Source: a virus. Taken from it: a stretch of DNA of 64,000 nt. The DNA lies in IMG/VR virus record IMGVR_UViG_3300032157_000004, positions 17,874 through 81,873 of that record, one strand, 5' to 3'. A model generated the notes under the pieces. The model had not been told where the DNA came from and searched no databases. It saw only the letters and a list, made by a program, of their open reading frames with translations. Numbering within the stretch: position 1 is the first letter of the stretch; each line of letters begins with the position of its first letter. Below are positions 1-64,000 of the stretch, one piece after another. The position numbers were made by a program, and so were the translations under genes.

Positions 1-2044
1 TCGTTATATCAATATCTTCTAATAACCCTTTCCAGATTCCTTCAAAATTGTTGATTAGATCTGACTGCATCACTTCTTCAAGTTTGCGGCTGACCATCGG
101 CCCCAAAAAAATCGGCAAAATTCTGGAGTAGACGGTTTCGTCGGCAAAGGGTAGCTTGGTTGCCGTCATTGTGACCCAGCAATTTGTTTTAAATTTTATT
201 AAATTATTGGTCGTATGTAGCTGTCTTAGTTCGATCTGTAGCCCTGTTGCCACACGGTTGAGCATGTCAGGCAGAGAAGCCATGTCGGTTTTCTCTAGGT
301 TGTCCAACACCAGATATCTGTGGTGTGTCAGAATCGCTCTCAGAGCATCCGGCTTGTCGTCACTTGGCGACGTAACCTCTGCGTTCCAACCCTCTTGAAT
401 CCTCAAAAGCCTTCGTGCCGTTGTCGTTTTGCCCAGTCCAGGTTCGGCTACGATGGTCAGGAGAGGTCGCACAGGCATGATTTCAGCAAAAAAAGTACAC
501 ATAAAAAATGCCTTGACCAGTTGCATCTGCTGAAACGCCGACAGTCCCCCGCCGCCATCAGCAAAGTTTACATCGTCTACCAGATAGGGCCAGGGAGAGA
601 GTGGCGCAACCGATAAATTATAAAGATTTTCTAGGTGAAAAGAATCTTCCGCATTCTTGAATAAAATATTATCGATCTCGCCGTTGTAGACGACTCTCTT
701 GATGGCCGGATCACCTTCTAAAATATAAATTTCTTTGCCACCTAAATTTATATATTCGTAAGTACCGTCCCAGTGTGACCTCTTTTTGACATAGACAATC
801 CTGGCACGGTCGTAGGCCAGATGGCGGATCGCTTCCATCACCTGTTTGCCGAATGATTCCGCTTGGTTAAGCCCATAGTGGTTGTGCAAGAATCTGATCC
901 ACGTCGGCGTGTCGAAGGTAAAGAGATCATGGTCGGCGTTGCCGATCCAGTGCGTGTCATTCTCATCACGGACAATACGCCCATCTTCCATCAAATGCTG
1001 GATCACATTACCCGCTGCGCTTCTAATTTTTAGAAAGACAGCGCCCTTGCCCAGCCTGATATTATCAATCTCTAAGAGAGCGTTAGAAGCGGCTCCGCGT
1101 CCTGCCAGTTCTGCCAATTTGTTGAGATCGGCTGTCGTCATAAAGACAGCCAACCCGTTTAGCCCCAGAACACTCTCACCCGCATGGTACTTAGTAAAAG
1201 TAGAATCTACCGCTTTAAGCTGGTCGGCTAGACTGCCGCCGCCGCCAACATCGTGAATCTCAGTCACGATCTTGACGACTTCCTCTTTGACCCAACCGCA
1301 GATCGCTAAAGCCCCTGAGAAGCAGAGCGCCACATTATGCCGCTGCCCTGGATTCCAGTAAGGAACCATGAGGCTGATAATTTCTTTTTCAACAGCCAAG
1401 TCACCCTCAGACTCGACCGCCTCCGTCAGCGCCGCTAAGGTTGTCTTGTCGTCAAAACATTTTTCCGGATCAAGCGGAGCGCCTGTCTCCCACTCAGTCG
1501 TGTTGACAAAAAAACATTTATTTTTTGTGCCGTAGTGGATACCCAACGGAAGCCGGAGCAGGTTGCCGAACGGGTTTGTCTTGGTTGTTTCGCCTTGTTT
1601 GGGGAAAACCTCAACATGCACATCGCCCGACTTGGGTGCGCCTACAAGATCACGCACCCGATCCATCATCTTTTTAACAAGCTTGCCGGATTCTTTGTCG
1701 ATAAAAAATAAATAAATATGGTATCCCTTTGAGCCGGAGAACTCGACATGAAAGGGAATATTTTTTGACGCCAGCCACAAGGCTAGTTTGTTAGCTAATT
1801 TTTTAGCTTCATCCAGCCCCAGCTTGCTGTCTACATCAAAAGCTGCCCAGCGCACCATGTCGCCGCCCTGGAGCGTGTACGCCCCCAGTGTGCGTACACC
1901 GTCCAGATGGTCGATCACATCGGCAAGATCAGGTACTTCTTTTTTAGTCTTATAGCTGACACCGCCGCTGGCATCTAGTTCAGCTTCGGCATACGCTACT
2001 GCATTATCGTAAAAAATATCGTAAATAATACGCTCAAGAGACAT
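1..2044 (-). CDS. Primase-helicase: N-terminal AEP/primase-polymerase domain fused to a C-terminal P-loop (SF3/D5-like) helicase; 3' end lies outside the window
   Basis: Missing from the ORF track because it runs off the edge. Manual translation from ATG 2044 (MSLERIIYDIF...) is open to position 1. AEP motifs RWAAFDVD and EFSGSKGYHIY, plus GNLLRLPLG. Walker A AEPGLGKTT (~430-450) and Walker B-like YLVLDN. Confidence 0.85.
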   Translation of the reverse strand, partial: MSLERIIYDIFYDNAVAYAEAELDASGGVSYKTKKEVPDLADVIDHLDGVRTLGAYTLQGGDMVRWAAFDVDSKLGLDEAKKLANKLALWLASKNIPFHVEFSGSKGYHIYLFFIDKESGKLVKKMMDRVRDLVGAPKSGDVHVEVFPKQGETTKTNPFGNLLRLPLGIHYGTKNKCFFVNTTEWETGAPLDPEKCFDDKTTLAALTEAVESEGDLAVEKEIISLMVPYWNPGQRHNVALCFSGALAICGWVKEEVVKIVTEIHDVGGGGSLADQLKAVDSTFTKYHAGESVLGLNGLAVFMTTADLNKLAELAGRGAASNALLEIDNIRLGKGAVFLKIRSAAGNVIQHLMEDGRIVRDENDTHWIGNADHDLFTFDTPTWIRFLHNHYGLNQAESFGKQVMEAIRHLAYDRARIVYVKKRSHWDGTYEYINLGGKEIYILEGDPAIKRVVYNGEIDNILFKNAEDSFHLENLYNLSVAPLSPWPYLVDDVNFADGGGGLSAFQQMQLVKAFFMCTFFAEIMPVRPLLTIVAEPGLGKTTTARRLLRIQEGWNAEVTSPSDDKPDALRAILTHHRYLVLDNLEKTDMASLPDMLNRVATGLQIELRQLHTTNNLIKFKTNCWVTMTATKLPFADETVYSRILPIFLGPMVSRKLEEVMQSDLINNFEGIWKGLLEDIDIT

Positions 2045-2056
2045 AGCAGACTCTTT

Positions 2057-2710
2057 CTAAGGATTTTCCCCATGTTCAAAACGAGCCGAACGAGCCGCTG
2101 CATACGCTCTATCTACACCTGAGTAAAATGCTGGAAGATGTTTTGACCTAGTTTCTACTAGCCAGTGTTTCTTCTCGCCAGCATCTTCTGGATATATTTC
2201 CAATAAATTTGCTAAAAGACTATCTTCAACGACACTGATCATTTGATGATACTGGGGAGTGGGCGCAAACATAAACCAACTTCTCCACAGTCCTTTAGAA
2301 TGCTGAATAATTGGGTGAAAATGTGTTAGCCCTTGCCCTGGCTCTGGTATAGAGCCTAACAGCATCCATCCCGCATTACTAGACCCAAAAGAGTCAGCAA
2401 ACCCAGGCAAAACCCCTCCCCAATCATGTATATCTGTCCAGTAATCTTTATTGTCTGATAATTCAGTAGGATTGCCTTTTACTTCTACAAAAAGATCAGT
2501 TGGCGTATCTTCCGGTCGCCATAAATCTTTTTTTGGGAAATAGAGTCTAAAGTCAGGAAGATAATATCCGTATCGACTTTTGTAGCCTTCTTCTTCATAT
2601 CTCCAGGCTATTCCTAACGTTTCAAAAAACACAGCCCAACGTGCTTCTAATCTGGAACGAAAACGATAGCCTTTGTAGACTGTTTCAATTGCCTGTATCG
2701 TCGCTGTCAT
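2057..2710 (-). CDS. PD-(D/E)XK-family nuclease-like phage protein
   Basis: YKGYRFRSRLEARWAVFF...YLPDF...FVEVKG motif series typical of this phage family. Confidence 0.7.
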   Translation of the reverse strand: MTATIQAIETVYKGYRFRSRLEARWAVFFETLGIAWRYEEEGYKSRYGYYLPDFRLYFPKKDLWRPEDTPTDLFVEVKGNPTELSDNKDYWTDIHDWGGVLPGFADSFGSSNAGWMLLGSIPEPGQGLTHFHPIIQHSKGLWRSWFMFAPTPQYHQMISVVEDSLLANLLEIYPEDAGEKKHWLVETRSKHLPAFYSGVDRAYAAARSARFEHGENP

Positions 2711-4710
2711 CCTACTGCCTCCCTTACCAAGTAGTCTTTCCAGTTAATCTTAGAGATATCCAGTTCCGTCTTGTATTCGCCCAGCGTACCGTAGCTATCT
2801 CCGCACTCGATATCGGTTAAGAACGGCACACCGAAAATATCTTCGCCTTCCATCACCCTAGCCAATACCGGAGGGGCAATCTCCATATATTCCTCTTTGA
2901 TCTCAAAGAGTGCTTCGTCATGGATGATGGAGATCAGATAGCCCCAATCCTGTGCCTCTAAAATTTTATTGGCACGCGTTAATACCACACTCAAAAAGTC
3001 ACCAGCGCCGCCCTGGATGATGGCATTGATACCTTTGTAGGCGTCATCTTCATAAAGAGGAAACCAGTAGCGACCAGACCAGTAGCGAATGCCGCCATCG
3101 GCTGTGATCTGTTCGACAATCTTGGCAAACCAGGCCAACAGCAATGGGAAAGTCGAGAAAAAAGCATCGCGTACCTCTTGAGCGTCGGCTTCAATTTCTA
3201 ATTTTTCAAAATATTCTTGTAAAGACTCGACCGACATGCCATAGCTCAGACCAAAGACTGTGGCTTTCGACCAATCTCTATGTTTCTTGTTCTCATCTGG
3301 CCCGCAGTCGCCCCAAATACGAATCGCAATCGACAGGTGGATATCCTTACGCTTTGCCATGTAGTCCAACAATGTCGGCTCTTGCGACAGAATAGCTAAC
3401 AGCCTAGCCTCTTGTTGTTTGTGGTCGATGGACACCATCTTGTAGCCAGGACGCACCGTGAGCGACTGGCGCAAGTTGTAGCTGCCCTTGCGCTCTACAC
3501 CTCCCGTATAGGACGATTCTAGGTCGTATTTGCGATATTTAGCTGCTAGTTGCTGTAGATTAGGATCAGAGCAGCTAAGACGCCCTGTGACGGCTCCTGT
3601 GGGGTTGAAGGAGGCATGTAGGTTGCCGTGTCTGTCTCTCAAAATTAAATATTTTTCGGCGTACTCTTTGAGCTTGACTGTCTCTCGGAGGACAATAATC
3701 TCTTTGCGTGCGGGATGTTTGGTTTTGAGCAGGATCGGCGTACCTGTGCATGTGCCTGTGTACATCTTGGCGGCTGCATTTTTTGATCCTGGTGGGAACG
3801 GACTGATGGGCATATCGATCCCTAAATCTTCATAGATAGCTTTGGATAGCTGTTTGGAAGATCGCCAGTCTACTTCTTTACCCAGCACATCATAGAGTTC
3901 TTCTTGCAGTTCACCGATGTTCTTATTGAACTCAGTGATAGCGGTATGACAAAATTTTTCTTCGAGACGGATTCCCCGCCACTCTATTTTCTGTAGTAGC
4001 CTTAGATACTCCATCTGACCCTTGACCATGCCCATCAAATCCATCTCACGGATCTTCGGCATGAGGACTTGGGCCAGTTGATACGTCACCACACAGTCAT
4101 TTGTACAATAATCCTCTAAAATTTTTTCTCCCCACATCCAGGGCTTTTTATTAAATTTTTTATCGGCCTTGCTGATGTGATCTCGTTTGCTGACTCCAGC
4201 CAGAAACTCAGCTTCGGCGGCTTCAAGAGATTTCAGTAAATTAGAGTCGATGAGATGTGTGAGGATAGCCGTGTCGAGTATTTTACAAGGAAGCTCCCAC
4301 AATCTCAAACCCAAAAAATGAGCATCAAATTTCAGATTGTGACCCACTAAAACCGTCTTGGGGTTCTGGCAGATCGCTTGGACTGCCGACAAGAAATGAG
4401 TAGCCCGAATCGGCTCTGGAATCGCATAAGTCTCCTGGTCGGGAACATAGGTCACATCTTTAATCTTGCGACCCCGTTTCGACTTGGAATAGTCCATTGT
4501 CCCATTCCATTCCTCACGCTTCTTAGGCTTGCCGTAGTCAGCCATTTGGTAGGAACAGGTATGGGCATAGCCGGAGATACCTGCCGCCTCACAATGGATG
4601 CCAATGCCGATCAACTGGTCGGAGTACCAGTGCAAGCCTGTCGTTTCCGTGTCGATGGCAAGAATCTCGCCTTCACACGCCAAGATATCTTCTCTAAGTA
4701 GCTTGGTCAT
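2707..4710 (-). CDS. polA: Family A DNA polymerase with 3'-5' exonuclease domain
   Basis: Exo motifs AIDTET and GHNLKFD; TGRLSCSDPNLQQ; motif A (SIDHKQQEARLLA), motif B (RDWSKATVFGLSYG), motif C (IHDEALFE). Confidence 0.95.
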   Translation of the reverse strand: MTKLLREDILACEGEILAIDTETTGLHWYSDQLIGIGIHCEAAGISGYAHTCSYQMADYGKPKKREEWNGTMDYSKSKRGRKIKDVTYVPDQETYAIPEPIRATHFLSAVQAICQNPKTVLVGHNLKFDAHFLGLRLWELPCKILDTAILTHLIDSNLLKSLEAAEAEFLAGVSKRDHISKADKKFNKKPWMWGEKILEDYCTNDCVVTYQLAQVLMPKIREMDLMGMVKGQMEYLRLLQKIEWRGIRLEEKFCHTAITEFNKNIGELQEELYDVLGKEVDWRSSKQLSKAIYEDLGIDMPISPFPPGSKNAAAKMYTGTCTGTPILLKTKHPARKEIIVLRETVKLKEYAEKYLILRDRHGNLHASFNPTGAVTGRLSCSDPNLQQLAAKYRKYDLESSYTGGVERKGSYNLRQSLTVRPGYKMVSIDHKQQEARLLAILSQEPTLLDYMAKRKDIHLSIAIRIWGDCGPDENKKHRDWSKATVFGLSYGMSVESLQEYFEKLEIEADAQEVRDAFFSTFPLLLAWFAKIVEQITADGGIRYWSGRYWFPLYEDDAYKGINAIIQGGAGDFLSVVLTRANKILEAQDWGYLISIIHDEALFEIKEEYMEIAPPVLARVMEGEDIFGVPFLTDIECGDSYGTLGEYKTELDISKINWKDYLVREAVG

Positions 4711-4987
4711 TGGCAATCTCAGTATTTCGGAAAATAATAAGCGGCGTCACTGTCCAGCCCCACTGTCGCATCGTTGCCAACGTAGCGAATGGGCCACAAC
4801 CGTCTAAGTAGCCTTCGCTGTTTAGCCAATGCACTCTAATTTTTTTACCAAGTTCGTCGTCGTCTCTCTCAAATAGAAACCACTCACCTTCGACTCTAGC
4901 CGCCTTACGCTGCAAAAATCTTTCATAAATTTTTTGCATGTCGTCATGGGTTGCCGGAGGAATGTCTTTATCTTTTGGTGTTTCCAT
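4694..4987 (-). CDS. Hypothetical protein
   Basis: 97-aa ORF overlapping both neighbours in the same-strand operon. Confidence 0.55.
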   Translation of the reverse strand: METPKDKDIPPATHDDMQKIYERFLQRKAARVEGEWFLFERDDDELGKKIRVHWLNSEGYLDGCGPFATLATMRQWGWTVTPLIIFRNTEIANDQAT

Positions 4988-5354
4988 CGGTTTTTCTCGC
5001 TTCGTTTTCTATCCACCAGCTTGCCATCGTTGCCGCATCTCTGGCATGGACGCCAGGAATCTCCACTCTGGCGATTAAATTTTTCCAGCGTACAGGCTGA
5101 ATTTTTTCAACCCGATAGCCCGCCGTCTTAAACCAGCTTTCGATGTGGTTGACGAGAGCCACTTGGTTGAGATTGGGCTGGCCCAACGGGTAATCTTCGA
5201 TGATTACCACATCGGGCTTGGAGATCAGCACCAGATGGTTGAGAAAGCCGTTGCCGTAAATTTTTTCGTGCTGCACCGTCATCGTCAACTCAACCGCATC
5301 AGTCAGGACAGCGATACCTGTCCATGACCCAGGATCGATACTAAGAACCCGCAT
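4968..5354 (-). CDS. RuvC-like Holliday junction resolvase
   Basis: MRVLSIDPG...VVIIED...HARDAA acidic RNase H-fold motifs. Confidence 0.75.
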   Translation of the reverse strand: MRVLSIDPGSWTGIAVLTDAVELTMTVQHEKIYGNGFLNHLVLISKPDVVIIEDYPLGQPNLNQVALVNHIESWFKTAGYRVEKIQPVRWKNLIARVEIPGVHARDAATMASWWIENEARKTDGNTKR

Positions 5355-5359
5355 CAGAC

Positions 5360-5584
5360 TTATCTCCTTAGTGTGTCATCGTCCAGAAAAACAGCGCACT
5401 CAGCAGGGGTATTTTCTTTCAGACACTCGACTGTCAACTTTGCATTTTCTTCGGCAATCCGCATCGTACATTCGCTAACCAAAAGAACAATACAAACTAA
5501 TGTGATACAGACTGCTACCGCCCCCATAAGCTCCTGGCTAAAGTTAGACCAGAAACTTTTCTCCTCAACTTCATTTTCTTCCAT
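5360..5584 (-). CDS. Small membrane protein
   Basis: One hydrophobic segment (LMGAVAVCITLVCIVLLV); operon position. Confidence 0.55.
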   Translation of the reverse strand: MEENEVEEKSFWSNFSQELMGAVAVCITLVCIVLLVSECTMRIAEENAKLTVECLKENTPAECAVFLDDDTLRR

Positions 5585-5613
5585 TATTATTTTCTCTCTT
5601 AAAATTTTCTGTT

Positions 5614-5650
5614 CCTGCCAAGAAAATAAAAAATTTATTTTCTTGGCAGG
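5614..5650. terminator. 17-bp perfect inverted repeat (terminator/hairpin) downstream of the SSB-like gene
   Basis: cctgccaagaaaataaa (5614-5630), aaa loop, tttattttcttggcagg (5634-5650). Confidence 0.6.
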
Positions 5651-5702
5651 TCTAGGGATGTCCTAAGTAAACTACCAGGGAGGCATCAGGACAGGCATCA
5701 AA

Positions 5703-6263
5703 TTAGAGCGGAAAACTCTCGTCGCTGCTCAACTCATCCGGTGCAGGTCGGCGCTTGCGGCCCTGTGCAGCCGCCTCTTGTGGTTGGCTGGCGCTGCGTG
5801 CCGGAGCCGCTACGGGCGCAACATCAAAATCGTCTGAGTTGCCATCGGCGTTGCTGTCGGAGCCAAAGTCATCTACAGAGCCGTTCTGCTCAATCATCTT
5901 GGCGCGGCCCGCATCGTTCGTGAAATAGCCTTTGATCTTGTTCTGGTCTGCGCCGTTGTATTCTTCAATGCTGATACGGGCATAGCACTTCTTACCCTTA
6001 TAGAAGCGGTAGTCGAACTCTTTGCCCTCTGGAATTTCTAGGGCTGAATTGAGGTTGTCGAACTTCCACTGGGTTTCCGGCGTAAAGACCAGATGGTCAT
6101 TGAACAACTTACCGATAGGCTTGCCGTTAGCAATAGCAGCAATGGAGAGAGTGATCATGTCGTTGCCGCTCTTGGACGTACCCTCTTTGGAGTCCACAAT
6201 GGCAATCTGGTAGATACCCTCTGCGAGAATACTGGAACCTCTTGAAACGATCTTACGTGGCAT
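5703..6263 (-). CDS. DUF669-like single-stranded DNA-binding protein
   Basis: LAEGIY...SKSGNDMITL...FNDHLVF...EEYNG..NKIK pattern; acidic flexible tail ending SFPL; next to an AAA ATPase and an exonuclease. Confidence 0.65.
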   Translation of the reverse strand: MPRKIVSRGSSILAEGIYQIAIVDSKEGTSKSGNDMITLSIAAIANGKPIGKLFNDHLVFTPETQWKFDNLNSALEIPEGKEFDYRFYKGKKCYARISIEEYNGADQNKIKGYFTNDAGRAKMIEQNGSVDDFGSDSNADGNSDDFDVAPVAAPARSASQPQEAAAQGRKRRPAPDELSSDESFPL

Positions 6264-6287
6264 AAAAATTTTCTCCTCTTGAAAAAT

Positions 6288-7196
6288 TTATTCGGGAACT
6301 GCCGTGCCATCTTGAAACACTTGAATGTGCTTAATCAGGCTGTCATAGTGATTGGGAAACTCTCTGGCGGTTGTCTTGAGTCGGTCTTTGCCCATGTAGC
6401 CCGTTGTCATTTTGAATGACGACATATGCTGATCCGGCTGGTTGCTGCCCATCTTCTTAGGATAGAGATAGCCGATCATGTCTGTCATTCTTTGTACGTC
6501 CGGCCCTACCTGGCGACCGACAAACTTGGGAATGATCTGCGTTTCCTCATCGCCCACTTCCTTTGGCGTTGCCGCCGCCGTAAATACGATATGGAAAGGG
6601 AGTCGCAGAAACAAACGTAATACCCTGGCAAAGTCACGATTAGCCTTGCCGTAATCTGCCAGCGTCAACTGGTCGTTGTACTGGCGCTTGACTTTGGTGT
6701 AGCGAGACACAACATTCTGTGTGATATGTGTCTGTAGCTCATTGAGCGAGTCGATAACGATAGTTTTAACCGGAAACGGTCTGGAAGTATCCTTGAGCCG
6801 TTCCACGATCTTGTAGTAGAACTCGACAATCTGACTGTAGTCCGTAATATCTCTCTGTGGATTGGCTGGATAACGCCACACATCACCCACCAAGAGAGTC
6901 GAATGCATCCCACCCTCTAAGTCGAGAAAGAGAGGCTTGGGAAAAGTCGCCGCCATCGTTGTCTTGCCTGTGCCGGATACCCCATAGAGAAGGCACTTGA
7001 GACGCAGCTTAGAAGCCACCGCATCTTTATTCCAGACACCGAAAAATTCTGCATCTTCCGGCTCGGCATCTTCTAGCTCAGGCACTTCTTCGATATCAGC
7101 GCCTTCTTCATATTCCTCAAACTCATCATCAGCCTGGTCATCAACCTGATCGTCGGTCACTTCTTCATCTTCGACTTCTTGTACTCGGTCACTCAT
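6288..7196 (-). CDS. AAA_24/Sak4-like ATPase (phage recombination)
   Basis: LLYGVSGTGKTT Walker A, FLDLEGG, TIVIDSLNELQ; very acidic N-terminus. Confidence 0.8.
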   Translation of the reverse strand: MSDRVQEVEDEEVTDDQVDDQADDEFEEYEEGADIEEVPELEDAEPEDAEFFGVWNKDAVASKLRLKCLLYGVSGTGKTTMAATFPKPLFLDLEGGMHSTLLVGDVWRYPANPQRDITDYSQIVEFYYKIVERLKDTSRPFPVKTIVIDSLNELQTHITQNVVSRYTKVKRQYNDQLTLADYGKANRDFARVLRLFLRLPFHIVFTAAATPKEVGDEETQIIPKFVGRQVGPDVQRMTDMIGYLYPKKMGSNQPDQHMSSFKMTTGYMGKDRLKTTAREFPNHYDSLIKHIQVFQDGTAVPE

Positions 7197-7197
7197 G

Positions 7198-7941
7198 TTA
7201 AGCCTTCTTAGTCTGATATGGACTGTCTACGCATTGACGATAGAACCCACAGTCCCAACAACAATCTTTTGTCCAGTTAGGATAAATTTCTAATTTTTTC
7301 TTGTCTGCTTTTTTAATCTCCTTGACCTGGGGAACCAGACTGTCCAAATAGGCTTTGATAAAATATTTCTGTCTGGTTGCCGTCGCTCGTACTGTAATTT
7401 TTTCTGTGTTGCCTGTCTCCAGGTTGACAATGTTGTAAATCAACCCGAAAACCTCTATGCCTAGAAGATGGGCCAGCGCCAGATAGTGAGACACTTGGCT
7501 ATCCACTTCCAGGTTGGAAGTCTGGTGAGATTTTTGAAATTTGTGATCGACAATATAATTTTTTCCCTGTTTGTTGACCAGCAAGTCCCAAATACCCATC
7601 AACTTGATCCCGTTGTAGCTGGCTTCGACCGTGCGCTCTACCGCCAATACTTTCCACTGGTCGTAGATGTTGGCCCAGTTAAAGTAGCGCACAAGGATAT
7701 GGTCTAGCTCATGCATTCTTTTGATAGCATCGTCAGTCTGCGGCGCATAATCGACCCAGGCTGCTCCCGCTGCTTCTTTGATCGTGCTGCCGGAGTAAAA
7801 TTTAGCCAGCGCCACATGCGCCGCATGACCCCTTTGTAGAGCTAAAGAGTCCTTTTGCGGGACAGGATCGACATAAGTTAAGTGGTACTTCAACCTACAC
7901 CGTCTAAAGGTGGTCAAGCGCGTATTGGAATAACTGGTCAT
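7198..7941 (-). CDS. PD-(D/E)XK (RecB/Cas4-like) exonuclease
   Basis: SNTRLTTFRRCRLKY, GHAAH, GIWDLL...IVDHK, C-terminal CCWDCGFYRQC. Confidence 0.8.
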   Translation of the reverse strand: MTSYSNTRLTTFRRCRLKYHLTYVDPVPQKDSLALQRGHAAHVALAKFYSGSTIKEAAGAAWVDYAPQTDDAIKRMHELDHILVRYFNWANIYDQWKVLAVERTVEASYNGIKLMGIWDLLVNKQGKNYIVDHKFQKSHQTSNLEVDSQVSHYLALAHLLGIEVFGLIYNIVNLETGNTEKITVRATATRQKYFIKAYLDSLVPQVKEIKKADKKKLEIYPNWTKDCCWDCGFYRQCVDSPYQTKKA

Positions 7942-7947
7942 TTTCTC

Positions 7948-8196
7948 TTAGGTTTTCTGTTGTAGCTCTGCCAACAGTCCAAAAATTGCAACTGCTACAT
8001 CGGTCAGATCGGTAATTGGAATCTTCAATATCTCATCTATACCGATAGCTAAGACCATCACCGCAAAACCCACACGGTTAATTTTTTCTTCATCTCCCGA
8101 ATTGTTAGCTTCAGTTACCATGTAGAGTAAGTTTGTCGTAAAGATATCTGTGTCTACAAAGTAACTTTTTTCCTTAACAACTACTCTTTTGTTCAT
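7948..8196 (-). CDS. Hypothetical protein
   Basis: 82-aa ORF tightly packed in the operon. Confidence 0.55.
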   Translation of the reverse strand: MNKRVVVKEKSYFVDTDIFTTNLLYMVTEANNSGDEEKINRVGFAVMVLAIGIDEILKIPITDLTDVAVAIFGLLAELQQKT

Positions 8197-8699
8197 CGTG
8201 TTCTGATCTCATGTGTCTCTATCGCCGGATCAAGGAACACTTCGTAAAAAATATAATTGGGATTAAGAAACACCGCCACCGCATAACTCTGGTAGGGCTT
8301 GGCTTTCTGCAACACCTTCTGCGTGATGATAGTGCCAGTCAAAAAGGTGTCGATAGAGCGTCCCGCCATCACGATCACATCCTTGTCGGAGTCGTAGTCT
8401 TTCAAACCTTCGACCAGTTTCATCCGTGTGTTGTTGATGTGGTCGCTCAAGCCGTCCGTCACCATGATAATGTTTTCACAGAAAGGTTTGAGTGACGAGA
8501 AATCGTAGGCCACCTTGAACACATAGGCGTTGCGAAACGGTTTCTTGGCATCCTGGTCAAAGATGCGCTCATGCAATGCTTGACGACGTTCATGGCTGCG
8601 CCGTCTATCTTCATCTGTGTAAACTCTTGGCGGAGGAGCAATCGTGCCAGTTTCCCCGTCAAATTCGTTGTTGTAATTTCTACCCATGTCACACTCCAA
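8193..8699 (-). CDS. Hypothetical protein
   Basis: 168-aa ORF overlapping the next gene. Confidence 0.6.
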   Translation of the reverse strand: MECDMGRNYNNEFDGETGTIAPPPRVYTDEDRRRSHERRQALHERIFDQDAKKPFRNAYVFKVAYDFSSLKPFCENIIMVTDGLSDHINNTRMKLVEGLKDYDSDKDVIVMAGRSIDTFLTGTIITQKVLQKAKPYQSYAVAVFLNPNYIFYEVFLDPAIETHEIRTR

Positions 8700-8705
8700 C
8701 TTCTA

Positions 8706-9095
8706 CTAAATATTTAAAATTTCGTCGGTGAGAGGAAAATTTTCTTTGCTGAGATTACGCACATACTTAGGAACATTTAACTCCTCACAGATCCCAATCA
8801 TGTTGCTCGTGCCTGGACTTGAACCGTCCCACACTATGATAGCACCATCTATATAAATTGCCATCTCACGGTTGCGAATTGATCCTGCTGACTTACCGTA
8901 ACGTGTCCAGTTGGCGTAAAAAGGAGTCATCAAAATGCCATGCTCTTTGGCCCACTTCACGCCCAGTCTGTCTACGCCTGGAGCCATGCCGCTAACGACT
9001 TCCGTAATCAGCTTTTCATAGCCGCTCAAAACTACAGTCTCGCAGACAAGTTCATAACTGTTGACGGTTCGGCTACCTAAGATAGCAATCTTCAT
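8706..9095 (-). CDS. SLOG-superfamily (DUF2493-like) protein
   Basis: MKIAILGSR...EVVSGMAPGVD...YGKSAGSIRN..M...WDGSSPGT; start 9095 overlaps the upstream stop (ATGA). Confidence 0.75.
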   Translation of the reverse strand: MKIAILGSRTVNSYELVCETVVLSGYEKLITEVVSGMAPGVDRLGVKWAKEHGILMTPFYANWTRYGKSAGSIRNREMAIYIDGAIIVWDGSSPGTSNMIGICEELNVPKYVRNLSKENFPLTDEILNI

Positions 9096-9550
9096 CTGTG
9101 CCAAACTCTTTCGCACAGCTTTGTTTCAGTGCCGCGAGTGCCTAAATTTATCTCTGACCTTTCAGGAAATTTATCTGTCCATTGCTCAATTTGTTGACCA
9201 TTATGAGAAATTTTTAAAAATATCTCGTCATCTCCAACAGAGTTCTCCCAGCTATCTACTGAGTCACTGATTGGAATCCACTCAGTCTTTCCAGCTTCGG
9301 CTATGATACCTTTGAGCTTGACTACTTCACTTTTTAGCTGGTGTATGTTGACGATCAAGCCAACACGTTCCATCTCATACTCGTGGGCCATCTGGTCAAT
9401 GGTAGCTTCTCGTAAAGAGCTAACCAGTTCAGCGCCGTTATGCTGAGACTCAAGAGCGCGAACTAGTCTACTAATGAACGCGTCTTGAAACTTGTAGTCG
9501 TTCCACAAAGGTTCGACATTGATTGTCTGCGGCCACTCTGACTCACTCAT
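9092..9550 (-). CDS. Hypothetical protein (coiled-coil)
   Basis: 152-aa ORF with RBS (AGGAG); its ATG is coupled to the reconstructed pre-insertion helicase stop. Confidence 0.65.
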   Translation of the reverse strand: MSESEWPQTINVEPLWNDYKFQDAFISRLVRALESQHNGAELVSSLREATIDQMAHEYEMERVGLIVNIHQLKSEVVKLKGIIAEAGKTEWIPISDSVDSWENSVGDDEIFLKISHNGQQIEQWTDKFPERSEINLGTRGTETKLCERVWHR

Positions 9551-9583
9551 TTTTCTCTCCTGGTTTTCTCTAAATTTTTTTGG

Positions 9584-10990
9584 CTATTCGGAATAGTGTG
9601 TTGAATCATCGTCAGTCAGGTACAGAACTTCAACGTCTCTTTGAGTTGAAAGCGGTCGAAGTTTAGCTTCTTCCATGATTACCTGTTTGAGTTGAATCAA
9701 CTCAACACCATCGGAGTGCTGGACAGTAATCGTGTCAAAGCCAAAGTTCATTATGGGGTCGAATTCCAGCAGCATGACTGACTCTTTCACTTGTCGTTTC
9801 TCCTTCATATCAGGCTTGCGGTTGCGTGTCGAGTACAGCATCTTGGCGCGGATAGCACGAAAGCTATACCCGCGACCCAATCGGTTGACGACTTTGGCGA
9901 CGCCATTCAAGGCTTCCGTGACAGCATTGGTGACAGGATGATCAAAGTAAGCAAAGGCTTCGGCCTCCCAATTGGTGAGTGCAGTCATGAGATCACCGAA
10001 TGCCCAGGCCAGATCGTTGGCGCGGACTTCTGCGGCCCACTCTCGGTAGTGAATTATGGCGGTTTGTTTGTCTGTCTCTGTGTCCCACAGGTCGTAGATG
10101 GCTTCCTTGAGTTCGTAGGCAACCGCCAATTCAGGGAAGGTTTCCAACCAAGTAGCCAGCAGAATTGTCTTATTGGGTGGCAACTCAGACCGGCGACGAA
10201 AGAGCAGGAACCTATCGTGCATCAGGGTACGACGTTGCCGGTCGGTCAATCCCTCTCTGATACGCTTGCGAACCTTGTCAATGGCCTGGTTTGCCATTCT
10301 GACGACATGGAATTTGTCAATGACGATGATTGCCTGTGGAAGCACGGCCCTGACAGCATCTCGATAAGGTATCCACATATCCATTGCGACCAATTCAATT
10401 TGGTCACGGTTGGGCAGGGCCATAAGTCGCTTGGCTACCTCTGGCTTTTTTCGACCAGGCAGGATGTCAATGAGTGTGCGAGCCTCAACATTGGTCAGCA
10501 CGCAACGGGCATTGCCAAGAAGATGCAACTCGTCAATGCCCAACCATCGTGGCGTGTTGAACTGGATGGCTTGTTCCAAGTGGTCAACGTGCCGACCAAA
10601 AATGTTACGAATAGTGCCTTCATCTACCCCAATGTCGGCGGCCAGGCTGGTAAAGGTACGTTCCAATGCCTTTGTCTGTACCCATTTGACCAGTCGTTTT
10701 GCTGCTCTGTGGTGGTCATCCAGATCGTCAAGCTGCTCAAAGAATGTGCGCTGGCACTCAAGGCACTTCCACTTCTTGCGCTGCACCAACAGTCTGACTT
10801 TCTTGCCGTGGATGGGAAGATCGCGGAATGGTTGATGCTTCGTGCCGTAACGATGCAACTTTGGATGGATGACGCCACAAGACAAGCAAACCTCTGGCTG
10901 CACTGTGTACCGAGCCTTGATGATGTATTCGTCGTGGGCTTCTTCGACCTCGGTTACGTCCCACTTGGGGAGGTTGAGAATGTCAGTCAT
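9584..10990 (-). CDS. ISL3-family DDE transposase
   Basis: Zn finger CLSC...WKCLEC, GIDE, VAMDMWIPY, IDKFHVV, TNAVTEALN; stop codon falls inside the terminal IR. Confidence 0.93.
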   Translation of the reverse strand: MTDILNLPKWDVTEVEEAHDEYIIKARYTVQPEVCLSCGVIHPKLHRYGTKHQPFRDLPIHGKKVRLLVQRKKWKCLECQRTFFEQLDDLDDHHRAAKRLVKWVQTKALERTFTSLAADIGVDEGTIRNIFGRHVDHLEQAIQFNTPRWLGIDELHLLGNARCVLTNVEARTLIDILPGRKKPEVAKRLMALPNRDQIELVAMDMWIPYRDAVRAVLPQAIIVIDKFHVVRMANQAIDKVRKRIREGLTDRQRRTLMHDRFLLFRRRSELPPNKTILLATWLETFPELAVAYELKEAIYDLWDTETDKQTAIIHYREWAAEVRANDLAWAFGDLMTALTNWEAEAFAYFDHPVTNAVTEALNGVAKVVNRLGRGYSFRAIRAKMLYSTRNRKPDMKEKRQVKESVMLLEFDPIMNFGFDTITVQHSDGVELIQLKQVIMEEAKLRPLSTQRDVEVLYLTDDDSTHYSE

Positions 10991-11031
10991 GTTTTCCCTT
11001 AACGAGTTTTGAAAACTGGTCTATTTGCCTA

Positions 11032-11060
11032 TTGACAAAATATTGCACATGTGCTATATT
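11032..11060 (+). promoter_or_regulatory. Sigma70-type promoter for the IS passenger ORFs
   Basis: TTGACA (11032-37), 17 bp, TATATT (11055-60) with TGn extended -10; palindrome gcacatgtgc in the spacer; flanking IR tgcctat/ataggca. Confidence 0.7.
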
Positions 11061-11111
11061 ATAGGCATGAACGGCACATATGAGATGCCGAATAGCACAG
11101 GAGAAACAACA

Positions 11112-11342
11112 ATGGCTCGCCAAACAGCAAAGCAACAAGTTATCGAAATGTTGAAAGATGTTTACGAAGACGGTGATGTCAACGCCGCCACCATCTTCAA
11201 GGGTTATGCTCACGATACTTTCCAGAACGGCTGGCACTTGCGCTTCTTTGGCCGCAGCGATCACATTTTCATGGGTACGTCGGTAGCAGAGGTGAGTGCC
11301 TACTGTGACGATGTTCGTACCAATCGGGAAGTTGGGTACTAG
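11112..11342 (+). CDS. IS passenger ORF 1, hypothetical (76 aa)
   Basis: RBS caggag upstream of ATG 11112; downstream of the consensus promoter. Confidence 0.65.
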   Translation: MARQTAKQQVIEMLKDVYEDGDVNAATIFKGYAHDTFQNGWHLRFFGRSDHIFMGTSVAEVSAYCDDVRTNREVGY

Positions 11343-11363
11343 ACGCTCAGGAGCCACAGCGAT

Positions 11364-11702
11364 ATGTGGCTCCACTCTATTATGAACATCCTGACGCAAG
11401 ATGAAGTGATCGAAAAACTTGGCGTGAGTCGCCAGCTTCTTAGCCAATCTATACGCCCCCTCATGGAACGAGAGGGAGATGCCAAGCAGATAGGTGAAGG
11501 CAAACGTGCCGTATGGATATATGATGGCGACCAACTTTGGCGATGGAAAGAGTACATCGAAAAGCGCAACGCCCTAATCGAGATCGGCTATCCAGGTTGG
11601 CATAGCAAGCGACCGTATGATTTGGGCGAGATGAACTCGCTTGTTGATCAAGGCGTCTTTGATGGCGAAATTGATCACCCTGCCTTTCGGCTACCGGAAT
11701 GA
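11364..11702 (+). CDS. IS passenger ORF 2, probable HTH DNA-binding protein
   Basis: ILTQDEVIEKLGVSRQLLSQ resembles a MerR/excisionase-like HTH; RBS aggag. Confidence 0.6.
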   Translation: MWLHSIMNILTQDEVIEKLGVSRQLLSQSIRPLMEREGDAKQIGEGKRAVWIYDGDQLWRWKEYIEKRNALIEIGYPGWHSKRPYDLGEMNSLVDQGVFDGEIDHPAFRLPE

Positions 11703-11836
11703 TTTCCGTTGACCCTGCTTTCGGGTATGGTCAACTCAACTTTCCGATTTCAGACCTTTATGTTATACCATCGGAATTCAACAAAAGCAACTCTATATTC
11801 CGATTTAGGATGTTAACGTACAAAACTCAGTTCAAC

Positions 11837-13546
11837 TCAGTATTCCGAATAGCCATTTTTTTTCTTATCAAAGACCGCCAGTAAATCGGCGGCTGTAACC
11901 TTTTTAATCATTCCCACTCGGTAGTCTAGGGTTGAATGAATGAGATGATCGATGGTCTGGTAGCCGTCAACGGTAACAGACCGCATATTGACAATGACTG
12001 GGGATTCGGTTGTTCCAATCCTACGGTTTCTGTGTAGACACTGGAAGTAAGAATCATCGTACATCCGTTCAACAAAAAATGCCGTTCTCGCTTTGGTGAG
12101 TGTGAAGCCGAATTTTCCAACTTGGTTATTAAGCACCAGAACATCAAGTTCTCCGTTCTGGAACGCATCTACCATCTTGTTGCGATCTTCCATCTTCGTA
12201 GCGCCGTTGGCGAGAGCCACCCGCTTCTTAATCTTGCTGAAGTGATCTCTCAACAACTCACCTGTCTTGATGAAATTTACCCACACCAGATAAGGGCCAG
12301 GATAGAAACTCATCAGTTCCGGTAGAGCATCCCACTTTCCCGCCGAATCGACACCACCCACCAAGAGCGGGTTAGAAGCAACTTGAACAGAGCGCACCAT
12401 CAAACTTAGATGGTTGTTGACTGTGACGTACTCACCAGGATCGACTGTTGCTAATTCAACCCGTAACTTTTTTCTCAGTTCTTCGTAGGCTGCATCCTGC
12501 TTGGGCAGCATGGGGATATTGATATCCTCCATGATCCAATCGGGAATGTCGGCAACATCGTCTTGGGTACGGGAAAAATAAATGTCAGCAAAATTTTTCT
12601 TGATTTCTTTTTCTGCGTTGGGCTTGTTAGCAACCAGCTTACTGCCCCACTCATCTTTGTTTACTATAACATATTTCTCGACAAATCTCCAGTAGCTCGG
12701 ATACCCTTTAGGCTTGAGAATGTGGAATTGATGCCACATATCATCCAAGAGTTTTGTCGCTGGAGCGCCTGTGAGAAGCCAGCAAACATCAATCACACTC
12801 GCCAGTTCCTTAATAGCTTTGGAACGAAGGCTGTCATGGTTTTTGTACATGATCGACTCGTCCAGAATTAGACACTCATAAGGCGGATCATAGGCCATGA
12901 ACTCGTTTAGATGTTTGACGACTGTCTCTGGATTGGTGATACCCCACCAAGCTTCACTATCTTCTAACAATGTACCGCCGCCCAACCCTGATGTAACTTT
13001 GCGATGCATCACAGCCGGAAAAGGCTTGACTGGCAGCTTATCTCCCCATTTTCGCAACTCGCCATCCCAATAATAAAGAAGGGAAGCAGGACATACTACC
13101 AAAATATTTTTAAAATTTTTCTTTCCCGCCGCATCTGCCGCCGTCAGTGTTTTGCCCAATCCAGGCGACAGGGAGAGCATCGCCCTATCATGGCGCACCA
13201 AAAAATCAGAAGCCTCTTGTTGGTAATCAAACAAGACACTGTTTTCATCCTTTTCCCAAGCTTCGACATAGGGTGGTCGTTCTCGACGCAGCCAATTGTC
13301 AACCTTCTTGGTAGGAACAAAGGAGAGTCCCGACCAGATGAGGTCGTAATAATTCTCTAAGGTAGGGATTGCCATCATAACAAACTGGTCTTTAACCGCC
13401 CTCCAGTTGGTTACTTCTAACAGAACCCTGACCCTCGGATCACCCCAATCCACAGGTCGGAAGATGAGCATACCTTGCGTATACTGCATCCCTAGCATCC
13501 CAGGCTCTAATATTTTGGCTAGTTCTTTAGGAGAGTAATCCTTCAT
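11837..13546 (-). CDS. SNF2-family (SF2) helicase; last codons supplied by the IS end
   Basis: LSPGLGKT, LILDES, LLTGAP, helicase-C motifs; terminal GYSEY* is read from the IS IR. Confidence 0.88.
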   Translation of the reverse strand: MKDYSPKELAKILEPGMLGMQYTQGMLIFRPVDWGDPRVRVLLEVTNWRAVKDQFVMMAIPTLENYYDLIWSGLSFVPTKKVDNWLRRERPPYVEAWEKDENSVLFDYQQEASDFLVRHDRAMLSLSPGLGKTLTAADAAGKKNFKNILVVCPASLLYYWDGELRKWGDKLPVKPFPAVMHRKVTSGLGGGTLLEDSEAWWGITNPETVVKHLNEFMAYDPPYECLILDESIMYKNHDSLRSKAIKELASVIDVCWLLTGAPATKLLDDMWHQFHILKPKGYPSYWRFVEKYVIVNKDEWGSKLVANKPNAEKEIKKNFADIYFSRTQDDVADIPDWIMEDINIPMLPKQDAAYEELRKKLRVELATVDPGEYVTVNNHLSLMVRSVQVASNPLLVGGVDSAGKWDALPELMSFYPGPYLVWVNFIKTGELLRDHFSKIKKRVALANGATKMEDRNKMVDAFQNGELDVLVLNNQVGKFGFTLTKARTAFFVERMYDDSYFQCLHRNRRIGTTESPVIVNMRSVTVDGYQTIDHLIHSTLDYRVGMIKKVTAADLLAVFDKKKNGYSEY

Positions 13547-13832
13547 CAGATAAAAGTCCGCTATTTTCTAGCAACGAATCAGAGGGCAGAATATCCAAAT
13601 GAGTCGGTCGGAAGCATCTAGCTCCGCCGCCGTCCATGTTAACCCATATCTGCACAACTTTTGTCTCACGATTAATGTAGACATTGTAGATTGTGCCTAC
13701 ATAGTCCTCAGACCTACTAGCCCATGCCAGAGTGATACCCTCCTTCACCTTAACACGCACTCCATTTAGAGAAGAAACCCTCTCAGCGGCCTCCCCTATT
13801 GTCATTACTTCATCACCAAACTTTTTTTCCAT
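13527..13832 (-). CDS. Hypothetical protein
   Basis: 101-aa ORF with RBS, overlapping the helicase start. Confidence 0.6.
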   Translation of the reverse strand: MEKKFGDEVMTIGEAAERVSSLNGVRVKVKEGITLAWASRSEDYVGTIYNVYINRETKVVQIWVNMDGGGARCFRPTHLDILPSDSLLENSGLLSDEGLLS

Positions 13833-13869
13833 CGGTTTTCTCTCTTTTTATTTTCTTAAAAAATTAGAC

Positions 13870-13904
13870 TTTGTGCGACCAGGAGAACCCACTGGTCGCA
13901 CAAA
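13870..13904 (-). terminator. Intrinsic terminator after the Ro60 gene
   Basis: 13-bp stem tttgtgcgaccag/ctggtcgcacaaa directly after the stop, with a T-run downstream on the minus strand. Confidence 0.65.
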
Positions 13905-15227
13905 TTACATTTCCCCAGCCTTTTCCATTTCGACAATATAACGGAACACCGACTCTGAGAAGCCGTCGATATGAATCCAGTCACCATAGCCAACGCCATT
14001 TTGGTAGCTGGCAACGTTGATCAGATAGCCCTTGACACCCTTCGGAACCGACAGGATGCCATCATGTGTCTGTTCGTCCGTGATGACGATGATACGGTCA
14101 TACTTGGTCTTGGCGTTGATCTCCTTGAGAGAATTAGCCAGATAAGTACCGCCTCTATTCGACTTTTCAATCGCATCACGCAGCGCAAAACCTCTACGTG
14201 GCGGCACAAGAACAGCCTTGTCAGCGAACGACCACACCTCTACATCATCGCACATTTCACGTCCGACCATTGCCACACCACAGGCAGCGTCGGTGCGTTC
14301 CATATCCGACTTGGCGGAGAGCGGCGCACGCATCGAACCGGACATATCGACCAGGATGACTGTCTTACCCGCCAGCTTCAACTCACCAGCCGCCTCGAAA
14401 AATTTTTCTTCCAAAGCTGGCTCCAACTGCGGCACTTCTCTAGCTGCGGCAATAAAGCGGAAAGGCAGAACACGATAGATGGACATATCGTGAATCGCTT
14501 GCATGATCGTGCCATTATGCACACCCGCCTGTTGCATGTTTCTTAAATTTCTAAGCAGCGCCAACGCTCCCAACTTCTTCTCAACCAGAAGGCGAGTCCA
14601 CTTGTTCAACTTGGACACGCCATCATTTCTGGATAACTCGACTTCCCAGGTGTCAGGAGTCGGCAACTCACCCTTAACTGCTTGACGCCACAACTCGGCT
14701 TGATCTGCATTATCAGGTTCAGGGCGCACGATACGAAACACGTCCTTCAAAGAAACAGACCCTTGACGGTCGTACTTGGCAAGCGCATAGGCGTCAAACT
14801 TACGCAAAGCCTGTGCCAGTCCATCACGAACACAGTGGGCGACAGGAACCTTACCCTCCGCCCAATACATCGCCATGAATTCCATCGGCTCGTCGGCACG
14901 TTGGATCACCTTCGCCAATGTGTCAGCCACATAGGGACGATGTGTTTCATGGCGTGCCATTTCACGAACCAGGAACAGCGGCGCATGGCGCAGCTTCATT
15001 TGCTCTCTGGCTTCGACAGCCATTGCCGCTACCTTCGCCGGAGCCACCAACGGTACACTGTTGGCAAGCCGCTTGGCAATTTCTTGACCATCTTCGTAGA
15101 ATGTCTTTTCCCACAGAAAGCAGGACATCAAAGACCGACGCAATTGTTGCTCGGCGTTGATGCGGTGCGCCTTCCCCCCTTCGTGAGTCAAGATTGGTGG
15201 TTGATTTGGCTTCACGTTTGTTTTCAT
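13905..15227 (-). CDS. rsr: Ro60/Rsr (TROVE + vWA) RNA-binding protein
   Basis: THEGG, LRR..MSCFLWE.TFYEDG, KLRHAPL, FDAYALAKY, PDTWEVELS, ALLRNLRNM, LPFRFIAA; vWA MIDAS DMSGSM and ITDEQ. Confidence 0.92.
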   Translation of the reverse strand: MKTNVKPNQPPILTHEGGKAHRINAEQQLRRSLMSCFLWEKTFYEDGQEIAKRLANSVPLVAPAKVAAMAVEAREQMKLRHAPLFLVREMARHETHRPYVADTLAKVIQRADEPMEFMAMYWAEGKVPVAHCVRDGLAQALRKFDAYALAKYDRQGSVSLKDVFRIVRPEPDNADQAELWRQAVKGELPTPDTWEVELSRNDGVSKLNKWTRLLVEKKLGALALLRNLRNMQQAGVHNGTIMQAIHDMSIYRVLPFRFIAAAREVPQLEPALEEKFFEAAGELKLAGKTVILVDMSGSMRAPLSAKSDMERTDAACGVAMVGREMCDDVEVWSFADKAVLVPPRRGFALRDAIEKSNRGGTYLANSLKEINAKTKYDRIIVITDEQTHDGILSVPKGVKGYLINVASYQNGVGYGDWIHIDGFSESVFRYIVEMEKAGEM

Positions 15228-15251
15228 TTTCTTTTTTCTCCTGAAAAATTT

Positions 15252-15575
15252 TTAGCCGTAAATCAGCCCAGCTTTACCGCTGACTGTCATCACACGATTG
15301 CCATTGTACTGCTTGCCTTTACGCAAGTCGGGCCTACGTTTAGCCTTAGACAAGACCAGCACAGGCTCGTCGCCTCTCTGGTATGTTCTCGGCGTCAACT
15401 GTCTGTAGCCCTGACTGACAAGATAACGACCATAACAGGCGTTGGCTTCTTGTCCAGTTGAGTGAGTCTTGGGCAAGTGCAGAGAGCGCAAACCCTTATT
15501 GGTTGCGCTAAGAGCCTGTCGTGTCCCTGAACAATGATCAAAAGGTGTATGACACATAAATTTATCTTGGCTCAT
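15252..15575 (-). CDS. Basic Cys/His-containing hypothetical protein between the RNA cluster and Ro60
   Basis: RBS caggagagaaaaccATG at 15575; CHTPFDHC...H.....A..CY.RYL..QGY. Confidence 0.7.
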   Translation of the reverse strand: MSQDKFMCHTPFDHCSGTRQALSATNKGLRSLHLPKTHSTGQEANACYGRYLVSQGYRQLTPRTYQRGDEPVLVLSKAKRRPDLRKGKQYNGNRVMTVSGKAGLIYG

Positions 15576-15676
15576 GGTTTTCTCTCCTGACGTTTTCTCT
15601 AAAAAGTTAATCTCAGCCACACTCTACATTACCACGTACGGCTCAGTCAATCCCCAAATAGCTAAATCTTTCAAAA

Positions 15677-15766
15677 TTTGTTGAGGGAAGAAGCGGCTAG
15701 GGCTTGGTATCAAAGCGTGGTTAGACACTGATAGAGAAGTATCCCTAACCTACACCACTCAACAAA
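15677..15766 (-). ncRNA. Y-RNA-like structured RNA without a tRNA domain
   Basis: Closing stem UUUGUUGAG/CUCAACAAA; core UGGUGUAGG opposite CCGCUUCUUCC; inner helix UUAGGG/CCCUAG; same core as the 16775-17000 RNA; ~450 bp upstream of Ro60. Confidence 0.65.
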
Positions 15767-15868
15767 ATAATTTTCTGGAGAGAATGCCAGTGTTGGCGGC
15801 TGGCACTCTCCACGTTCGAGACAGACCTTACAGGAGTTCACCGATGATCCCCCGAAACATCGGCTAGG

Positions 15869-15940
15869 CTGCTACGGTAGGACTCGAACCTACATTTTTC
15901 CGGTTAACAGCCGGATGCCTTGCCAGTCGGCCACATAGCA
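15869..15940 (-). tRNA. tRNA-Asn(GTT)
   Basis: Acceptor TGCTATG/CGTAGCA, G73; anticodon arm TCCGG-CTGTTAA-CCGGA; T arm GTAGG-TTCGAGT-CCTAC; CCA not fully encoded (CCT). Confidence 0.88.
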
Positions 15941-16102
15941 GTAATGGGTAGGGAGATACTGATCAGGTATCCTTATCGGCTTCCCTACCGAACCGAGTCT
16001 GTATCCAGACACACTAGCTGACTGTCTCTCCATTTGGCCGGAGACACGTTGTATAGCCTCTGGCCTTTGACGCCGCCAGTGACGTAAACAGATCTGTTTA
16101 GG

Positions 16103-16178
16103 CGAGACTGATCAGATTTGAACTGACGATCTTCTGTTCGACAAACAGACGCATTGGCCCTGGCTATGCTACAGTCCC
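16103..16178 (-). tRNA. tRNA-Asp(GTC)
   Basis: Acceptor GGGACTG/CAGTCTC, G73; anticodon arm TCTGT-TTGTCGA-ACAGA; T arm GTCAG-TTCAAAT-CTGAT; followed by CCT. Confidence 0.88.
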
Positions 16179-16265
16179 GTAAAGAGGCTTTATAGCGGGC
16201 TGCAACCCTTGCCTCTTGCACTACACTTATCCGAAAACGCCCACTTTCTTAATGGAGGTGAAAAA

Positions 16266-16320
16266 CTCATCGGCTGTATCTTCGCGCTCCGACTTGATTA
16301 AAGTTGGAACAGCCGATGAG
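16266..16320 (-). other. Long hairpin directly 3' of tRNA-Pro (terminator-like or separate small RNA)
   Basis: 12-bp perfect stem ctcatcggctgt/acagccgatgag with an inner 8-bp hairpin, followed by TTTTT on the minus strand. Confidence 0.5.
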
Positions 16321-16321
16321 A

Positions 16322-16396
16322 TGGTCAAGGTGGCAGGAATCGAACCTGCGTGTACTTGCTCCCAAAGCAAGCGGGTGGCCTCTACCCTACACCCTG
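16322..16396 (-). tRNA. tRNA-Pro(TGG)
   Basis: Acceptor CAGGGTG/CACCTTG, A73, encoded CCA; anticodon arm CTTGC-TTTGGGA-GCAAG; T arm GCAGG-TTCGATT-CCTGC. Confidence 0.9.
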
Positions 16397-16578
16397 ATAA
16401 GCCTCGAAAGGGAGTTACCCTCTAACGATGTCGGGCATACAGCACCGTCTAGTCTTTCCTAGAAGCCAAGAAACACGTCGCTTAGTGAACGGATTAAAAA
16501 GTAAGCGTTGGTTTTCAGACCTCACTTTTTAATTAACGTAGCCGTACCTGCGGAATATTTTAGGCATATTCATACCAG

Positions 16579-16647
16579 TGGCGGGGGCCGGATTTGAACC
16601 TGCGACCACCCTCTTAACAGGAGAAGTAACCCTTATCTAACACCACC
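16579..16647 (-). ncRNA. tRNA-like RNA (Asn-type anticodon arm and T arm) whose 5' part is the Y-motif instead of a D arm
   Basis: GGTGGTG-TTAGATAAGGGTTAC-TTCTC CTGTTAA GAGGG-TGGTC-GCAGG TTCAAAT CCGGC-CCCCGCCA; no D stem. Confidence 0.6.
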
Positions 16648-16671
16648 GAACAATTCAGTTGTTAAAGTAAA

Positions 16672-16768
16672 CACCTTCGGATGGTGTCGAACCATCTACT
16701 CGGCTTGTCAGGCTTTGCGTATCCCCTCCCTCCAGAGCGACAAACTTCTGTCGAGAGCGACCGAAGAT
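16672..16768 (-). ncRNA. tRNA-like element: acceptor stem plus T arm with a non-canonical middle
   Basis: ATCTTCG/CGAAGGT 7-bp stem, G discriminator, T arm GATGG-TTCGACA-CCATC; inner hairpin CGACA/TGTCG; no canonical D or anticodon arm. Confidence 0.4.
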
Positions 16769-16774
16769 GATAAT

Positions 16775-17000
16775 ATCAGGGGAAGGAGGCGAAAACAGAT
16801 ATTTTCGGTGCTACCGTTACACTATCTCCGCAGACGCTTTAGAGAGTGGATGCCTTCTGTGTCCAGAAGGCACTCTAAAGCTGACTTCAAAAGTGTTAAT
16901 GCTTGCAACGGCCACTTTTGTAGTTTGGAGCGGAGAGTGGGACTCGAACCCACACTCGTCTTTTGGCATAAGAAGTAACTGTTTCCTATCACCACCTGAT
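16775..17000 (-). ncRNA. YrlA-like Y RNA containing a circularly permuted tRNA-Gly(GCC)
   Basis: Closing stem AUCAGG/CCUGAU; tRNA 3' part (anticodon arm to CCA, 16926-16974) precedes the 5' part (GCGGAGA plus D arm, 16807-16831); perfect 7-bp acceptor; promoter puts +1 at 17000. Confidence 0.8.
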
Positions 17001-17006
17001 GACATC

Positions 17007-17035
17007 ACTATAGCATGGCGTCGGCGGCTTGTCTA
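17007..17035 (-). promoter_or_regulatory. Sigma70-type promoter of the RNA-Ro60 operon
   Basis: TAGACA (17035-30), 17 bp, TATAGT (17012-07) with TGn; +1 predicted at 17000, the first base of the Y-RNA stem. Confidence 0.72.
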
Positions 17036-17057
17036 TCCCCAATAGGCTACATATTTT

Positions 17058-17246
17058 CAACAGATTTAGAAGAACGGCGGCGACTTCCATAGCCTAATGG
17101 CTAAATCTGTTAAACGCCCGCAACCCCGCAAGTAGTTAATACTATATTATTGCTATTGGGTAAGGGAAAATAGTATATATAGGCTCTATAGGTAATAGGG
17201 GAGGAGTGACTACTTGTTGTAGTGGTGCGTAAACAACAGATTTAGA
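17058..17246. repeat. Three copies of AACAGATTTAG (operator- or iteron-like)
   Basis: caacagatttaga at 17058-17070 and 17234-17246 (direct); ctaaatctgtt at 17101-17111 (inverted); AT-rich stretch between them. Confidence 0.5.
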
Positions 17247-17249
17247 CAA

Positions 17250-17780
17250 TCAGCCATTCTTAAAAAGCCGGATCACGCTTAAACGCGAACCCCAACCGTT
17301 GCCTAAACCCGATCCAAGAAGGTTCCAGTTTGTGCCAGCACTAGCCGCCATCAGTCGATAGCGGTAGTTGATGCCAACTCTGAGGATACAATTGGTGTGG
17401 ATAGATGTGGCGCTGCCTAAAGTCGAAGCTGCCGCTGCCATCGTGCCTGGAAGTTGTGCGAAAGTACCCGTTGCCGGATCTTCTTCTATGTAGCCGTAGC
17501 CTTGAGCATCTACGCCTGTCGTCGGGCTTGCCATGACTGTGTAGTTAAAAAAATAAATTCCGGCTTCCAAAATAGTTAAGATACTAGAAGCCAAAGAAAA
17601 AATTTCCGGCGCTGAGTTCTGACGAGTCGTAATGAGAGGAACAACGATGGCAGCAATATAGGCAGACCCAAAGAAGCCGGAGTCGTACCACTCTGCCGAC
17701 CAGTTGCGATCTTCTACGTCTAAGTGATCCGCCGATCCGATTTGCTGTGAATCGGTGTTTCTAAGTCCTACAGTGGGCAT
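17250..17780 (-). CDS. Tail-tip associated hypothetical protein
   Basis: Last gene of the virion operon; beta-rich composition. Confidence 0.55.
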   Translation of the reverse strand: MPTVGLRNTDSQQIGSADHLDVEDRNWSAEWYDSGFFGSAYIAAIVVPLITTRQNSAPEIFSLASSILTILEAGIYFFNYTVMASPTTGVDAQGYGYIEEDPATGTFAQLPGTMAAAASTLGSATSIHTNCILRVGINYRYRLMAASAGTNWNLLGSGLGNGWGSRLSVIRLFKNG

Positions 17781-17837
17781 TCATCAAACTCCCATCACAA
17801 TTCCATCAAGTTTCCGTCACAAAAAGACTTGACAGCA

Positions 17838-19022
17838 TCACACTTCGGTTCCCCTAAGTCCAAGCCGTGCGCTACGCATGTCGTATTTAGAACTCATACC
17901 GCCAGAAAATTGCACAGCATAGGGTGTTCGCATGTCGAACTGTACCGATTCAATTCTGAGCATCCTGGGATCACGATGTAAGTCAGAAAAAACTGGCCCC
18001 AGCCCTGGTAAGAAGTCAGAAAAAAATATCCACTTGCCAGGTCGAATTCGCCAGGGAGAAACAATACTGCCACCAGAGTCGAGAATAAGTCTCCTGGGAT
18101 CGGCAATCTCGATGGTGTAGTCTACCTCACTCGACCCTGGCCCATAGACAGGCTTGCGATTTGAGTAGATGCCAAAGTAATGCCGGATGTTGTTAGCGTC
18201 ACCCATTGCCGTCACACCGCGAATGTGTTCGTTAGCAAGCTGGTCATCGTTCTCGTAGAGCGGCACAGCGGACGTATTTAAGGCGATCTCGCTGTGATCG
18301 CTAGATATCCAGCCTGAGTTAAGATGTGCGCTTAGAACAGCCTTAATGCGGTCGGAGATGGTTATTGTGCCTGTGCCTGGAGTCGTGTAGTTATAGGGAT
18401 AGGTCAATGTCCGATACCAGCCGACGCAGTTGATAGTCAAAGAAATTTCTTCGTTGGAAAAAGAAAAATTTGAAGAAATTTCTGGATGACCATGTTCGGT
18501 CAACCACATATCGACTAGCTGGTCAGAATTGGCGTCAGTCACGCCCGCCAAAGATAAAATTTTAAACCAGATACCCCAGTCGGATTGTGATGCTGTGTTG
18601 TTAACGGTCGGTGTTTTCTTGCGGACACCGATCTGAGGCGGATAAACCGATGTGTCCACACCGGAATAGATTGCAAAAACACGGTTGGAGATATCGGTCA
18701 CTGGCCCTAGTGTAAGGGAAAGTCCTGCCTGATTAACATTGATTGAATCAACAAAACCTTCCCACACCGAGTCTAAAAAATTATCATAGACGATGATAGG
18801 TCGAAACAGACCGTCCTGCACCCACTCGTCTAAAGATGCCTGGTTTTCCGACAAAGAAAAAGAAGCTGTGTCGAAACCGCCGAAAGCATTGATGGTGTGT
18901 CGCCAGTCCTGAACGGAAACGTCTAAATTTCCTCTCCAGTTGCCGCCTTTTGGCAGTCTCTCAAAGTAGGAAATCGTAAAATTTTGACTGGAAAAATTAC
19001 TGCCGATAGACGCCCCAAACAC
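17838..19022 (-). CDS. Minor tail (hub/baseplate-like) protein
   Basis: 394 aa, third gene after the tape measure; call is by position only. Confidence 0.55.
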   Translation of the reverse strand: MFGASIGSNFSSQNFTISYFERLPKGGNWRGNLDVSVQDWRHTINAFGGFDTASFSLSENQASLDEWVQDGLFRPIIVYDNFLDSVWEGFVDSINVNQAGLSLTLGPVTDISNRVFAIYSGVDTSVYPPQIGVRKKTPTVNNTASQSDWGIWFKILSLAGVTDANSDQLVDMWLTEHGHPEISSNFSFSNEEISLTINCVGWYRTLTYPYNYTTPGTGTITISDRIKAVLSAHLNSGWISSDHSEIALNTSAVPLYENDDQLANEHIRGVTAMGDANNIRHYFGIYSNRKPVYGPGSSEVDYTIEIADPRRLILDSGGSIVSPWRIRPGKWIFFSDFLPGLGPVFSDLHRDPRMLRIESVQFDMRTPYAVQFSGGMSSKYDMRSARLGLRGTEV

Positions 19023-21598
19023 TAGCTCACCCCGCGATAGGCCAGATATTGCTGTTGTTTATAGACCTGCACAGAGCCAGGAGCCTCTGGATAGCTGGCC
19101 CAGTAATCGTTCCAGTGTAGAACCATAAACCAGAGTCGCTGGTCTTTGTTGGCTTGCAGAATCATCGGCCCATTGTTGACTGCCTGGTACTTACTTACAA
19201 TCAGCCCAGCCGGATTGCGATTCAAAGCAGAGATGGCGATTTTTGGATTGGTAATACTGTCTACATCCAAAAAATTTTGATTGGCAATTTGTGGTGTACC
19301 AACAGGCGTCAGATCAGGGATGTAAGCATCAATCGCCCATTCATCAATTGGCATAAGCACAACATCATAGAGATAAAGCTGCCTTGCTGTCGCCGTCGTG
19401 TAGCCCTGGACGACAATCTGCATTTGATCGGATAAGCTTCCGCCCATACAAGCAATCTCCCTGGTCGAGATCGCAAGCTGTCCAAAATCCACCGCTTCCC
19501 ACTCTTTGTTGGCTGTCGGGTAGACCGGATTGGTATTGAGACGCATACCACCAGACCCAAATCGCATCTGGAGTCGAAGCCGCCAACCTTGCGTTGTGGC
19601 GTTGTTATAGAGACACCTAACAAAAGCACGATAATAGCCATGAAATTCTCTGGCAATAGATGTGCTGAGTGTAATCGTAACCAGGTCTTTCCAGTCGTTC
19701 AAGTCTCCGGCGCTGCTAAGATTTACGCTGAGTCTCCTCCCCGTTGGAGCCGTAGAGTCGTTGACCCAGCTAATCCCCGTTGCAGAGCCTTGTGTCATTG
19801 TGATACCAAAAGGTAGCTGTGTATCCGATATGTTGATATATGGATTGAAATTAGAACCTCTGTCAAGACTTCTCAGCCCACAGACTACTCTCTCGATTAT
19901 AAAACCCGACTGGCTATGGTATTTGACTCTGCCCACAGCGGGAAGATCGCCCTTTACTTGGTCTGCCGAAATGTCTATATAGGGCAACAGTGTCGTGTAG
20001 ATAAAACGATTGTCATGGATAGGATATTTCGGATCTGAGCCGACTGCGCTGATTCTAGCTCTTACCCAGTAACCTGTGATGCCGTTGACAGTTGTAGTTG
20101 ACCAAGAAGGAGGCACAGCCCAGGAAACATTATTGACCCCAGGAATCTTAAACTGATCGGTGTTGTCCAGAGGGTTTAGAGCAGACCAGGAAGCCCCGTT
20201 CCAGTATTCCCAGACAACTGTTAAATTTTCTTGGATCTGTGTGATATCAAAATTTAAATCAGAAAAAGTTCCGCCAGGAACATTGGAGTCGTTTGTCTTT
20301 GAGCCAAAGTAAACTGCCTTGTTGACAGTCGGATTGGTTCCCAAAAGCTCATAGGGAGGCACAGCCCCAAACTGGAGATTAGAATAAGTGGAGCCGTTAT
20401 AGTGAAAGACATGCGAAATATTAGAAAAAGAAAATTTATTAGAGACAAAAACTTCGTTCTCACAAGTCGGAAGTCTACCCAAGAATCGTGAAGTAGCGAC
20501 TCCAGGTGTGCCAGGAGGTTCAGGCTCGTCTGGCGGATCGACAGGAGGGTTGCCACCGCCTTCGCCGCCCGTTCCGCTGAAAAGAAAAATTTCTCCTGAT
20601 GCCCCACCCGCAATCAAAACACCCGATGTAGTTCTGACAAAAGAATAAATTTGTCCTACCGGAGCGGTTGTTGCCAATGCCCAGCTTAGACCGGAATTGT
20701 AAGAGACATAGATAGCGCCATTGGCCCCTGCCCAAATAGTACGCAGTATTGAATTGTGATCGGGAGTTGTGTCAACGTACATGGCATTATAAAGAATGCC
20801 GTCCGCTGGCCCGTAGAGAAGGGCAAAGTTAAAGCCTGATGAGCCGCCGCCTGGGTAGTGCCAGATGTTTGTATCTGTTACGTCAGCGGCCCCCTTGACT
20901 GCCCATAAAGCGTCCCTACGATAGACACCAGCGGCGTCTTTGTGTAGGAAAGAAACCATATCCAGACCGCCGTTACCTGCACCGCCACCGTAGGTTCCAA
21001 AAGCGACTAGCTGGTTAGTTGCCTGGTTGACGCCATGCATGGCTGTGTAGTAGCCGTCTACACCAATAAAAACTAAAGTAGTACCGTAGGCACTGGGTTC
21101 GCCAGAGAAGGGAGTAGCGGCTGCGGACTCTCGATAGGAGGCAACCGACAGATGGGTACGATGATAGTCCGGTGTGGATACATAATTCCAGCTTCCAAAA
21201 GCACCTGAGCTATTGCTGTAAACAATTGGGGAATGAGCAGAGTTTGTAACCGGATAGCCAACGGCAACCAGTCTGTTACCTGATTGGATCGCCGTGATAT
21301 CCAGATAGCCTGTACCGTTAGGGTGCGACCATACCTTAGACCAGTTAGAACCGTTGTTGACACTGAGCCAGATGCCACTTGTTCCCGACGCTCCCGACAT
21401 GGCAGCTAAGATATGGCCGGAGCTTTGAATCTTAGCAAAGGCATTGATTGAGTCAGCCCCAGAACCAAATGTAGCAAGTAATGTCCAAGTCAAGCCGTTG
21501 TCGGATGACTTGTAGAGTCTGGCAGAACTGTTTGTCCCTGCTAGCACGTCGCCGTTATTTGCTTGGATTAGAGCTTTGACATCGCCTAAAATTGCCAC
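19022..21598 (-). CDS. Tail protein with N-terminal BNR/Asp-box beta-propeller
   Basis: Asp-box repeats YKSSDNGLTW, WLSVNNGSNW, YVSYNSGLSW; Pro-rich linker; position in the tail-tip module. Confidence 0.65.
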   Translation of the reverse strand: MAILGDVKALIQANNGDVLAGTNSSARLYKSSDNGLTWTLLATFGSGADSINAFAKIQSSGHILAAMSGASGTSGIWLSVNNGSNWSKVWSHPNGTGYLDITAIQSGNRLVAVGYPVTNSAHSPIVYSNSSGAFGSWNYVSTPDYHRTHLSVASYRESAAATPFSGEPSAYGTTLVFIGVDGYYTAMHGVNQATNQLVAFGTYGGGAGNGGLDMVSFLHKDAAGVYRRDALWAVKGAADVTDTNIWHYPGGGSSGFNFALLYGPADGILYNAMYVDTTPDHNSILRTIWAGANGAIYVSYNSGLSWALATTAPVGQIYSFVRTTSGVLIAGGASGEIFLFSGTGGEGGGNPPVDPPDEPEPPGTPGVATSRFLGRLPTCENEVFVSNKFSFSNISHVFHYNGSTYSNLQFGAVPPYELLGTNPTVNKAVYFGSKTNDSNVPGGTFSDLNFDITQIQENLTVVWEYWNGASWSALNPLDNTDQFKIPGVNNVSWAVPPSWSTTTVNGITGYWVRARISAVGSDPKYPIHDNRFIYTTLLPYIDISADQVKGDLPAVGRVKYHSQSGFIIERVVCGLRSLDRGSNFNPYINISDTQLPFGITMTQGSATGISWVNDSTAPTGRRLSVNLSSAGDLNDWKDLVTITLSTSIAREFHGYYRAFVRCLYNNATTQGWRLRLQMRFGSGGMRLNTNPVYPTANKEWEAVDFGQLAISTREIACMGGSLSDQMQIVVQGYTTATARQLYLYDVVLMPIDEWAIDAYIPDLTPVGTPQIANQNFLDVDSITNPKIAISALNRNPAGLIVSKYQAVNNGPMILQANKDQRLWFMVLHWNDYWASYPEAPGSVQVYKQQQYLAYRGVS

Positions 21599-21695
21599 TT
21601 GATCTTTCCCCTAAAAAATTGTAAAATTTTATTTGCTTGATCGAATAGCTTTTGCGCGTACAAAGTCGGCTCTGACCAGAGGCCGACTTTGTATT

Positions 21696-23759
21696 TTAGC
21701 TTCCGGTTTCCCACCCGCTCACTGTCCAAGATCGAATAGAGCTTACTTCTACACAGTCAAATTTGCCTGGTGGTGTCGAGAGCCAGTGTCCCCGTTCTAC
21801 TCTGACCGTCAAAGATCGAACAACCGAACGTGAGTGAGAAAAGAACGGCTGGACATACGGGTTCTCTAGCTGCGGCACGCTGATGGTATGAATAATAGCA
21901 TATCTGGGATTAAGTTCTCTAGCTGCTTTGGCGACCAGGTAGATCGGATTAACCACAAAGTCAGATACCCAATAATCAGCGGCGGCTTCTTGCCACGACA
22001 TGAGTTCCTGTAGATAGCCAATCAGCGGATCTTGATCCCAACTCTCTGCTTCTAACTCGAAAACTTCAATCGCATTATCAAAGTTACGGTAGCGTAACCT
22101 ACGTCCTTGTGCTAGCGGCCCAGAGGAATATCTGCCGCCGTCTTTGTATTGAGCGATCTGAGGCTGCCAATTTAATAAATTAAAGCCGTAACCGTCGTTC
22201 AAAAAATTTAAAATATTTAATTGGCCGTTAGTTTTAACCGTTCCGTCCGTGATGTAAAGCATGGGGACGGGATTGCAGCCGACTACTCTGGCTTTGTTGA
22301 TTGCCAGTAAAAAAGCCGACGCTGTAAGTTCCGAACTGCCCTCAATGGTGGCATGAGCATACAGAACACCAAATGCTCTTGCGGATACTGTTGATGTCCC
22401 TTGAACCGTAGCTGACGCATACTCTGGATCAGAAGCATCTGCTGAGACTGTCGAAGTTCCTGCGATAGTGGCTCTGGCATACGCCGTAGCCCGTTTGACT
22501 GCTGTGACAGTCGATGTTCCTGCGATAGTAGCCGATGCACTGTAGGAAAAAGTGATGATTAGCTGCGGACGCTGTGAAGCAGTAGCGCCTTCGGACGAAA
22601 CAAAAAATTTTCTGTTGAGTGTACCCGCTGCGCCAGGTCTAACTAGCCACCAGCCATAATTAGTAGCCAGTCCTTTATAGAAATCACTTACATCGACAGT
22701 TACATCCCAGTCATAGGTAGTTCCTGTAGCTGTGATAAGAGTTGTCGCTGTAGCCGATGAAGCATAAGAAGAACCTGCTGCGCCACCAGCGCCTCCAGGC
22801 CAGGAGAGTGACCCGTTGACATTTCTGAGATTCCAAGTGCTGCCGTCTACGCCTGACTCCGGCGCAACACCATTCTGATCTCCCTCAAACCATTGGGTAA
22901 GACCACGATGTACGCCGACATTGCCGTCAGGTGCGCCACTGTCCTCCGATGAATTGTAGAGACGCAGAATAGCTGAGTCGATGACAATGTTGGCAGGGAG
23001 GGAGGTCAAATTAAATTTTATTAAACTTTTCCAGTTAAGAGATGTGCTTGTGCTTTGTCCTACATGGAAGTCGCCACGACTACCGTAATTTGCTGTAGGA
23101 ACATTGCTCTCAATCTCTGTATCTTCTCCGCTGTAATTATCAGGTTGCAGCGTGACGGATTCCAGATTGTTGAGGGTATAGGTAATTGTTAGCTTAGGTC
23201 GCTGCGCTGCGCTTCCACTAGCCCCCGCAAAAACCTTAATGCTGGTTGTACCTGCGGTAGCGACCACCCACCAGCCCAAGTTCTGATTTGTACCATTTAG
23301 AATGTTCGTAACATCAGCGGCAACATCCCAGTCAAAATACTGTAGACCTGTTCCAACCGATTGAGACGAGCTTGCTGTTGTATTGTATTCCGTTCCCGCC
23401 ACACCACCCGCACCGCCTGTCCAGGCGACAGGGCCAATATGGTTGCGGTTGTTCCAGGTACTTCCTTTGATGGTTGTCGTACCGCCAGCGCCGTTACCTT
23501 CATACCACTCGACCAGACCACGATGAACGGCAATCGTAGCGGCGGCAACGGCTGTCGTCTGAAAAAGAGAAAGAGTAGCCGATACGATTGTGACATTGTT
23601 GGGAATCGCAGACAGGTCGAACTGCAAAAGTGCCTTACGCTGGTTGACTGACTGGATATGCAGCACCGCGCCAGGATTAAAGTTAATATCTCCATCGGTA
23701 TTGGAGATAAAAATATCTTTTGCGGCTGCTTCATCTGGCTGAATGACAACGGTAGGCAT
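21696..23759 (-). CDS. Tail protein with tandem DNRLRE-like carbohydrate-binding domains
   Basis: Two homologous domains (KDIFIS..D.NF...RKALLQFDLSAIP...ATLSL and EDTEIES...NYG...KSLIKFNLTSLP...AILRL), SATIAGTSTV repeats, C-terminal tail domain; directly after the tape measure. Confidence 0.65.
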   Translation of the reverse strand: MPTVVIQPDEAAAKDIFISNTDGDINFNPGAVLHIQSVNQRKALLQFDLSAIPNNVTIVSATLSLFQTTAVAAATIAVHRGLVEWYEGNGAGGTTTIKGSTWNNRNHIGPVAWTGGAGGVAGTEYNTTASSSQSVGTGLQYFDWDVAADVTNILNGTNQNLGWWVVATAGTTSIKVFAGASGSAAQRPKLTITYTLNNLESVTLQPDNYSGEDTEIESNVPTANYGSRGDFHVGQSTSTSLNWKSLIKFNLTSLPANIVIDSAILRLYNSSEDSGAPDGNVGVHRGLTQWFEGDQNGVAPESGVDGSTWNLRNVNGSLSWPGGAGGAAGSSYASSATATTLITATGTTYDWDVTVDVSDFYKGLATNYGWWLVRPGAAGTLNRKFFVSSEGATASQRPQLIITFSYSASATIAGTSTVTAVKRATAYARATIAGTSTVSADASDPEYASATVQGTSTVSARAFGVLYAHATIEGSSELTASAFLLAINKARVVGCNPVPMLYITDGTVKTNGQLNILNFLNDGYGFNLLNWQPQIAQYKDGGRYSSGPLAQGRRLRYRNFDNAIEVFELEAESWDQDPLIGYLQELMSWQEAAADYWVSDFVVNPIYLVAKAARELNPRYAIIHTISVPQLENPYVQPFFSHSRSVVRSLTVRVERGHWLSTPPGKFDCVEVSSIRSWTVSGWETGS

Positions 23760-26700
23760 TAGTCTCTATTCAACCTCTGTACGATTCTTTCCACTCTATA
23801 TTCAAATTCGGCTGCATCAATCTTATCGGAGACATAGATCGGCCCGACCTGGACATTATTGTAAGTTGTCTGGCTCATACTTTGGTATTTTGTAGCAGCG
23901 GCTCCCTGAGAATTCATTATGGCATTCCTAAAGTTATTCAGAGAGCTTCCAAAATTTCCAGATATTTTGGCTGCATTGAGCAAGCTCTTGGACATTTGGT
24001 TGGAAAAAATTCTTGACCCAGGAGGTAAGTCTACAAATTCCGGCCCTTCTTCACCGACCAAGAGCCGACCACCCCTCCAGTATTGCATACCTGTTGCCGC
24101 ACCGGAAGCTGGAGGAATTGTATCTTCTAAAGGTTTGCCGCCACCACCAGGGCTAGGTGTTTCGGGTACAACTGGTGTAGGTAGTGGATTTCCTGCCATA
24201 CCCAGCGTAAAACCTTCTACAATCCCTTCCCAGATTCTTCTACCTATATCTCCAAAGGATGCAGCCGTATCGACTGGGTGAAAAATTGCCGTAGCAATTC
24301 TCTCAGCCATACCTTTAAGAACTTCAACCACAGCACTAACAGCGATTTCTCCTGCTGCTTTCCATGTCCACTTCCAGCCGCCTTCCTCATCTCCGTTAAT
24401 AAATTTAGAAGTAGCAATAAGGAGAGCCGACTGCCATGATCCAGGATCGGTTGCCGGAAGCCAGGTTGCCAAGATGTCGTTTGCAGCTTTTTGTACTTCT
24501 TGCCATGCCAGTACAAAGTCGCCATCAACTGCTAAGGCTCTAACAGCATTGCGTAAGTGACCCTGCCACGCAGATCCGCTTCCGCCGTTATCTTCTTCGG
24601 CCCACTTACTCAACACTTCATTTGCAGCGATACGAACTTCTTTCCACGCTCCTGCCCAATCGCCACCTATAATTTTTCTGGCTGCTTCAATGGTGTGCCA
24701 TTGCCATGATCCAGTAGTGGTATTTGATTGCCACTGTCCCAAGACAACATCTGCGGCTGTTCTAACCTCTGCCCAAGCTGACGCCCACTCTCCTGAGTTA
24801 ATTTTTCTGGCGGCTTCTATCGTGTGCCATTGCCATGAACCCTGACTTGTGTTAGCTTGCCACTGTCCCAGCACAACATCTGCCGCTTGACGAACCTCTG
24901 CCCATGCAGCCCCCCACTCACCAGAGTTTATTTTTCGGGCTGCTTCAATAGTATGCCATTGCCAGCTTCCAGGCGTAGTGTTGCTCTGCCACTGGCCTAG
25001 CACAATATCAGCGGCGGTACGAACTTCCGACCAGGCTTGCGCCCACTCGCCAGAATTTATTTTTCTAGCAGCCTCAATTGTGTGCCATTGCCACGATCCA
25101 GGCGTAGTATTGCTTTGCCACTGGCCTAAGATAATGTTGGCTGCATCCCTTGCTTCATTCCAGGCAGCAACCCACTCGCCTTCTTTAAGCAGACGCACAG
25201 CTTCGATTAGCTTACTTTGCCAGCTACCAGGAGTTGTTTTGCTCTGAGCTTCGGCAAGTGCTTCATCCATCGCTACACCCGCCTCAAGCCATGCGTTGTA
25301 CCAATCGCCTCTGATAAATTTTTGTACAGCGCCAATCAAAGTATTCTGCCAAGTCTTGAGCGGTTGTCCTTCGGCGTCTACTTGTTTCAGAGACTCCATG
25401 CCCAGAACAAGAGCGTCCTGCATGTTAGCCCAAGCACCCACCCAGTCTCCCAGCAAAAATTTTTCTACGGAGTCTAGTAATTTATTTTGCCAGGTGTTAA
25501 GTTCGTTGCCCGCCTCATCTTTTTGCTTGAGAGTTTCCATGCCCAGAACAAGCGCATCCTGTAGACTCGACCAGGCTTTTGCCCAGTCTCCGGCAAGAAA
25601 ATCCTGCACAGATTGAATAAGCTGATTTTGCCAGGTCTTGATTGGTTGGCCGTTCTCGTCAACCTCCTTCAAGGTTTCCATACCCTTGATCAGACCTTCT
25701 CTGGCTTTTGCCCATGCCTCAACCCACTTGCCCTCCAAGAAAAGCTGCACAGACGAGAGGAGAGAATTTTGCCAGCTATCAGGATTGTCGGCGTCTTTTA
25801 GTTGTTCCAAAGCATTGATAGCACCCTGACGTGCTGACGCCCAGGCTTCCGCCCACTTTCCGTCGATCATCTGCTGGACGGAAGTGATAAAAGGATCGGC
25901 CCAATCGGGAGTAAAATCTTTTAATTTTTCCAGAGCGCCTTTGGCTGTTTCTTTAATTCTTTCCCAGACTTCATTCCAGCGCCCCTCTAAAATATCCAGA
26001 AGGAAATCAGACCAGTCAGTATCGAAATCTCGTAGAATTTGTTTTAGAAGCTCAAATGCGCCTATAGCAACGTTAACTACTTTTCGCCATACCTCACGCC
26101 ATCTTCCCTCTAAGATATCCAAGAGAAAATTTGTAAAGGGAAGGTTGAGTTCTTTAAGAGCAAACTTGATACCGTCGAAGGCGCTGATTGCCATCTGCTT
26201 GACCTGTAACCATGCCTCATACCAGTCTCCATGCACCAGATGCACAATAAACTCAGTGAAAGGCAGGTCAAGCTTGTCTAGCTCACCGATGATGAAGTTT
26301 AAAGCCTCAACTACGACGCCTCTGACCGTGCGCCACGCCTCATACCAGCGATTCTCTAAGATATCTAAGATGAAGTTGGTGAAAGGAGTGTTGAGTTCTC
26401 TTAGCTGATCTTTAATCCAGTTAAACGCAAAAGTTACCGTGTCTTTAACAGTATCCCAGACTTTTGTCCAGCGACCCTCTAAGATATCAACGATAAAGCC
26501 AGTAAACGGATTATTTAGACTTTCTAGGAATCCAATAATTAAATTAAAAGATTTTTTGGCAATCTCGACAACATTTTCCCAGATACCCTCCCAGTCTCCC
26601 TCCAGAAGATCAAGAGCAATGTTAATAAAATTTTTGAAGAAAGGAGGAACGATTTTTTCCAACTCAATTAAAACTGTCTTGACGACCCCCAATGCCGTAT

Positions 26701-29700
26701 TCCAGGCACGCTTCCAGTTGCCTGTAAAGAGGTCGTTCATAAAAGAGACAATCGGCCCACGAATCTTAGGCCAGGTTTTCTCAAAGAAAGTTCGGATACC
26801 GCCCCAGTCCGTTTCCCAAGCTTTACGGATGGTAGCGACTGCTCTGACTGCTCCCAGAATCACAGCACCCATGCGAATCAGCCCAGGCACAATATTAAGC
26901 AAAATTGCTCCGGCTGCGGCAATAAGGACATCCTTTAGCTCCACGTTCTGAGTAATAAACTCATAAATGGGCATAAAAGTTTTTTTCAAAGAAACAATAA
27001 AATTTAATACTTGCCCAGCCGCCTCTTTAATCGTGCGCCAGATACCTTGCGCCCTCTCGATGAAGTCACGCATCCCTGGCGACATCTGATCAAACCAGTA
27101 TTGAAGTTGGTCGCCGCTGAATAAAAGCTCTACCAGCCAGTGTGCGAAGGCTTGAATATTGTCGATGATTTGAGGCAGCATCCTCTCAATCCAGGGCATA
27201 GCTGCGTCGACCACACGATTGAGAAGCTGTGCGAAGCGTTCAAAAAAATTAATAATTTTATCTTGGTTCGCACCCGTTAGCGCCGTCAGCTTGTTCACCA
27301 AGTTAAAGAGCATGTCGGTGAAAGCTGCGCCCGACTTTCTCTGGATGGTCGCCCAGATATCGCCCAGGTTTCTCCATCTCGCCTGGAGAGTTTCAGTACG
27401 CACTTTGGCAGCATCCATCGCTGAGTTCTGGATTGTGATCTCATCTTTGAGCTTTCTGAACTCATCTTCACCCATGTTGACAAGACCGATGAAGGTTTCC
27501 AAAGCATCGTTACCAAAAGTGCGGCGACCAAACTCAATGCGTTCTTCTTGGCTCAGACCCTTGACTGCCTCACGCAATTTTCCAATCATGGCGACTGTGC
27601 CAATAAATTTTCCCTGATCGTCAAAGAATGCGTTGTCGCCTGGTTTTTGCTGCTCTTTTAGCTCCTTCAAGTGCTGGGTGTGCGTCTGGAGAAGTTCGTC
27701 ATAGCTATAGAGTCGGGGATCAAGCTCTGCGATTCTTTTTTCTGTCTCTGCAATCTCTTTGCTGATATCTTCAAACTCAGACTGCGACAGACCTGTAAAC
27801 AGACCTACTTTTCGCATCTCGTCGGCGGCGACTTCTGTGATGGGGACAAGTCTTTGGAAGAAGTTCATTGCGCCTGTACCCGCTTGGCGCGCTGAGTGGA
27901 ATAGGTTGACCGTTCCAGCAATGACAGTCGCAAAATCTTCAAAGGTTACACCCAGAGAAGCGGCGGCTGCACCACCGTTGCCCAAAGCCAAAGCCCAATC
28001 TTCTAACTCAATTCTGGAGTTGTTGATGACACCTTGCGACACATCGGCAATGCGGTTTACCTCAGTTGCCGCCAGTCCAAACATTTGCATAGCCATCGTT
28101 GCAATGTCAGCGGCTTGAGCAAACTCACCCCCTGTCGCATTCGCCAAGAGGATAGCGGCTTCGGCTGCGCCATTGAGAATGTTGGTCATCTCAATACCGT
28201 TACGAGCCAATTGGTCTACAACAGCGGCGGCTTCCTCTGTCGAAACAACCAGTTCAGGATCAAGCGCCAGATTGTCAATCAAGTCACCCAAAGGCGCAAC
28301 TTCGGCGGCTGTCTTTCTCAAGACCGCTTGGATGTCTGCCATGTTTTGTTGGAACTGTGCTGCGCCTTCAATGGCTTCAAAGAGCCAGCCCTTAATCGCA
28401 TTGCCGGAGAAAGCCAGCACTCCTGTTACGGCGGCTGTGATACCCAATAAAATATTTGTTAATTTTTGTCCCAGGTCACGATAAGCGTCTAAGGCACTTG
28501 TCGCCATCGAACGTAAAGTTGTCACTGTGTAGCGAACGACATTGCCGATAATGGTTGTAATCGTGCGTGCCAGACTGGTCAAGATATTGACGACAGAGCT
28601 TGCCAGACTCATAAAGAGATCGGCTACCGACCGCACTAGATTTGTCACCAGTCCGATTACGCCTCTGACGATGTTTTGGAAAACACCGATCACAGACGAC
28701 GCTAGACCGGATAAGATTCTGCCGATAGAGGAGACGATGCCGGAGAAAGCACTGACAATGCCGCCCACAATATTCTGGACAACACCAAAAATATTTCTGA
28801 GGAGGGAAGCAAACGCACCGATTACAGAACTGACAATGTTCTGCACGATACTCACAATATTTTTTAGAAGGGACATGAACAGCCCGATAGCACCCGAAAC
28901 AATGTTCTGGATGATACCGACGACTGTTCTGAGAAGGGACATAAAAAGGCCAGCGACCGTCGAGACGATGCTTTGCACCACCCCGATGATCGATCTTAAC
29001 AGCCCTGTTAATAGTCCGATGATGGTCGATACCATGCCGCTGATGATATTAGCGACAGTTCTGACCATGCCCATAAAAAGCGATGTGATGCCGTTGACGA
29101 TCATGCCGACAATCGACATCGCACTTTTGAGAACAGACGATAAAAGCCCTGTGATGACACCGCCTACCAAAGCGAAAGCATTGCCAATCAGCCCTGTAAT
29201 TAGGCCCACCAGTCCGCCCAATACGCGCACGATCATGCCTGTGATAAAAGACAATGCACCGGAGATCACACCGCTGATAGCACCCAAGATACCAGTCGTT
29301 AGACCGCCCAGAAGTGTGCCGATGACTGCGCCGACTGGCCCACCCATCGCACCACCAGCCGACCCCATCATGTCCCAGATGCTACCGGATACTGTGCCGC
29401 TAGTATTACGCATCAAAGACTGGGTAACTTTTATAGCAGCGGCTATTTGTCGCTGTGCTGACTTCTCGGCTGCGACAGCGGCTCTTTCTGCTGCTTTTTC
29501 GGCTGCTGCGGCTTTTTTATTTTCTTCCTGTAAAATTTGATTGGCGAGTCGAGTAGCATCTCTGATTTTTTTATTTACAGCTTTTTCATCGGCTACAGCT
29601 TCCTTCTCGCTATTTTTTTGTTTTTCTCTAGCAAGTTTGCTTTCTTCTTTAAGAATATCCGCCGCCATCTTAACCCTGATTTTGATCGCATTATCAGCCG

Positions 29701-30073
29701 CCTTTTTTGCGGCGGCTGCTTCTGCGTCGGCGGCTTTCTCAAATTCTCTTTCTGCTTCTTTGTATTCTTTGATGGTGAAGTCAACAGCCTTGCCGACTGC
29801 GCTTTCCCAATCGCTGCTGCTGTCTTTGGCGGCTCTGGAAATGGTTTTAGCGGCGCTGCTTGCTGCACGCGCCGCTGCATTCCACGCATTTGCCAGCGCC
29901 CGCATGTCGCTGGTATTCATTTTATCGCTTATATCAGAAAAGCTAGAGACAACATCTCTAGCCATATTCTGAGTGGACGTTTTCATCTCCTCTACTTTAC
30001 GGAGATAAGTGTCCACGTTGCGATTAAATTGTCTTAGATCAAGCTCGGCAATTAACCCGATCTTCTCAGCCAT
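23759..30073 (-). CDS. Tape measure protein (TP901-like core), 2104 aa
   Basis: Length and position after the chaperones; core FQQNMADIQAV...LARNG; 11/22-aa amphipathic and Trp-rich repeats. Confidence 0.93.
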   Translation of the reverse strand: MAEKIGLIAELDLRQFNRNVDTYLRKVEEMKTSTQNMARDVVSSFSDISDKMNTSDMRALANAWNAAARAASSAAKTISRAAKDSSSDWESAVGKAVDFTIKEYKEAEREFEKAADAEAAAAKKAADNAIKIRVKMAADILKEESKLAREKQKNSEKEAVADEKAVNKKIRDATRLANQILQEENKKAAAAEKAAERAAVAAEKSAQRQIAAAIKVTQSLMRNTSGTVSGSIWDMMGSAGGAMGGPVGAVIGTLLGGLTTGILGAISGVISGALSFITGMIVRVLGGLVGLITGLIGNAFALVGGVITGLLSSVLKSAMSIVGMIVNGITSLFMGMVRTVANIISGMVSTIIGLLTGLLRSIIGVVQSIVSTVAGLFMSLLRTVVGIIQNIVSGAIGLFMSLLKNIVSIVQNIVSSVIGAFASLLRNIFGVVQNIVGGIVSAFSGIVSSIGRILSGLASSVIGVFQNIVRGVIGLVTNLVRSVADLFMSLASSVVNILTSLARTITTIIGNVVRYTVTTLRSMATSALDAYRDLGQKLTNILLGITAAVTGVLAFSGNAIKGWLFEAIEGAAQFQQNMADIQAVLRKTAAEVAPLGDLIDNLALDPELVVSTEEAAAVVDQLARNGIEMTNILNGAAEAAILLANATGGEFAQAADIATMAMQMFGLAATEVNRIADVSQGVINNSRIELEDWALALGNGGAAAASLGVTFEDFATVIAGTVNLFHSARQAGTGAMNFFQRLVPITEVAADEMRKVGLFTGLSQSEFEDISKEIAETEKRIAELDPRLYSYDELLQTHTQHLKELKEQQKPGDNAFFDDQGKFIGTVAMIGKLREAVKGLSQEERIEFGRRTFGNDALETFIGLVNMGEDEFRKLKDEITIQNSAMDAAKVRTETLQARWRNLGDIWATIQRKSGAAFTDMLFNLVNKLTALTGANQDKIINFFERFAQLLNRVVDAAMPWIERMLPQIIDNIQAFAHWLVELLFSGDQLQYWFDQMSPGMRDFIERAQGIWRTIKEAAGQVLNFIVSLKKTFMPIYEFITQNVELKDVLIAAAGAILLNIVPGLIRMGAVILGAVRAVATIRKAWETDWGGIRTFFEKTWPKIRGPIVSFMNDLFTGNWKRAWNTALGVVKTVLIELEKIVPPFFKNFINIALDLLEGDWEGIWENVVEIAKKSFNLIIGFLESLNNPFTGFIVDILEGRWTKVWDTVKDTVTFAFNWIKDQLRELNTPFTNFILDILENRWYEAWRTVRGVVVEALNFIIGELDKLDLPFTEFIVHLVHGDWYEAWLQVKQMAISAFDGIKFALKELNLPFTNFLLDILEGRWREVWRKVVNVAIGAFELLKQILRDFDTDWSDFLLDILEGRWNEVWERIKETAKGALEKLKDFTPDWADPFITSVQQMIDGKWAEAWASARQGAINALEQLKDADNPDSWQNSLLSSVQLFLEGKWVEAWAKAREGLIKGMETLKEVDENGQPIKTWQNQLIQSVQDFLAGDWAKAWSSLQDALVLGMETLKQKDEAGNELNTWQNKLLDSVEKFLLGDWVGAWANMQDALVLGMESLKQVDAEGQPLKTWQNTLIGAVQKFIRGDWYNAWLEAGVAMDEALAEAQSKTTPGSWQSKLIEAVRLLKEGEWVAAWNEARDAANIILGQWQSNTTPGSWQWHTIEAARKINSGEWAQAWSEVRTAADIVLGQWQSNTTPGSWQWHTIEAARKINSGEWGAAWAEVRQAADVVLGQWQANTSQGSWQWHTIEAARKINSGEWASAWAEVRTAADVVLGQWQSNTTTGSWQWHTIEAARKIIGGDWAGAWKEVRIAANEVLSKWAEEDNGGSGSAWQGHLRNAVRALAVDGDFVLAWQEVQKAANDILATWLPATDPGSWQSALLIATSKFINGDEEGGWKWTWKAAGEIAVSAVVEVLKGMAERIATAIFHPVDTAASFGDIGRRIWEGIVEGFTLGMAGNPLPTPVVPETPSPGGGGKPLEDTIPPASGAATGMQYWRGGRLLVGEEGPEFVDLPPGSRIFSNQMSKSLLNAAKISGNFGSSLNNFRNAIMNSQGAAATKYQSMSQTTYNNVQVGPIYVSDKIDAAEFEYRVERIVQRLNRD
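24640..25200 (-). repeat. 129-bp (43-aa) tandem repeat inside the tape measure, 4 near-identical units
   Basis: SWQWHTIEAARKINSGEW...LGQWQSNTTPG; DNA anchor tgccattgcca recurs near 24695, 24824, 24953, 25082. Confidence 0.85.
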
Positions 30074-30076
30074 AGG

Positions 30077-30364
30077 TTAGGATTCCGTGTTCTGAGATAG
30101 ATTCGCCATTTCTGTCTCACGCTGCTTATTAGCAACATAAGAATCCCAGGCTTCCATCCCCATCTTACTTTCATAATAAATAATGGCGAGAGCCTGATCG
30201 TCCTGGCTGGCTTCAAAAAATTTACTAGGGGGCCATATCCTCCAGTAGTGGATTACTTCCGCTAGATGGAACAGATGTCTCCACTCCCACTTCCCCTTCA
30301 AGTCTTTCCGTTCCATCAGTTTCGACAGGGGTATTCCGTCGTACCTGATTCCGAAAAGTGGCCC
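30077..30364 (-). CDS. Tail assembly chaperone GT C-terminal frame (probably reached by frameshift)
   Basis: Frame is open from just after the TGA at 30365-67 and overlaps the G ORF in the +1 frame; sits immediately before the tape measure. Confidence 0.65.
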   Translation of the reverse strand, partial: GPLFGIRYDGIPLSKLMERKDLKGKWEWRHLFHLAEVIHYWRIWPPSKFFEASQDDQALAIIYYESKMGMEAWDSYVANKQRETEMANLSQNTES

Positions 30365-30956
30365 TCAATTCATCAAGGTTTTCGGCGGGAACACCTGTGC
30401 GCTCCATAATTCCGGCCATGATCTCAGCGAAGTCGTCATTGTTGCCGATCACATCAGAGTTGATGTACTGGAATTTCACATCAATACGATTGCCAGGAAC
30501 CTTGAGTCCCCATACTTCTTCTTGTTCCCGCTTCCACTCGTCCAACCCTTCTTCCGTATAGCCGATGATCTCAAAGCCAGACGTGAAGGTATATTTCATC
30601 ACATTGCTGTCACGCTGATCTAGAACTTTATCGCGCTTGGCAATGTATTCTTCCCAAATTTTTTTCTCGTTGTCGTCAAGAAAATCTTTTCCATCCATCG
30701 GCTCTCTTTGTTTGCCGCCGAAGTCCGTCACATATTCACGATAAGGAACTTCCGGCAACTCCCCCGCCCCGCGCAATGTCTCTAAACGTTGCTGGTTAAG
30801 ACCGATGAAACGAATTTTTACGCCCAGTGAAGTCGTAAAAAAGTCCGGCGTCGAGTAGGAAAAATTTTCTTTGCCGTTGCCATTGCCGTTGCCGTTGGTA
30901 TGCTTGGGCGTTTGGTAAGTTTGCTTCTCTGCCATCTTGAAAGTTTGGTTGTTCAT
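30225..30956 (-). CDS. Tail assembly chaperone G
   Basis: Position between tail tube and tape measure, with an overlapping downstream frame. Confidence 0.7.
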   Translation of the reverse strand: MNNQTFKMAEKQTYQTPKHTNGNGNGNGKENFSYSTPDFFTTSLGVKIRFIGLNQQRLETLRGAGELPEVPYREYVTDFGGKQREPMDGKDFLDDNEKKIWEEYIAKRDKVLDQRDSNVMKYTFTSGFEIIGYTEEGLDEWKREQEEVWGLKVPGNRIDVKFQYINSDVIGNNDDFAEIMAGIMERTGVPAENLDELRATFRNQVRRNTPVETDGTERLEGEVGVETSVPSSGSNPLLEDMAP

Positions 30957-30981
30957 TCCTCTGTTGTCCTTTTAGAAAAAC

Positions 30982-31015
30982 CAGCGGTTGTCTAAGGCTA
31001 CTAAGACAACCGCTG
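30982..31015 (-). terminator. Intrinsic terminator after the tail tube gene
   Basis: 12-bp perfect stem cagcggttgtct/agacaaccgctg followed by TTTTT on the minus strand. Confidence 0.7.
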
Positions 31016-31056
31016 ATTCTTCACGATAGTAGGGTAGCCTTACAACAAAAATTTTC

Positions 31057-32547
31057 TTAGCTGACAGGCTGTAGCTTGTAGACCACAGGCTTGCCACCTT
31101 GAGGCTCACCGACTGCGTAGACCAGGCGAAGTCCACAGGCAATCAGCGAGTTGATACCGGAATTGACAGGAGTCTCAATAACCTCCCAGTTGTAGCCGCC
31201 AGTGCGTGTGGTGAGGATAGTGGATTTACCGCCACTCGCGCGCACACTCATGTAGCCGACCATGTTGTTGACGAACTTCATGTCATCAACCACACCGCCC
31301 GCTTGACCCGAACCATTCCAACCTGCACGCTGCGTCCAGGTTACACCACCATCAGTGGTGAAGAAAGTTTCGGAATCGTCAGTGCCGACCCAGGCGTTGT
31401 TGGTATCGATCACAGAACCGGAACTGATGTCGCCACCCTGCCCAGTGCTGTTGACTTGGTTCCAAACCTGCCCGCCGTCATTGGTAGAGGCGATCACATC
31501 GGCTGCGCCACCTGCCCAGCCGTTGCGGTCGTCAATCATCTGAACCCAGTTCCAGGCAGCGGCATGGATACCCTGATCCTCCTGAACCTGCCAGGACGAA
31601 CCACCATCAGACGAGAAATAGATTCTGCCCGAATCAGTGCCGACCCAGATGTTGTTCTGGTTGATCGAGTGGACAGCTTGAGGAGAAGTTACGAACTCGC
31701 CGTTGTCTGTGCCGATGTTGACGCGTGTCCAGGTTGCACCGCCGTCGTCCGAATAGGCAGCTTCGGCTGGATTGGCAACATCGGTCGTGCCTCTGAAAAC
31801 GAGAATACGTGTGGTCAAACGGTCGATAGCGAAACAAGTTCCGGCTGTGATTGCATCACCTGTGTCGAACGGATCGGCGTCGGCTGGTGTCCAGGTATCA
31901 TTTTGCATGATCCAAACAGTCGCCTTGTTAGTTGCCGAACCGACCACCGCATCGGAAACTGCATAGAGGGTGTCACAAGCTTCGTTGGCTGCACCGCAAG
32001 GGCCAGCACAAATATCAGTGTCGCAAGCGAACACATGATTCAAAGCCTGGGTTTCGAGAATACTGGAGTCTCTGGAAATACGGAGCGGAGCGATACGAAT
32101 CATATCGTCAGCTTCCATGTCGAAGGTCATCATAACCGGATTTTCGTCGTCACCACCGGAGAGGAGGTTAGACAAGCCTTCTTGAACGTTGTCGGCATTG
32201 ATGAAGATGAAAGCTCTACGCCAGTTCCAGAACTCATTCTTAGGCGCGCAATCTACCGCCTGAGCAATGATCGGAACCGGACAGTTGAGATTTTCAAAAT
32301 AATCAAAGAGGCCGTACATCTTGGTTTCGATGGTGAAGGTCACAAGACCAGGAGCCGCCTTAGTTTTGGTCGCTACACGATAGCGACCAGGTTGCACCGG
32401 ATCTGGACAGTGGATGAGGGTATTGTTGCCTTTGGGCTTGGTCACAGAGCTAATCGTATGACAACCTGCAAAACGTGGCTGGGAGTTTGGCCCCCCAGGT
32501 AGCACCCACAGCGAAACGCCTAGTGATTTGATTGGTTCGTCTGCCAT
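31057..32547 (-). CDS. Major tail tube protein with C-terminal Asp-box/Ycf48-like beta-propeller
   Basis: Position before the chaperones and followed by a terminator; repeats YSDDGGATW, FSSDGGSSW, STNDGGQVW, FTTDGGVTW. Confidence 0.7.
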   Translation of the reverse strand: MADEPIKSLGVSLWVLPGGPNSQPRFAGCHTISSVTKPKGNNTLIHCPDPVQPGRYRVATKTKAAPGLVTFTIETKMYGLFDYFENLNCPVPIIAQAVDCAPKNEFWNWRRAFIFINADNVQEGLSNLLSGGDDENPVMMTFDMEADDMIRIAPLRISRDSSILETQALNHVFACDTDICAGPCGAANEACDTLYAVSDAVVGSATNKATVWIMQNDTWTPADADPFDTGDAITAGTCFAIDRLTTRILVFRGTTDVANPAEAAYSDDGGATWTRVNIGTDNGEFVTSPQAVHSINQNNIWVGTDSGRIYFSSDGGSSWQVQEDQGIHAAAWNWVQMIDDRNGWAGGAADVIASTNDGGQVWNQVNSTGQGGDISSGSVIDTNNAWVGTDDSETFFTTDGGVTWTQRAGWNGSGQAGGVVDDMKFVNNMVGYMSVRASGGKSTILTTRTGGYNWEVIETPVNSGINSLIACGLRLVYAVGEPQGGKPVVYKLQPVS

Positions 32548-32921
32548 TAGTCGCTCTCTCCCTTATGATCTCGGAAATTGATAACCGCTTCCTTAAAATG
32601 TTGGAGATTCGCAGAACAGGCTTCATTAAAGGCAGCGGTTACACCCCTAGTCCTGAGTGCGTAATCTTCCAGTGTCCAAATGCCGTTCTTGCGTAAAAGC
32701 TCCGCAATCTTTGTCGGGCCGAACTGGGTATGCATAAGAGTTTCCCATGCCACCCCGTAAGGCTGTCCTTCTTCAATATCCTCAACGGTCAGATCGCCGT
32801 TCGCCTCTTTTACGATGATGTCAGACGGAACAGTCACCCGTCTCAGAACTCCTTTGTCATCTGCCCACTCGACTACGCTAGATGATCCTTTATGGAATAC
32901 TTCGCGGACAACTGTTTTCAT
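32547..32921 (-). CDS. Head-tail/tail completion hypothetical protein
   Basis: 124-aa ORF coupled to the tail tube gene. Confidence 0.55.
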   Translation of the reverse strand: MKTVVREVFHKGSSSVVEWADDKGVLRRVTVPSDIIVKEANGDLTVEDIEEGQPYGVAWETLMHTQFGPTKIAELLRKNGIWTLEDYALRTRGVTAAFNEACSANLQHFKEAVINFRDHKGESD

Positions 32922-32934
32922 CCTGTTTCCTCTC

Positions 32935-33450
32935 TCAAGGATAGGCGTGACCGCTTGCCTTACGAGCGATCTTCATGCCGTTCTGTAGAAGTGCCTGAAA
33001 ATTTTTTTCCTGTTTATTTTTTATTTCTTCATCAAATTTTCTGGCTTCGATACCTGGATGAGCGACCCAAGCTCTAAACTGGTCTGTGGGGCCGGACATT
33101 CCTGCGCCGGAATTGATGATGCCAGGAAAAGTTTTTGGAATAAATTGCCCAGGAAACGCAAGTCGCTTGGCAGTTTTAGGAAAGATAGCGTGGGAACGCG
33201 TGCCTTTGCTCACATAGGCATATATTCGATCCTCAGTCGTTGATTCGACCGTAATTTCATCCATGCCCACTTTAGGAATTACAACGGCAGGATCGAACGG
33301 AACAGCATGATCCCAGGTGCGTGTAGTGTCCTCAAAATTTTCTCGGATACTCTCACCAATATCCCTCATTGCATCGATCAGTGCGTGATTGATGCCCGCC
33401 CTGTTCAGTGGTCTAGGGATAATTGGCGTCAGTCTTAGCATCTTAGACAA
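32935..33450 (-). CDS. Neck protein (HK97 gp10-like)
   Basis: YVSKGTRSHAIFPKTAKRLAF...VAHPG motif; position. Confidence 0.55.
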   Translation of the reverse strand: MSKMLRLTPIIPRPLNRAGINHALIDAMRDIGESIRENFEDTTRTWDHAVPFDPAVVIPKVGMDEITVESTTEDRIYAYVSKGTRSHAIFPKTAKRLAFPGQFIPKTFPGIINSGAGMSGPTDQFRAWVAHPGIEARKFDEEIKNKQEKNFQALLQNGMKIARKASGHAYP

Positions 33451-33505
33451 TAGGCTAATACAGAATCAGTAAAAATGCAATACCTAAGAAAATTTTAATA
33501 TTTTT

Positions 33506-33553
33506 TCAAAAAATACTGGCACGTTGCGCTGCAAAGCCTTTGGCCCGTTTGTA
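33506..33553 (-). pseudogene. Orphaned alternative 3' end of the head-tail adaptor gene
   Basis: Encodes YKRAKGFAAQRASIF*, against WKWAKNFAAQRSSIL* at 34181-34228 (10/15 identical); no start codon. Confidence 0.7.
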
Positions 33554-33619
33554 GGTATAAATAGTCTAAATTGACAATTAAATCTTTCTAATGCACAATT
33601 ATTCTTAAAGGAGAACTCT

Positions 33620-34186
33620 ATGCTAATTACCCTTCGCTGTAGTGGCTGCGGTACTGAAATTCAAAAACAACACTGGACTGTCAATCAGACTAGAAATTTT
33701 TGTTCTCTTGAGTGTAAGTGGAACTCTGAAAGAACAGCGATTGTCTGTCAAAACTGTAAAATTTCTTTTACCAAAAAGTCTAAGATCAACAACTCCGCAA
33801 GAAAATTTTGTTCTCGAAAATGCTATCTGGAATGGAAGGCTATAGTTGGAAGGGTTAAGCTGGTCTGCCAACAATGTGGGAAGAATTTTACTCGTCAAAA
33901 ATGGGTTCCTTCTAAGTCTTATATCTGCTGCTCTCGTAAATGCCACACAGAGTTTCAAAGAAAAGATCGAGTAATAAATGGAAATGGTTATGTAGCCATC
34001 TGGGTTGATGACCAGAAAGTTTTAGAGCATCGCTTTGTAATGGAGCAGTATCTAGGACGTTCCCTTCTCGAGAACGAAATAGTTCATCACATCAACAATA
34101 ATCGAACAGACAATCGAGTTGAAAATCTTCAAGTGATGACTCAAGGACAGCATGTAGGGCTTCACAATAAGAATAGGCAGCTATAG
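33620..34186 (+). CDS. HNH homing endonuclease with Zn-finger repeats, antisense to the operon
   Basis: Repeated CxxC...FCSxxC; HRFVME...VHHINNNRTDNRVENL; RBS aaggag; TTGACA at 33571. Confidence 0.85.
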   Translation: MLITLRCSGCGTEIQKQHWTVNQTRNFCSLECKWNSERTAIVCQNCKISFTKKSKINNSARKFCSRKCYLEWKAIVGRVKLVCQQCGKNFTRQKWVPSKSYICCSRKCHTEFQRKDRVINGNGYVAIWVDDQKVLEHRFVMEQYLGRSLLENEIVHHINNNRTDNRVENLQVMTQGQHVGLHNKNRQL

Positions 34187-35326
34187 TATGCTCGATCTTT
34201 GAGCAGCAAAATTCTTAGCCCATTTCCAGGCTTGCCACGCGCCGTTTGAAAGTCCAAAACCGCAGTTGACACGTTCTCTGGTTATAGCCCCCGTCACGTC
34301 GTAGTCTTTCTGCCAGATCTGTCCAGTCTTGTCGCACTGGCAAGGTGGGCGACCTAGCTTGGAATGGGCCAGCCGGATAATCGCCATCTCTGCTTGTAGA
34401 TCTAGCTCACGTACCCCCGCCAAATAGTTTAGACGCACGTTACGATAGCCGTGACCGCAGATAACTTTGCTGTTCCACTCATCTGCATCTTCGTTCCACA
34501 CAGCGGCGCTGACACGTACAATGCCCAGATAGGGATCTTCCAGATACATACAGGCTGTGTGCGTACATTCTGTGCAACCGTTGGCGCAACTATTGTTGCG
34601 ACAGTTTGGTCGTACCAAAATAGCTTGTCGGGAAGGATCAGTATAAGTGCGTCTAACATCTACAGTCGTTAAGAAGAAAGCCAGATTTTCATGGTCAGGC
34701 ACACCTTCAATCACATTCAAGAATTCCTGCTTAACCATACGGTAGCGGGGAATCTCAATTGTGACATTACCGGAAGCCAGCGTAATTTTGCTCGGCGTAA
34801 TCTGACGATTAGAACCTGGATAAAAAATTTTTATTTCATCCACCGATGCCGCTGATGTCGAGATAGGCCCGACTACGCCTACACCGTTTGGGTTCTCATA
34901 GTCGATAGGGGAATCTGCTTCCAGCACTTCTATCACCGGAGAGCCAGCGGCTAAGATACGCGGATAACGGGTTACGATCTTGCATTTAATTTTTTGCTGA
35001 TCGACCCACCTGGGATTGTCGTTGTACTCACCTTGTATATAGGTTGGACAAAGTGGGTAGCCGCATACCTGCTCAATTTCTTGTTGAGCTTCTGCCAAAG
35101 CATTCGCAATCGTCATACGTTGATATTCTGTCCAGTAGGGATCGCAGCCTTTGAGATATTGATTCTCATAGTTAACGCCCCAAAAGGCAGCTTCTTCGTA
35201 GCCGATGATCTTGGCGTATCTTGCCAGAGACACCGCACAATTAGGCGTAGTCTCCAGTTCCTCCATCTGGTCATAGACAGTCTCTAAGACCAGCGGTGTA
35301 CCTTGTCCCGATCCTGATGTTGCCAT
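34181..35326 (-). CDS. Head-tail adaptor/connector protein
   Basis: Position in the head-tail module; IANALAEAQQEIEQVCGYPLCP pattern, Cys-rich. Confidence 0.55.
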   Translation of the reverse strand: MATSGSGQGTPLVLETVYDQMEELETTPNCAVSLARYAKIIGYEEAAFWGVNYENQYLKGCDPYWTEYQRMTIANALAEAQQEIEQVCGYPLCPTYIQGEYNDNPRWVDQQKIKCKIVTRYPRILAAGSPVIEVLEADSPIDYENPNGVGVVGPISTSAASVDEIKIFYPGSNRQITPSKITLASGNVTIEIPRYRMVKQEFLNVIEGVPDHENLAFFLTTVDVRRTYTDPSRQAILVRPNCRNNSCANGCTECTHTACMYLEDPYLGIVRVSAAVWNEDADEWNSKVICGHGYRNVRLNYLAGVRELDLQAEMAIIRLAHSKLGRPPCQCDKTGQIWQKDYDVTGAITRERVNCGFGLSNGAWQAWKWAKNFAAQRSSIL

Positions 35327-35862
35327 TAGCTTACGACCTCCGTATCGACAGGGAAGGAGTAGCCGACTTTATAGGAGAACACGGTGTATGTGCCTGGAGC
35401 AAGTCGTGGAAGATTGTCATAAGCATCTCTAGCGACACCAAAGCTATCTGTCACACCCCGCCATACTGTTGTAGCAACATTGTTGCTGGTAGCAAAGCTG
35501 ACTTCGACTCCTTGAATTGGCGCACTGTTGTCGCTGCGTGTGATTGTGTAGGTAAACTCAACAGCCGACGTTACTCGATCATCGACCACATACTCTAAGT
35601 TCTGTTGGGAGATACTTTCGTGGCTGATTGCAATAGCTACAGGGCCAGGAGTATCTGCTTCTCCCGCCGTTGTCACATATTTGTACCAGCCCAGTCCAGC
35701 TTCACTTTTTGTTCCGGCGCTGGCTGCGAAGGCAGCGCCTCCTTTAGAAATTTGCAGGTCAAATGTGCTGCCTAAGCCTAAAACTTCGTTGTTGGTCACA
35801 TCGACCAGGACAAACAAAATTGTATTAGGCTGGTTTCGCACCCAACCTCCAGCATTCTGCAT
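35326..35862 (-). CDS. Virion protein with Ig/prealbumin-like fold
   Basis: APIQGVEVS...GVTDSFG...LAPGTYTVF.YKVGYSF. Confidence 0.55.
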   Translation of the reverse strand: MQNAGGWVRNQPNTILFVLVDVTNNEVLGLGSTFDLQISKGGAAFAASAGTKSEAGLGWYKYVTTAGEADTPGPVAIAISHESISQQNLEYVVDDRVTSAVEFTYTITRSDNSAPIQGVEVSFATSNNVATTVWRGVTDSFGVARDAYDNLPRLAPGTYTVFSYKVGYSFPVDTEVVS

Positions 35863-35895
35863 CGCTGCCTCCTTTCCAAAAAATTAAAAAATTTT

Positions 35896-36327
35896 TTAAT
35901 CTTCTGTGATGTTGAGTTCGCCCGCAGCAATCTGGGGTTCGATGCCTGTCGAGACAGACAAAGAAGCGGTGAGTGCGCCAGAGTAAATCAAATATCCTGA
36001 GCCAGAAGGCGCGACACCCACACCGGCATGCGTAAGTGTGTTAGAGCCGCTGGTACACTCTGGAAAAACAATGTCCGCTACGTTGCTCACAGCCCCACCA
36101 GAAACAGCCCAGCCACCCGATGTTCTAGCGACGGCGACTCTAGCGTAAGCGCCGTAGTTTGCTTCGTTAGTTGACTGGTTGCCCGCTTCACCAGGATCGG
36201 CGGTGTGGAAAGAGACATAGAGGTTTGTTGCCGGAGAACTGGCATCGTTTTGTGCCAGATCGTCCAATGTTGTGCCGTTGAAAATAAGCTCTAAGATATC
36301 TGTCTCAAAAGCATTCGACTTGCCCAT
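35896..36327 (-). CDS. Conserved phage virion protein
   Basis: KSNAFETDILELIFNG...LYVSFHTADPGEAG.Q.TNEA.Y..YARVAV family motif; RBS aggagaagaaatcATG. Confidence 0.7.
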   Translation of the reverse strand: MGKSNAFETDILELIFNGTTLDDLAQNDASSPATNLYVSFHTADPGEAGNQSTNEANYGAYARVAVARTSGGWAVSGGAVSNVADIVFPECTSGSNTLTHAGVGVAPSGSGYLIYSGALTASLSVSTGIEPQIAAGELNITED

Positions 36328-36353
36328 GATTTCTTCTCCTTTTAGAAAATTTT

Positions 36354-37574
36354 CTAAGCCATTGCTTTCGACATGCCGCGCCACATGCCCTTAGCCATTG
36401 CATTGCCGACTGCAAGCTCCGGCCCTGCTCGTAAAGTTGACGTGCCAAAGATGTTGGCGGACACACGTCCAATTGCGATTATAGCACCGATTACAACAGA
36501 TGTGTTAGCAATTTCTGCTCTGGCCCTGCCGATCAATACGGCTGACACATCAAACGTAGAAGTTCCTTCGATTAAAGCAGCCGTCTCACCTGGGGCCAGT
36601 GTGTTTGCAATAACATCAGACAGACCTTCAATCAGAGCATTTCCGTAAATTTTTCCATGTATCTCTGATGAAAGTGCAGAGCTTCCCGTTATGGATGCAC
36701 TAGCAAAAATTTTTCCTGTAGCGCCGACCGTAACGGTAGCTCCACCCGTTATTTGGCTGGAAAGCTGAACTGGAGCAATGGGATCAGCGGAAACAGTAGA
36801 CGTTCCGTTTATTTGCGCTTGGCCGTAAAGTCTTTCTGGCCCCCAGTCGGTTCCACCCGTTGCTTCTGCTGGCTCGTAAGCCATGTCCTCTAAGGTAAGC
36901 CCAGCACCGCCGTTCCATAGGTCATCAACATCACCATCGGTAAAGACATACCCTCTCCACAACCCGACAGGGCCAATCAGACCGTCTGTAGAGTTTGCTG
37001 CCCCGCCTGTGTCGTTACCGCCGATGCGGAAGGCGTTTGTGCTGTCTCTAAGTCCGCCTGATAAAGCGCCTGTCGCAAACGAGTCTCCGTCGATAGAGAT
37101 ACCGACAAGATTGCTGACAGGATCGTGGATAAGGGCAACCATATGCCAAGAATTTGCTGTGATCGTTACGGTTGCTGATGCAAAGGCTGTATTGCCCGCA
37201 TTACGAACAAGAAAACGTAGCTGCCCGCTGACAGCAATATCTAGCTCATACTCTGTCGATCCTGAACTCCACTTTGCCACAATCGGTTTGGTGTTGCCAC
37301 CGGAGTTTGGATCGACATCAGGTAGGTTGAGCCAGATCATCCATGAAAAGCCAACATCACCACCTAAACTTAGCGTAGTGTTATCAGCACGGCTTAGAGA
37401 TTCTGCACTGGCTTTAACAAAACTGGCGGCAAGAGGATAGACATGCCCAGTGTTACTGCCAACCGTATTGTTATCGGTCAGCGTCTCATTCGCCATCGCC
37501 TCTGCCCGACTGCCGCTGGCTTCGTTTAATTTATAGTAGCGAGTCAGGTTGCGATAGAGTTGAGGGTAGGCCAT
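36354..37574 (-). CDS. LamG/concanavalin-like domain virion protein
   Basis: YYKLNEASG, WHMVALIHD, FRIGG, GLIGPVGLW; C-terminal A.I.G.S.V repeats. Confidence 0.7.
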   Translation of the reverse strand: MAYPQLYRNLTRYYKLNEASGSRAEAMANETLTDNNTVGSNTGHVYPLAASFVKASAESLSRADNTTLSLGGDVGFSWMIWLNLPDVDPNSGGNTKPIVAKWSSGSTEYELDIAVSGQLRFLVRNAGNTAFASATVTITANSWHMVALIHDPVSNLVGISIDGDSFATGALSGGLRDSTNAFRIGGNDTGGAANSTDGLIGPVGLWRGYVFTDGDVDDLWNGGAGLTLEDMAYEPAEATGGTDWGPERLYGQAQINGTSTVSADPIAPVQLSSQITGGATVTVGATGKIFASASITGSSALSSEIHGKIYGNALIEGLSDVIANTLAPGETAALIEGTSTFDVSAVLIGRARAEIANTSVVIGAIIAIGRVSANIFGTSTLRAGPELAVGNAMAKGMWRGMSKAMA

Positions 37575-37576
37575 CT

Positions 37577-38026
37577 TTAGTTGATAGAGATTTCCAGATT
37601 AGGAAGCCGGATAGTGTTGCCTACTGTGGCGCTGTAGCTTGTTTCTAAGTCCCACCAGATTAGAATTTCACGGTTGCCCTGTGTAGCATTGTCATCCGTC
37701 AAACACGCATACAGAGCCGGATTCCCAGAAGCCGGAATAGATCCGCCTGATGCTGTCCAGATTAGATCTTTAATCTGGACAAAGGCTTTGTTTAGAGTGT
37801 CGTCCTCTGTGAGCGTGTCAAAGTCCGTACTGTCGTTATTAACTGCGATACCTCCGGTAGTGTAGCCATTACCGGAGGCTATCTCAGTCAACTCACTCTT
37901 AGTGTTGGTATCGACAGTGGGAGCGACGGCACTGGTAAACAGGGCAACATAGAAACTAGTCGGGATTGTCCCGCCTCTAAACGCCCACTCTAAGGCACGA
38001 CGTTTGCCCTTGTTTGTCCAGCCCAT
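37577..38026 (-). CDS. Conserved phage virion protein
   Basis: FYVALFT...ELTEIASGNGYTTGG...WTASGG; distant relative of the 35896 protein type. Confidence 0.6.
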   Translation of the reverse strand: MGWTNKGKRRALEWAFRGGTIPTSFYVALFTSAVAPTVDTNTKSELTEIASGNGYTTGGIAVNNDSTDFDTLTEDDTLNKAFVQIKDLIWTASGGSIPASGNPALYACLTDDNATQGNREILIWWDLETSYSATVGNTIRLPNLEISIN

Positions 38027-38038
38027 TGCTCAACTCTC

Positions 38039-38416
38039 CTATCGAGTGGACTTGCGCCAACCAGCGGCGATAGCTTCTTCCTCAGTGCAGAAAAATTTTT
38101 CTCCTGCACCTTCGTCTATCTTCACTCTATCATAATATTGTCCGTCCGGCACATGGAAAATTTTATCTCCCGAAGAAGAAATATTTCCCTTGATATCCAG
38201 ACAGGGAGGTTGAGAGGGCGGTTCGGGTTCTGTTACCCCTTCTTCTTCCTCCGGCACAACCTGTGGCTCCATTGTCACAGTCGGCACAAGATTGGCCTTT
38301 GCCTCATTGGTCGCTGTTGCCACCGCTGGCGGGCGGGGATCTTTGATTACAAAGCTACAATTCGTCACCGAGAACAGCGCCAGCACAAACAGAGAAAATT
38401 TTAAAAAATTTATCAT
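38039..38416 (-). CDS. Exported/lipoprotein-like protein with IKGNI...YHVP...FCTEEEA..AGWR domain
   Basis: Hydrophobic N-terminus ending in Cys; C-terminal domain of the kind seen on thermonuclease/ExoI-type proteins. Confidence 0.65.
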   Translation of the reverse strand: MINFLKFSLFVLALFSVTNCSFVIKDPRPPAVATATNEAKANLVPTVTMEPQVVPEEEEGVTEPEPPSQPPCLDIKGNISSSGDKIFHVPDGQYYDRVKIDEGAGEKFFCTEEEAIAAGWRKSTR

Positions 38417-38712
38417 GCGCTATCTTCCTCCAGCAACCCCTCCAAGTAGGTCAGGAGGGAGCTTCGGGGGTTGACAGAAGCCTTCTCCTCATCATAGAAC
38501 CTTTGTGCTTGTTCTTGGCTCAGATTCATCTGTTCGATTTGTGTGACGGTGTACTCTTTGACACCCTCATAGACACGACCAGTCTCGCTGTCCACATGGC
38601 GTCCAGCCGCCACGTCACCCTCTTGACGCTTTTGTGCGTCGTCGCGTTCGTCATCAGTTCTCAAAACGTCCATCACTGTCTTCCAAACTTTCTGCCACTT
38701 CTTCAATGGCAC
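38413..38712 (-). CDS. Small acidic protein with phage head-type C-terminal motif
   Basis: YTVTQIEQM...EEKASVNPRSSLLTYLE, similar to the C-terminus of the 39055 protein. Confidence 0.55.
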   Translation of the reverse strand: MPLKKWQKVWKTVMDVLRTDDERDDAQKRQEGDVAAGRHVDSETGRVYEGVKEYTVTQIEQMNLSQEQAQRFYDEEKASVNPRSSLLTYLEGLLEEDSA

Positions 38713-39067
38713 TCTGTACTGCGTCGTCCGATGTAAGGTTCTCTAGGAACATGGAAATTCCCCATATTCCTGTCCAAGCTAAAAACAAATTACTAGGTAC
38801 GGTCGGATATTGAAACAATAGGATGACAAAAATAGAAATGTAGGCGGCTACACACAATGGACAAGAGATGCCGCGTCCTAAATTAGATTCAGGTTTTCCA
38901 TCCACTCCATAGCTATACGCGCCCAGTTTTATTCTAACTGCTTTGAAGATTCCAATTTGCTGCTCTGATTTAGGCCACCCAATATACGGCCCCTCCAAAG
39001 AGCTTATCAAACTGCTTAAACAGTAGACAGAAAAAACAGCAAACAAAAGCCTAATTATATCACCCAA
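38654..39067 (-). CDS. DUF1360-like membrane protein
   Basis: Hydrophobic segments with CPLCVAAY. Confidence 0.5.
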   Translation of the reverse strand: MGDIIRLLFAVFSVYCLSSLISSLEGPYIGWPKSEQQIGIFKAVRIKLGAYSYGVDGKPESNLGRGISCPLCVAAYISIFVILLFQYPTVPSNLFLAWTGIWGISMFLENLTSDDAVQSAIEEVAESLEDSDGRFEN

Positions 39068-41100
39068 TTTGCCAGCTTCTCCTCAAGATAAGAGACTAGC
39101 CCTTTACGATTGCGATTCGCCATCTCCGACTTGTATACCCCGTTGACCTGTTCGTAGGTATAGCCGGATTTTTCTAGCTCGGCTTTGACCTGTTCCACTG
39201 TCATATTCTCAGGGTTGAAGATCGGTTCCGCTGTGCTGACGATTCCAGTTGCCGTTGCGCTCGTGGTCGCCGCAGATGCCGTCATAGGCTGTGCTACAAC
39301 AGCACTTGTCACAGGCTCAGAAACTACAACAGGCTCCGGTTCCGGTTCTGTGCTTGGTACGACATCGCCTACAGGCTCCGCTGGCGGTTGTGTAGCCTCA
39401 CCATTGCTTCCTACAACGACGAAAAGATATTTTCCTGTGTATTTATCTTTCTTCGCCAGGAAGCCCCGTTTTTGAGGGTCATCCTTAGATCCCAAGTCAC
39501 GTTTATCTACCCACCCACGCGGGCGATCCTTACCAAAGACATAAGTAGCACCTGTGAAGTCGCCTGTCCAGGTAGCGTCTACTTGTTCTCCCTGATACTC
39601 AATGCGCTCCATCCCCATTGCGCCGACTTGATTGGACATAGTTTTCATGCCTCCTGTTGAGAATAGAGCGGTTTTAGCATGGTTAACCACCGCCGCTCTG
39701 TTTCGACTACTGCTGCCACAGCATCCCATTGGTCGCTCCCCTCTGTATAAGGCTGGGAAAAGTCCCATAATTTTTTCTAAAAATTTTATGCGATGTCCCT
39801 CTGTGCCGTTAACCTCCGTGCGGTTCTGACCTTCTCTCCTGTAGAGATAGCCGCGCTCTCTGACATGCACACCACACCAGCCTTTAAGCCCTAATGCGAC
39901 ATTAAAAGCCCAATCTTCTCGACCGTCTCCCATGATAGCCGGATAGCCGCCTACTTCTTGCCAAGCCGCTCTAGGAAAGACAATTCCGGCATGGATATGG
40001 TTCTTGTAGATTAGCTTTTCAAAATCGTATTCCTCCATCGGCCAGGGTCTTGTGCGTTGATTTCTGTTAAACATCTGGATATCGTCATAAGCAAAAGAGT
40101 GAGGATTGTCCTCACATGCCTGAACAAGATGCTCCAGAGAAAAATTTTCTCGCATATCATCGGCGGAAAGAAAAGTAATATATTTTCCCACCGCTCTTTG
40201 GATGCCGAAATTTAGCGCCTGAGCCGTGCCTACGTTAGTTTCCAGACGAAAACCCTTGATCCCCTTTGCTTCACTGACAAGTGCTTTGATGTATTCTTCG
40301 CTGTTGTCGGTTGAACAATCATCTACGATGATAACTTCAAATGATTGGAGAGTTTGAGGCTCCATTCGTCCCAGCGAACTACGGCCTCCGATGAGAGAAG
40401 CAATACAATCTTCAAGATAACGACCGTAATTAAAGCACGGCACAACCACCGAAAGGAGAGGCGGAGTGCGTATGAAAACATCTCTCTTTTCAGGTTCTCG
40501 ATCCAAAAGCTCGCGTATTCCTGATCCATATCTCTCTGTTTCTTTTCTTTCGTGATGCATCCCTGGAATATCAGGAATAGGCAGCACATTCATTCCCGCC
40601 CTAGCCACTCGCCACTGGTATTCGGCTGTGTTTCCCCAAAGAGGGTAGGTCTTTTCGTTAAGATAGCCCACAGATCGTACAGCCGCATTACTAATAAACA
40701 TAAAAGTGCCATGAACATAACCCAGCTTGCCAAACGCAGGATGATCACCACGAATACGCTCACCAAAAAAGGCGTAGTGCTTTCTAGCAAGCCTAATAAC
40801 TTCCAAGAAATTAAGATCATCAAACCAGATATCTTGGTTAAGAACCAACACATCCCCGCCAGCTTCTTTAATGCCTCTATTGACTGCTCCGGCGAAGTAA
40901 CCTTTTCTATCCAGTCGAATAACCTTGATGTCATTGCCGTCTTGATGCTCCCATCTTTTATCGACATCCTCCTGTTTAAGAGGATCTTCACTCATGTCGT
41001 CAACAATGATTAAAGGAAATTTTCTGGGTAAGGATCGAATCAAGCGGTCAAGAGTCGCATGGCCGTTGTAGAACGGGACAACAATGGTGAAATCACTCAC
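39055..41100 (-). CDS. Double GT2 glycosyltransferase fused to a C-terminal virion-like domain
   Basis: Two GT-A domains (IVVPFYN...IIVDD...LNQD and VVVPCFNY...IIVDDCSTD...FLSADD); C-terminal PT/A-rich linker and MTVEQVK...EMANRNRKGLVSYLE. Confidence 0.85.
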   Translation of the reverse strand: MSDFTIVVPFYNGHATLDRLIRSLPRKFPLIIVDDMSEDPLKQEDVDKRWEHQDGNDIKVIRLDRKGYFAGAVNRGIKEAGGDVLVLNQDIWFDDLNFLEVIRLARKHYAFFGERIRGDHPAFGKLGYVHGTFMFISNAAVRSVGYLNEKTYPLWGNTAEYQWRVARAGMNVLPIPDIPGMHHERKETERYGSGIRELLDREPEKRDVFIRTPPLLSVVVPCFNYGRYLEDCIASLIGGRSSLGRMEPQTLQSFEVIIVDDCSTDNSEEYIKALVSEAKGIKGFRLETNVGTAQALNFGIQRAVGKYITFLSADDMRENFSLEHLVQACEDNPHSFAYDDIQMFNRNQRTRPWPMEEYDFEKLIYKNHIHAGIVFPRAAWQEVGGYPAIMGDGREDWAFNVALGLKGWCGVHVRERGYLYRREGQNRTEVNGTEGHRIKFLEKIMGLFPALYRGERPMGCCGSSSRNRAAVVNHAKTALFSTGGMKTMSNQVGAMGMERIEYQGEQVDATWTGDFTGATYVFGKDRPRGWVDKRDLGSKDDPQKRGFLAKKDKYTGKYLFVVVGSNGEATQPPAEPVGDVVPSTEPEPEPVVVSEPVTSAVVAQPMTASAATTSATATGIVSTAEPIFNPENMTVEQVKAELEKSGYTYEQVNGVYKSEMANRNRKGLVSYLEEKLANWVI

Positions 41101-41350
41101 TGATTCTTCTCTCTTTAAATTTTTTAAAAATTTTCACATTACCCACCCCGTCCTGCCCACCCTGCGTGGGGGTGAGGGCGTGGCCCATTGGATACTTGCG
41201 TGCCGTTGCTGCCCGAATCAACTCAACTAACTGCCTCCGCCTTGCTCCGTCACGAGACGATTTCGGATAAATACACCTGTATGCCTCAGTTGCGTTCCAG
41301 GTTTCGAGATAGGCTTCCACGAACGCCCTGTGTTTGGCCGAAAGCGCCAC
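41093..41350 (-). pseudogene. Truncated terminase small subunit N-terminus
   Basis: MALSAKHRAFVEAYLETWNATEAY matches the TerS HTH start; similarity ends after ~35 aa. Confidence 0.65.
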
Positions 41351-41416
41351 AACTCCACCCCCACTTCATTCGCCACTCCACACTCGCCCCACTCGTCAGC
41401 GCGGTGGCTGATGGAG

Positions 41417-43273
41417 CTAACGCACAAAAACTTCCGCCGTTCTATCAGCGTCATCAGCCGTCAAATAGATGTTCGTGCCGTCACTCGCTGCCGACTTGTA
41501 TATCTGCCCTGCGCTGGTCATGGTGATTTGCACCACCGTTGGCGCGTAGCCTAGACCGTGCGCAATCGTGGCCTCGCTCGTGCCCACTGTCTGCGCGCCC
41601 AATGCTTTGAGCATCATCGCCTTTGTCACAGTCGCCGTATGATTCGGCTCGGTCAGGTTGTGCGTGCCTGCGCTGCTCTCGGTGATGTCGCCATTGATGA
41701 GTGTATTGTCCTGCACGAGTGTGTAATCGGCACTGGACTCGATGCGGATAGCACGCCTACCCGTCGTACTCTCGCAATTGTTGCGATACACTTTGTTGCG
41801 TAAGGCATTGGCTCCCGTGATATGGATAGCTCCCTGGTTGCCTGCGCTGGAGTTAATGCACTCATTGGCTTCAATCAGATTGTCGCCACGCTCGCACAGG
41901 ATGGCCGAGCCGCCATTGGATTTGAGATAATTGCTCGTGACCTTATGCCGCCCACCCGCGCCGATGTAGACACAATGCACGTTGTTGGTCGTCTCGACGC
42001 GATTGCCTGTCACCAAATGACCGCTGCCTGAGAGCAGTTGTATGGCGTTGCCGAGCGTGTTGCGTGAGACATTATTGACCACCACCATGCCATCGGTGTT
42101 GTTGTTGAGGCGTACCCCACCGCGGCAATTCGTGAATTGATTACCCGCAACGAGTATGTCCTGCGGCCCACTTAGACCACCGATAAAGACAGGCGCATTG
42201 TTGCTGGCGTGGGTGTAGTCAATAAAATGGTTGTTGATGATAGAGATGCGGTAGGCCAGGCCATTGACGCTGTTATCGTCTGTGTGCGCCGCCTGCCCAT
42301 AGCAGATATTGCCCTGAATGAGAATATCGGTCGTAATGACGCCGCTTTGTCCAGCTACCTCAAAGCACGACCCTTGATTGCTAATGATGCCCGGATTGCG
42401 CAGGATATTGTTGAGATAGCGGCTGCCCACCACCCCTTGCGCTATTTCGAGACAGCGTGAGGTAGAGCCGTCAATGACATTGCCAGTCCATACATTGCGT
42501 CCATGCGTAGCGGTATCGCCATAGTCCTCACAGGCAGACCGATGCACCGTGTGAGATGCGTCCTCAAAGCCGTAGTTGTCGAGGATGCGGTTGCCCTCGA
42601 CCAAGCCATCCAGCACGCCGTACCATAGGCCAACCGCCTGCGACCAGCCCGTGATGGTGCAACCTCGAATGACGGGGCGCAAGGCACCGTTGACATAGAC
42701 ACCCTTAGAAACGCCGCCTGTTGTGCCCGCTGGATCGTTATGCCCGCCGTCAATGCGGCAATCCAGCACGTGCAGATCGTCACCGCCGCCATCCACAGAA
42801 ATGCCGATGGCACGCACATTGCGAATCCACACATTTGCCAGTGTGCAGCGCGCCGCTGTGATGTAAGCCCCACAGTTGACAGTTTGGCTGAGATTGACCG
42901 CAGCCTCGCCGCGTTGACCATCAATTTGCAGATTGGCAAGCGTTACGTCAGCCTCTTCGATGGCAAAGGCGTTATGGCTGGCGTCATCGGCGACCAGTAT
43001 TTTGCTAGCCTGGATACCCGCGCCAATGAAAGTTTGCCCTGCCAGTGGAGTAATGGCTGCCGAAATGAAATAGCTGCCTTGCGGGAAAAAGACAACGCCA
43101 TTTGCGCCCGCGGCATCTCTGGCGGCGTGGATGGCGCTCAGGTCGTCGGCAACGCCATCGCCAACCGCCTCATAACGCTTGACGGAATAGACCGCGTTAT
43201 AGGCAATATGCAGCGCCAGATGGTCGTCCTTATGCGCTTGTTGCCCTACGCCTGCAAAGTCAGTCCTGAGCAT
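41417..43273 (-). CDS. Right-handed beta-helix (pectate-lyase-like) tailspike/depolymerase
   Basis: AVGDGVADD..AI..A...VFFPQGSY, many Asn-ladder repeats, C-terminal IAHGLGYAP. Confidence 0.82.
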   Translation of the reverse strand: MLRTDFAGVGQQAHKDDHLALHIAYNAVYSVKRYEAVGDGVADDLSAIHAARDAAGANGVVFFPQGSYFISAAITPLAGQTFIGAGIQASKILVADDASHNAFAIEEADVTLANLQIDGQRGEAAVNLSQTVNCGAYITAARCTLANVWIRNVRAIGISVDGGGDDLHVLDCRIDGGHNDPAGTTGGVSKGVYVNGALRPVIRGCTITGWSQAVGLWYGVLDGLVEGNRILDNYGFEDASHTVHRSACEDYGDTATHGRNVWTGNVIDGSTSRCLEIAQGVVGSRYLNNILRNPGIISNQGSCFEVAGQSGVITTDILIQGNICYGQAAHTDDNSVNGLAYRISIINNHFIDYTHASNNAPVFIGGLSGPQDILVAGNQFTNCRGGVRLNNNTDGMVVVNNVSRNTLGNAIQLLSGSGHLVTGNRVETTNNVHCVYIGAGGRHKVTSNYLKSNGGSAILCERGDNLIEANECINSSAGNQGAIHITGANALRNKVYRNNCESTTGRRAIRIESSADYTLVQDNTLINGDITESSAGTHNLTEPNHTATVTKAMMLKALGAQTVGTSEATIAHGLGYAPTVVQITMTSAGQIYKSAASDGTNIYLTADDADRTAEVFVR

Positions 43274-43317
43274 CAGTATCCAGCCTCATAGCCGCTCTCG
43301 TACCCCGGCCCCGCTAG

Positions 43318-44031
43318 TCATGCTCTACCCAATCCGCCGTTGTACATGTAAGTCAAGTCGTCCAGTGTGGGCGTATAATCCTTACCAAATTCGACGGGGC
43401 CGACTCTGCCCGTCAGGAATTTGGAGATAACACCACCGATTACAAATGGCTTTGCTGTGTCAGCGGGAGCTTGCGAGCGTGCAGCATCAACCGGTGTACC
43501 GCCGTTGACACTGATATAAAGGCGCTGTGTGCTGGCCTTGTGCCAACCCACGACTAGATGCCAGGCGTTGAGCGCGACACTGGATGCCGCCGATGCTACC
43601 GATGAGATAGCCGAGCCGTTGCCGGTGACAAAGCTGGCACGGCCTGTAGAGATAAGGTAAAGCGCATACTCATAGCCAGATGCGCTGTCGGCTGTGACTT
43701 TGCCAACGAAGGGCGAATCGGTCAGTGCGCCGGGGCGCAGCCACGCTGACAGCCAGAAATCTATGTCGCTGGTCGAAAGTGCGGCGCTGTCGGCACAAGA
43801 GAGGCTATCCTCGCTAGCGGCCACGAAGCTGGCGGCTAATGGGTAGATCAAGCCTGTGGCGCTGCCAACCGAGCTATCATCGGTGAGTGTGCTGGCCCCA
43901 ATGCTATCGGCTCGTGTGCCGCTGGTCTCGTCCAGCTTCCACGCCGCCACGCGACTGGCGAGCAATGCAGCAGGAGAATAGCCCCCACCCCCGCTCACCT
44001 GGCCCCTTGCTGCTGCAACTGGATAGGGCAT
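43318..44031 (-). CDS. LamG-like domain protein, paralog of 36354-37574
   Basis: AWKLDETSGTRADS...TLTD...YPLAASFV aligns with YYKLNEASGSRAEA...TLTD...YPLAASFV. Confidence 0.75.
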   Translation of the reverse strand: MPYPVAAARGQVSGGGGYSPAALLASRVAAWKLDETSGTRADSIGASTLTDDSSVGSATGLIYPLAASFVAASEDSLSCADSAALSTSDIDFWLSAWLRPGALTDSPFVGKVTADSASGYEYALYLISTGRASFVTGNGSAISSVASAASSVALNAWHLVVGWHKASTQRLYISVNGGTPVDAARSQAPADTAKPFVIGGVISKFLTGRVGPVEFGKDYTPTLDDLTYMYNGGLGRA

Positions 44032-44033
44032 CG

Positions 44034-44480
44034 TTACGTCTCACTATAGTAGAAAACAGTTGTAGCTACATTGCCGCTAACAGTTGTCTGTAGCTGTAAT
44101 TTTTTATTGACAGTTGCCAGCTTCAACTTTCCTCTAGGCGTAAACTGCACAGTGCCGTTGGCTGGCAAATAGAGAGATGCTAAAACTGTACCGGATGTTT
44201 CTTCTTTCAAATCAACGCGCATAGCCGTGTCTACACTAATAAGAACGTCTGTGATAACAAGTTTTTGTCCAGTCGTAGGCGCATTTGTGACACTGGCAGC
44301 ACTAGCTGACTGATTAGCGGAAGTGAACCTGGCTCCAGATACTCCAAAGACGCTTTCCCAACCTGGCCCGCCGTCCTTAACAGCTTCAGGACTTCCATCA
44401 GCACCAATCAGAGAAACAGATAGCGGATTGTCCGGCCCGACCTCAACTCCATCTTCATATAACCTCACTGCATCAGCCAT
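44034..44480 (-). CDS. Virion-associated hypothetical protein
   Basis: 148 aa, beta-rich, in the same operon. Confidence 0.55.
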   Translation of the reverse strand: MADAVRLYEDGVEVGPDNPLSVSLIGADGSPEAVKDGGPGWESVFGVSGARFTSANQSASAASVTNAPTTGQKLVITDVLISVDTAMRVDLKEETSGTVLASLYLPANGTVQFTPRGKLKLATVNKKLQLQTTVSGNVATTVFYYSET

Positions 44481-44500
44481 CAGTGTTCTCCTTAATTGAA

Positions 44501-45253
44501 TTACCAGCGACGAATATCTTCTTGAAAATTTTTAAATCCTAACCTTACAAAACCTTCAAAGCCAAGCCGCTTGTGACCGCTGCGACTTAAAGTTCCTACA
44601 TAGGGATCGAATAAGCTGCCTGTGTCGATGATGGTTAGTCTCGGATAATAGGCATGAAGGCGAGAAACGAGTGTTGGAGAAGCCCCTTGACCTGCGGAAA
44701 GTAAAATAGTGTCAGGTGCATATTTTTGAACTCTGAAACATATCTCTGCCTCTAGCTCGTCAACTTCTTCAAAAGCATGAGTTGGATGGCATTCGATATG
44801 GTATCCGATAGGAAAACCTTTTAGCTTGCTGAGATGAGAAGCGCCGACAATCAGCGACCTTCTCTTTTTCAGACACTCAATAAAAGGCCAAAGTTCCCCC
44901 TGGTCGGATGCTTTGTTCATCACGTCGGCGTCATACCAGTCAACATCTAAATTATTTTCTTGAAGCCATTGCGTTGCTCTGGTGGCATGAAGGGCTATAC
45001 TGGTAATGCCATGAGTAATGCCATTATCTCTCATCATGGCAATAAGAGCATCTGCCTGTTTGCGAGAGTAGGGAGAGCCGTCGCAGTTAATTCCCTTTTT
45101 TCCCAAAATACAGAAAAAGCCGCCATCGGAGATTCTGGCAAAGGAAAAACCAGGCTCCGTCTCAATCCGGTGTACGAATTGCCGGATGCTGAGCGGCTTC
45201 ACCGAAACAGCGGGAATTTTTTCTTCGACGGTCATGCGCTTACGTCTTATCAT
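44501..45253 (-). CDS. GT-D-fold-like (DUF1792-type) glycosyltransferase
   Basis: FSFARISDG resembles the GT-D SFxRxGDGE motif; ILLSAG...IIDTGSLFD; adjacent to a GT4. Confidence 0.55.
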   Translation of the reverse strand: MIRRKRMTVEEKIPAVSVKPLSIRQFVHRIETEPGFSFARISDGGFFCILGKKGINCDGSPYSRKQADALIAMMRDNGITHGITSIALHATRATQWLQENNLDVDWYDADVMNKASDQGELWPFIECLKKRRSLIVGASHLSKLKGFPIGYHIECHPTHAFEEVDELEAEICFRVQKYAPDTILLSAGQGASPTLVSRLHAYYPRLTIIDTGSLFDPYVGTLSRSGHKRLGFEGFVRLGFKNFQEDIRRW

Positions 45254-46265
45254 GCACCATTCTTTCTAAGGAATTTTCTAGTTGAGAAACAACAGTATTA
45301 TACGAGAACTGCTGTATAAGTTTCAAGCCCTTATTTTTTAAATTTTTTCGCAGGTCAGGTTCTTCGATTAGGCGCATAGTAGCGGCTGCCATTGCCTCCG
45401 CATCATCGACAGGAACTCTTAGGGCTGTCTGCTCATGGATAGCAAAATCGCGGTTAGCGCCGATATCAGAGCAAACAGGAACGCAACCGCAAGCAATAGC
45501 TTCTGCCACTGGGTTACACCATCCGGCTCTGCGATGATTATCAAGGAAAGCATGACCGTGCTGGAGAAACTTGACCAACTCATACTGGGTAAACTTGCGG
45601 CCCCAGTAGGAATCCACTTCAATATCGTGCTTCTCTTTGACAAGTTCGATAGCTTTTTTAACAACCTCAGTTCCTTTTCTCTCTCTTGGGTCGCCTGAGT
45701 AAACTACTGTAAAAGGTCTATCTTGAGGTTCTTCTGCAAGAGGAAAGAACATACTTAGGTTTATACCGCCGAAGGCTGGCCCTGCGGGATAGCCGACCTG
45801 GTTTTTCACCCATTCAAGTTGCCAGCTTGAATCTGCCAAAATTAAAAATTTTCTCTGCATGGCATCGTAAATCATTTTCTGGGCAGCGTCGTAAAAATTT
45901 TTTCCTGTCTTGAGAGCTTGCGCCATCTGCTCAGTCGGGTCAAAACCGAGAAGGCAGATCGCTTTGACTTTAGTATGGGCATTCAGTAAATGCTTGTAGA
46001 GTTCAGGTTTCCAGTCTACTATGCCAATTAAAACATCCATGTAAGCTCTATCTACTTCTTCCAGCCTCCTACAGTCAGCAAAAGAAGTCAACCACTTAAC
46101 TTGGGTTCCCTCTGGATGGTAGATAGTTACCTGGTGGCCGCGCTCATGTAAAACATTTGAGACTTCGACCATCTCTCGCACCGCCCCAAAAGTCCCTACA
46201 GTGGGCGTAATCCAGCCAATATTTAACTTATTATTTTTTCTTAGCAAGTGTAGCCTCCTTGCCAA
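45240..46265 (-). CDS. GT4 (GT-B) glycosyltransferase
   Basis: GTFGAVR...SNVLHERGHQVT, RKG..VV, PVAEAIACG..PVCSDIG, VPVDDAEAMA. Confidence 0.88.
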   Translation of the reverse strand: MARRLHLLRKNNKLNIGWITPTVGTFGAVREMVEVSNVLHERGHQVTIYHPEGTQVKWLTSFADCRRLEEVDRAYMDVLIGIVDWKPELYKHLLNAHTKVKAICLLGFDPTEQMAQALKTGKNFYDAAQKMIYDAMQRKFLILADSSWQLEWVKNQVGYPAGPAFGGINLSMFFPLAEEPQDRPFTVVYSGDPRERKGTEVVKKAIELVKEKHDIEVDSYWGRKFTQYELVKFLQHGHAFLDNHRRAGWCNPVAEAIACGCVPVCSDIGANRDFAIHEQTALRVPVDDAEAMAAATMRLIEEPDLRKNLKNKGLKLIQQFSYNTVVSQLENSLERMVHDKT

Positions 46266-46269
46266 ACAA

Positions 46270-46298
46270 GAAGGGCAAGACTCCCCATCTTGCCCTTC
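46270..46298 (-). terminator. Probable terminator after the major capsid gene
   Basis: 11-bp stem gaagggcaaga/tcttgcccttc followed by TTGTTT on the minus strand. Confidence 0.6.
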
Positions 46299-46356
46299 CT
46301 GCCCCAGTTTGTCAGTTCCCTTATCTTCACCCAGTCCCGAAAGGAGTTGGGGTAGG

Positions 46357-47913
46357 TCAGCTTAGACGTTGATCGCCACCAAAGCTGGTCAGCGGGTAGA
46401 AGCTGCTGATCGGATCTGGCGAGATTGGGTCGAGAGGTTGTGTGCATTCCACGTTCATAAAGCGGGCTTGCAGCCAGGGTGCGCGGTTGATAATTCTTGG
46501 GCGAATCCAGGCTTTTGTGGTGCGGCAGAGATTATCGACTTCTGTGACACCGATCACACGTCCGCCATCGGTCGAGAAGTATTCTGGATGGCCTTCCGCT
46601 TGCATTTCAGAAGCGGCTGCGCCAGCATCCAGGGTTTCGCCTTCCCACAGTTGTTGGTTGCCGACTCTTGAAGTGAGGAAATAAACATCGCCACGATTGG
46701 TTCCATGCATAGTATTCCAATCGTAAGGGAAGATGTCAATTACTCGACCGTCGAGACGGATGAAGCCGCCGCCGTAGCGACCACCGTTAAGGCTGTCACG
46801 GAAGTTGCGTGCTTCATAGGTCATCAGATTGACGGGGTTATATTCCCCGCCCGCGCAAACGCTCCAACAGGTGAATGCATCCAAGAGACAACCAGCCAAG
46901 AAGGTTGGCATTACCAAAACAAATTCCGGCTCACCGTCTGCCGACAGCATGGGCGACCAGGAAATTCTCTGGAGGAAACGGCGCATGGTGTACAGAAGAT
47001 AGTTGATGAATTGGTAGGTTCCCGAAAGAGCCACACCGTTCAACGTCTTTGTGCCGCCACCCGTACCGTTGAGATTGTTGCCAGCCCAGTTAAAGACCAT
47101 TGAATCAAGCATACTGGATTCGTAGCCAGTGTTGATCCATTGTTGCATCCCATCAAATTGACCTGGCGTGGAAGCATTGCCAGTCATGGCATGGCGATAC
47201 AAGTCCTGAATCTGAGTGTCGAGAATCCAGCGCATGTCCCACTCGAACTCAGACGTGATGATTGTACCGTCGAGACGGTAGCGCGGGTCTTGTTCGCAGT
47301 AGCGTTCAGCCTTCAAAATTTCACGCGTCGGGCCTTTACGACCGTAGCGACCAAAATCTTCCAGCGTGATCTTCGCTGTACCATAGTCGAACCCCGAAGG
47401 ATCGGCACAAGGATCAGAGAGATGACCTGCGGTTGGGTTGCCACCCGACATTTCTGGACGCACATAGGTCAGGAAATTGAAGGTTTTGGTGAACACATCG
47501 CTCATACGCCAGTTAAACAAGTCAAGCAGCGAAAGGCGTCCGCCATAGCTCAGAGTCATCAAGCTATCTTCACAGCGACCGAAAAATGGCGTGGCGTCGG
47601 CAATAAAGGGGCTGTCAGGCACACCAGTCGCCAGCGTCAAACGTTGTTGGCGACCACCACGTTGCGCCGGAAGCTGCAACCCCTGTGTCAGCATCGCAAG
47701 CTGCGCCAATTGGTAGGTTTGCAGTTGCAGCGGCGAGAGTTGGCTTTGGCGTTGCTGCATTTGATGCTGGTATTGCTGAATACGATAATCTTGGCTCTCC
47801 CGCTTTTGTTTCTTGGTGCGGTCGAGACTCTTTTGCCGTTGTTGCAAAGACGGCAGCGCCCCTTTCTCCAGTGGGGTTCTGTCATACTGAACTCTTTGTT
47901 GTAGTGTTCCCAT
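46357..47913 (-). CDS. Major capsid protein with Gln-rich N-terminal extension
   Basis: Follows the protease/scaffold gene and precedes a terminator; ...TGN....GQFDGM pattern typical of HK97-fold capsids. Confidence 0.72.
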   Translation of the reverse strand: MGTLQQRVQYDRTPLEKGALPSLQQRQKSLDRTKKQKRESQDYRIQQYQHQMQQRQSQLSPLQLQTYQLAQLAMLTQGLQLPAQRGGRQQRLTLATGVPDSPFIADATPFFGRCEDSLMTLSYGGRLSLLDLFNWRMSDVFTKTFNFLTYVRPEMSGGNPTAGHLSDPCADPSGFDYGTAKITLEDFGRYGRKGPTREILKAERYCEQDPRYRLDGTIITSEFEWDMRWILDTQIQDLYRHAMTGNASTPGQFDGMQQWINTGYESSMLDSMVFNWAGNNLNGTGGGTKTLNGVALSGTYQFINYLLYTMRRFLQRISWSPMLSADGEPEFVLVMPTFLAGCLLDAFTCWSVCAGGEYNPVNLMTYEARNFRDSLNGGRYGGGFIRLDGRVIDIFPYDWNTMHGTNRGDVYFLTSRVGNQQLWEGETLDAGAAASEMQAEGHPEYFSTDGGRVIGVTEVDNLCRTTKAWIRPRIINRAPWLQARFMNVECTQPLDPISPDPISSFYPLTSFGGDQRLS

Positions 47914-47963
47914 TATCTTTCCTCCAGAGTGAAATCGGTCTGACGCCGAAAAATTTTTAAAAA

Positions 47964-49511
47964 TTAGTAGCTTGGCAGCTTCGACAGAGTGCGCTCGGCA
48001 ATATCTTCGTAGGTTTCCCCAAAGACAAACGGGTCGGCAGCATCGTCGTACCCATCTTCCGGCTCATTGTGAGCTTCGCTGGCGCGATAGCTGACTTTGA
48101 GAGTTTTCCTGGATGGAAGATCTTGCAGATACTCAGTCTTGCGCGTGCCGTCATCCTTTGCCAGTCGCCCGACAATTTTTGCCAACTGGTCGTTGGCTTC
48201 TTTCAACTCAGCAATTTCAGCCTGGTCTGCTTCCCTGGCTTTGATGAGGCTTTCTACAGCACGACCAAGCTGCTTGAATTGAGGAGATGCGAAAACTACC
48301 TGAGCAATGGCTTCGACAGCGGCGTCGTCCAGCACCAGTTCAGGAGTTTCTTCGTCCTCAGTCGTTTCTTCCTCAGTTTCGGCTTCGTCCTCAGTCGCTT
48401 CGGCTTCTGCTTCGGCTGCGGTGCGATGGATGAGCCGTTCATCCTTCACACGCTTGTTGGTCTGGTCTACACTCTTTTCAAACTTCTCAAGGAACTTATT
48501 CAGTTCCTCAGAGTCCTCACCAAAAAGTGTTTGCAGTTCCCCAGTAGTTTTTGGATTCATAGCTCTTTTCACCCCTTCTTCCAGAACACCTAAACGCGTA
48601 AATAAAGCCGCCGCTTCTTTTTCCAAGACTACACTGATACGAGTATTGATCCCATCGTTATAAACCGGAATCGTAATCTCAGGATCAAGTGAAATTTTTT
48701 CCGGCTCTGCATAAGCCCAAAACTCGATGCTGTTACCCCAAGTTCCGGCTTCATCCCGTTCACAAGCTCGAATCGTAGCTTTGGCAAGAGGATGATCTTC
48801 ATCGAACAAACCGGAGGCGATATAACAGACGCCCTCTCTTGCCAGATAGTCGGCTGTGCCAAACTCCCACAACTCAGGATTTTCTTCGCCGTGATGGTAA
48901 TAATCCAGGCGGGGATAAACCCCTTCCTCTTGAGATTGCTGGATAAAACTATCAAAAAGTTTTACGCTGTCGATCTCACCGGAGCGGTTGAGAATCGAAG
49001 TTCCGGCAATCGCCACCCAACGATGGCGACCGTCTTTTTGACGAAAAACTCTAAAATTATTTTGCTGAACAGGCGTAAATTTTTCTTCGACCTGTACCCA
49101 ACTGCCCAAAGTTACTTCTTCATTAGAAACGGAAAGCGGAACTTGAAAGAGCTTGCCGCTCTGCGCCACGATTGCCGATAGACCAGCGCCGTCGTCGTTA
49201 AGATAGACATCAATAAGACGTGCGTAGTCGCCGCCTTCGTCGTAGATGTCCCAGAGTGACATAGAGATTTTTTCATAGAACCTTGACATGCTAAAAGAGC
49301 GTTCTTTTAAGAAATTAGCCAATTTACTATCAGGCGTTTTTTCTTCAATCCGCTGTTCTTCTCTCGACCTGGCGACAATCTTCCGCACACGATACTCAAA
49401 CTCGGCAGCATCGAGTTGGGAAGCACCGCTTTGCCAGTTTTCAGAAATCACGCCTGACTTGGTTAAGAAGAAGCGCCAGAGATTTTCAAGAACATTTTTT
49501 TCGATTGTCAT
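47964..49511 (-). CDS. Prohead protease/scaffold
   Basis: RWVAIAGTSILNRSGEIDS...LDYYHH...GNSIEF protease-like core; acidic coiled-coil C-terminus. Confidence 0.7.
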   Translation of the reverse strand: MTIEKNVLENLWRFFLTKSGVISENWQSGASQLDAAEFEYRVRKIVARSREEQRIEEKTPDSKLANFLKERSFSMSRFYEKISMSLWDIYDEGGDYARLIDVYLNDDGAGLSAIVAQSGKLFQVPLSVSNEEVTLGSWVQVEEKFTPVQQNNFRVFRQKDGRHRWVAIAGTSILNRSGEIDSVKLFDSFIQQSQEEGVYPRLDYYHHGEENPELWEFGTADYLAREGVCYIASGLFDEDHPLAKATIRACERDEAGTWGNSIEFWAYAEPEKISLDPEITIPVYNDGINTRISVVLEKEAAALFTRLGVLEEGVKRAMNPKTTGELQTLFGEDSEELNKFLEKFEKSVDQTNKRVKDERLIHRTAAEAEAEATEDEAETEEETTEDEETPELVLDDAAVEAIAQVVFASPQFKQLGRAVESLIKAREADQAEIAELKEANDQLAKIVGRLAKDDGTRKTEYLQDLPSRKTLKVSYRASEAHNEPEDGYDDAADPFVFGETYEDIAERTLSKLPSY

Positions 49512-49639
49512 GTGGGACTCCTGATGTTAAAATCTCTACAGGGCTTGAACGGCTTAATTACCCGTTGACAAGTCGGTACTCTGTAACCGATGCCCTCTAT
49601 AAAATTTACAGAATCAATCTCTAACAGAGGAGATATAAA

Positions 49640-50191
49640 ATGTTCACTAGACAGTGTAAGTTTTGTCACGTTATTTTTAAAACAGGCGATCCAAAAATTA
49701 AATGCTGTTCCTTAGAACACGCAAGAGAATACAGCAAAAAGAGAAAACAAAGATACGAACGTAACCGTTTTTACAGAGAGTGCGGTCAGCCTGAAAAAGC
49801 ACAAAAGCCTACAACAAATACATCTCCTATTATTCTCCCAAACTCTGCTCGTACCTTAGACACTTCCTCCATAATTCCTGGCTATTCTGTAAATTGGAAA
49901 GAAATTTCAACCCAGATTCGCATAAGAGACAACTACACTTGTCAGTATTGCGGAGACTACTTTGACGAGTCCAGAGTTTGTCCGCCAGTTCATCACATTG
50001 TTCCTAGAAGATTTCTAGCAGGTATCTCTGCTGAGACAGCGGAACATCCAGACAATCTCATAACTCTGTGTGAAAAATGCCATCCTCTAATTGAGTACGG
50101 ACACTTGAAACTCCCCACTGATATTGTTAAAAAAGCATATAGAGCAGTTAAAAAGGGAACGGCTGTTCCGCAGAACGACAACCTCTGCTAA
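49640..50191 (+). CDS. HNH endonuclease, antisense to the operon
   Basis: IRIRDNYTCQYCG...VHHIVP...DNLITLCEKCH. Confidence 0.85.
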   Translation: MFTRQCKFCHVIFKTGDPKIKCCSLEHAREYSKKRKQRYERNRFYRECGQPEKAQKPTTNTSPIILPNSARTLDTSSIIPGYSVNWKEISTQIRIRDNYTCQYCGDYFDESRVCPPVHHIVPRRFLAGISAETAEHPDNLITLCEKCHPLIEYGHLKLPTDIVKKAYRAVKKGTAVPQNDNLC

Positions 50192-50237
50192 ACAGCCGCA
50201 ACGGGCGAGTCTTAATCGTAAATCTTCAATTGCCAAC

Positions 50238-50266
50238 AATATAATCTTATTTTTTTCTTGTGTCAA
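50238..50266 (-). promoter_or_regulatory. Sigma70-type promoter facing the head genes
   Basis: TTGACA (50266-61), 17 bp, TATATT (50243-38). Confidence 0.65.
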
Positions 50267-50270
50267 TAGA

Positions 50271-50477
50271 TTATTCCGACTTTCCCAGATTGGCTAGGTC
50301 GGAAACTTTGATCTCAACAACCTCACGCCCCTTGATCAAACAGCGGCGACGGTCTTTGTCCTGCACCTGAATCGTGCCGCGCTCCGGTATAAAACGGCCT
50401 AACCTAACGCCATCGGCGTAGGCAAAGCCATCCTTTCCAACTTTGACCGGAGAAATTTTAGGGTTGGGCGCTGACAT
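50271..50477 (-). CDS. Hypothetical protein
   Basis: 68-aa ORF in the operon. Confidence 0.5.
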   Translation of the reverse strand: MSAPNPKISPVKVGKDGFAYADGVRLGRFIPERGTIQVQDKDRRRCLIKGREVVEIKVSDLANLGKSE

Positions 50478-50829
50478 CTTTTTCCTCTAATAAAAATTTA
50501 AAATTTTCTTGGTCAGCATCGTAAGCTCTCTGGTGGGCCTTACGTGCCATCAAAACTAGCTGTTGGTTTTGTCTAGTCCTATGATGCTGGAGGTTATCTA
50601 CTGCAATGCGAAGATTGATACGAATACGCGCTGTCTCCGGCGACAGAAAATAAAGATGGCGTGTGTGATCGCAGTAAGGGCAAATCAACTTAGCCTGGAC
50701 AACTCTGTCGTGTGGAGCCTCTAAGTCCCTTTCTTGTACATTCTTGGTTAAGGGAAATACTTGATGGCACTGGTCACAGCGTACTTTAACTTCTTTGCCT
50801 AAATTTTCTGGTAATTTTTCTGTTTCCAT
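50458..50829 (-). CDS. Zn-finger hypothetical protein
   Basis: CDQC...CPYC; start coupled to the upstream stop (TGATG). Confidence 0.55.
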   Translation of the reverse strand: METEKLPENLGKEVKVRCDQCHQVFPLTKNVQERDLEAPHDRVVQAKLICPYCDHTRHLYFLSPETARIRINLRIAVDNLQHHRTRQNQQLVLMARKAHQRAYDADQENFKFLLEEKDVSAQP

Positions 50830-51293
50830 CAGTTCATTCCTGGCGCTGAAATAAAAACCCAAAGCTGGCGACCGTCTTGAGCTACGGCTGTACCAACTCC
50901 GATAGCGGGCTGTCCTCTATAAAAATCATTTCTTCCGGCAATATGATCGTGGTGGCTTGACGACTCCAGCCAGCCTTTTACAGCTTCTTCCGGCTCATCG
51001 TGACCGATGTAAAGGCTTTCGACTTGGTTGCCCTTCTCTGAGTAGTAGTCCGGTAGCTTATATCCTGCTGCCCGTACATTCTCATTGGCGGTAAAACCAA
51101 AAGGATTGGTGTGGGCAAAGTAATCATGTTTCGCCATATCTTCGGCTTTACGCTGTGCCGCCAGCATCAATCTCAAGTCGATGTAGATCGGCGCACGTTC
51201 CTGCCAAGCTGCATACATAATCAGATCCGCCAGCTTATACACATCGGCAATCACTTTGCTGTGTTTTTCGATATAAGGCAGATACAGGCTCAA
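50829..51293 (-). CDS. CAP/SCP domain protein
   Basis: AAQRKAEDMAKHDYFAH...ENV...ESL...AVKGWLESSSH...IGVG. Confidence 0.8.
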   Translation of the reverse strand: MSLYLPYIEKHSKVIADVYKLADLIMYAAWQERAPIYIDLRLMLAAQRKAEDMAKHDYFAHTNPFGFTANENVRAAGYKLPDYYSEKGNQVESLYIGHDEPEEAVKGWLESSSHHDHIAGRNDFYRGQPAIGVGTAVAQDGRQLWVFISAPGMN

Positions 51294-51583
51294 TTCAGTC
51301 TTGGCCCCCAGTTAAACCAATCGACTGTGCCTGGTACTTCCTGCTCTATTCTTTCCAAGCCTTCTTTCATCATCAGAGGATCAATATGCCCCTGGCAGTT
51401 TAGGCTGCAAAAGATGAGTTTGGTTACTTCATGCCACTCATTGTTAACCAAAAGCCGACAGTACCCTGCGGCTGAGTTGACATGCAGCCCGACAGGAATA
51501 GGCTTGTTTGAAAAAACCATAATCTCTCCAGTCTCAGAGAAGTGCTTGTGCGGCTGTCCTGAGCATGTCCATAACAGCCACAA
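51290..51583 (-). CDS. Hypothetical protein
   Basis: 97-aa ORF overlapping the CAP gene. Confidence 0.4.
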   Translation of the reverse strand: MWLLWTCSGQPHKHFSETGEIMVFSNKPIPVGLHVNSAAGYCRLLVNNEWHEVTKLIFCSLNCQGHIDPLMMKEGLERIEQEVPGTVDWFNWGPRLN

Positions 51584-51779
51584 CTTGCGCTAATTGTTGT
51601 GCTGTTAGATTTTTCTGTAAATCATAGCTCTTATCCGACATAATCTCGCCGTTCTGATCCATAACTTCCACTTGGGCAGTTCCCTGTCGAGAAGCAGGCT
51701 GGCCGTTGCCGTCTGCGAGAATTGTGCGAATTCTACCAATAGATGTAGGTGTGCGAACTGCCTCTTTTACAAACGCCAT
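51534..51779 (-). CDS. Hypothetical protein
   Basis: RBS aggaggaaagATG; follows the fibre gene. Confidence 0.6.
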   Translation of the reverse strand: MAFVKEAVRTPTSIGRIRTILADGNGQPASRQGTAQVEVMDQNGEIMSDKSYDLQKNLTAQQLAQVVAVMDMLRTAAQALL

Positions 51780-51787
51780 CTTTCCTC

Positions 51788-53995
51788 CTAAACAATTGCC
51801 GAAGGTGTTACTGTGATATTTGCGTGCTTATAGCCAAGCGTAATCATCTGGATAGCCAAGTCATTAAAACCTGTAATCGGCCCTGTGAAATCGAATCTGA
51901 GTGTTAGATTAGTAGACGTATTCGTAGTTGCTGTAACCGTAATTCCTGCGGCAAGTGCAGTTGCGGTATAGGTCATAGCGACGTTATTTGTGCTGGTAAT
52001 TTGTACAAGCGTACAACCACGATAGTAGTTTGTGCCAACCCTACCCTCCATACCAACAAGATACATTAAGCCGCCAAAAGCATTTGTACCTACACTTCTT
52101 GTAACTGCTACCTGCAAGGCATTTTCAGAAGATGCTGAAAGTCTTACGCTAAAAGTGGCAACACCGTTTGTTACTGTTGTGGTGGAGTTCATCGTAGCCG
52201 CTCCATCCACATTCAGCGTTGTGTCTAGGTCAACTGCTCCCTGAGCGTTAAAAGTAGAACCAGCGATTAGGGCGCTGCTAAATGTCTTGATACCTGCGAT
52301 TGTCTGGTCAGTCGTCAACATCACATAAAGACTGTTTAGCGCCGTTTTAATGTTGGCCCACGTCCACTTAACTAGAGCGCCAGCCGAAACTCTGGCAAAA
52401 ATATCCGCATCATCAGGAGAGGTATCGGTAGATGCATTGGTGAACTCAGTGACAATATTAGAAGCAGTTCCCGCATCACCAGATCGAGCAAAGGTTAGAA
52501 CAACTGGATTAGTATCTGTAAAAGAGCCATTAGAGGCAACTTGCGTGACTGTAGCTGTCCAGTACCCTGTATTTTCAGCCAAAGCTGTTAGAGTAAAGAC
52601 ACGGTAGATAGAGCTATCTACTTTATCAAAAAGGCGTAACGTACCTTTATTTGTATTAGTTGAGTCATCCAAAGTAGCCAACCACGCCTGAACATCGACA
52701 CCGTTACGATCATTGTCATCAATGTAGAGGGCTGTTGCCGTTGTTAAATTATTTAAACGAATGTCGCCACTACCAGGATCGGCATTGGTTGTAGTCGAGT
52801 CAAAACGAAACTCAATACTGTTGCCGCCAAAGACGCCTTGCGGCCCTGTAGCTCCAGTTGAACCTGTAGAGCCTGTTGCACCTTGAGCGCCGACATTGCC
52901 CGCTCTAGCAAAAGAGACAACCACGTTATCCAGATTAGAAAAAGCAGTAGACTGAACAACAGGCGTTACCGCCAGCTTCCAGTAACCTGTCGCCTCTACA
53001 CTGGCCCCTGATATTTGAAAATCTGAATAGATGGAACTGTCAGTCTTTCGGAATAGTCGTAGTGAACCCCTGACGGTGTTAGTTGAGCCGTCCAGGGTGG
53101 CAAGCCAGGATTGGATGTCGGTCGCGTTGAGATCCTGGTCATCAATAAAAATCTGTGTAATCGACCCAAAAGTAGCGTGATTAAAGCGCAGCATACCGCT
53201 GCCAGGATCGCTATCAGTGGTGGTCGTTGAAAAACCGTAGTTAAAAGAGTCGCCGCCGAAGCCGCCCTGAGAACCTGTAGGGCCAGGATCACCCTGTATA
53301 CCTTGAATGCCCTGGATACCTTGTTCGCCCTGTTCTCCCTGCTCTCCTTGCGGCCCTTGTGCGCCAGTCTCGCCTGTTGCTCCAGTCTCTCCCTGGATGC
53401 CCTGGATGCCCTGAATACCTTGCTCACCTTGATCTCCCTGCGGCCCTGGATCTCCCTGTGGGCCTTCCGGCCCTGTTGCACCTGTCGCACCCGTTTCACC
53501 CTGGATACCCTGCGGGCCTTCTTCACCCTGGATACCCTGCTCACCTTGTTCACCTTGAGGGCCAGTTTCTCCTTGAATACCTTGAATACCTTGAGGGCCA
53601 GGATCGCCCTGTTCTCCTTGTGGCCCTGCTGGGCCAGGTTCTCCTTGCTCACCCTGCGGGCCTTGCGGCCCTGGTGGGCCTTCGGTTCCCATGCCGGTAG
53701 CATTGATCGCCGCCGCTATTGAGATAAAGCGCAGCCCCTTTTCATCCTCACGGACGCCGACTAGCTTCCAAGCAGCATCATCATAAGTGTCTGGCGTATC
53801 GGTCAGATCTAGAAAAGATTCTAAAATTTTTCTTTTTATTTCATCTGGCAAAAAGACAGGGCCATCCGACTCCAGGCGCATTACTGGATCATTAGGCAGT
53901 TCAAAAATACCGTCTACAGAAAACTTGGGTGTCTCCAAGAAACCTTCAACCTGGCGGGGTTTATTCTTTTCCATCACCCCATCGACTTTAGGCAT
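51788..53995 (-). CDS. Collagen-like fibre protein
   Basis: Long uninterrupted G-X-Y run, then two homologous ~100-aa domains (FSTTTTDSDPGSG and FDSTTTNADPGSG) separated by a short G-X-Y. Confidence 0.85.
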   Translation of the reverse strand: MPKVDGVMEKNKPRQVEGFLETPKFSVDGIFELPNDPVMRLESDGPVFLPDEIKRKILESFLDLTDTPDTYDDAAWKLVGVREDEKGLRFISIAAAINATGMGTEGPPGPQGPQGEQGEPGPAGPQGEQGDPGPQGIQGIQGETGPQGEQGEQGIQGEEGPQGIQGETGATGATGPEGPQGDPGPQGDQGEQGIQGIQGIQGETGATGETGAQGPQGEQGEQGEQGIQGIQGIQGDPGPTGSQGGFGGDSFNYGFSTTTTDSDPGSGMLRFNHATFGSITQIFIDDQDLNATDIQSWLATLDGSTNTVRGSLRLFRKTDSSIYSDFQISGASVEATGYWKLAVTPVVQSTAFSNLDNVVVSFARAGNVGAQGATGSTGSTGATGPQGVFGGNSIEFRFDSTTTNADPGSGDIRLNNLTTATALYIDDNDRNGVDVQAWLATLDDSTNTNKGTLRLFDKVDSSIYRVFTLTALAENTGYWTATVTQVASNGSFTDTNPVVLTFARSGDAGTASNIVTEFTNASTDTSPDDADIFARVSAGALVKWTWANIKTALNSLYVMLTTDQTIAGIKTFSSALIAGSTFNAQGAVDLDTTLNVDGAATMNSTTTVTNGVATFSVRLSASSENALQVAVTRSVGTNAFGGLMYLVGMEGRVGTNYYRGCTLVQITSTNNVAMTYTATALAAGITVTATTNTSTNLTLRFDFTGPITGFNDLAIQMITLGYKHANITVTPSAIV

Positions 53996-56021
53996 CGACT
54001 ATCTCTCTTAGAACACCCATCATGCCTTCATTGACTGTCCAGGTGCGATGAAGATCATCGACCACACGGACTGCGTAGGTATAGAAACCGCTAAGCTGGG
54101 CTGTGTCTTGGGCTGTCAGGTCTACCCAGATCGTTGCGCCCTGCACACGCACACCATTATCTAAATTTTTCTGGAGAACTAGGCCAGGACTGTAGATATA
54201 AAAAGCTATATCTCTGGACTTGTCTACGGGAATTTCTTCACGCTTGCTATTTTTGACGGTAATTTCTAGCGTATCTGGCTTACCCCGCTCGATATTCCAG
54301 CCGCCCTCTACCCAGTCGGGATGGGCTGAAAAAAATTTTTCTTCTTCTTGAAAAATTTTTTCAGGATCAAGTTGGACGGGAATGTTAAAAATTAACTCTG
54401 TCTTATCTTCAAGTTCCAGAGAGCGATTTTTTTCTTCTTCGTCAGCGCCAAAGTCGGGAATTAAAGCCGCTGGCTTAACCAGAGAAAATCTTTCTGCCTT
54501 GAGTGCATCGTCGCCACGCCGGAACAAGACTTGTGCTTTACGATTAGGCCAGCTATAACGCACAATCGGCTCATGTGGAAACTGAAAAGCAGCACGGCGT
54601 ACTTCTTCATTTTCCATGAGTTGCTGGCGATAGAGCCGTTCGATTCCTGCTGCATCGGTGGCTTTGGCTTCTTCGTCGTTGTGTGTCCAGGCGTCGGGAA
54701 TCACGTTATATCCAGCCAAAAGAATTCTCGCTTCCTCCCAGCTAATCAAGGGTTTAATCTCTGGATTCTCCGGCTGCACAACCGGATCGCCGTCACCGCC
54801 CTGGTCGCCTCTTGGCCCTGGCACTTGAGAACCTTTGCCGGAATAAAGAGTCGTAACAAGATTAGCGGCAAGTTGAGCAACTTCAACATCTAGGCGCATA
54901 CCCTCCTGGTCGCGCTGCTCAAACTCAAACAAGAGGCTGTTGGGAAGTTCTCCCTGAATTGCCTCTTGCATAGCCAGCATGAAGTTCAAGCCGCCTTTGC
55001 CAGTGCCTTTTCTATGCTGGATGTCAGTCTCTCTACCTCTACCGAGTTGACCTGCGAGAACGGGCCAAAACTCGATAGGATCGTAACCAATGCAAAGAGC
55101 ATAAGCATACATGAGAAGATTAGTGAAAACTTCCAGATCGAAGCCTTCTGGGAGTTGGGAGAGAGCAACCAATTTAGCGTCAACAGCGTCAACGCCTGAC
55201 TGAGCAATGACAGCGACCGCATTATAGTATTTCCTCATGTCCGAGTCGAGCTTGGCATCGCGCACCCGCATAGCCTCATCCCACTGTTCCTGTGTGATGT
55301 TCTGTAAAAGCAAAAGCCCTTTGGGTGCGCGTGCGCCAATCATCTCCATCTGATGTGAGTAGATCCCCAGCATCAGTTTTGCCATATCCAGCGCGCGACT
55401 GGTGGCACAGTAACCCAGACCATTAAATTTATCTTTGATATTCTTGAGCGAGACAAGCCGGAAAAAATCATCATCTCGCCAGGGATATTTACTGCCGTCG
55501 TATTTGAGCGGTCTGTCCACATCACCAGTCAGCATACATTTAGTCGGATCAACATGGTAGAGCGCACGCATCGGCCCGCCTCTGCCGTCTCGTCCTATTT
55601 CTGTGATCGGGCCAATGTCTGTGACATAGAAGCCGCTGGATTGCTGGCTAATCCACTGTCGCCAACCGGAACCTTTGTCTGCTCCCTCCAAGATGGGAAC
55701 AAATCTAGCAACCTGGTTGCGCCCGCCAATCATCGTCCAGCCACGATTGGTGTCAATCATGTTGACCGAACTGATAATCCCTGCCCAGTGCGGCTCTTTA
55801 GTGTAAAACTCAGTGAGCCAAATATCTCTGGAGCGACTGTCGGTGCTGTAGCCAGGTTCTTCTTCCTGAGCATAACGCACCCAGTTCATCACACCTGTAA
55901 AAAAATTATTATTATTTTTTTGACTTGAATATCGTGGCTGCTTTGAATTGACCGACCGCTGTTCCAGGCGCTCGTAAGCGGTTTCCAGTAATTTGTCGAG
56001 TTCTTTCGATGTTGGCGGCAC
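53988..56021 (-). CDS. Portal protein with extra C-terminal domain
   Basis: Directly after the terminase; PMRALYHVDP..C, GYCA.SRAL, APKGLLLL, ALCIGYDPIEFW. Confidence 0.78.
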   Translation of the reverse strand: MPPTSKELDKLLETAYERLEQRSVNSKQPRYSSQKNNNNFFTGVMNWVRYAQEEEPGYSTDSRSRDIWLTEFYTKEPHWAGIISSVNMIDTNRGWTMIGGRNQVARFVPILEGADKGSGWRQWISQQSSGFYVTDIGPITEIGRDGRGGPMRALYHVDPTKCMLTGDVDRPLKYDGSKYPWRDDDFFRLVSLKNIKDKFNGLGYCATSRALDMAKLMLGIYSHQMEMIGARAPKGLLLLQNITQEQWDEAMRVRDAKLDSDMRKYYNAVAVIAQSGVDAVDAKLVALSQLPEGFDLEVFTNLLMYAYALCIGYDPIEFWPVLAGQLGRGRETDIQHRKGTGKGGLNFMLAMQEAIQGELPNSLLFEFEQRDQEGMRLDVEVAQLAANLVTTLYSGKGSQVPGPRGDQGGDGDPVVQPENPEIKPLISWEEARILLAGYNVIPDAWTHNDEEAKATDAAGIERLYRQQLMENEEVRRAAFQFPHEPIVRYSWPNRKAQVLFRRGDDALKAERFSLVKPAALIPDFGADEEEKNRSLELEDKTELIFNIPVQLDPEKIFQEEEKFFSAHPDWVEGGWNIERGKPDTLEITVKNSKREEIPVDKSRDIAFYIYSPGLVLQKNLDNGVRVQGATIWVDLTAQDTAQLSGFYTYAVRVVDDLHRTWTVNEGMMGVLREIVDA

Positions 56022-56307
56022 GTTCTCTCTCCCTCCTGGCTGCGATTGCCCACAGCATAATTTTCAACTCATGCTTGCGTGTCCAACTTGCGTTATGCAC
56101 CTTATCGTGACACTGGCGACAAAGGGAGATGCAGTTCTCTCTGGTTGTATGCAGTTTCACATAGTCAATGTGGTGAACATCCATTCGCCCCGCACAATTA
56201 CAGATAGCACAACAATAGTTATCCCGCTGGCGAATATATTTTTTAAATTCTTCCGTCCACTCAGGCGGATAGCCTTGATTTTTTAATTTTCTATTCGATC
56301 TTGGCAC
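55912..56307 (-). CDS. HNH endonuclease between terminase and portal
   Basis: IRQRDNYCCAIC...DVHHIDY...ENCISLCRQCH. Confidence 0.8.
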   Translation of the reverse strand: MPRSNRKLKNQGYPPEWTEEFKKYIRQRDNYCCAICNCAGRMDVHHIDYVKLHTTRENCISLCRQCHDKVHNASWTRKHELKIMLWAIAARRERERAANIERTRQITGNRLRAPGTAVGQFKAATIFKSKK

Positions 56308-58046
56308 TAGCTAGACGCTCCCTGTACCCATCCTTGCCCAATGGGACAAATACTAGCGATGTGGGCATAGGTTTCTGCATGAGCATAGTGATCTGCACGC
56401 TTGTTGTCAATATAGGTTGCAGTAAGGATTCCCGATGTTCCTACTTCTTTCTTGATCTTGATGGGAACCCGCATCTGGTTGTAATACTCTTTGATGTTTC
56501 TGGCATGGGCAGGGAGAGCCGACAAATGCCCGTAAAAGCCCGCAAACATGGCGTCTAAGGCGCGTGTACGATCAATCAGAACAGTCTTTTCAAGTTGGTT
56601 CCAGACTGCGTATTCTTCTTTTTTATTGCCGACTGGTTGGTTAGGATAGTAGGCAAGCCATACTTTTGCAAAAGGATATTTTTCCTGAAATTTTCTCGCT
56701 TGGGTTGTCTCAGGCAATGCATCGACCACAATCGTTGTAGGTCGATAAATTTTTACCAAATTATCCAGCGTGTCCCAGTCGGATTCACCCGCATAAAGCT
56801 GGTAAGTCTCTTTGGAAAGAAGGTGAACACCTGTTCGCACTACTACATGCAGGGTGTTGCCGATATCGACCCCCATATAGCAGTTCATATAGTGGTTAGG
56901 CCCATGCCCGTATTCTCTGCGACACAGGTCTAAATCCTCAGAAGTTAAGCTGCCCCCTTTGGGAACATAGGGCAAACCCAAGTCCTGATTCCAGGCTTCG
57001 CGTTTTTTCGTCTCGTCTACTGTCTGTAGATCTGTGACAATGCTGGGAATATTGCTAAAAGGCGAAAAGAGCTTGGTCAAGTGAAAGCCTACTTTTTCTA
57101 CAGAAGGAAATTCAGCTACCCACTCTCCCTCTCCCAGACGGTTTAATTTCCACCCACAATGACGACAGACAGGCCACGCATTGTTCTGGTTTTGACCATG
57201 CCAAGCAATCGGACGTCCTAACTTATCCCACTCGGTTACGATGTCGTCAATGGTGAGCGGCTGCTTTTGACCGCAATGATCGCATTTGATAAACCACTGG
57301 CGCTTGTCAGTTTCAGAATATTCGGCGTCGATACCGTAGCCAGGATAAGTCGGAGTGGAGACATAGAGGACAGTCGCCAGTCGTGAGTGACCAAGCCGCT
57401 TCTGAGTAATAGCGGGCGCTCTTTGATCGAGTTCATCTAGTTCATCCAATACAATCATGTCGGCGTCAATCGACTTGAGCTTAGGCGCGTTGCCGTCCGG
57501 CTGTACCTGAGAACCACGAAAATAAAGATGGCGATGTCGAAAGCGTTTGAGGGTAATACGGTCGGAGCCTTTTAGACCGCTGGCACTGGAGCCATCGATC
57601 AGAATTTGAGTAAGGTACTCGGAGGCTTCAATCGCAGGGCCAAGCCGTGCTGTAGAAAAGTCAGAGACAGTCTGCTCAGTCGGAAAAATATAAAGCACGT
57701 TGCCGTCTAGCTGATCACAGGTATGAATAGCCTTGCTCAACAGCCACTCGGAAACACCTGCTTGGCTGGATTTCATCACCACAATCTCTTTGGCTGTACA
57801 CTTATACAGGTCAATAAGATACTTGTGGTGTTCGATATCAAAGGGACGGTTAGGAATCAAAAAAGGACGCTTCTTAATCGTCCATTCCAGTAAGTCAGGA
57901 AGATCTTCTTTGGGCATAGTTCGCAGAGCGATCTCTTTGGGATCTTCCCGTTCTGGGGGAGCGAAGTCAAACCAGCCTGTATCCAGATTCAGGTCTAGCA
58001 AGCCTCCAATCTCTCCAACCAGTTCTGCTGTATTAACCTTAGCCAT
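56307..58046 (-). CDS. Terminase large subunit (lambda GpA-like)
   Basis: VVMKSSQAGVSE, LKSIDADMIVLDELDE, STPT, WFIKCDHCG, C-terminal DHYAHAE nuclease motif. Confidence 0.9.
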   Translation of the reverse strand: MAKVNTAELVGEIGGLLDLNLDTGWFDFAPPEREDPKEIALRTMPKEDLPDLLEWTIKKRPFLIPNRPFDIEHHKYLIDLYKCTAKEIVVMKSSQAGVSEWLLSKAIHTCDQLDGNVLYIFPTEQTVSDFSTARLGPAIEASEYLTQILIDGSSASGLKGSDRITLKRFRHRHLYFRGSQVQPDGNAPKLKSIDADMIVLDELDELDQRAPAITQKRLGHSRLATVLYVSTPTYPGYGIDAEYSETDKRQWFIKCDHCGQKQPLTIDDIVTEWDKLGRPIAWHGQNQNNAWPVCRHCGWKLNRLGEGEWVAEFPSVEKVGFHLTKLFSPFSNIPSIVTDLQTVDETKKREAWNQDLGLPYVPKGGSLTSEDLDLCRREYGHGPNHYMNCYMGVDIGNTLHVVVRTGVHLLSKETYQLYAGESDWDTLDNLVKIYRPTTIVVDALPETTQARKFQEKYPFAKVWLAYYPNQPVGNKKEEYAVWNQLEKTVLIDRTRALDAMFAGFYGHLSALPAHARNIKEYYNQMRVPIKIKKEVGTSGILTATYIDNKRADHYAHAETYAHIASICPIGQGWVQGASS

Positions 58047-58728
58047 TTTGATCTACTGTCTCTAAGTGGGCTGCGATATTCTTAATCGCCTGTTGAGATC
58101 GTCCTAATGCCGACAAGACTGTCAGGAGCTTGTCTGCTTTGACTTCAAGAAAATCTGCCAGTTCTCCTGCTGACTGTAACAGCACCCATTCTTCTCTCTC
58201 TGTAATCAAACTGATCGCCATCAACGACTTAAACTCCTGCTGGATAAAGGCCATCAAAATATCATTTAAGATATCCCGACGTGCAATCGCTTTGGTGTAG
58301 GCTACAATGTCTGCCCAGCCTTCAACCGACCCCTGATTGATGCCGTACTGTGCCGCCACTAAATTAGGAGGTTGCCCCATCAAAATCGCTGCCTGTGCAG
58401 CCGCACGCACAGTTTCTTCTTTGGTTGGCCCAGGTTGCATGTTTTCCAGAGCAAGTTCGCTGTCGATTTTTGTACGGTGTTTGATCGGCATGGAACTCTT
58501 GGGTTTTCTCGGATTAAAAGTTCTTTGCCCACCTTTCTTGGGTATAGGATTATTTTTAATTTTTTTCGTATTCATGGCAACAAGAAGCTGCTCCTCTGAC
58601 GGCATTTTTGGCGCAGCCGCCAATCTTTGCTCTATCAGAGGAGCAAGTTCATCCTCTTTTTCCTCAGTTAATTCTTTCGCCAGCTTGACGATGGCTTCAC
58701 GGCGTTTGTGGCTTGTTAGTTTTCTCAC
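58039..58728 (-). CDS. Probable terminase small subunit
   Basis: Immediately upstream of terL; HTH-like segment (LMGQPPNLVAAQYGINQGSVEGW). Confidence 0.55.
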   Translation of the reverse strand: MRKLTSHKRREAIVKLAKELTEEKEDELAPLIEQRLAAAPKMPSEEQLLVAMNTKKIKNNPIPKKGGQRTFNPRKPKSSMPIKHRTKIDSELALENMQPGPTKEETVRAAAQAAILMGQPPNLVAAQYGINQGSVEGWADIVAYTKAIARRDILNDILMAFIQQEFKSLMAISLITEREEWVLLQSAGELADFLEVKADKLLTVLSALGRSQQAIKNIAAHLETVDQNG

Positions 58729-59092
58729 TGGATGATCCCGCTTGTTTGCTGAGTGCCGATGCTACAAGGATAGCACCGTTGATTGTCTCGATCAACTGGT
58801 CGTCTGGAACCTCCCACTCATCGGGAATCCACTTCTTCGCCATCATGTAGGCTCTTTCAAAAGCCTGATTGTTATTGGTGATCTTGCCTTCGCGCCGCGT
58901 CTGTTCGACTGCGTTGACGGCTAGTTGCACAATATCACGAACTTCTAGAGCCACCGGACGTGCCTCTGCAACTGCTTCCAAGACACCAGGAACCGTGATC
59001 TCTTTGCCTTGCTGGTGGCGCAAATAGATGTCATAGCCAACTAGCGCCACGATCACCAAACCCATCACAATCGTCAAAATATTTTCAGGCAT
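58697..59092 (-). CDS. Holin-like membrane protein
   Basis: N-terminal TM helix plus AVNAVEQ...IETINGAI pattern reminiscent of LL-H-type holins. Confidence 0.5.
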   Translation of the reverse strand: MPENILTIVMGLVIVALVGYDIYLRHQQGKEITVPGVLEAVAEARPVALEVRDIVQLAVNAVEQTRREGKITNNNQAFERAYMMAKKWIPDEWEVPDDQLIETINGAILVASALSKQAGSSSEKTNKPQTP

Positions 59093-59093
59093 G

Positions 59094-59243
59094 TTATTTC
59101 CCCGTTAAAAGCCCTGCGGCCAAAAGCAAAACACCGATCACCAACAACACGATCAGGCTTGAGCCTGTGACAACTTGACCTAGCAGAGCAAACACCCCTG
59201 CCAAGACCAGCAAAACAATACCTATGATAGTTAAGATTCTCAC
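59094..59243 (-). CDS. 49-aa two-TM membrane peptide (not in the ORF track)
   Basis: GTG 59243 overlaps the upstream TGA (GTGA); MRILTIIGIVLLVLAGVFALLGQVVTGSSLIVLLVIGVLLLAAGLLTGK*. Confidence 0.7.
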   Translation of the reverse strand: MRILTIIGIVLLVLAGVFALLGQVVTGSSLIVLLVIGVLLLAAGLLTGK

Positions 59244-59617
59244 CGCTTGATTCTCCTCTCATCAATCTCCATTGCTTCCGTCTGTAACTTTGCCATCTCT
59301 GGAATAGCAGGGGTATTGTCGGGACGAGTTAGTGCTGTACCATCAACATCGGTAGGTTTGTCTAAAGGCGTCAGCGGCACACCAGCGGCAGTTGTTGGGT
59401 TGGCAAGCGGCGTTACCTTGCGTAAGGCCCACAGTGCTGTTCCCCACACCACCAAAATCGGCAAAACCGTGTCGATCAAGACGTTGGTCGCCGCCAAACC
59501 TTCATCGGTTAAATTCCACCACCCCATCGCCCTAAAGTAAGTAATAAAGGCTTTGATTACGATGATGAGGGTTGTCGCTCCAGCAGCCTGTTGCACAACT
59601 GGGTTGGAAAGATTCAT
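59240..59617 (-). CDS. Holin-like two-TM protein
   Basis: Two hydrophobic segments then VTPLANP; lysis-type cluster. Confidence 0.5.
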   Translation of the reverse strand: MNLSNPVVQQAAGATTLIIVIKAFITYFRAMGWWNLTDEGLAATNVLIDTVLPILVVWGTALWALRKVTPLANPTTAAGVPLTPLDKPTDVDGTALTRPDNTPAIPEMAKLQTEAMEIDERRIKR

Positions 59618-59669
59618 TAAAGTTTTCTCCGGTTTTCTTTAATTCAGGGGAAGAAATTAAAAAAAATTT

Positions 59670-60515
59670 TTAATCCTCCCAGAGTTTTCTTATTTTCTCC
59701 TTAACTTCCGGCGTGGCTCGATCAACAGCCCGCTTCAAAGCACGTCCTGGCCCAATACCGTTACCGATCTCCGACCAGAACAGTCTAACAAACGTAGATA
59801 GCTCTCGACTGGGTACGCTGCCATCTACTGTCACCACGTAGGGGACTACTCCTAGAAACTCCCCTATATACGAAGAATCTGCTCCGGCGACTACCAAGAC
59901 AATCACATCTTGCAGGATGCTGGAAAGCCAGTTAGCATCGACAATCTGGTTGCCTAGCTGATAGCCTTGTTTATCGGAAAAGACTGCCATATGCATGTAA
60001 ATTTTTACTTTTCTACCTCTAGCTCTCTCCAATTCTCGCCTAAGTACGCCTGGGGTGGGCGCAACCATCTCTTTGACTTCAAAGCCAGTCTCCATTTTGA
60101 CAGCACGAATACTTGCCAGATCTAGGGTGAGACTGGAATCCTCTGCGCCGATAACCACAAATAAAATTTTGTCGGAGGGAATAATCTTTGAGTCAGCCAA
60201 GTTTGCAATCTCACGGCTGAGTTTTTCATTCTCAGCCGTCAGCGAGTCACACGTTTCGCTTAACTTTGCATATTTGGTCAGTGTCTCCTGGTACTGCTGC
60301 ACGATGATCTTGACTTGGTTTCTTAGATTTTCAATCTCGACAATCTGATCGGCTACTTGTTTCTCAAGCGAACCAACCTTAGCTTGCAATATCAACTCTC
60401 TCTCGTTGCCGTCTAACTTGAAATAGCGTCTAGCTACCCATGTTAAGCTTTGCAAAATGACGAATCCTAGCACGATATAAACGATAGCTGTAAGAGAACT
60501 GGGGAACTGATTCAT
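59670..60515 (-). CDS. TM + coiled-coil + degenerate CHAT (caspase-like) domain protein
   Basis: Start 60515 (ATGA coupling); CHAT-like pattern with the catalytic positions substituted (see findings). Confidence 0.6.
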   Translation of the reverse strand: MNQFPSSLTAIVYIVLGFVILQSLTWVARRYFKLDGNERELILQAKVGSLEKQVADQIVEIENLRNQVKIIVQQYQETLTKYAKLSETCDSLTAENEKLSREIANLADSKIIPSDKILFVVIGAEDSSLTLDLASIRAVKMETGFEVKEMVAPTPGVLRRELERARGRKVKIYMHMAVFSDKQGYQLGNQIVDANWLSSILQDVIVLVVAGADSSYIGEFLGVVPYVVTVDGSVPSRELSTFVRLFWSEIGNGIGPGRALKRAVDRATPEVKEKIRKLWED

Positions 60516-60904
60516 CGTACCTCTACCAGATTCATGTAGAACACGCCATGCACGATGGCAATAGCAATGTAAGGCGACGACAACAAGAGATCGGTAGGTT
60601 GCCAGCCATTTTCCAAACCTCTCCACATTACCAAAAGCCCAATACCTAACCAAAAAAGCCACAGCAATGCGTGGGCAACTCGTCGGAAGATGAGATGATG
60701 ATGTCTTGGTGCAAAAAGAAGGACGATGCCTACTATGATTAGGAGAATTCCCCAGGAGTTGTCACCCGCGTAGGCGCGAGTTAGTTCTAGGCGGCTGGCT
60801 TGGCTTAGAACATCGCCAGGGAACAGAAAGAGGACACCCCAGAGAAGTGCCAGTAACGAAAGCACAATCTCTTTCATCCGGCTCAGATTCCATCCGAGTT
60901 GCAT
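60512..60904 (-). CDS. Four-TM membrane protein
   Basis: ATG 60904 after aaaggga; four hydrophobic segments. Confidence 0.65.
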   Translation of the reverse strand: MQLGWNLSRMKEIVLSLLALLWGVLFLFPGDVLSQASRLELTRAYAGDNSWGILLIIVGIVLLFAPRHHHLIFRRVAHALLWLFWLGIGLLVMWRGLENGWQPTDLLLSSPYIAIAIVHGVFYMNLVEVR

Positions 60905-60918
60905 GGGATTCCCTTTCT

Positions 60919-61010
60919 GCATAAATAGTATACTATCCAGAGTAGAATGTAAAGAGGCAACTTTAGCCATTTGGCGATATACACAGCGGTTCTTATATGC
61001 TATACTACGC
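60919..61010. promoter_or_regulatory. Divergent promoter region between the leftward and rightward gene blocks
   Basis: Minus strand TTTACA-17-TACTAT; plus strand extended -10 TGcTATACT; gene orientation switches here. Confidence 0.45.
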
Positions 61011-61040
61011 AAAAATAGAGAAAATTAGAAAAGAGAAAAA

Positions 61041-61265
61041 ATGAAATTAGCTAGATTTATTGCCATCCTTAGCTGGATCAACCTCACCGCACTCACCTGG
61101 GCGCTTTTGCTCAATCCCTATTTAAGAGAGCATCCTGGCGCTGCTACCTGGACGGCGATCTTTTTTCTACTTGTTGCTGTCATCTTCACATCTTTATCTC
61201 AGGAGAAAAATGAATCTAAAACCATCCCTACCCAAAGAAACGATCAATCACCCGACACACTATAA
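61041..61265 (+). CDS. Small membrane protein
   Basis: Two hydrophobic segments. Confidence 0.55.
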   Translation: MKLARFIAILSWINLTALTWALLLNPYLREHPGAATWTAIFFLLVAVIFTSLSQEKNESKTIPTQRNDQSPDTL

Positions 61266-61503
61266 CGAGTCACCAGCGACCTGCGAGAAGTGTGGTAGTC
61301 GCATTGAGTGTATCACTGTCGTCCGCCACTTCAATTTTAACCTGGGCAACGTGATTAAGTATATCTGGCGGGCTGGTCTGAAAGATCGAGATGCTCACCT
61401 GGAGGACTTGAAGAAAGCAAGATGGTATTTAGACGATGAAGTTAAGCGTCTGGAAGGAGAAATAAATGGTACTACCTCCACCCCTACGACTGGTCATCCG
61501 TAA
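61210..61503 (+). CDS. DUF3310 (SaV-like) protein
   Basis: NHPTHYN...IECI...FNLGNVIKYIWRAG.K...EDLKKARWYL. Confidence 0.85.
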   Translation: MNLKPSLPKETINHPTHYNESPATCEKCGSRIECITVVRHFNFNLGNVIKYIWRAGLKDRDAHLEDLKKARWYLDDEVKRLEGEINGTTSTPTTGHP

Positions 61504-61756
61504 GTTACTTTACTGTCGAAACATCGTACTGCGAAGGGAGCGTGTGATGAAGTGGTTTGTTAAGGATTCGCCAAGTGAGGATCGAGTTGTAGCCGAAGCC
61601 AATGCCTATATCCTCAAGACTCTCTCTGACGCCGATACAGTAGGTCAGATTGAGGCTGGCACAGAACGCAACGTGCGTGACCAGTTGACGGTCGAACAGG
61701 CAGAGGAGCTTTATCAGGAAGAACGGCTGCGTAACTTTGGGCATAAAAGAAACTAA
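61466..61756 (+). CDS. Hypothetical protein
   Basis: 96-aa ORF with aaggag RBS. Confidence 0.5.
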   Translation: MVLPPPLRLVIRKLLYCRNIVLRRERVMKWFVKDSPSEDRVVAEANAYILKTLSDADTVGQIEAGTERNVRDQLTVEQAEELYQEERLRNFGHKRN

Positions 61757-61758
61757 CT

Positions 61759-62004
61759 ATGCCCGCCAACAGCGCCCTACTGAAAATTCTCAGCTACTCA
61801 CCCGATCCTGCCAACCCTGGCAAGTTTATCAAAACAGGCGAGTTTGAGGCGACACCTCACATTGTCCGCTGCGACTACTGTGGAGGTAATACACACAGCA
61901 ATCAGACTGCTTGTGAAAACTGCGGTGGGCCAACCCCACAAGAAAAGGAGAAGCCAAAAGTACCCAAACAACCCAAACCCAATGTGACATTCGAGTACCG
62001 ATAA
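61759..62004 (+). CDS. Zn-ribbon hypothetical protein
   Basis: CDYC...CENCGG. Confidence 0.55.
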   Translation: MPANSALLKILSYSPDPANPGKFIKTGEFEATPHIVRCDYCGGNTHSNQTACENCGGPTPQEKEKPKVPKQPKPNVTFEYR

Positions 62005-62028
62005 ATTTTTTAATTTTTTCTAGGAGGA

Positions 62029-62622
62029 ATGATGAAAGACGATCTAAGTTTGATTGCTGTAATCCTTGACCGATCCGGTTCGATGGGCAGTCTAAGAGCC
62101 GCCACCATTAACAATTTCAACCAGTTTATCGAGACACAGAAGGCGGTGCCTGGAGAAGCGCATTTTTACTTCTGCCAGTTCAACACCGAAATCCAGGTTG
62201 CCAACCAGTTTAGTAACCTGAGCCAGATGACCGACTTGGGCTTTTCGGACTATGTACCCGCTGGCGGCACAGCCCTACTAGACGCCGTAGGCCAGACGAT
62301 TGATGCTATCGGCAAACGACTGGCAGAAATGGACGAAGCCGAGCGTCCTGCTAAAGTCATCGTTGGCATTCTTACCGATGGACGCGAAAATGCCAGCCGC
62401 CAGTACAACAAAGAAACAGTGGCGGGCATGATCAAACATCAACAAGAAGCCTACAAATGGGAGTTTCTGTTTATGGGGGCCAACATCGACTCCTTTGCCG
62501 AAGCTGCGGCACTCAATATCGCTGCCCACAACACTATGAACTTCGACCATTCTGTTGTCGGTGTTAGAGAAGCCAGCAGCTTCTTGACAGCGAACGTAAC
62601 ACGGATGCGAACGGGGGGCTAA
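62029..62622 (+). CDS. vWA domain protein
   Basis: ILDRSGSM, GGTALLDA, ILTDGRENAS, WEFLFMGAN. Confidence 0.85.
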   Translation: MMKDDLSLIAVILDRSGSMGSLRAATINNFNQFIETQKAVPGEAHFYFCQFNTEIQVANQFSNLSQMTDLGFSDYVPAGGTALLDAVGQTIDAIGKRLAEMDEAERPAKVIVGILTDGRENASRQYNKETVAGMIKHQQEAYKWEFLFMGANIDSFAEAAALNIAAHNTMNFDHSVVGVREASSFLTANVTRMRTGG

Positions 62623-62624
62623 GT

Positions 62625-62813
62625 TTGGTTAGATTCATCCGAATTAAAGAATATCACATCAATGTCAACAACATTGCCTTTATCGACACCAAAGCCTATG
62701 TGCCTACAGATGGCGAACCACTTCCTGCTTTTCACATCGTCTTTAACAGTGCCGTAGGACAGCGGGCTTTAGACTTATGGCTGTCGGGAGAGTACCTGAC
62801 AGCCGCCGAATAA
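62625..62813 (+). CDS. Hypothetical protein
   Basis: 62-aa ORF in the operon. Confidence 0.45.
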   Translation: MVRFIRIKEYHINVNNIAFIDTKAYVPTDGEPLPAFHIVFNSAVGQRALDLWLSGEYLTAAE

Positions 62814-62847
62814 GTTTTTCAGACCAAATGGGGAAAAGGGGCCGCAC

Positions 62848-63423
62848 ATGCCGAAGATGGGCAATCTGACACCGCTGATGACATCAGCCAAGACTGACGG
62901 AGCCGACCGTGACGAGTGGCGCACTCCTGAATGGCTCTACAAACTCCTGGACGACGAGTTCAAATTTGACTTAGATCCAGCGGCGACGGACGGCAACGCC
63001 ATCTCGCCTTACTACTTCACCCAAGACGACAATGGGCTGGCGATGCCCTGGTGGGGTAACGTCTTTGTCAACCCGCCCTACTCAAGAATGAAAGCCTGGG
63101 TAGAGAAGGGCTACACGGAAATCCTCAATAACAACTGCAATTTGGTTGTGATGCTGATCGCCGCCAGGACAGACACAGTAGCCTGGTGGAACTTTATCCG
63201 TCAGGGGGAAGTGCGCTTTTTGAAGGGGAGGCTCAGGTTCGGGCTTCCCCTAGAGTATATCGCAGAACAACAACAAAAAATTTTATCAGGAGAATTGCCG
63301 CCCGACCATAAAATTAAAACTTTACACTCAGCACCGTTCCCATCGGCTATTGTTGTGTTCAGGAAGCACTTTTACCGTCCAGGCACGATCTATTGGGAGG
63401 TCAGCCATAAGAAAAGAAGATAG
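62848..63423 (+). CDS. Phage DNA N6-adenine methyltransferase (Dam-like)
   Basis: DEWRTP...FDLDPAA...DNGL..PW.G.VFVNPPYS...IAARTDT.WW. Confidence 0.9.
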   Translation: MPKMGNLTPLMTSAKTDGADRDEWRTPEWLYKLLDDEFKFDLDPAATDGNAISPYYFTQDDNGLAMPWWGNVFVNPPYSRMKAWVEKGYTEILNNNCNLVVMLIAARTDTVAWWNFIRQGEVRFLKGRLRFGLPLEYIAEQQQKILSGELPPDHKIKTLHSAPFPSAIVVFRKHFYRPGTIYWEVSHKKRR

Positions 63424-63509
63424 GATTAGTTTCTGTATCTTCTGACAGGAGTGTGGGAGTTGTGATAAGATCGTGGTCAATCATCAGAAACTATCCTTTC
63501 TGGTGAAAA

Positions 63510-63547
63510 GCCACGAATCTGTAACCAGCAGATTTCGTGGCGTTTTT
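63510..63547 (+). terminator. Probable terminator
   Basis: gccacgaa...ttcgtggc stem followed by gttttt. Confidence 0.5.
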
Positions 63548-63595
63548 ATTGGAGTAAAGATATTCTAGCATAGAAAAATTCAAGGAGAAAACCTG

Positions 63596-63730
63596 ATGTA
63601 TTTTGTCAACAACAACTATGAGGGTGGAGCCAACGGCTGCGGAGGCTGTGGTTGCTCAGGCTGCGCCACCATCCTCATGCTCTTTGGCGGCATGGCAATG
63701 TTTATGATGCTGTGTAAGTTTTTCTTCTAG
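63596..63730 (+). CDS. 44-aa Gly/Cys-rich membrane peptide (not in the ORF track)
   Basis: RBS aaggag; MYFVNNNYEGGANGCGGCGCSGCATILMLFGGMAMFMMLCKFFF*. Confidence 0.55.
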   Translation: MYFVNNNYEGGANGCGGCGCSGCATILMLFGGMAMFMMLCKFFF

Positions 63731-63738
63731 GAGGTCTT

Positions 63739-64000
63739 ATGCCCTGGAGTGAAGATCGTATCAACCAAGAAGCCGACAAGATTTGTTACTGGCAAAGTCG
63801 CATGGGTGCAGAGTACCGCATGGCTTACAAGGCGGATATTGCCGGATTGCTCAGAAGAATGCAGAACGAGCTTCTGAGTGAAGTAGAGGATAGAGAAAAT
63901 CCAAAGCTGGATGAGCTAATCAAAGGCAATCAGGAGATCATCGACATACTAAAAGGTCTAGGCTATAGCGCCGACACTGAACCAAAAAGCAACCGTCTGG
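63739..64000 (+). CDS. Hypothetical protein, runs off the right edge
   Basis: RBS aggagg, ATG 63739, frame open to the end (MPWSEDRINQEAD...). Confidence 0.6.
   Translation, partial: MPWSEDRINQEADKICYWQSRMGAEYRMAYKADIAGLLRRMQNELLSEVEDRENPKLDELIKGNQEIIDILKGLGYSADTEPKSNRL

Follow-up and report, generated by a model that had tools for sequence, protein, structure and literature searches.

A phage locus encoding Ro60, handle-bearing Y RNAs, and tRNAs

Genes and RNAs of the locus

We analyzed a 64,000-nt window from an 89-kb phage genome of soil origin, in which a Ro60 gene lies behind a 1.4-kb block of small RNAs. The block encodes three Y RNAs (Y1, Y2, and Y3), two of which are tRNA-shaped, along with tRNA-Pro, tRNA-Asp, and tRNA-Asn. 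All of the features of the locus are on the minus strand (L021 is a close relative):

17035–17050, minus: upstream promoter element GTAGCCTATTGGGGAT, which abuts the -35 box of P1 and is identical in L021
17007–17035, minus: promoter P1, sigma-70-type, TAGACA-17 nt-TATAGT, TG-extended (10/12 matches in our scan)
16775–17000, minus: Y1, a Y RNA held in the handle and resembling a circularly permuted tRNA-Gly(GCC), from its fold (z = -5.3), model R1, and comparison with L021
16680–16696, minus: orphan T-arm-like hairpin GAUGG-UUCGACA-CCAUC in the Y1–Y2 spacer, read from the sequence
16579–16653, minus: Y2, with an Asn-type anticodon arm (loop CUGUUAA) joined to its 5' handle, then a variable loop, T arm, and pseudo-acceptor strand, CCCCGCC-A
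16397–16578, minus: spacer D, 182 nt, between Y2 and tRNA-Pro, with a predicted multi-branch fold (z = -2.6 for 16430–16578)
16322–16396, minus: tRNA-Pro(UGG), CCA encoded (ARAGORN; Rfam, 56.3 bits)
16261–16320, minus: hairpin F, 12-bp stem enclosing 31 nt, then U5 (z = -2.2 for spacer F)
16101–16178, minus: tRNA-Asp(GUC) (ARAGORN; Rfam, 59.9 bits)
15941–16100, minus: spacer H, structured (z = -3.2)
15867–15940, minus: tRNA-Asn(GUU) (ARAGORN; Rfam, 65 bits)
15777–15864, minus: spacer J, hairpins at 15864–15840 and 15811–15777 (z = -2.1)
15678–15765, minus: Y3, short, YrlB-like, handle only (z = -3.7); closing helix UUGUUGAG/CUCAACAA, loop UGGUGUAG, stem 2 GGUUAGGG/CCCUAGCC, AUACUUC, and 3' loop GCUUCUUCC
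15621–15665 (core 15650–15621), minus: promoter P2, same class as P1, upstream element TTAGCTATTTGGGGAT, TTGACT-18 nt-TAGAGT (9/12 matches in our scan)
15252–15575, minus: gene for a 107-aa basic protein containing Cys and His, with ribosome binding site AGGAGA
13905–15227, minus: Ro60 orthologue, complete, 440 aa, with a TROVE ring and a vWA domain with MIDAS DxSxS
13858–13901 (stem 13901–13873), minus: 13-bp 3' hairpin, then GUCUAA, then U6 at 13863–13858 (dG = -22.3, z = -6.9)

The initial annotation had described a complete Ro60 (TROVE-vWA) gene preceded by a small basic ORF, and both are present. The Ro60 protein matches TROVE (67.2 bits, E = 2e-18; the Pfam cut-off is 23 bits), VWA_2 (28.9 bits; cut-off 27 bits), and PHROG 850, "RNA-binding protein" (E = 6e-44). 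Its closest solved relative is the Ro60 of Thermus phage phiLo (PDB 9KOP/9L5Y; E = 5e-33 across residues 13–433), and DMSGS and the acidic stretch DEQTHD align between the two. The real start of the small ORF is the ATG at 15575. The 107-aa protein had no matches in Pfam or PHROG, and its sole homologue among 5.8 billion proteins is the L021 copy. At the protein level, these two copies are 96% identical, as compared to 85% for Ro60, which indicates purifying selection on the gene.

The near-consensus promoter that had been proposed at 17035–17007 is kept in L021 (the -10 box is identical and the -35 box is TGGACA). From its geometry, we predict that transcription starts around 17000, at the first base of Y1. 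It is not the only promoter: P2, also conserved in L021, lies immediately before the 107-aa ORF and Ro60. The upstream element (TTAGCYATTTGGSGAT) precedes just three promoter-like sites in the 89-kb genome, namely P1, P2, and a plus-strand block promoter at 60963. As for the proposed terminator, the hairpin is strong and is kept in L021 (where it follows an inserted HNH gene), but our scan did not call it a terminator, and the U run is 7–11 nt beyond the stem. We consider it non-canonical. The next gene, which is co-oriented, starts at 13832. With the late U run and co-oriented genes directly downstream, the unit is not clearly self-contained, and with two promoters as well, the idea of a single self-contained operon does not hold.

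The locus sequence was found only in two soil DNA runs, and a run-level sequence search gave no RNA runs with a match. Four further tRNAs lie elsewhere in the 89-kb genome, outside the Ro60 unit, so supplying tRNAs is not specific to this unit. We found no RtcB, Rnl2-type ligase, or CCA-adding enzyme in the 89-kb genome, so nothing links the unit to RNA repair.

Structure of the Y RNAs and spacers

Y1 is built from these parts, in transcript order:

Closing helix AUCAGG/CCUGAU, then loop UGGUGAUAG
Stem 2, GGAAACAG/CUGUUUUC, then UUACUUC
16975–16957, minus: anticodon arm
16953–16937, minus: T arm
16936–16926, minus: UCUCCGC-U-CCA
16920–16888 and 16881–16836, minus: hairpins of a 94-nt linker
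16831–16825, minus: GCGGAGA
16822–16808, minus: D arm
16798–16775, minus: 3' handle

The minimum free energy of Y1 is -82.9 kcal/mol. Model R1, which was built without Y1, aligns to both strands of its handle, with a 160-nt insert between them (29 bits, E = 2.5e-6). The tRNA part has a perfect 7-bp acceptor stem (GCGGAGA/UCUCCGC) and discriminator U73, and CCA is encoded; its anticodon is GCC, and both its D loop and its T loop are canonical. In L021, a C-G pair in stem 2 became G-C and a U-A pair in the T stem became C-G, which are both compensatory, and the linker is unalignable. L021 has UCCUU in place of the CCA, so the CCA is not conserved.

Y2 has one A.G mismatch in its T arm and lacks a D arm and a 3' handle; we searched for a 3' partner for its handle and found none. 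ARAGORN calls it a tRNA-Asn. It is homologous to a YrlA-scoring RNA of Xanthomonas phage MET23-P3. Two paralogues that L021 keeps apart seem to have been fused in Y2, which looks like a recombination product and may be non-functional. The anticodon-like and T stems of this kind of RNA covary across 10 phage RNAs (0.54 vs. 0.20).

Two Y-like and two tRNA-like RNAs had been described in the block. Sub-threshold tRNA-like elements do exist at 16995–16929 (22.8 bits with the Rfam tRNA model) and at 16647–16579 (19.3 bits), but these are the same objects as Y1 and Y2, which leaves three handle-bearing Y RNAs in total. The three annotated tRNAs (Pro, Asp, and Asn) are canonical. One RNA, Y1, has the permuted tRNA topology of the YrlA type.

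That the block is almost continuously structured is only moderately true. Y1, Y3, and spacers H, D, F, and J have folding z-scores of -2.1 or lower (listed above), but the Y1–Y2 spacer has -0.4 and the Y2 stretch -0.9. The spacers also differ in conservation. Spacer D and tRNA-Pro are nearly 100% identical to L021, with flanks at 80–88%; spacer D has no matches in Rfam. Both stems of spacer J are conserved in L021, although the apical part of the second hairpin differs. At the position of hairpin F, L021 has a hairpin with another stem sequence and without the U run, and a role in processing or structure is more likely for F than one in termination. Spacer H is unalignable: L021 has a 358-nt stretch there with an 84-aa ORF. 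The L021 equivalent of the Y1–Y2 spacer has a different T-arm-like hairpin (CUGGG-UUCGAAU-CCCAG), and the remainder cannot be aligned. Besides the changes in Y1, compensatory changes from L021 are found in stem 2 of Y3 (G-C to A-U) and in tRNA-Asn, whose anticodon and T stems are fully compensated.

A handle family beside phage Ro60 genes

The handle has the order GGUGGUGNAG / stem / UACUUC / stem / UUCCCC. A closing helix leads into the 5' loop, (U)GGUGNNAG; a second helix and UACUUC, which is invariant, follow, and the 3' loop ends in UUCC(C). The helices covary: 80.7% of cells are paired, as compared to 59.4% in shuffles, and the covariation score is 0.52 vs. 0.20 (0/500 shuffles; the maximum for slid controls was 0.25). 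Y3 belongs to an alignment, A3, that shows this covariation. The handle is conserved in phages of Xanthomonas, Caulobacter, Brevundimonas, Rhizobium, Microcystis, and Bacteroides. Every related locus with flanking DNA has 2–8 copies adjoining Ro60, with the exception of Ralstonia phage RsoM2USA.

The handle is linked exclusively to Ro60. Across five complete phage genomes (751 kb), R1, the model built from the handle, has 20 matches at E ≤ 0.01, and all of them are co-oriented with Ro60 and within about 1.3 kb of it. In the 89-kb genome, the two matches are Y3 (65.1 bits, E ~ 1e-14) and Y1. Two loci came from a search by DNA pattern alone, independent of protein information, and both have Ro60-like genes on the same strand. 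We think that the handle is probably the docking site for Ro60.

The initial annotation had named conservation of the RNA motifs next to homologous Ro60 genes as one of its tests, and we found such conservation, which supports a phage Ro60, Y RNA, and tRNA unit. We are confident that this is a real locus of that kind. The number and variety of its RNAs, which had seemed unusual, are not: L021 has six handle RNAs and four tRNAs, CcrPW has eight handle RNAs, and MET23-P3 has five.

The unit is conserved, yet it is a variant of a known phage and bacterial system, with a smaller array than in the related phages. As with YrlA and YrlB beside Rsr in bacteria and mycobacteriophages (PMC4201824, RF02553), the RNAs lie under 2 kb from Ro60, on the same strand, with several per locus. 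Both YrlA and Y1 have a T arm, an acceptor-like stem, and a D arm permuted inside a closing stem, and the YrlB class lacks the tRNA part, as does Y3. [quoted passage not shown] 2014, PMC4201824). However, RNAs from the related phages score 30–52 bits with the Rfam YrlA model (best E = 8e-11), all under the 69-bit cut-off, and none of the window's RNAs reaches even E = 10. The published GNCGAA motif is absent from the window's RNAs; in this family, GNCGAAN0-1G is replaced by (G)GUUACUUC plus the outer module (GGUGGUGNAG ... UUCCCC). Unlike in YrlA, the "V" hairpin truly resembles an anticodon arm, which makes the head an entire tRNA, joined at position 26/27. In Y1, the acceptor loop consists of the 94-nt linker. 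Also unlike YrlA/YrlB loci, this locus has true tRNAs interleaved with the Y RNAs.

Phage phiLo likewise encodes Y RNAs directly upstream of its Ro60. It has two of them (Yrl1 and Yrl2, chosen for their CGAA motif and stem-bulge-stem shape) and no tRNAs, and our Ro60 is 60 residues shorter. PhiLo Ro60 binds the phage's Y RNAs and forms a ternary complex with them and host PNPase (NAR 2025, PMC12135203). The Salmonella rsr-yrlBA-rtcBA operon (PMC7790460) also has Ro60 and Y RNAs in one transcription unit that is tied to tRNA biology, but our phage lacks RtcB and its promoters are sigma-70-type, not under sigma-54/RtcR control. In the Felix O1-like phage Bas63, a Ro60-like gene (gp130) adjoins tRNA and tRNA-like genes; there the likeness to Ro60 is structural only, and Y RNAs are not defined.

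Possible roles of the Ro60 locus

Could an ordinary phage tRNA cluster have come to adjoin Ro60 by chance, so that the tRNA-like elements are its decaying pseudogenes and spacers? Degenerate copies are frequent in such clusters, Y2 has a mismatch and no D arm, and several spacers are not conserved. We strongly disfavor this explanation: the handle is conserved, and covaries, in phages of all the hosts named above and is found only beside Ro60 in whole genomes, and both Y1 and Y3 have compensatory changes. It is less far-fetched, but still improbable, that Y1 mainly serves as a functional tRNA-Gly gene in permuted (split) form, whose processed pieces form a chargeable tRNA, with the handle as just a scaffold for folding or processing. 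Y1 has all of the tRNA features described above; against L021, each of its tRNA parts is either unchanged or compensated, and the linker varies freely. The identity set for bacterial GlyRS is G1-C72, C2-G71, G3-C70, U73, C35, and C36, and Y1 bears it. But Y3 and the A3 family carry the same handle without any tRNA part, and the handle is confined to the neighborhood of Ro60; the CCA is not conserved; and a handle left on the 26/27 junction would clash with normal tRNA use.

Alternatively, the Y RNAs might tether the phage's Ro60 to host PNPase or another 3'-5' exonuclease, as in RYPER, to degrade structured host RNAs or trim phage RNAs, with no link to defense. This is the best-documented bacterial function (Rsr-Yrn1-PNPase of D. 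radiodurans, PMC4201824), and phiLo Ro60, the closest solved relative, forms ternary complexes (PMC12135203). We consider it rather unlikely here, as the handle family lacks a defined PNPase-binding element, and a simple tether accounts neither for the tRNA identity features in Y1 nor for the conservation of the anticodon-like loops. Similarly doubtful is a counter-measure to anticodon nucleases, in which Ro60 deals with the fragments, host tRNAs lost to cleavage are made good by the phage tRNAs, and the tRNA-shaped Y RNAs serve as decoys. The exact Asn-type loop CUGUUAA occurs in Y2 and in its counterparts from three distant phages. Colicin E5-type nucleases target tRNAs with GUN anticodons, and two of the three tRNAs (Asp-GUC and Asn-GUU) belong to this group. 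Also, surveys of jumbo phages place TROVE proteins with the gear for RNA repair and counter-defense (PMC7824862), and gp130 of Bas63 counters a defense. On the other hand, we did not find a ligase, a kinase/phosphatase, or RtcB in the genome; tRNA-Pro and Y1, which is Gly-like, are at odds with a single nuclease specificity; the V-hairpin loops vary among phages (GCU, AUU, or non-anticodon); and ppl, the target in Bas63, is predicted to act on DNA rather than tRNA.

For the locus as a whole, we somewhat favor a phage Ro60 ribonucleoprotein as the best explanation. P1 would fire at the first base of Y1 and yield a multi-RNA precursor of about 1.4 kb. Host RNase P (at the 5' ends of the tRNAs) and RNase Z, RNase E, or exonucleases (at the 3' ends) would cut this into the three tRNAs (Pro, Asp, and Asn) and three Y RNAs, and P2 would provide the small basic protein and Ro60. 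The handle would dock on Ro60 and present a variable head: a complete, circularly permuted tRNA-Gly in Y1, a tRNA-Asn without the D arm in Y2, and none in Y3. Through their tRNA-shaped heads, the Y RNAs would most likely recruit or titrate tRNA-recognizing host proteins, such as exoribonucleases (PNPase, for example) or tRNA-modifying or tRNA-cleaving enzymes. The co-transcribed tRNAs would top up translation. Early in infection, the Ro60 particle would redirect RNA decay or blunt tRNA-directed host defense.

A role in phage-host conflict is a tentative proposal, with odds somewhat short of even. By analogy, an anti-defense role would have one published precedent: gp130 of Bas63 counters the ppl defense, and no other phage Ro60-like protein has a reported phenotype from experiments (bioRxiv 10.1101/2024.10.10.617714).

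Anatomy of the Ro60 locus

The virus record is a single sequence of 89,078 bp (47.8% G+C) from a soil metagenome, and CheckV estimates that it is complete. Between the window start and about 60.6 kb, almost all of the genes are on the minus strand, and the unit that contains Ro60 (the gene for a ring-shaped RNA-binding protein) has morphogenesis genes upstream and replication genes downstream. When the terminase was compared to the phage collection, the best matches were at most 26% identical and were spread over many host genera. Among sequencing runs, the window's sequence was present in two soil DNA runs and in no RNA run. Within the block of replication genes, a 468-aa protein (9584-10990, minus strand) matches a PHROG "transposase" family (E = 2.5e-124). 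In the list of features below, the handle is a conserved two-helix element with UACUUC; Y1, Y2, and Y3 are putative partner Y RNAs of Ro60; and P1 and P2 are sigma-70-type promoters.

60963-61010, plus strand: third promoter, ATACAC-17-TATACT, with the upstream element TTAGCCATTTGGCGAT as in P1 and P2; heads a plus-strand gene block
56307-58046: terminase, on the upstream side of the Ro60 unit, with tail and virion genes
17035-17007, minus strand: promoter P1, TAGACA-17-TATAGT, TG-extended
17000-16775, minus strand: Y1, with its first base at the predicted +1 of P1
16696-16680: orphan T-arm-like hairpin in the spacer between Y1 and Y2
16653-16579, minus strand: Y2, a Y1-type 5' handle with an Asn-type anticodon arm (loop CUGUUAA)
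After Y2, in order: 182-nt structured spacer D, tRNA-Pro(UGG), long hairpin F, tRNA-Asp(GUC), spacer H, tRNA-Asn(GUU), spacer J (two hairpins), Y3
15765-15678, minus strand: Y3, a bare handle without a tRNA module
15650-15621, minus strand: promoter P2, TTGACT-18-TAGAGT, ahead of the 107-aa protein and Ro60
15575 (ATG), minus strand: small basic protein of 107 aa with RBS AGGAGA, between P2 and Ro60
15227-13905, minus strand: Ro60, TROVE and vWA domains, 440 aa
11837-13546: SNF2 helicase, on the downstream side, with Sak4, an exonuclease, and a family-A DNA polymerase

Ro60 and Y RNAs have been conserved between bacteria and humans; in humans, they are a lupus and Sjogren autoantigen. The phage protein has a TROVE domain, which is a HEAT-repeat ring (PF05731, 67.2 bits, cut-off 23), and a C-terminal vWA domain that scores 28.9 bits against VWA_2 (cut-off 27) and 27.3 bits against vWA_Ro60, slightly below that model's cut-off of 27.7. 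It matches PHROG 850 ("RNA-binding protein"), and residues 13-433, or nearly the full length, match the Ro60 of the Thermus phage phiLo, whose structure is solved (9KOP/9L5Y; phmmer E = 5e-33). The MIDAS motif DxSxS is retained (DMSGS, opposite DVSGS in 9L5Y), as is the DEQTHD stretch.

The small protein has no Pfam family, no PHROG family, and no informative neighbor in the atlas, where its model is poor (pLDDT 0.47). It has exactly one homolog in a collection of 5.8 billion proteins, and this is on L021, the contig of a close relative of the window phage. Between these two phages, the small protein is 96% identical and Ro60 is 85% identical; because it is more conserved than Ro60, the small protein is a real gene. 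Its restriction to one lineage implies that it is not a general part of the Ro60 system. The predicted complex of Ro60 with the small protein scored 0.00, with an uncertain fold for the partner, and this counts neither for nor against an interaction.

In the whole genome, the element TTAGCYATTTGGSGAT abuts the -35 box at three promoter-like sites and no others: P1, P2, and the site at 60963 that heads the plus-strand block. These sites look like one regulated class, with P1 and P2 possibly belonging to an early promoter class, and the common upstream element speaks for P1 and P2 as genuine promoters under joint control. The initial annotation had proposed that the unit has its own promoter; the P1 signal bears this out, but there are two predicted starts (P1 and P2) and not one. 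An 11-bp inverted repeat (AACAGATTTAG ... CTAAATCTGTT; 17059-17111, minus strand) lies between the upstream gene and P1 and encloses a partial copy of the promoter element. This repeat could be the terminator of the upstream operon or an operator. Downstream, Ro60 is followed by a strong 13-bp hairpin (13901-13873), and a run of six U starts 7 nt past the extended stem; the scan made no terminator call here. The hairpin is kept in L021 and departs from the textbook form of a terminator; the next gene in this orientation runs from 13832.

The RNA array and its counterpart in a close relative

The two ends of Y1 form its handle, with a closing helix (AUCAGG/CCUGAU), a 5' loop (UGGUGAUAG), a second helix (GGAAACAG/CUGUUUUC) followed by UUACUUC, and a 3' loop (GCCUCCUUCC). 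The interior opens with an anticodon arm (loop AUGCCAA, anticodon GCC) and a short variable loop, followed by a perfect T arm and UCUCCGC-U-CCA. Next is a linker of 94 nt that contains two hairpins; after it come GCGGAGA-UA and a D arm of canonical form (GUGU-AACGGUA-GCAC). The order is tRNA positions 27-76, the linker, and positions 1-26, so Y1 is a circularly permuted whole tRNA-Gly with the handle joined at 26/27. Only Y1 has the T arm, acceptor-like stem, and D arm inside the closing helix in the same order as in YrlA (Rfam RF02553), with the 94-nt linker as the acceptor loop. Its fold is strong (-82.9 kcal/mol, z = -5.3), and it scores 22.8 bits against the Rfam tRNA model, below the threshold of 29. 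Y1 keeps G1-C72, C2-G71, G3-C70, U73, and C35-C36, which we take to be the identity elements for bacterial GlyRS. The head of Y1 is an unusually clear whole tRNA, grafted on a putative Ro60 docking stem, with its identity features intact.

Beyond its anticodon arm, Y2 continues with a variable loop, a T arm in which one pair is an A.G mismatch, and CCCCGCC-A. We found no convincing D arm, acceptor partner, or 3' handle for Y2 by duplex scans, by a regular expression for UGGCGGG, or by a model search with filters off. Y2 scores 19.3 bits against the Rfam tRNA model (threshold 29), and it scores just 10.7 bits on R1, our covariance model of the handle, because the 5' half of the handle alone is present. 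In L021, the match to Y2 is divided between the 5' part of one RNA and the 3' context of a second, so Y2 looks like the product of a deletion of about 1 kb between paralogous Y RNAs.

The three tRNAs are canonical cloverleafs with 7-nt anticodon loops (Pro, 56.3 bits; Asp, 59.9 bits; Asn, 65 bits; Rfam threshold 29). tRNA-Pro(UGG) (16322-16396, minus strand) has the bacterial Pro features C1-G72 and A73, yet it has a G3.U70 wobble, as does its counterpart in L021. G3.U70 is the classical identity element for alanyl-tRNA synthetase, and this tRNA could have a dual identity or be mischarged. Four further tRNAs (Leu-UAA, Arg-UCU, Gln-UUG, and Lys-UUU) are on the minus strand at C1:10345-13342 of the genome, outside the window, so the supply of tRNAs is not specific to the Ro60 unit. 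No handle RNA was found near those four. We considered hairpin F as an internal terminator and rejected this, as it has no U run in L021. A BLAST search with the RNA block, run on the related loci and on the phage collection, gave matches at the tRNA level only.

L021 comes from another soil run; it has 80-88% nucleotide identity to the window and the same gene order, and both promoters and the upstream element are conserved. Compensatory changes between the two phages are found in Y1 (stem 2, C-G to G-C; T stem, U-A to C-G) and in stem 2 of Y3 (G-C to A-U), and the anticodon and T stems of tRNA-Asn are fully compensated. The Y1 linker and spacer H cannot be aligned. The L021 array has six handle RNAs and an extra tRNA-Ile. 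One of these handle RNAs is a canonical YrlA-like RNA of 135 nt (30 bits on RF02553), and a further one is a second tRNA in permuted order, again with a long linker. In addition, L021 contains an ORF of about 21 codons with a strong RBS within the RNA array (3883-3950), an 84-aa ORF between tRNA-Asp and tRNA-Asn (4592-4846), and an HNH endonuclease gene that is inserted directly past Ro60 (6885-7352); the array region is an insertion hot spot.

A 268-nt block is nearly 100% identical between the two phages (window ~16322-16600, minus strand; L021 4047-4322), whereas the genomes are otherwise 80-88% identical. The block extends from the T loop of Y2 to the CCA of tRNA-Pro and includes spacer D, for which a multi-branch fold is predicted. 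This identity suggests a recent exchange of an RNA cassette.

A family of handle RNAs beside phage Ro60 genes

The motif GG(U/C)G(G/Y)NNAG-N5-7-(G)(U/A)UACUUC is present in two to eight copies beside Ro60 genes that are 30-53% identical to the window's Ro60. These loci are from phages of Xanthomonas, Caulobacter, Brevundimonas, Rhizobium, Microcystis, and Bacteroides (crAss001), and from uncultured viral contigs. The core of the handle is AGUUACUUC, and R1 defines the handle as two covarying helices around GGUGNNAG, UACUUC and UUCC loops. When IMG/VR was searched with the DNA pattern only, two loci were returned, and both have Ro60-like genes on the same strand.

R1 was built from an alignment of 16 short handle RNAs (A3). 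Both sides change in 15 of the 18 base pairs; 80.7% of the cells are paired, versus 59.4% in shuffles; and the covariation score is 0.52, versus 0.20 (0/500 shuffles), with slid controls at 0.25 or below. On the loci that we compared, R1 has 61 matches, every one on the Ro60 strand, and its 20 matches in five complete phage genomes (751 kb) are without exception within about 1.3 kb of Ro60. The only matches in the whole genome of the window phage are Y3 (65.1 bits) and Y1. Y1 is absent from the seed of R1; with filters off, both strands of its handle align, at 29 bits (E = 2.5e-6), on either side of an insert of 160 nt. Among the RNAs that bear a tRNA part, covariation is also seen in the T arm and the anticodon-like hairpin (0.54 versus 0.20; 0/500), and the exact Asn loop CUGUUAA is found in four distant phages.

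Handle-RNA arrays beside Ro60/TROVE genes are unannotated in the published genomes of Caulobacter phage CcrPW (8 matches to R1), Xanthomonas phage MET23-P3 (5), Rhizobium phage RHph_TM39 (3), crAss001 (2), and Microcystis phage Mvi-JY20 (2). ARAGORN calls one of the handle RNAs in MET23-P3, which is unannotated in the record, as tRNA-Asn. In Kikimora and Mvi-JY20, the annotated tRNA immediately upstream of Ro60 may be a Y RNA as well. The number and variety of RNAs in the window, which had at first seemed unusual, are not: the array is reduced relative to that of L021 and is smaller than those of CcrPW (8) and MET23-P3 (5).

Relation to known systems and possible functions

YrlA-like RNAs have been reported near Ro60 in 254 bacteria and 22 phages (Chen et al. 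2014, PMC4201824), and YrlA of M. smegmatis is cleaved by RNase P and has CCA added (PMC4201824). Y1-Y3 share the strand of Ro60 and sit 0.45-1.8 kb upstream of it (the criterion for YrlA is within 4 kb). RF02553 has no match at E ≤ 10 in 15550-17150 (gathering threshold 69 bits). Across the whole genome, its top score is 10.9 bits, for the T arm of a tRNA, and its scores on the relatives are 30-52 bits, versus the threshold of 69. The initial annotation had named searches with tRNA and YrlA models as checks; three canonical tRNAs were found, and no YrlA match. The motif GNCGAAN0-1G is absent near the 5' end of the window RNAs, whose invariant motif is UACUUC within (G)GUUACUUC; the YrlA model places UACUUC opposite the AUGCUU part of its consensus.

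Unlike YrlA, the window handle lacks GNCGAA, has an extra outer module, and yields no score on RF02553; Y2 lacks a D arm, and Y3 lacks the whole tRNA module. phiLo has a phage Ro60 with two Y RNAs (PMC12135203). The window differs from both the YrlA and phiLo systems in that the head is an entire tRNA, including a true anticodon arm, a long linker serves as the acceptor loop of Y1, and genuine tRNAs lie in between the Y RNAs. The rsr-yrl-rtcBA RNA repair operon has the ligase RtcB, whereas the window unit and the 89-kb genome do not (PF01139; control genomes were positive). This kind of system is already known, and RF02553 partly detects the relatives. The window locus is a real, conserved phage Ro60 / Y RNA / tRNA locus.

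The anatomy of the locus is well supported, and we infer its function as follows. Transcription from P1 would yield a precursor; cuts at the tRNAs, made by RNase P and 3' nucleases of the host, would free Y1-Y3. The handle would dock on Ro60, and the heads would engage host tRNA-binding proteins. By analogy, Y1 itself may be cleaved at its 7-bp acceptor stem. The particle could be a PNPase-type tether, as has been shown for phiLo (PMC12135203), or it could have a role as bait or in counter-defence, as suggested by the Ro60-like counter-defence protein Bas63 gp130 acting against ppl (10.1101/2024.10.10.617714) and in jumbo-phage surveys (PMC7824862). These two roles explain the locus about equally well. 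A role in repair is disfavored because we found no RtcB, Rnl2-type ligase, or CCA-adding enzyme in the phage genome.

We think it unlikely that all of the following hold together: the UACUUC-handle RNAs are an undescribed and widespread branch of phage Y RNAs; they act by modular docking, with a constant handle for Ro60 and exchangeable cargo heads; Y1 is a two-piece tRNA-Gly; and cassettes are swapped. If so, cuts by RNase P and by 3' nucleases would turn Y1 into a tRNA-Gly in two pieces, which would stay tethered to Ro60 and may be chargeable. Cassettes like the 268-nt block would be swapped between phages, which would retarget the particle against different tRNA-directed host defences.

The window locus and its relatives define a family of handle-bearing RNAs that is missed by current Rfam models, and that is unannotated in crAss001, in Caulobacter phages of the CcrPW/CcrColossus type, in Xanthomonas and Rhizobium phages, and in a Microcystis phage. 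ARAGORN-type calls of "tRNA-Asn" or "tRNA-Gly" that adjoin phage Ro60 genes can be Y RNAs. Several of the phages with handle RNAs are culturable, so the handle RNAs or Ro60 can be tested directly by deletion.

Follow-up and report, generated by a model that had tools for sequence, protein, structure and literature searches.

A repeated RNA core upstream of a phage rsr gene as a candidate Ro60-binding handle of YrlA/YrlB-divergent Y RNAs

Bacterial Y RNAs of the YrlA and YrlB types (PMC4201824; bioRxiv 10.1101/312249; RF02553) lie no more than 4 kb from rsr, on its strand, and base pairing between their two ends creates a stem with a conserved 5′-strand motif followed by the YUAY signature. YrlA RNAs also bear a tRNA mimic, absent from YrlB, in which T arm, closed acceptor stem, and D arm follow one another; long acceptor stems are known from cyanobacterial YrlA and RNase P/CCA processing from that of M. 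smegmatis. The published YrlA consensus near the 5′ end is GNCGAAN0-1G (PMC4201824), and canonical YrlA combines GGCGA:UCGCC pairing with a 5-by-8 loop (AUNCU/AAnnCUUG). In Thermus phage phiLo, Ro60 binds stem-bulge-stem Yrl RNAs that had been chosen through a CGAA motif upstream of the gene, and point mutants of CGAA bind 3- to 4-fold more weakly (PMC12135203). Metazoan Y RNAs and Deinococcus radiodurans Yrn1 join a partly unpaired conserved Ro60 stem to a variable effector loop, and phages of the Felix O1 type have been described as carrying, beside a Ro60-like gene and among their tRNAs, several small RNAs with one common handle (ACAGCAAA).

The window analyzed here is a stretch of 64,000 nucleotides (positions 17,874 to 81,873) of the IMG/VR virus record IMGVR_UViG_3300032157_000004, a soil phage. 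Among sequencing runs, a soil metagenome, its probable source, is the single one that contains the sequence in full, and no RNA run is listed for it. The window contains the following features.

17007..17035, minus strand: promoter-like site, TAGACA, 17-nt spacer, and TG-extended TATAGT (10/12 consensus matches)
16775..17000, minus strand: RNA-1, a YrlA-type Y RNA of 226 nt (sequence, fold, relatives' alignment)
16578..16654, minus strand: copy 2, a lone 5′ handle joined to a tRNA-like body (sequence, comparison with locus L213)
16322..16396, minus strand: tRNA-Pro (UGG) (ARAGORN; Rfam tRNA, 56.3 bits)
16101..16178, minus strand: tRNA-Asp (GUC) (ARAGORN; 59.9 bits)
15867..15940, minus strand: tRNA-Asn (GUU) (ARAGORN; 65 bits)
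15677..15766, minus strand: RNA-3, a YrlB-like hairpin Y RNA of 90 nt (score with module model R1, fold)
15252..15575, minus strand: small open reading frame (ORF; 107 aa) separating the RNAs from rsr
13905..15227, minus strand: rsr, encoding a 440-aa Ro60 ortholog with TROVE ring and vWA domain (Pfam, PHROG, structure match)
16972-16994, 16623-16645, and 15736-15757, minus strand: motif TGGTG N1-2 AGR N5-6 GWTACTTC (exact pattern, 3 matches)

The rsr product matches Pfam TROVE (2e-18) and VWA_2, with vWA_Ro60 just under its cutoff (27.3 versus 27.7 bits), and PHROG 850, "RNA-binding protein" (6e-44). Its closest solved structure is the phiLo Ro60 (9KOP/9L5Y; E = 5e-33 over residues 13-433), the nearest solved relative yet only 26% identical. 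By consensus match, 6 nt separate the end of the −10 element of the putative promoter from the start of RNA-1. The 107-aa ORF has no match in Pfam or PHROG, and its DNA is conserved in L213, the nearest relative; a role as a third RNP component was rejected, as the ORFs at this position in loci L215 and L232 show no similarity.

A sequence-only reading of this DNA had described a 5′ strand, UGGUG-N1-2-AGR-N5-6-GWUACUUC, common to three RNAs; these lie on the minus strand, upstream of the Ro60/Rsr gene. The pattern search bears the description out, with 3 matches in the window against 0 in 100 dinucleotide-preserving shuffles, a chance expectation of 0. RNA-1, copy 2, and RNA-3 lie 0.45 to 1.8 kb upstream of rsr on its strand, inside the spacing known for YrlA and YrlB. 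The YrlA consensus given in that reading is the one published in PMC4201824, and none of the three window cores (GGUGAUAGG, GGUGUUAGA, and GGUGUAGG) matches it. No Rfam model captures the core: RF02553 is silent on all three RNAs, matching nothing at positions 15500-17300 with E ≤ 10 allowed and nothing across the full 89-kb genome, and the Rfam Y_RNA families gave no match.

The architecture of RNA-1 was read as follows.

17000-16995 with 16780-16775, minus strand: helix P1, AUCAGG:CCUGAU
16994, minus strand: bulged U
16993-16992 with 16782-16781, minus strand: clamp, GG:CC
16991-16987 opposite 16790-16783, minus strand: 5′ loop UGAUA facing 3′ loop GCCUCCUU
16986 with 16791, minus strand: G:C pair
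16985-16979 with 16798-16792, minus strand: helix P2, GAAACAG:CUGUUUU
16791-16781, minus strand: strand opposite the core, CGCCUCCUUCC
16978-16972, minus strand: UUACUUC, after P2
16974-16958, minus strand: anticodon-like hairpin, loop AUGCCAA
16953-16937, minus strand: T arm
16936-16930, minus strand: acceptor 3′ strand, followed by U and by CCA at 16928-16926
16925-16832, minus strand: two-hairpin insert, 94 nt
16831-16825, minus strand: acceptor 5′ strand
16822-16808, minus strand: D arm

The tRNA-like domain of RNA-1 thus stands in YrlA order (GUGGGUUCGAGUCCCAC, UCUCCGC...GCGGAGA, and GUGUAACGGUAGCAC), with UUAC after P2. RNA-1 folds better than shuffled sequence (z = −5.8) and has a partial Rfam tRNA match at 16929-16995 (22.8 bits). 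It was aligned with 19 tRNA-bearing relatives and assigned to the module by sequence reading and alignment A5; a search of the window with R1, a model of the module built from relatives, did not recover it because the insert is long and both loop strands are one base longer. Among orthologs, the insert is kept in L213 and absent in locus L214. RNA-3 has a simpler plan.

15766-15758 with 15685-15677, minus strand: helix P1, UUUGUUGAG:CUCAACAAA
15757, minus strand: bulged U
15756-15755 with 15687-15686, minus strand: clamp, GG:CC
15754-15751 opposite 15694-15688, minus strand: 5′ loop UGUA facing 3′ loop GCUUCUU
15750 with 15695, minus strand: G:C pair
15749-15743 with 15702-15696, minus strand: helix P2, GUUAGGG:CCCUAGC
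15695-15686, minus strand: strand opposite the core, CGCUUCUUCC
15742-15736, minus strand: AUACUUC, then a 33-nt apical region

R1 aligns to RNA-3 over the whole model length (55.7 bits; E = 3e-15), and the RNA folds better than shuffled sequence (z = −4.1). Of the YrlA tRNA domain and the YUAY signature it has only the latter and is therefore YrlB-like, so that the proposed pairing of one tRNA-bearing with one tRNA-less member is legible in the architecture of the two RNAs. In both, the 5′ strand lies opposite CGCYUC(C)UUCC between helices that are unrelated in sequence but paired, again as first described. The handle has the general build of a Y RNA, an end-to-end stem with a conserved, partly unpaired candidate Ro60 site and a variable loop beyond it, and this it shares with metazoan Y RNAs and Yrn1, as it may share a recognition mainly through the 5′ strand. 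There is no sequence-level match to those RNAs, whose bulged C and GGUCCGA:UUGACC helix are absent here.

Copy 2 is a chimera. On the minus strand it runs UUGUUCGG, U, GG, UGUUA, G, AUAAGGG, and UUACUUC; next come an anticodon-like arm with the loop CUGUUAA, a T arm containing a single mismatch, and CCCCGCC-A, which folds back to pair with GGUGGUG. Its sequence contains no D arm, 3′ core, or P1 partner, and it cannot form the module because the 3′ half of the handle is missing; R1 did not recover it in the window. ARAGORN calls it tRNA-Asn, but its Rfam tRNA score is 19.3 bits against a cutoff of 29, and no D stem can be drawn from its sequence. An equivalent, L213_2431, shares its build and downstream sequence. 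A paralog with the P1 5′ strand of copy 2, L213_1384, is a complete YrlA-type RNA with CGCCUUCUUCC and then CCGAACAA; neither CCGAACAA nor the 3′ core was found downstream of copy 2. A partial candidate for the 3′ partner, CCCUUU-CG near 16405, was rejected for lack of covariation against L213_2431. A portion of about 1 kb of the array in L213 is absent from the window.

Across the family, covariation gives a fold composed of P1, a bulged U, the GG:CC clamp, an asymmetric loop, a G:C pair, P2, and YUACUUC. The loop sets 5′ YGHA, in which the G and the final A are invariant, against 3′ GNNURUU, and P2 is followed by (U/A/C)UACUUC. In an alignment fitted to those same helices, 93% of P1 and P2 cells are paired, double changes number 736 against 231 in shuffled data, and compensatory changes occur in all 13 pairs. 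The alignment was not fitted to three core pairs, as these are absent from the model: G12:C170 (GC 121, AU 11, no mismatches), G13:C169 (GC 130, AU 1, UA 1), and G20:C157 (GC 109, GU 11, UA 5, AU 2, CG 2). A core pairing of GGYG with CGNN, drawn by analogy with the Rfam GGCGA:UCGCC, was rejected, with no double changes and shuffles performing equally well; the partner of C157 is G20 instead. Mutual information between those loop positions that vary (Y14, H16, N162, N163, and R165) showed nothing above z = 3. One detail of the original description did not survive: the G/A after AG does not belong to the core but is the outermost base of P2, covarying with the base before CG (A:U 51, G:C 51, and U:A 15 of 132). 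P1 and P2 appear constrained only to pair, and the loop and clamp held by sequence, as is expected of a protein-recognition site.

The R1 model found 216 matches at E ≤ 0.01 in 99 rsr loci (768 kb), every one on the rsr strand, and 3 in 100 other viral loci (861 kb), of which two lie in L082 beside a divergent vWA gene. Most loci were gathered through rsr, which biases this count, and the bias-free evidence is the blind scan of IMG/VR with the 5′ motif alone. There, real modules all adjoin a TROVE gene (L019, L021, L033, L039, L059, L063, L065, L106, L109, and L115), except in L082, where the neighbor encodes a vWA protein. Copies found by regular expression number 1 to 4 per locus and lie upstream of rsr in 124 of 140 cases; modules occur on both sides of rsr and also in loci without tRNAs. 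The covariance model and the search near TROVE genes thus upheld the core as real and conserved, with covarying flanks and tight linkage to Ro60/TROVE. This Rsr clade is encoded in 518 IMG/VR stretches, in bacterial chromosomes, and in cultured phages (CcrColossus, crAss001, and Xanthomonas, Brevundimonas, Ralstonia, and Microcystis phages), in which these RNAs are unannotated or labeled as tRNAs. The module itself is present in CcrColossus (five copies), Xanthomonas MET23-P3, crAss001, and Microcystis Mvi-JY20, and upstream of rsr genes of this clade on bacterial contigs of 159 to 705 kb with housekeeping neighbors. A candidate variant of the Ro60 handle, previously undescribed, recurs beside Rsr in hundreds of phage and bacterial sequences.

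Comparison with YrlA shows both kinship and distance. The family 5′ core is GG-Y-G-(N)-H-A-G, read in the window as GGUG(A)UAG; an exact GNCGAAN0-1G occurs in 21 of 132 distinct copies (16%) and CGAA in 23, and cores form a continuum (GGCGAAG, GGUGAAG, GGCGUAG, and GGUGUAG) whose members share their position, architecture, and 3′ strand. The YUAY signature of YrlA persists as (U/A/C)UAC. Unlike canonical YrlA, the family has a GG:CC clamp, a 4-by-7 loop, and, outside the clamp, a further terminal helix (P1), together with near-invariant UACUUC and GNNURUU-CC and arrays of up to seven copies (the longest by R1, in L127). In sequence terms, GGYG(N)HAG includes GNCGAAN0-1G as one of its alleles, and the paired CGA:UCG bases of canonical YrlA are non-Watson-Crick juxtapositions in the variant handle. 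The tRNA-bearing relatives score 30 to 53 bits with RF02553, whose gathering cutoff of 69 bits was not reached by any member tested, and R1 finds neither a canonical YrlA (69.4 bits by Rfam) nor other gammaproteobacterial YrlA-like matches. Because the two models fail to cross-detect, homology of the handles rests on position, on the 16% of identical cores, and on the shared tRNA-like domain. Given the exact cores, the retained YUAY, and the YrlA order of RNA-1, the handle appears best described as a divergent subfamily or variant of the YrlA/YrlB-type handle and not as an unrelated motif. The proposal of a distinct Y-RNA subfamily thus holds for its divergence and its escape from Rfam, and is not supported in calling the motif new and distinct from the YrlA consensus. 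The phiLo Yrl1 and Yrl2 RNAs (PMC12135203) are likewise stem-bulge-stem RNAs encoded beside Ro60, and their motif lies on the 5′ side of the bulge; the R1 match at phiLo is another element just downstream of Ro60 (L210, 4003-4070; 29.9 bits). The Felix O1-type RNAs resemble the present ones in sharing a single handle among phage tRNAs and are set apart, by description, by another handle sequence and another, more distant protein clade.

Taken together, positions 17035-13905 of the minus strand are likely to be a phage operon in which the repeated core is a candidate Rsr (Ro60)-binding handle of Y RNAs divergent from YrlA/YrlB. It would read promoter-like site, RNA-1, copy 2, three tRNAs, RNA-3, small ORF, and rsr. 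Genomic linkage and the conservation pattern suggest that the module binds Ro60, and the handle would dock against the outside of the Rsr ring, as in Xenopus Ro60-Y3, Deinococcus Rsr-Yrn1, and phiLo Ro60-Yrl2. The variable apical part of each Y RNA may then serve as an effector module, a circularly permuted tRNA mimic with encoded CCA and the 94-nt acceptor insert in RNA-1 and a plain hairpin in RNA-3. The RNA-1 insert could be excised by RNase P and 3′ processing, which would leave a two-piece RNA comparable to the YrlA of M. smegmatis. Transcription, RNA ends, processing, Rsr binding, and any effector are here inferred from sequence.

It seems unlikely that the core represents a genuinely new motif for Ro60 binding, unrelated by evolution or mechanism to the GNCGAA/CGAA handle. 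The mutual blindness of RF02553 and R1 would fit such an origin, as would the 84% of cores without the published motif, the reduction of GGCGA:UCGCC pairing to GG:CC followed by a loop, and the absence of GNNURUU-CC and UACUUC from the published consensus. Against it stand the core continuum within one architecture and the common YUAY and permuted tRNA domain; moreover, Chen et al. 2014 had already reported the CcrColossus RNAs as Y RNA-like, according to a passage in a 2025 paper (PMC12135203). It is improbable that the handle is recognized by a factor other than Rsr (for example a nuclease involved in processing, a host enzyme acting on tRNA, or the small ORF) or acts mainly in cis as a processing signal of the rsr-tRNA transcript. 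The RNAs and tRNAs do form one co-oriented block upstream of rsr, and the 5′ strand looks like the 5′ half of a tRNA (GG..G, UAG at U8-A9-G10, and an anticodon-like arm), but among genes rsr alone accompanies the module in both phages and bacteria, L215 and L232 lack a conserved counterpart of the small ORF, hairpin members show nothing tRNA-like outside the handle, and modules also lie on either side of rsr and in tRNA-free loci.

Functionless, decaying tRNA-derived repeats or pseudogenes are scarcely credible as an explanation, even though copy 2 lacks its 3′ strand, several copies are called tRNAs by ARAGORN and GenBank annotators, and the window lacks part of the L213 array: near-invariant loop bases and freely varying, compensated helices persist across Rsr proteins of 26 to 85% identity, and therefore indicate selection. 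Beyond the candidate handle itself, we offer as a tentative and rather doubtful extension that the Ro60 determinant in this clade is a two-stranded module and not CGAA, that the module is a fossil tRNA 5′ half, that tandem tRNA genes of phage arrays repeatedly give rise to Y RNAs of this clade, and that chimeras like copy 2 are living intermediates or a third functional class. The two-stranded module would comprise the GG:CC clamp, the invariant G and A of the 4-nt 5′ loop, 3′ U-R-U-U, and UACUUC, and the fossil half an acceptor strand, UAG at positions 8-10, and an anticodon arm.

The CGAA/GNCGAA motif and the Rfam YrlA model, the usual search routes for bacterial and phage Y RNAs, both miss this clade. 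A covariation-backed handle model provides a direct search tool for its RNAs and singles out bases for mutation in binding assays. It leaves the general understanding of Ro60-Y RNA biology as it was, and by the handle model the commonest partners of phage Ro60 would be tRNA-less hairpin Y RNAs in arrays.

The parent IMG/VR record of the window is 89,078 bp long and is rated complete by CheckV. A soil metagenome, the only run with the entire stretch, is probably its source. All relevant parts of the locus lie on the minus strand, in the following transcript order.

17035-17007, minus strand: promoter-like site (TAGACA, 17 nt, TG-TATAGT)
17000-16775, minus strand: RNA-1, tRNA-bearing
about 16654-16578, minus strand: copy 2
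between copy 2 and RNA-3, minus strand: tRNA-Pro, tRNA-Asp, and tRNA-Asn, in that order
15766-15677, minus strand: RNA-3, a tRNA-less hairpin
15252-15575, minus strand: 107-aa open reading frame (ORF)
15227-13905, minus strand: rsr, encoding the Ro60 ortholog Rsr (440 aa)

Rsr matches the Pfam domains TROVE (2e-18) and VWA_2, with vWA_Ro60 slightly below the cut-off, as well as PHROG 850. Its closest solved structure is the Ro60 of Thermus phage phiLo (9KOP/9L5Y), aligned over nearly the full length (E = 5e-33). The 107-aa ORF has no match in Pfam or PHROG and is not conserved in the compared loci L215 or L232; several relatives carry a small ORF at this position, encoding proteins unrelated in sequence. 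An SNF2 helicase follows rsr and, two genes downstream of the helicase, an ISL3-family transposase (Pfam 4e-60; window 9584-10990) lies inside the phage genome. In the close relative L213, an HNH gene directly after rsr takes the place of this arrangement.

The sequence-only reading, that three RNAs share the 5' strand UGGUG-N1-2-AGR-N5-6-GWUACUUC, was borne out by exactly three occurrences in 64 kb and none in 100 shuffles, and the helices and opposite strands it described were found in the window sequence as stated. The two complete RNAs, RNA-1 and RNA-3, fold far better than shuffled sequence. The same motif adjoins the gene in IMG/VR relatives of Rsr, and an Rsr-clade profile identified 518 viral stretches encoding a relative. 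When 100 TROVE loci were searched by regular expression, 70 proved to carry the 5' motif, in 140 distinct copies; 124 of these lie upstream of rsr. When IMG/VR was scanned blind for just the 5' motif, most matches were due to chance; those correctly spaced all adjoin a TROVE gene, with the sole exception of L082, where a vWA protein lies downstream. At that locus (3-1707, minus strand), two handle RNAs precede a 212-aa ORF that matches nothing in Pfam and then a separate 214-aa vWA ORF, a pair that may represent a split or very divergent Ro60.

A covariance model (R1) was built on 18 short members of the hairpin type; the only pairs entered were those of the outer helix P1 and the inner helix P2. 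It finds 216 copies in 99 rsr loci (E<=0.01), always on the rsr strand and up to 7 per locus; other viral loci (861 kb) yield 3 copies, 2 of them in L082. RNA-3 aligns to the full model at 55.7 bits. Bacterial contigs 159-705 kb long, with housekeeping genes nearby, also carry the module upstream of a member of the same Rsr clade, and the only gene to accompany the module is rsr. The window observation is confirmed as part of a large family.

Covariation was assessed in 150 sequences (132 distinct rows). Pairing in P1 and P2 reaches 93%, with 736 double-change cells versus 231 after shuffling, statistics that lean toward structure since the alignment had been fitted to these helices; the signal is lost when the partner strand is shifted. 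Three pairs of alignment columns are unbiased because they were absent from the model: G12:C170 (GC 121, AU 11, mismatch 0), G13:C169 (GC 130, AU 1, UA 1), and G20:C157 (GC 109, GU 11, UA 5, AU 2, CG 2). The position following AG is part of P2 (A:U 51, G:C 51, U:A 15), and an alternative core pairing, GGYG:CGNN, was rejected with zero compensatory change. The module therefore consists of P1, a bulged U, GG:CC, an internal loop (5' Y-G-H-A opposite 3' G-N-N-U-R-U-U), G:C plus P2, and (U/A/C)UACUUC. RNA-1 and RNA-3 agree with it base for base; both loop strands of RNA-1 are one nucleotide longer, a feature it shares with its closest relatives.

In the tRNA-like part of RNA-1, U-CCA follows an acceptor stem of 7 bp (UCUCCGC/GCGGAGA), and a 94-nt two-hairpin insert replaces the acceptor loop. 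The insert is kept in the L213 ortholog (Rsr 85% identical); the L214 ortholog (Rsr 70%) has the same P1 without it. NCCA also follows the acceptor strand in a few other family members. Mycobacterium smegmatis YrlA is cleaved by RNase P and receives CCA (Chen et al. 2014; PMC4201824), and by analogy a two-piece mature RNA-1 is plausible. In tRNA-bearing members (e.g., L001 3051, L007 4839, L059 7393; window 16974-16958), the UUC of UACUUC opens a 5-bp stem with a 7-nt loop, with U at position 2 in 21/34 and A at position 7 in 25/34. This stem is an anticodon-arm look-alike whose "anticodons" vary among members.

Copy 2 retains the full 5' handle strand, an anticodon-like arm, a T arm, and CCCCGCC-A pairing with GGUGGUG; a D arm, 3' core, and P1 partner are missing. 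Its Rfam tRNA score (19.3 bits) is not that of a normal tRNA. An L213 paralog at 1384, a complete YrlA-type RNA, has the same P1 5' strand, and the L213 element at 2431 matches copy 2 in build and downstream sequence, pointing to copy 2 as a putative handle/tRNA chimera of a conserved type. The ∼190 nt downstream of copy 2 (window 16396-16590, minus strand) are identical to L213 2500-2680, which follows the element at 2431, with flanks 83-89% identical; this segment may represent a conserved but unexplained RNA or a recent exchange of DNA. About 1 kb of the L213 array, comprising three handle elements and a tRNA-Ile, is also absent from the window (window about 16590-16600 versus L213 1438-2472). 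The position of the junction, in the T-arm region of two paralogs, points to recombination among repeated Y RNA genes.

Among cultured phages, CcrColossus has five module copies, one beneath an annotated "tRNA-Gln" (L206 1628-1695, GenBank), and Xanthomonas MET23-P3 has four within an unannotated gap. The module is present in Microcystis Mvi-JY20 and crAss001, and matches are weak in Arthrobacter Atuin. ARAGORN likewise calls handle RNA 5' parts "tRNA-Asn" (window 16578-16647) and "tRNA-Gly" (L213 1001-1069), probably a systematic mis-annotation of Y RNAs in phage tRNA arrays. The one phiLo match (MH673673.1; L210 4003-4070; 29.9 bits, E = 3e-7) is a handle-type hairpin with UACUUC and CG..UUCC that begins 12 nt past the stop codon of the Ro60 gene and overlaps the beginning of the annotated CDS phiLo_25; it differs from the published Yrl1/Yrl2 RNAs, which are upstream of the Ro60 gene.

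The 5' consensus GNCGAAN0-1G, published for YrlA by Chen et al. 2014, is as the sequence-only reading gave it, and the window cores do not match it. In Rfam, even at E<=10, tRNA alone was significant in the region, and RF02553 (YrlA) has zero matches in the whole phage genome. RNA-1 nonetheless has the YrlA layout (handle, hairpin, T arm, closed acceptor stem, D arm, handle) and the conserved UA of YUAY. The RF02553 scores of tRNA-bearing relatives, 30-53 bits, stay below threshold and derive mostly from the tRNA-like domain. Exact GNCGAAN0-1G occurs in 21/132 distinct cores and CGAA in 23/132; the remainder read GGUGAAG, GGCGUAG, GGUGUAG, and similar, and the published motif is therefore one allele of GGYG(N)HAG. 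A canonical YrlA from one gammaproteobacterium (69.4 bits) pairs UGGCGA with UCGCCA, with a loop unlike that of the module, and R1 detects neither it nor other YrlA-like matches. Models thus tell the two handles apart, but their sequences form a continuum. Y RNA-like RNAs had been reported by Chen et al. 2014 in mycobacteriophages, CcrColossus, and Bacillus phage G (as stated in PMC12135203). The proposal of a distinct subfamily holds in part: its handle is a variant within the YrlA/YrlB class of Y RNAs, missed by Rfam and by the published consensus, and not an unrelated new motif.

Helices free in sequence around a near-invariant loop and clamp are characteristic of a protein-binding site. 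CGAA point mutants bind phiLo Ro60 3-4 fold more weakly (PMC12135203). By analogy with Ro60-Y RNA complexes and phiLo Ro60, the handle would dock on Rsr, and the apical modules may serve as effector-binding or gating parts.

Follow-up and report, generated by a model that had tools for sequence, protein, structure and literature searches.

Y RNAs with tRNA-like domains are already known, and one of them, from M. smegmatis, is opened by RNase P. YrlA RNAs of bacteria and mycobacteriophages lie upstream of the gene for Ro60 (Rsr) on the same strand, with a smaller Y RNA beside them (PMC4201824). Their ends pair into a stem with the Ro motif, and between the ends follow the YUAY tetranucleotide, the V stem-loop, the T arm, the acceptor and the D arm in permuted order, the T arm standing 5' of the D arm. 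[quoted passage not shown] The Levitt pair of these RNAs covaries. In the solved Salmonella YrlA, YUAY pairs with the linker (Wang et al. 2018, bioRxiv 10.1101/312249). The YrlA of M. smegmatis has a 7-bp acceptor and is cut by M1 RNA in vitro. Two halves arise from it in vivo, one of 82 nt that ends in CCA and one of 65 nt; both co-precipitate with Rsr, and the full-length RNA likewise persists on Rsr (PMC4201824).

Three other systems are close to the locus described here. In Thermus phage phiLo, two Y-like RNAs encoded by the phage (Yrl1 and Yrl2) are bound by its Ro60, which also forms complexes with host PNPase (PMC12135203). A phage Ro60-like protein has also been linked to counter-defence (PMC11482910). 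Circularly permuted tRNA genes, known from Cyanidioschyzon merolae as well as from other algae and from archaea, carry the 3' half before the 5' half, with an intervening sequence joining the acceptor ends. According to citations of Soma et al. 2007, these precursors are opened by RNase P and 3' processing and circularised by a splicing endonuclease and a ligase into a contiguous functional tRNA. No splicing endonuclease is known in bacteria (bioRxiv 10.1101/312249). For YrlA a dimeric-tRNA origin has been proposed (Sim and Wolin 2018, cited in bioRxiv 10.1101/312249); in dimeric tRNA precursors the order at the junction of the two adjacent tRNA genes is T arm, CCA-bearing acceptor 3' strand, spacer, acceptor 5' strand and D arm.

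The whole stretch of soil-phage DNA that was analysed, 64,000 nt in length, is called the window here. As Table 1 shows, the minus strand of the window contains an RNA element, named element A. This Y RNA, encoded by the phage, belongs to the known YrlA type, but its acceptor stem is interrupted by an encoded CCA and a spacer. Along the minus strand it consists of the 5' strand of a Ro-type stem, UUAC, a hairpin, the T arm, the acceptor 3' strand, U-CCA, the spacer, the acceptor 5' strand, the D arm and the returning stem strand. Every segment listed in a preliminary description of this DNA was found at the same minus-strand coordinates, and the 94-nt linker with two hairpins and the perfect 7-bp acceptor were confirmed to the base. 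Its proposal that a tRNA-like RNA in circularly permuted order is mounted on a Ro-type stem was borne out, with a Ro60 gene 1.5 kb downstream on the same strand and within the ~4 kb of the YrlA criterion.

Table 1. Coordinates of element A, its segments and neighbouring features in the window.
Feature	Position	Strand	Remarks
Whole element A	16775..17000	-	YrlA-type Y RNA with interrupted acceptor
Ro-type stem, 5' strand	16979..17000	-	Basal AUCAGG; UGGUG:CGCC; AUAG bulge; GAAACAG upper helix
AUCAGG	17000-16995	-	
UGGUG-AUAG-GAAACAG	16994-16979	-	
UUAC	16975..16978	-	Conserved YUAY of YrlA RNAs (described in PMC4201824); invariant in alignment A2
Anticodon-arm-like hairpin UUCUU/AUGCCAA/AAGAC	16958..16974	-	YrlA V stem-loop position; GCC at 16967-16965
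4-nt variable loop GAGU	16957-16954	-	Contains U48
T arm GUGGG-UUCGAGU-CCCAC	16953-16937	-	
Acceptor 3' strand UCUCCGC	16936-16930	-	Discriminator U73 at 16929; encoded CCA at 16928-16926
94-nt spacer	16925-16832	-	Two hairpins (~16924-16884, ~16881-16836); ends ...GCGUCU, U at -1
Acceptor 5' strand GCGGAGA	16831-16825	-	Followed by UA, D arm GUGU/AACGGUA/GCAC (16822-16808) and C26; whole part 16807..16831
Linker GAAAAUAU and Ro-type stem, 3' strand	16775..16806	-	CUGUUUU, CGCC, internal loop UCCUUCC, CCUGAU
CUGUUUU-CGCC-UCCUUCC-CCUGAU	16798-16775	-	
Ro60 homolog, 440 aa, TROVE + vWA	13905..15227	-	TROVE E=2e-18, VWA_2, vWA_Ro60; presumed protein partner
Second Y RNA of the operon, YrlB-like	15679..15766	-	Ro-type stem only; model R1 46.8 bits, E=7e-10
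Third 5' module copy (copy B)	16578..16654	-	Stem strand, UUAC, hairpin loop CUGUUAA, T arm; 5' half E=7e-16
Promoter-like site TAGACA-17-TATAGT with TG extension	17007..17035	-	Consensus match only, 10/12

Like YrlA RNAs, element A lies upstream of the Ro60 gene, in the same orientation and accompanied by a smaller Y RNA. It also shares with them the paired ends, the permuted order of segments and the covarying Levitt pair, and with M. smegmatis YrlA the 7-bp acceptor. RNase P cleavage and a CCA end giving a two-piece, Rsr-bound RNA are features of the M. smegmatis RNA. There are also clear differences. CCA is encoded in element A, whereas it is added in M. smegmatis YrlA, and the acceptor strands of element A are split by the two-hairpin spacer instead of being closed by a loop. 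The 5' motif is GGUGAUAG, with two departures from the published GNCGAAN0-1G; in relatives it reads GGCGAAG (L016, L007b) or GGYGUAG, and the stem strands there pair and covary. A linker of 8-11 nt lies between the D arm and the stem, and the V hairpin has a full anticodon-loop signature. Like phiLo, this phage has several Y-like RNAs upstream of a phage Ro60 gene and no effector of its own, so that host factors such as PNPase would be the expected partners; no RtcB or Rnl2-type ligase was found in the phage. The phiLo RNAs differ in that they are described as stem-bulge-stem structures with a CGAA motif, and the accessible part of the phiLo report mentions no tRNA-like domain. Element A has the half order and the joined acceptor ends of the algal and archaeal permuted tRNA genes, but a long Ro-type stem with a bulge takes the place of their other junction, and its triplet is not conserved.

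The second Y RNA showed no tRNA-like domain. Copy B was called as tRNA-Asn by ARAGORN, and a matching D arm or 3' strand was not found for it. Transcription from the promoter-like site is predicted to start at ~17000, which is the first base of the basal stem; the promoter scan overall found 6 sites against 3.8 expected. Homologs of the phage Ro60 are present in 66 phage records. No close relatives of this phage were found, the best Ro60 identity being 53% among viral contigs and 56-65% among metagenome contigs.

Standard tools did not recognise element A. ARAGORN made no tRNA call there, and an Rfam search returned no family besides sub-threshold tRNA matches, the tRNA model reaching 22.8 bits (gathering score 29) and aligning in another register, at 16929-16995. 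RF02553, the YrlA model of Rfam, did not match element A even in a focused scan; its best score in the phage was 10.9 bits, on the T arm of tRNA-Pro. The same model matched the closed-acceptor relatives at 33-52 bits (E 5e-9 to 1e-3), below its gathering score of 69 bits. Blastn of element A against 50,697 phage records gave no match. The full-length model R1 did not span element A, as the 98-nt closure was left unbridged and a false 3' half was placed at 16864-16900. Half profiles built from relatives, with the window excluded, were used instead. The 5' half matched element A at E=1.7e-9, and the best match of the 3' half in the whole 64-kb window, both strands included, was exactly 16818-16777 (E=0.012). 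Judged by these profile matches, by the strong covariation of its helices in relatives and by its compensated Levitt pair, element A is more than a chance arrangement.

More than 200 copies of the RNA were collected from phage and bacterial loci, the majority of them beside Ro60 genes, and element A is a member of this large and divergent YrlA-type lineage. When loci were picked by the RNA motif alone, a Ro60 gene adjoined the motif at 38 of the 51 loci from viruses and at 85 of the 120 from bacteria. The motif match in Mycobacterium (L154) was a false positive within a coding sequence. The helices of element A covary strongly in relatives, with 8-11 double changes per pair in the upper helix of the Ro-type stem and 7-15 when this helix and the 7-bp acceptor are taken together. 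These pair counts exclude MAFFT alignment A1, which included the window and in which the spacer caused misplacement of the window's D arm. In the 5' strand of the Ro-type stem, the family motif GGUGGYG-WAG is conserved across all copies. Some relatives have an ordinary, unpermuted tRNA topology with free acceptor ends, among them L022 with C-CCA, and L007 contains tandem arrays of such units. The RNA family occurs in three topologies: permuted and capped, permuted with a spacer, and unpermuted.

In relatives the acceptor is usually closed by a 3-8-nt loop; in the window the closure comprises U-CCA and 94 nt, 98 nt in all. The interrupted acceptor of the window is also found in L012, L044, L021 and L097; Caulobacter phages and one metagenomic phage are among its carriers. 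A discriminator and CCA directly after the acceptor (N73-CCA) are encoded in the window, in the Caulobacter phages CcrPW and CcrColossus and in L021 (A-CCA, with a 34-35-nt spacer containing a hairpin) and in L097 (C-CCA, with a 20-nt spacer). N73-CCA is present in every true long-spacer relative other than simple helix extensions. Bradyrhizobium-type copies show a minimal form of the design with N-CCA-U loops, and such capping loops follow the acceptor in at least eight bacterial copies. A U at position -1 is common to the window, L012, L021 and all N-CCA-U loops. The encoded discriminator and CCA at the acceptor recur across independent phage and bacterial lineages, and the locus and its relatives bear on the question of whether acceptors that are open and carry CCA are oddities or exist by design.

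The spacer of element A is unique, and its origin as a repeated or mobile element was rejected, as no second copy was found in the genome or among the ~230 collected loci. A candidate internal promoter, which would have made element A a truly split gene, was also rejected; the site TTAACA-16-TAGAGT at 16899-16872 has 9/12 matches, which is chance level for the scan. Folded alone, the spacer forms its two hairpins at -37 kcal/mol. For the whole of element A, the tRNA/Y-type fold has -72.3 kcal/mol, whereas the minimum-free-energy fold obtained without constraints is better by 10 kcal/mol (-82.2). In the competing fold, the acceptor-5'/D strand pairs with the returning stem strand.

Several observations suit an RNA in which the spacer is retained, so that a single-piece molecule would carry the 94-nt two-hairpin insert as an elaborated acceptor arm, for example as an extra protein-binding module. 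YrlA RNAs are most variable in acceptor length, and such an arm would be comparable to the acceptor stems of certain cyanobacterial YrlAs, which are reported to be long. L049 and L097 (position 2199) lengthen the acceptor by a continuous helix or hairpin without CCA. The spacer fold is stable, hairpins are kept between the spacers of CcrPW/CcrColossus and L021 although their sequences differ, and full-length M. smegmatis YrlA also stays on Rsr (PMC4201824). However, the insert in element A is not a helical continuation of the acceptor, being flanked by single-stranded UCCA-AACUAC and GUCU. N73-CCA, U(-1), G+1 and exactly 7 bp form an RNase P/tRNA-end signature, and this signature recurs in three independent long-spacer lineages, where the chance per CCA is 1 in 64. 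We consider retention of the spacer rather unlikely, while regarding it as an alternative of real weight.

By analogy with M. smegmatis YrlA, we consider it likely (probability about 0.6) that element A matures into two pieces whose halves stay paired, because the M. smegmatis RNA is a precedent for this. The opening by RNase P and 3' trimming suggested in the preliminary description is plausible on the same experimental precedent (PMC4201824). Element A would be transcribed from the promoter at ~17035-17007 at the head of an operon with Y RNAs, tRNAs and Ro60. The bulged stem formed from both ends is the presumed Ro60-binding module, and the permuted tRNA-like domain between the ends comprises the hairpin, variable loop, T arm, acceptor and D arm. 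Maturation would most likely rely on the enzymes needed to free the tRNAs of the same transcript, tRNA-Pro, tRNA-Asp and tRNA-Asn. A cut by RNase P at 16832/16831, together with endo- and exonucleolytic trimming back to the CCA at 16926, would leave pieces of 75 nt (17000-16926) and 57 nt (16831-16775). This processing might be hindered by the structured hairpins of the spacer, which stand 4 nt 5' of the RNase P site and 6 nt 3' of the CCA. The two pieces would be held together by the 7-bp acceptor, the D/T elbow and the Ro-type stem of ~17 bp, on the phage Ro60. The anatomy, homology, covariation and gene linkage of element A are shown directly; its processing and its binding to Ro60 are inferred. 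We also infer that the particle would act like other Ro60/Y RNA particles, tethering or gating Ro60, and that it would engage host RNA-decay or tRNA-binding factors in infection.

The acceptor of element A is still laid out like the boundary where one tRNA gene meets the next, namely 3' strand, U73, CCA, 94-nt structured spacer, U(-1) and 5' strand. Such a literal two-tRNA-gene junction is what the dimeric-tRNA origin model of YrlA, as cited, predicts. In contrast to dimeric tRNA precursors as that citation presents them, the acceptor strands of element A are complementary to each other and not to partners in their own tRNAs. The same layout would be expected of a functionless leftover, had tandem tRNA-like genes recently been fused or rearranged (a dimeric-tRNA origin caught in the act), and the tandem arrays of ordinary-topology units in L007 and the neighbouring copy B without a 3' partner are consistent with such an event. 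However, the helices of element A are all intact (7-bp acceptor, 5-bp T stem, 4-bp D stem, 7-bp upper helix and 6-bp basal stem), and this copy is therefore not decayed. The tertiary positions U8, A14, A15:U48, the D-loop GG and the T-loop UUCGA are also retained, and element A is the first unit behind the operon's promoter-like site. A leftover without function is highly improbable.

The hairpin before the T arm was previously described as a retained anticodon arm. It does resemble one, with a U.C mismatch as the first pair of its stem (16974-16958), but it is not special to this locus. The hairpin is family-wide and occupies the published V stem-loop position after the conserved YUAY (PMC4201824). 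In the 68-copy class its stem pairs at 301 of 340 positions, compared with 259 +/- 3.8 after shuffling. Across the family its loop resembles an anticodon loop (Y-U-NNN-R-A), and the middle triplet is hypervariable, with 30 different triplets among 68 unbiased copies. The V stem-loop of these RNAs bears an anticodon-loop signature with a hypervariable triplet.

The determinants of bacterial tRNA-Gly are G1:C72, C2:G71, R4:Y69, U73, C35 and C36, and GlyRS requires the entire L-shape (PMC10464925). Element A contains all of them, with G4:C69 as the purine4:pyrimidine69 pair. GCC, and with it Gly, is not conserved because the triplet is hypervariable across the family; CcrPW has UAG and CcrColossus has CUG on an identical acceptor. 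Homologs without the GCC loop were named earlier, along with loss of acceptor complementarity, as evidence for an ordinary YrlA or a relic; the GCC loop is indeed absent from homologs, and the complementarity is kept. For this reason tRNA-Gly identity is, on the copies compared, a singleton coincidence or a very recent acquisition and not a family property, and the Gly-type features of element A are best read as incidental.

Taken in full, the preliminary description would make the two-piece processed RNA a genuine GlyRS substrate, a Ro60-tethered glycyl-tRNA mimic serving as a decoy or an amino-acid donor. Every published bacterial tRNA-Gly determinant is present, CCA is encoded, no tRNA-Gly of its own was found in the phage, and Chen et al. 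wrote of the processed M. smegmatis YrlA that it 'could potentially be aminoacylated' (PMC4201824). However, the triplet differs between sister phages with the same acceptor, and in the other CCA-encoding members, bacterial copies included, triplet and discriminator do not match up. Two other copies with an NCC triplet (L005, L055) have capped, non-Gly-like acceptors. Were UUAC to pair with the linker as in Salmonella YrlA, the hairpin would count as a variable arm and not as an anticodon arm, and C35 and C36 would be misplaced for the anticodon-binding domain of GlyRS, which needs the complete L-shape; this pairing is weakly above shuffled controls, and UUAC is invariant and so unable to covary. 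By a rough estimate, a Gly-type coincidence among ~15 CCA-bearing copies is not improbable. Charging by GlyRS is very improbable, and the view of element A as a working glycine tRNA is unsupported and strongly doubted here.

A bolder reading is that a sizeable subset of YrlA-type RNAs in phages and bacteria would work with an open acceptor end carrying CCA. The subset would take in the spacer-bearing copies with N73-CCA, those with N-CCA-U loops and the unpermuted ones, all with an anticodon-loop-like hairpin and a fast-evolving triplet. In this phage the mimic, having gained a full tRNA-Gly identity set, might be charged, or at least recognised by the tRNA machinery, while on Ro60. It might then be a bait or sentinel for defence nucleases that attack tRNAs, or a mimic of aminoacyl-tRNA kept sequestered; we regard all this as a speculative and improbable extension. 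The locus also raises the question of whether, in infection, tRNA mimics held on Ro60 interact with RNase P, the CCA-adding enzyme, synthetases or anticodon nucleases.

The window sequence was found in two soil-metagenome DNA runs only. For the CcrColossus relative, RNA runs gave only wastewater contigs with a doubtful RNA-Seq label ("probably DNA"), covering the conserved T arm of other organisms, and among the raw reads of one RNA run none fell on this relative.

The Levitt pair of element A is A15:U48, the compensated form. G15:C48 is the commonest pair in the family, and A15:U48 is shared by the window and six viral relatives; among bacterial copies, 63 have G:C and 15 have A:U. The D arm of element A is a minority variant and is the same in L034, L035 and L038.

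A preliminary description had read element A, the Y RNA copy at 17000-16775 of the window, as a circularly permuted, potentially two-piece tRNA-Gly(GCC) on a Ro60-binding stem. All of its segments were found, by reading the minus strand, where that description had placed them, as shown in the table. The observation was thus borne out, while the interpretation was supported only in part. All 7 bp of the acceptor are paired, and the returning strand pairs with the 5' strand over 7 + 4 + 6 bp. Folded alone, the spacer formed two hairpins (-37 kcal/mol). The folding energy of the element was -72.3 kcal/mol as a tRNA/Y-type structure versus -82.2 kcal/mol for the unconstrained minimum-free-energy fold, in which the acceptor-5'/D strand pairs with the returning stem strand. 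ARAGORN called no tRNA at element A, and the Rfam tRNA model reached only 22.8 bits there, in a different register. A promoter-like consensus match (TAGACA-17-(TG)TATAGT, 17035-17007) predicts a transcription start at ~17000. A weak promoter-like site, TTAACA-16-TAGAGT, lies within the spacer (16872-16899, minus strand) with 9/12 matches, which is chance level for the scan; if active, it would allow separate transcription of the 3' piece.

Coordinates of element A, its neighbours and selected relatives
Feature	Coordinates	Strand	Remarks
Element A: AUCAGG	17000-16995	minus	first segment; sequence reading
Element A: UGGUG-AUAG-GAAACAG	16994-16979	minus	sequence reading
Element A: UUAC	16978-16975	minus	sequence reading
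Element A: hairpin UUCUU/AUGCCAA/AAGAC	16974-16958	minus	first pair is a U.C mismatch
Element A: GAGU, then T arm GUGGG-UUCGAGU-CCCAC	16953-16937 (T arm)	minus	
Element A: UCUCCGC-U-CCA	16936-16926	minus	acceptor 3' strand, discriminator, encoded CCA
Element A: spacer, 94 nt	16925-16832	minus	between CCA and GCGGAGA
Element A: GCGGAGA-UA-GUGU-AACGGUA-GCAC-C	16831-16807	minus	acceptor 5' strand and D arm
Element A: linker GAAAAUAU		minus	between GCAC-C and returning stem strand
Element A: CUGUUUU-CGCC-UCCUUCC-CCUGAU	16798-16775	minus	returning stem strand
Element B, 5'-module copy	16654-16578	minus	perhaps reaching ~16486; ARAGORN: tRNA-Asn(gtt)
Small Y RNA, stem module only	15766-15679	minus	full-length model from relatives (R1): 46.8 bits, E=7e-10
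ORF between Y RNAs and Ro60	15252-15620	minus	no Pfam match
Ro60 homolog, 440 aa	15227-13905	minus	TROVE and vWA domains
N-CCA-U loop copies	L136:1921-1983; L168 (two copies), L143, L146, L155, L191, L194		Bradyrhizobium, Rhizomicrobium and relatives
Unpermuted relatives	L007:1094-1390; L022:4088-4225; L026, L027, L032, L071	plus (L007)	

Sixty-six phage records, as well as 8 IMG/VR contigs, contained Ro60 homologs (35-53% identity), and a clearly homologous RNA lies beside them. Scanning for the RNA motif alone (GGTGGYG...TTACTTC...GGTTCGA) located it at 51 viral loci and in at least 120 bacterial genomes belonging to Acidobacteriota, Bradyrhizobium, Caulobacter, Hyphomonadaceae, Bacteroidota and other groups. 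In the few kilobases of sequence retrieved with the motif, a Ro60 gene was present at 38 of the 51 viral loci and at 85 of 120 bacterial ones. The RNAalifold consensus of 25 closed-acceptor members, with the window copy left out, comprised a basal stem, an 8-bp upper helix, a T arm, a 7-bp acceptor and a D arm. Covariation among homologs, proposed as a check in the preliminary description, was present in the upper helix and acceptor, with 7-15 compensatory double changes per pair. A profile cut from this alignment matched the 5' half of the window copy at E=1.7e-9, and the top match of the 3' half profile across the whole window was exactly 16818-16777 (E=0.012). Rfam RF02553 gave 33-52 bits (E from 5e-9 to 1e-3; gathering score, 69 bits) with closed-acceptor relatives; the lack of any match in the window phage is due to the spacer, which interrupts its T-acceptor-D core. 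On sequence grounds, these sub-threshold matches, the profile matches and the covariation together place the lineage within YrlA as a divergent branch, to which the window copy belongs despite its unusual acceptor. The Levitt pair 15:48 is usually G:C; the window copy and six viral relatives have A15:U48, and bacterial copies divide into 63 G:C and 15 A:U. The pair covaries across the family, indicating that both "halves" of the window copy are built to fold together as a tRNA-like core.

The acceptor is the point of difference between the window copy and most relatives, and three layouts were found in the family. In most permuted copies, a stem of ~7 bp carries a capping loop of 3-8 nt, often a tetraloop. 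A minority are permuted with a long insert, which in the window copy is U-CCA plus 94 nt. The inserts of Caulobacter phages CcrPW and CcrColossus (34 nt) and of the relative L021 (35 nt) each start with A-CCA and hold a hairpin whose sequence varies between lineages, and a 20-nt insert in L097 has C-CCA at its start. The two remaining long cases, L049 and L097 (position 2199), are plain helix extensions without CCA. In at least 8 bacterial copies (Bradyrhizobium, Rhizomicrobium and others), a 7-bp acceptor is capped by a 5-nt loop, N-CCA-U; this loop of discriminator, CCA and U at -1 is a minimal form of the same design. U occupies -1 in the window copy, CcrPW, L021 and every N-CCA-U loop. By chance, CCA is expected at 74-76 in 1 of 64 copies; judged from the sequences, it is not random that three independent long-spacer lineages, and the bacterial N-CCA-U group as well, should have it. 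The third layout is unpermuted: the acceptor 5' strand, D arm, linker and Ro-type stem with a 4-6-nt closing loop are followed by UUAC, the anticodon-like hairpin, the T arm and the acceptor 3' strand, with acceptor ends free as in a tRNA. In L007, two of these units lie one behind the other and both end in a U-run, and L022 encodes C-CCA.

Many YrlA RNAs have a fourth, less-conserved V stem-loop 5' of the T arm, starting with a conserved YUAY (Chen et al. 2014, PMC4201824). UUAC is invariant in the window lineage, and in most copies a hairpin follows. Among 68 distinct copies with a UUA-to-T-stem segment of 23 nt, selected without a pairing filter, 301 of 340 stem positions were paired, compared with 259 ± 3.8 after shuffling (maximum 277), and the inner two pairs covaried. 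The loop reads C/U, U (66/68), NNN, R (66/68), A/C, which is an anticodon-loop signature, and the variable loop that follows is of class-I type (AGGUC or UGGUC). The pairing statistics and loop signature therefore show that the impression of a retained anticodon arm was right as a description, but the arm is shared across the family and is not peculiar to this locus. Its triplet is hypervariable, with 30 variants among the 68 copies, and differs between the sister phages CcrPW (UAG) and CcrColossus (CUG), whose acceptors are identical. In the solved Salmonella YrlA, YUAY is paired, as part of a kinked anticodon stem, with the linker that comes behind the D arm (Wang et al. 2018, bioRxiv 10.1101/312249). 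Whether the hairpin is a stacked anticodon arm or a projecting variable arm depends on pairing of UUAC with this linker, for which our test gave only a weak preference; being invariant, UUAC is unable to give a covariation signal.

The bacterial Gly identity set (G1:C72, C2:G71, G4:C69, U73, C35 and C36; PMC10464925) is complete in the window copy. We nevertheless consider glycylation very improbable. No other member combines an NCC triplet with a Gly-type acceptor, and triplet and discriminator do not agree with each other among CCA-bearing members. By a rough, informal estimate, one Gly coincidence is unsurprising when ~15 copies bear CCA and 20 identities are possible. C35 and C36 would also be misplaced for GlyRS if the hairpin is a variable arm. 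No tRNA-Gly, RtcB or Rnl2-type ligase was found in the phage.

YrlA-type Y RNAs of phages and bacteria and their likeness to permuted tRNAs are already known, as are the V stem-loop and one RNase P-processed YrlA with a CCA end (PMC4201824) and a dimeric-tRNA origin model of YrlA (Sim and Wolin 2018, cited in Wang et al. 2018). In the literature covered, we found no description of an encoded N73-CCA with a structured spacer (literally a tRNA-tRNA junction within a Y RNA), of N-CCA-U recurrence in bacteria, of three topologies within one lineage, or of an anticodon-loop signature with a hypervariable triplet in the V hairpin, though these may have been mentioned before.

In the YrlA of M. smegmatis, whose acceptor is 7 bp long, M1 RNA cuts at the tRNA 5' site in vitro; in vivo this RNA gives rise to an 82-nt half with a CCA end and a 65-nt half, both co-precipitating with Rsr (PMC4201824). 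By comparison, element A is a more canonical predicted RNase P substrate (7 bp, G+1, U-1, U73-CCA), and it probably lies in a transcript with three tRNAs needing release by the same enzymes. Given this precedent, these features and this transcript, we hold two-piece maturation likely: with a probability of roughly 0.6, element A would mature into pieces of 75 and 57 nt, which would be kept joined via the acceptor, the elbow and ~17 bp of stem. We consider it unlikely that the RNA instead stays in one piece and carries an elaborated acceptor arm. Judging from the family, element A would partner the phage Ro60 and may engage host factors that act in RNA decay or bind tRNA. In Thermus phage phiLo, Ro60 binds both host PNPase and Y-like RNAs that the phage encodes (PMC12135203), and in phage Bas63 a Ro60-like protein acts against the ppl defence system (PMC11482910).

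The source is an 89-kb phage contig from a soil metagenome with an estimated completeness of 100% (CheckV). On the same strand, element A is followed by element B, tRNA-Pro, tRNA-Asp, tRNA-Asn, the small Y RNA, a 122-aa ORF and Ro60. The small Y RNA has the same Ro-type stem as element A (GUUGAG-UGGUGUA-GGUUAGGG ... CCCUAGCC-GCUUCUUCC-CUCAAC) and resembles YrlB, because its apical part is just 28 nt and the tRNA-like domain is absent. Element B contains GGUGGUG, UUAC, a hairpin with the loop CUGUUAA and a T arm in which one pair is mismatched; the GGUGGUG can pair 6/7 with CCCCGCC after the T arm, and neither a D arm nor a convincing 3' stem strand was found in it. The ARAGORN call at element B was rejected, as this is really a copy of the Y-type 5' module. 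Similarly, the ARAGORN tRNA-Ser(gct) at L006:5831-5904 is the 5' half of a Y-type RNA, and GenBank tRNAs directly upstream of cultured-phage Ro60 genes may include like miscalls (L010:2766-2840, Brevundimonas phage Kikimora; L013:2849-2933, Microcystis phage Mvi-JY20). A lone T-arm-like hairpin between elements A and B (GAUGG-UUCGACA-CCAUC, 16680-16696, minus strand) may be the leftover of a further tRNA-like unit. The phage genome also carries a complete ISL3-family transposase (9584-10990, minus strand; DDE_Tnp_ISL3 E=4e-60) with its own HTH and zinc ribbon, and near it an SNF2-type helicase (11837-13546).
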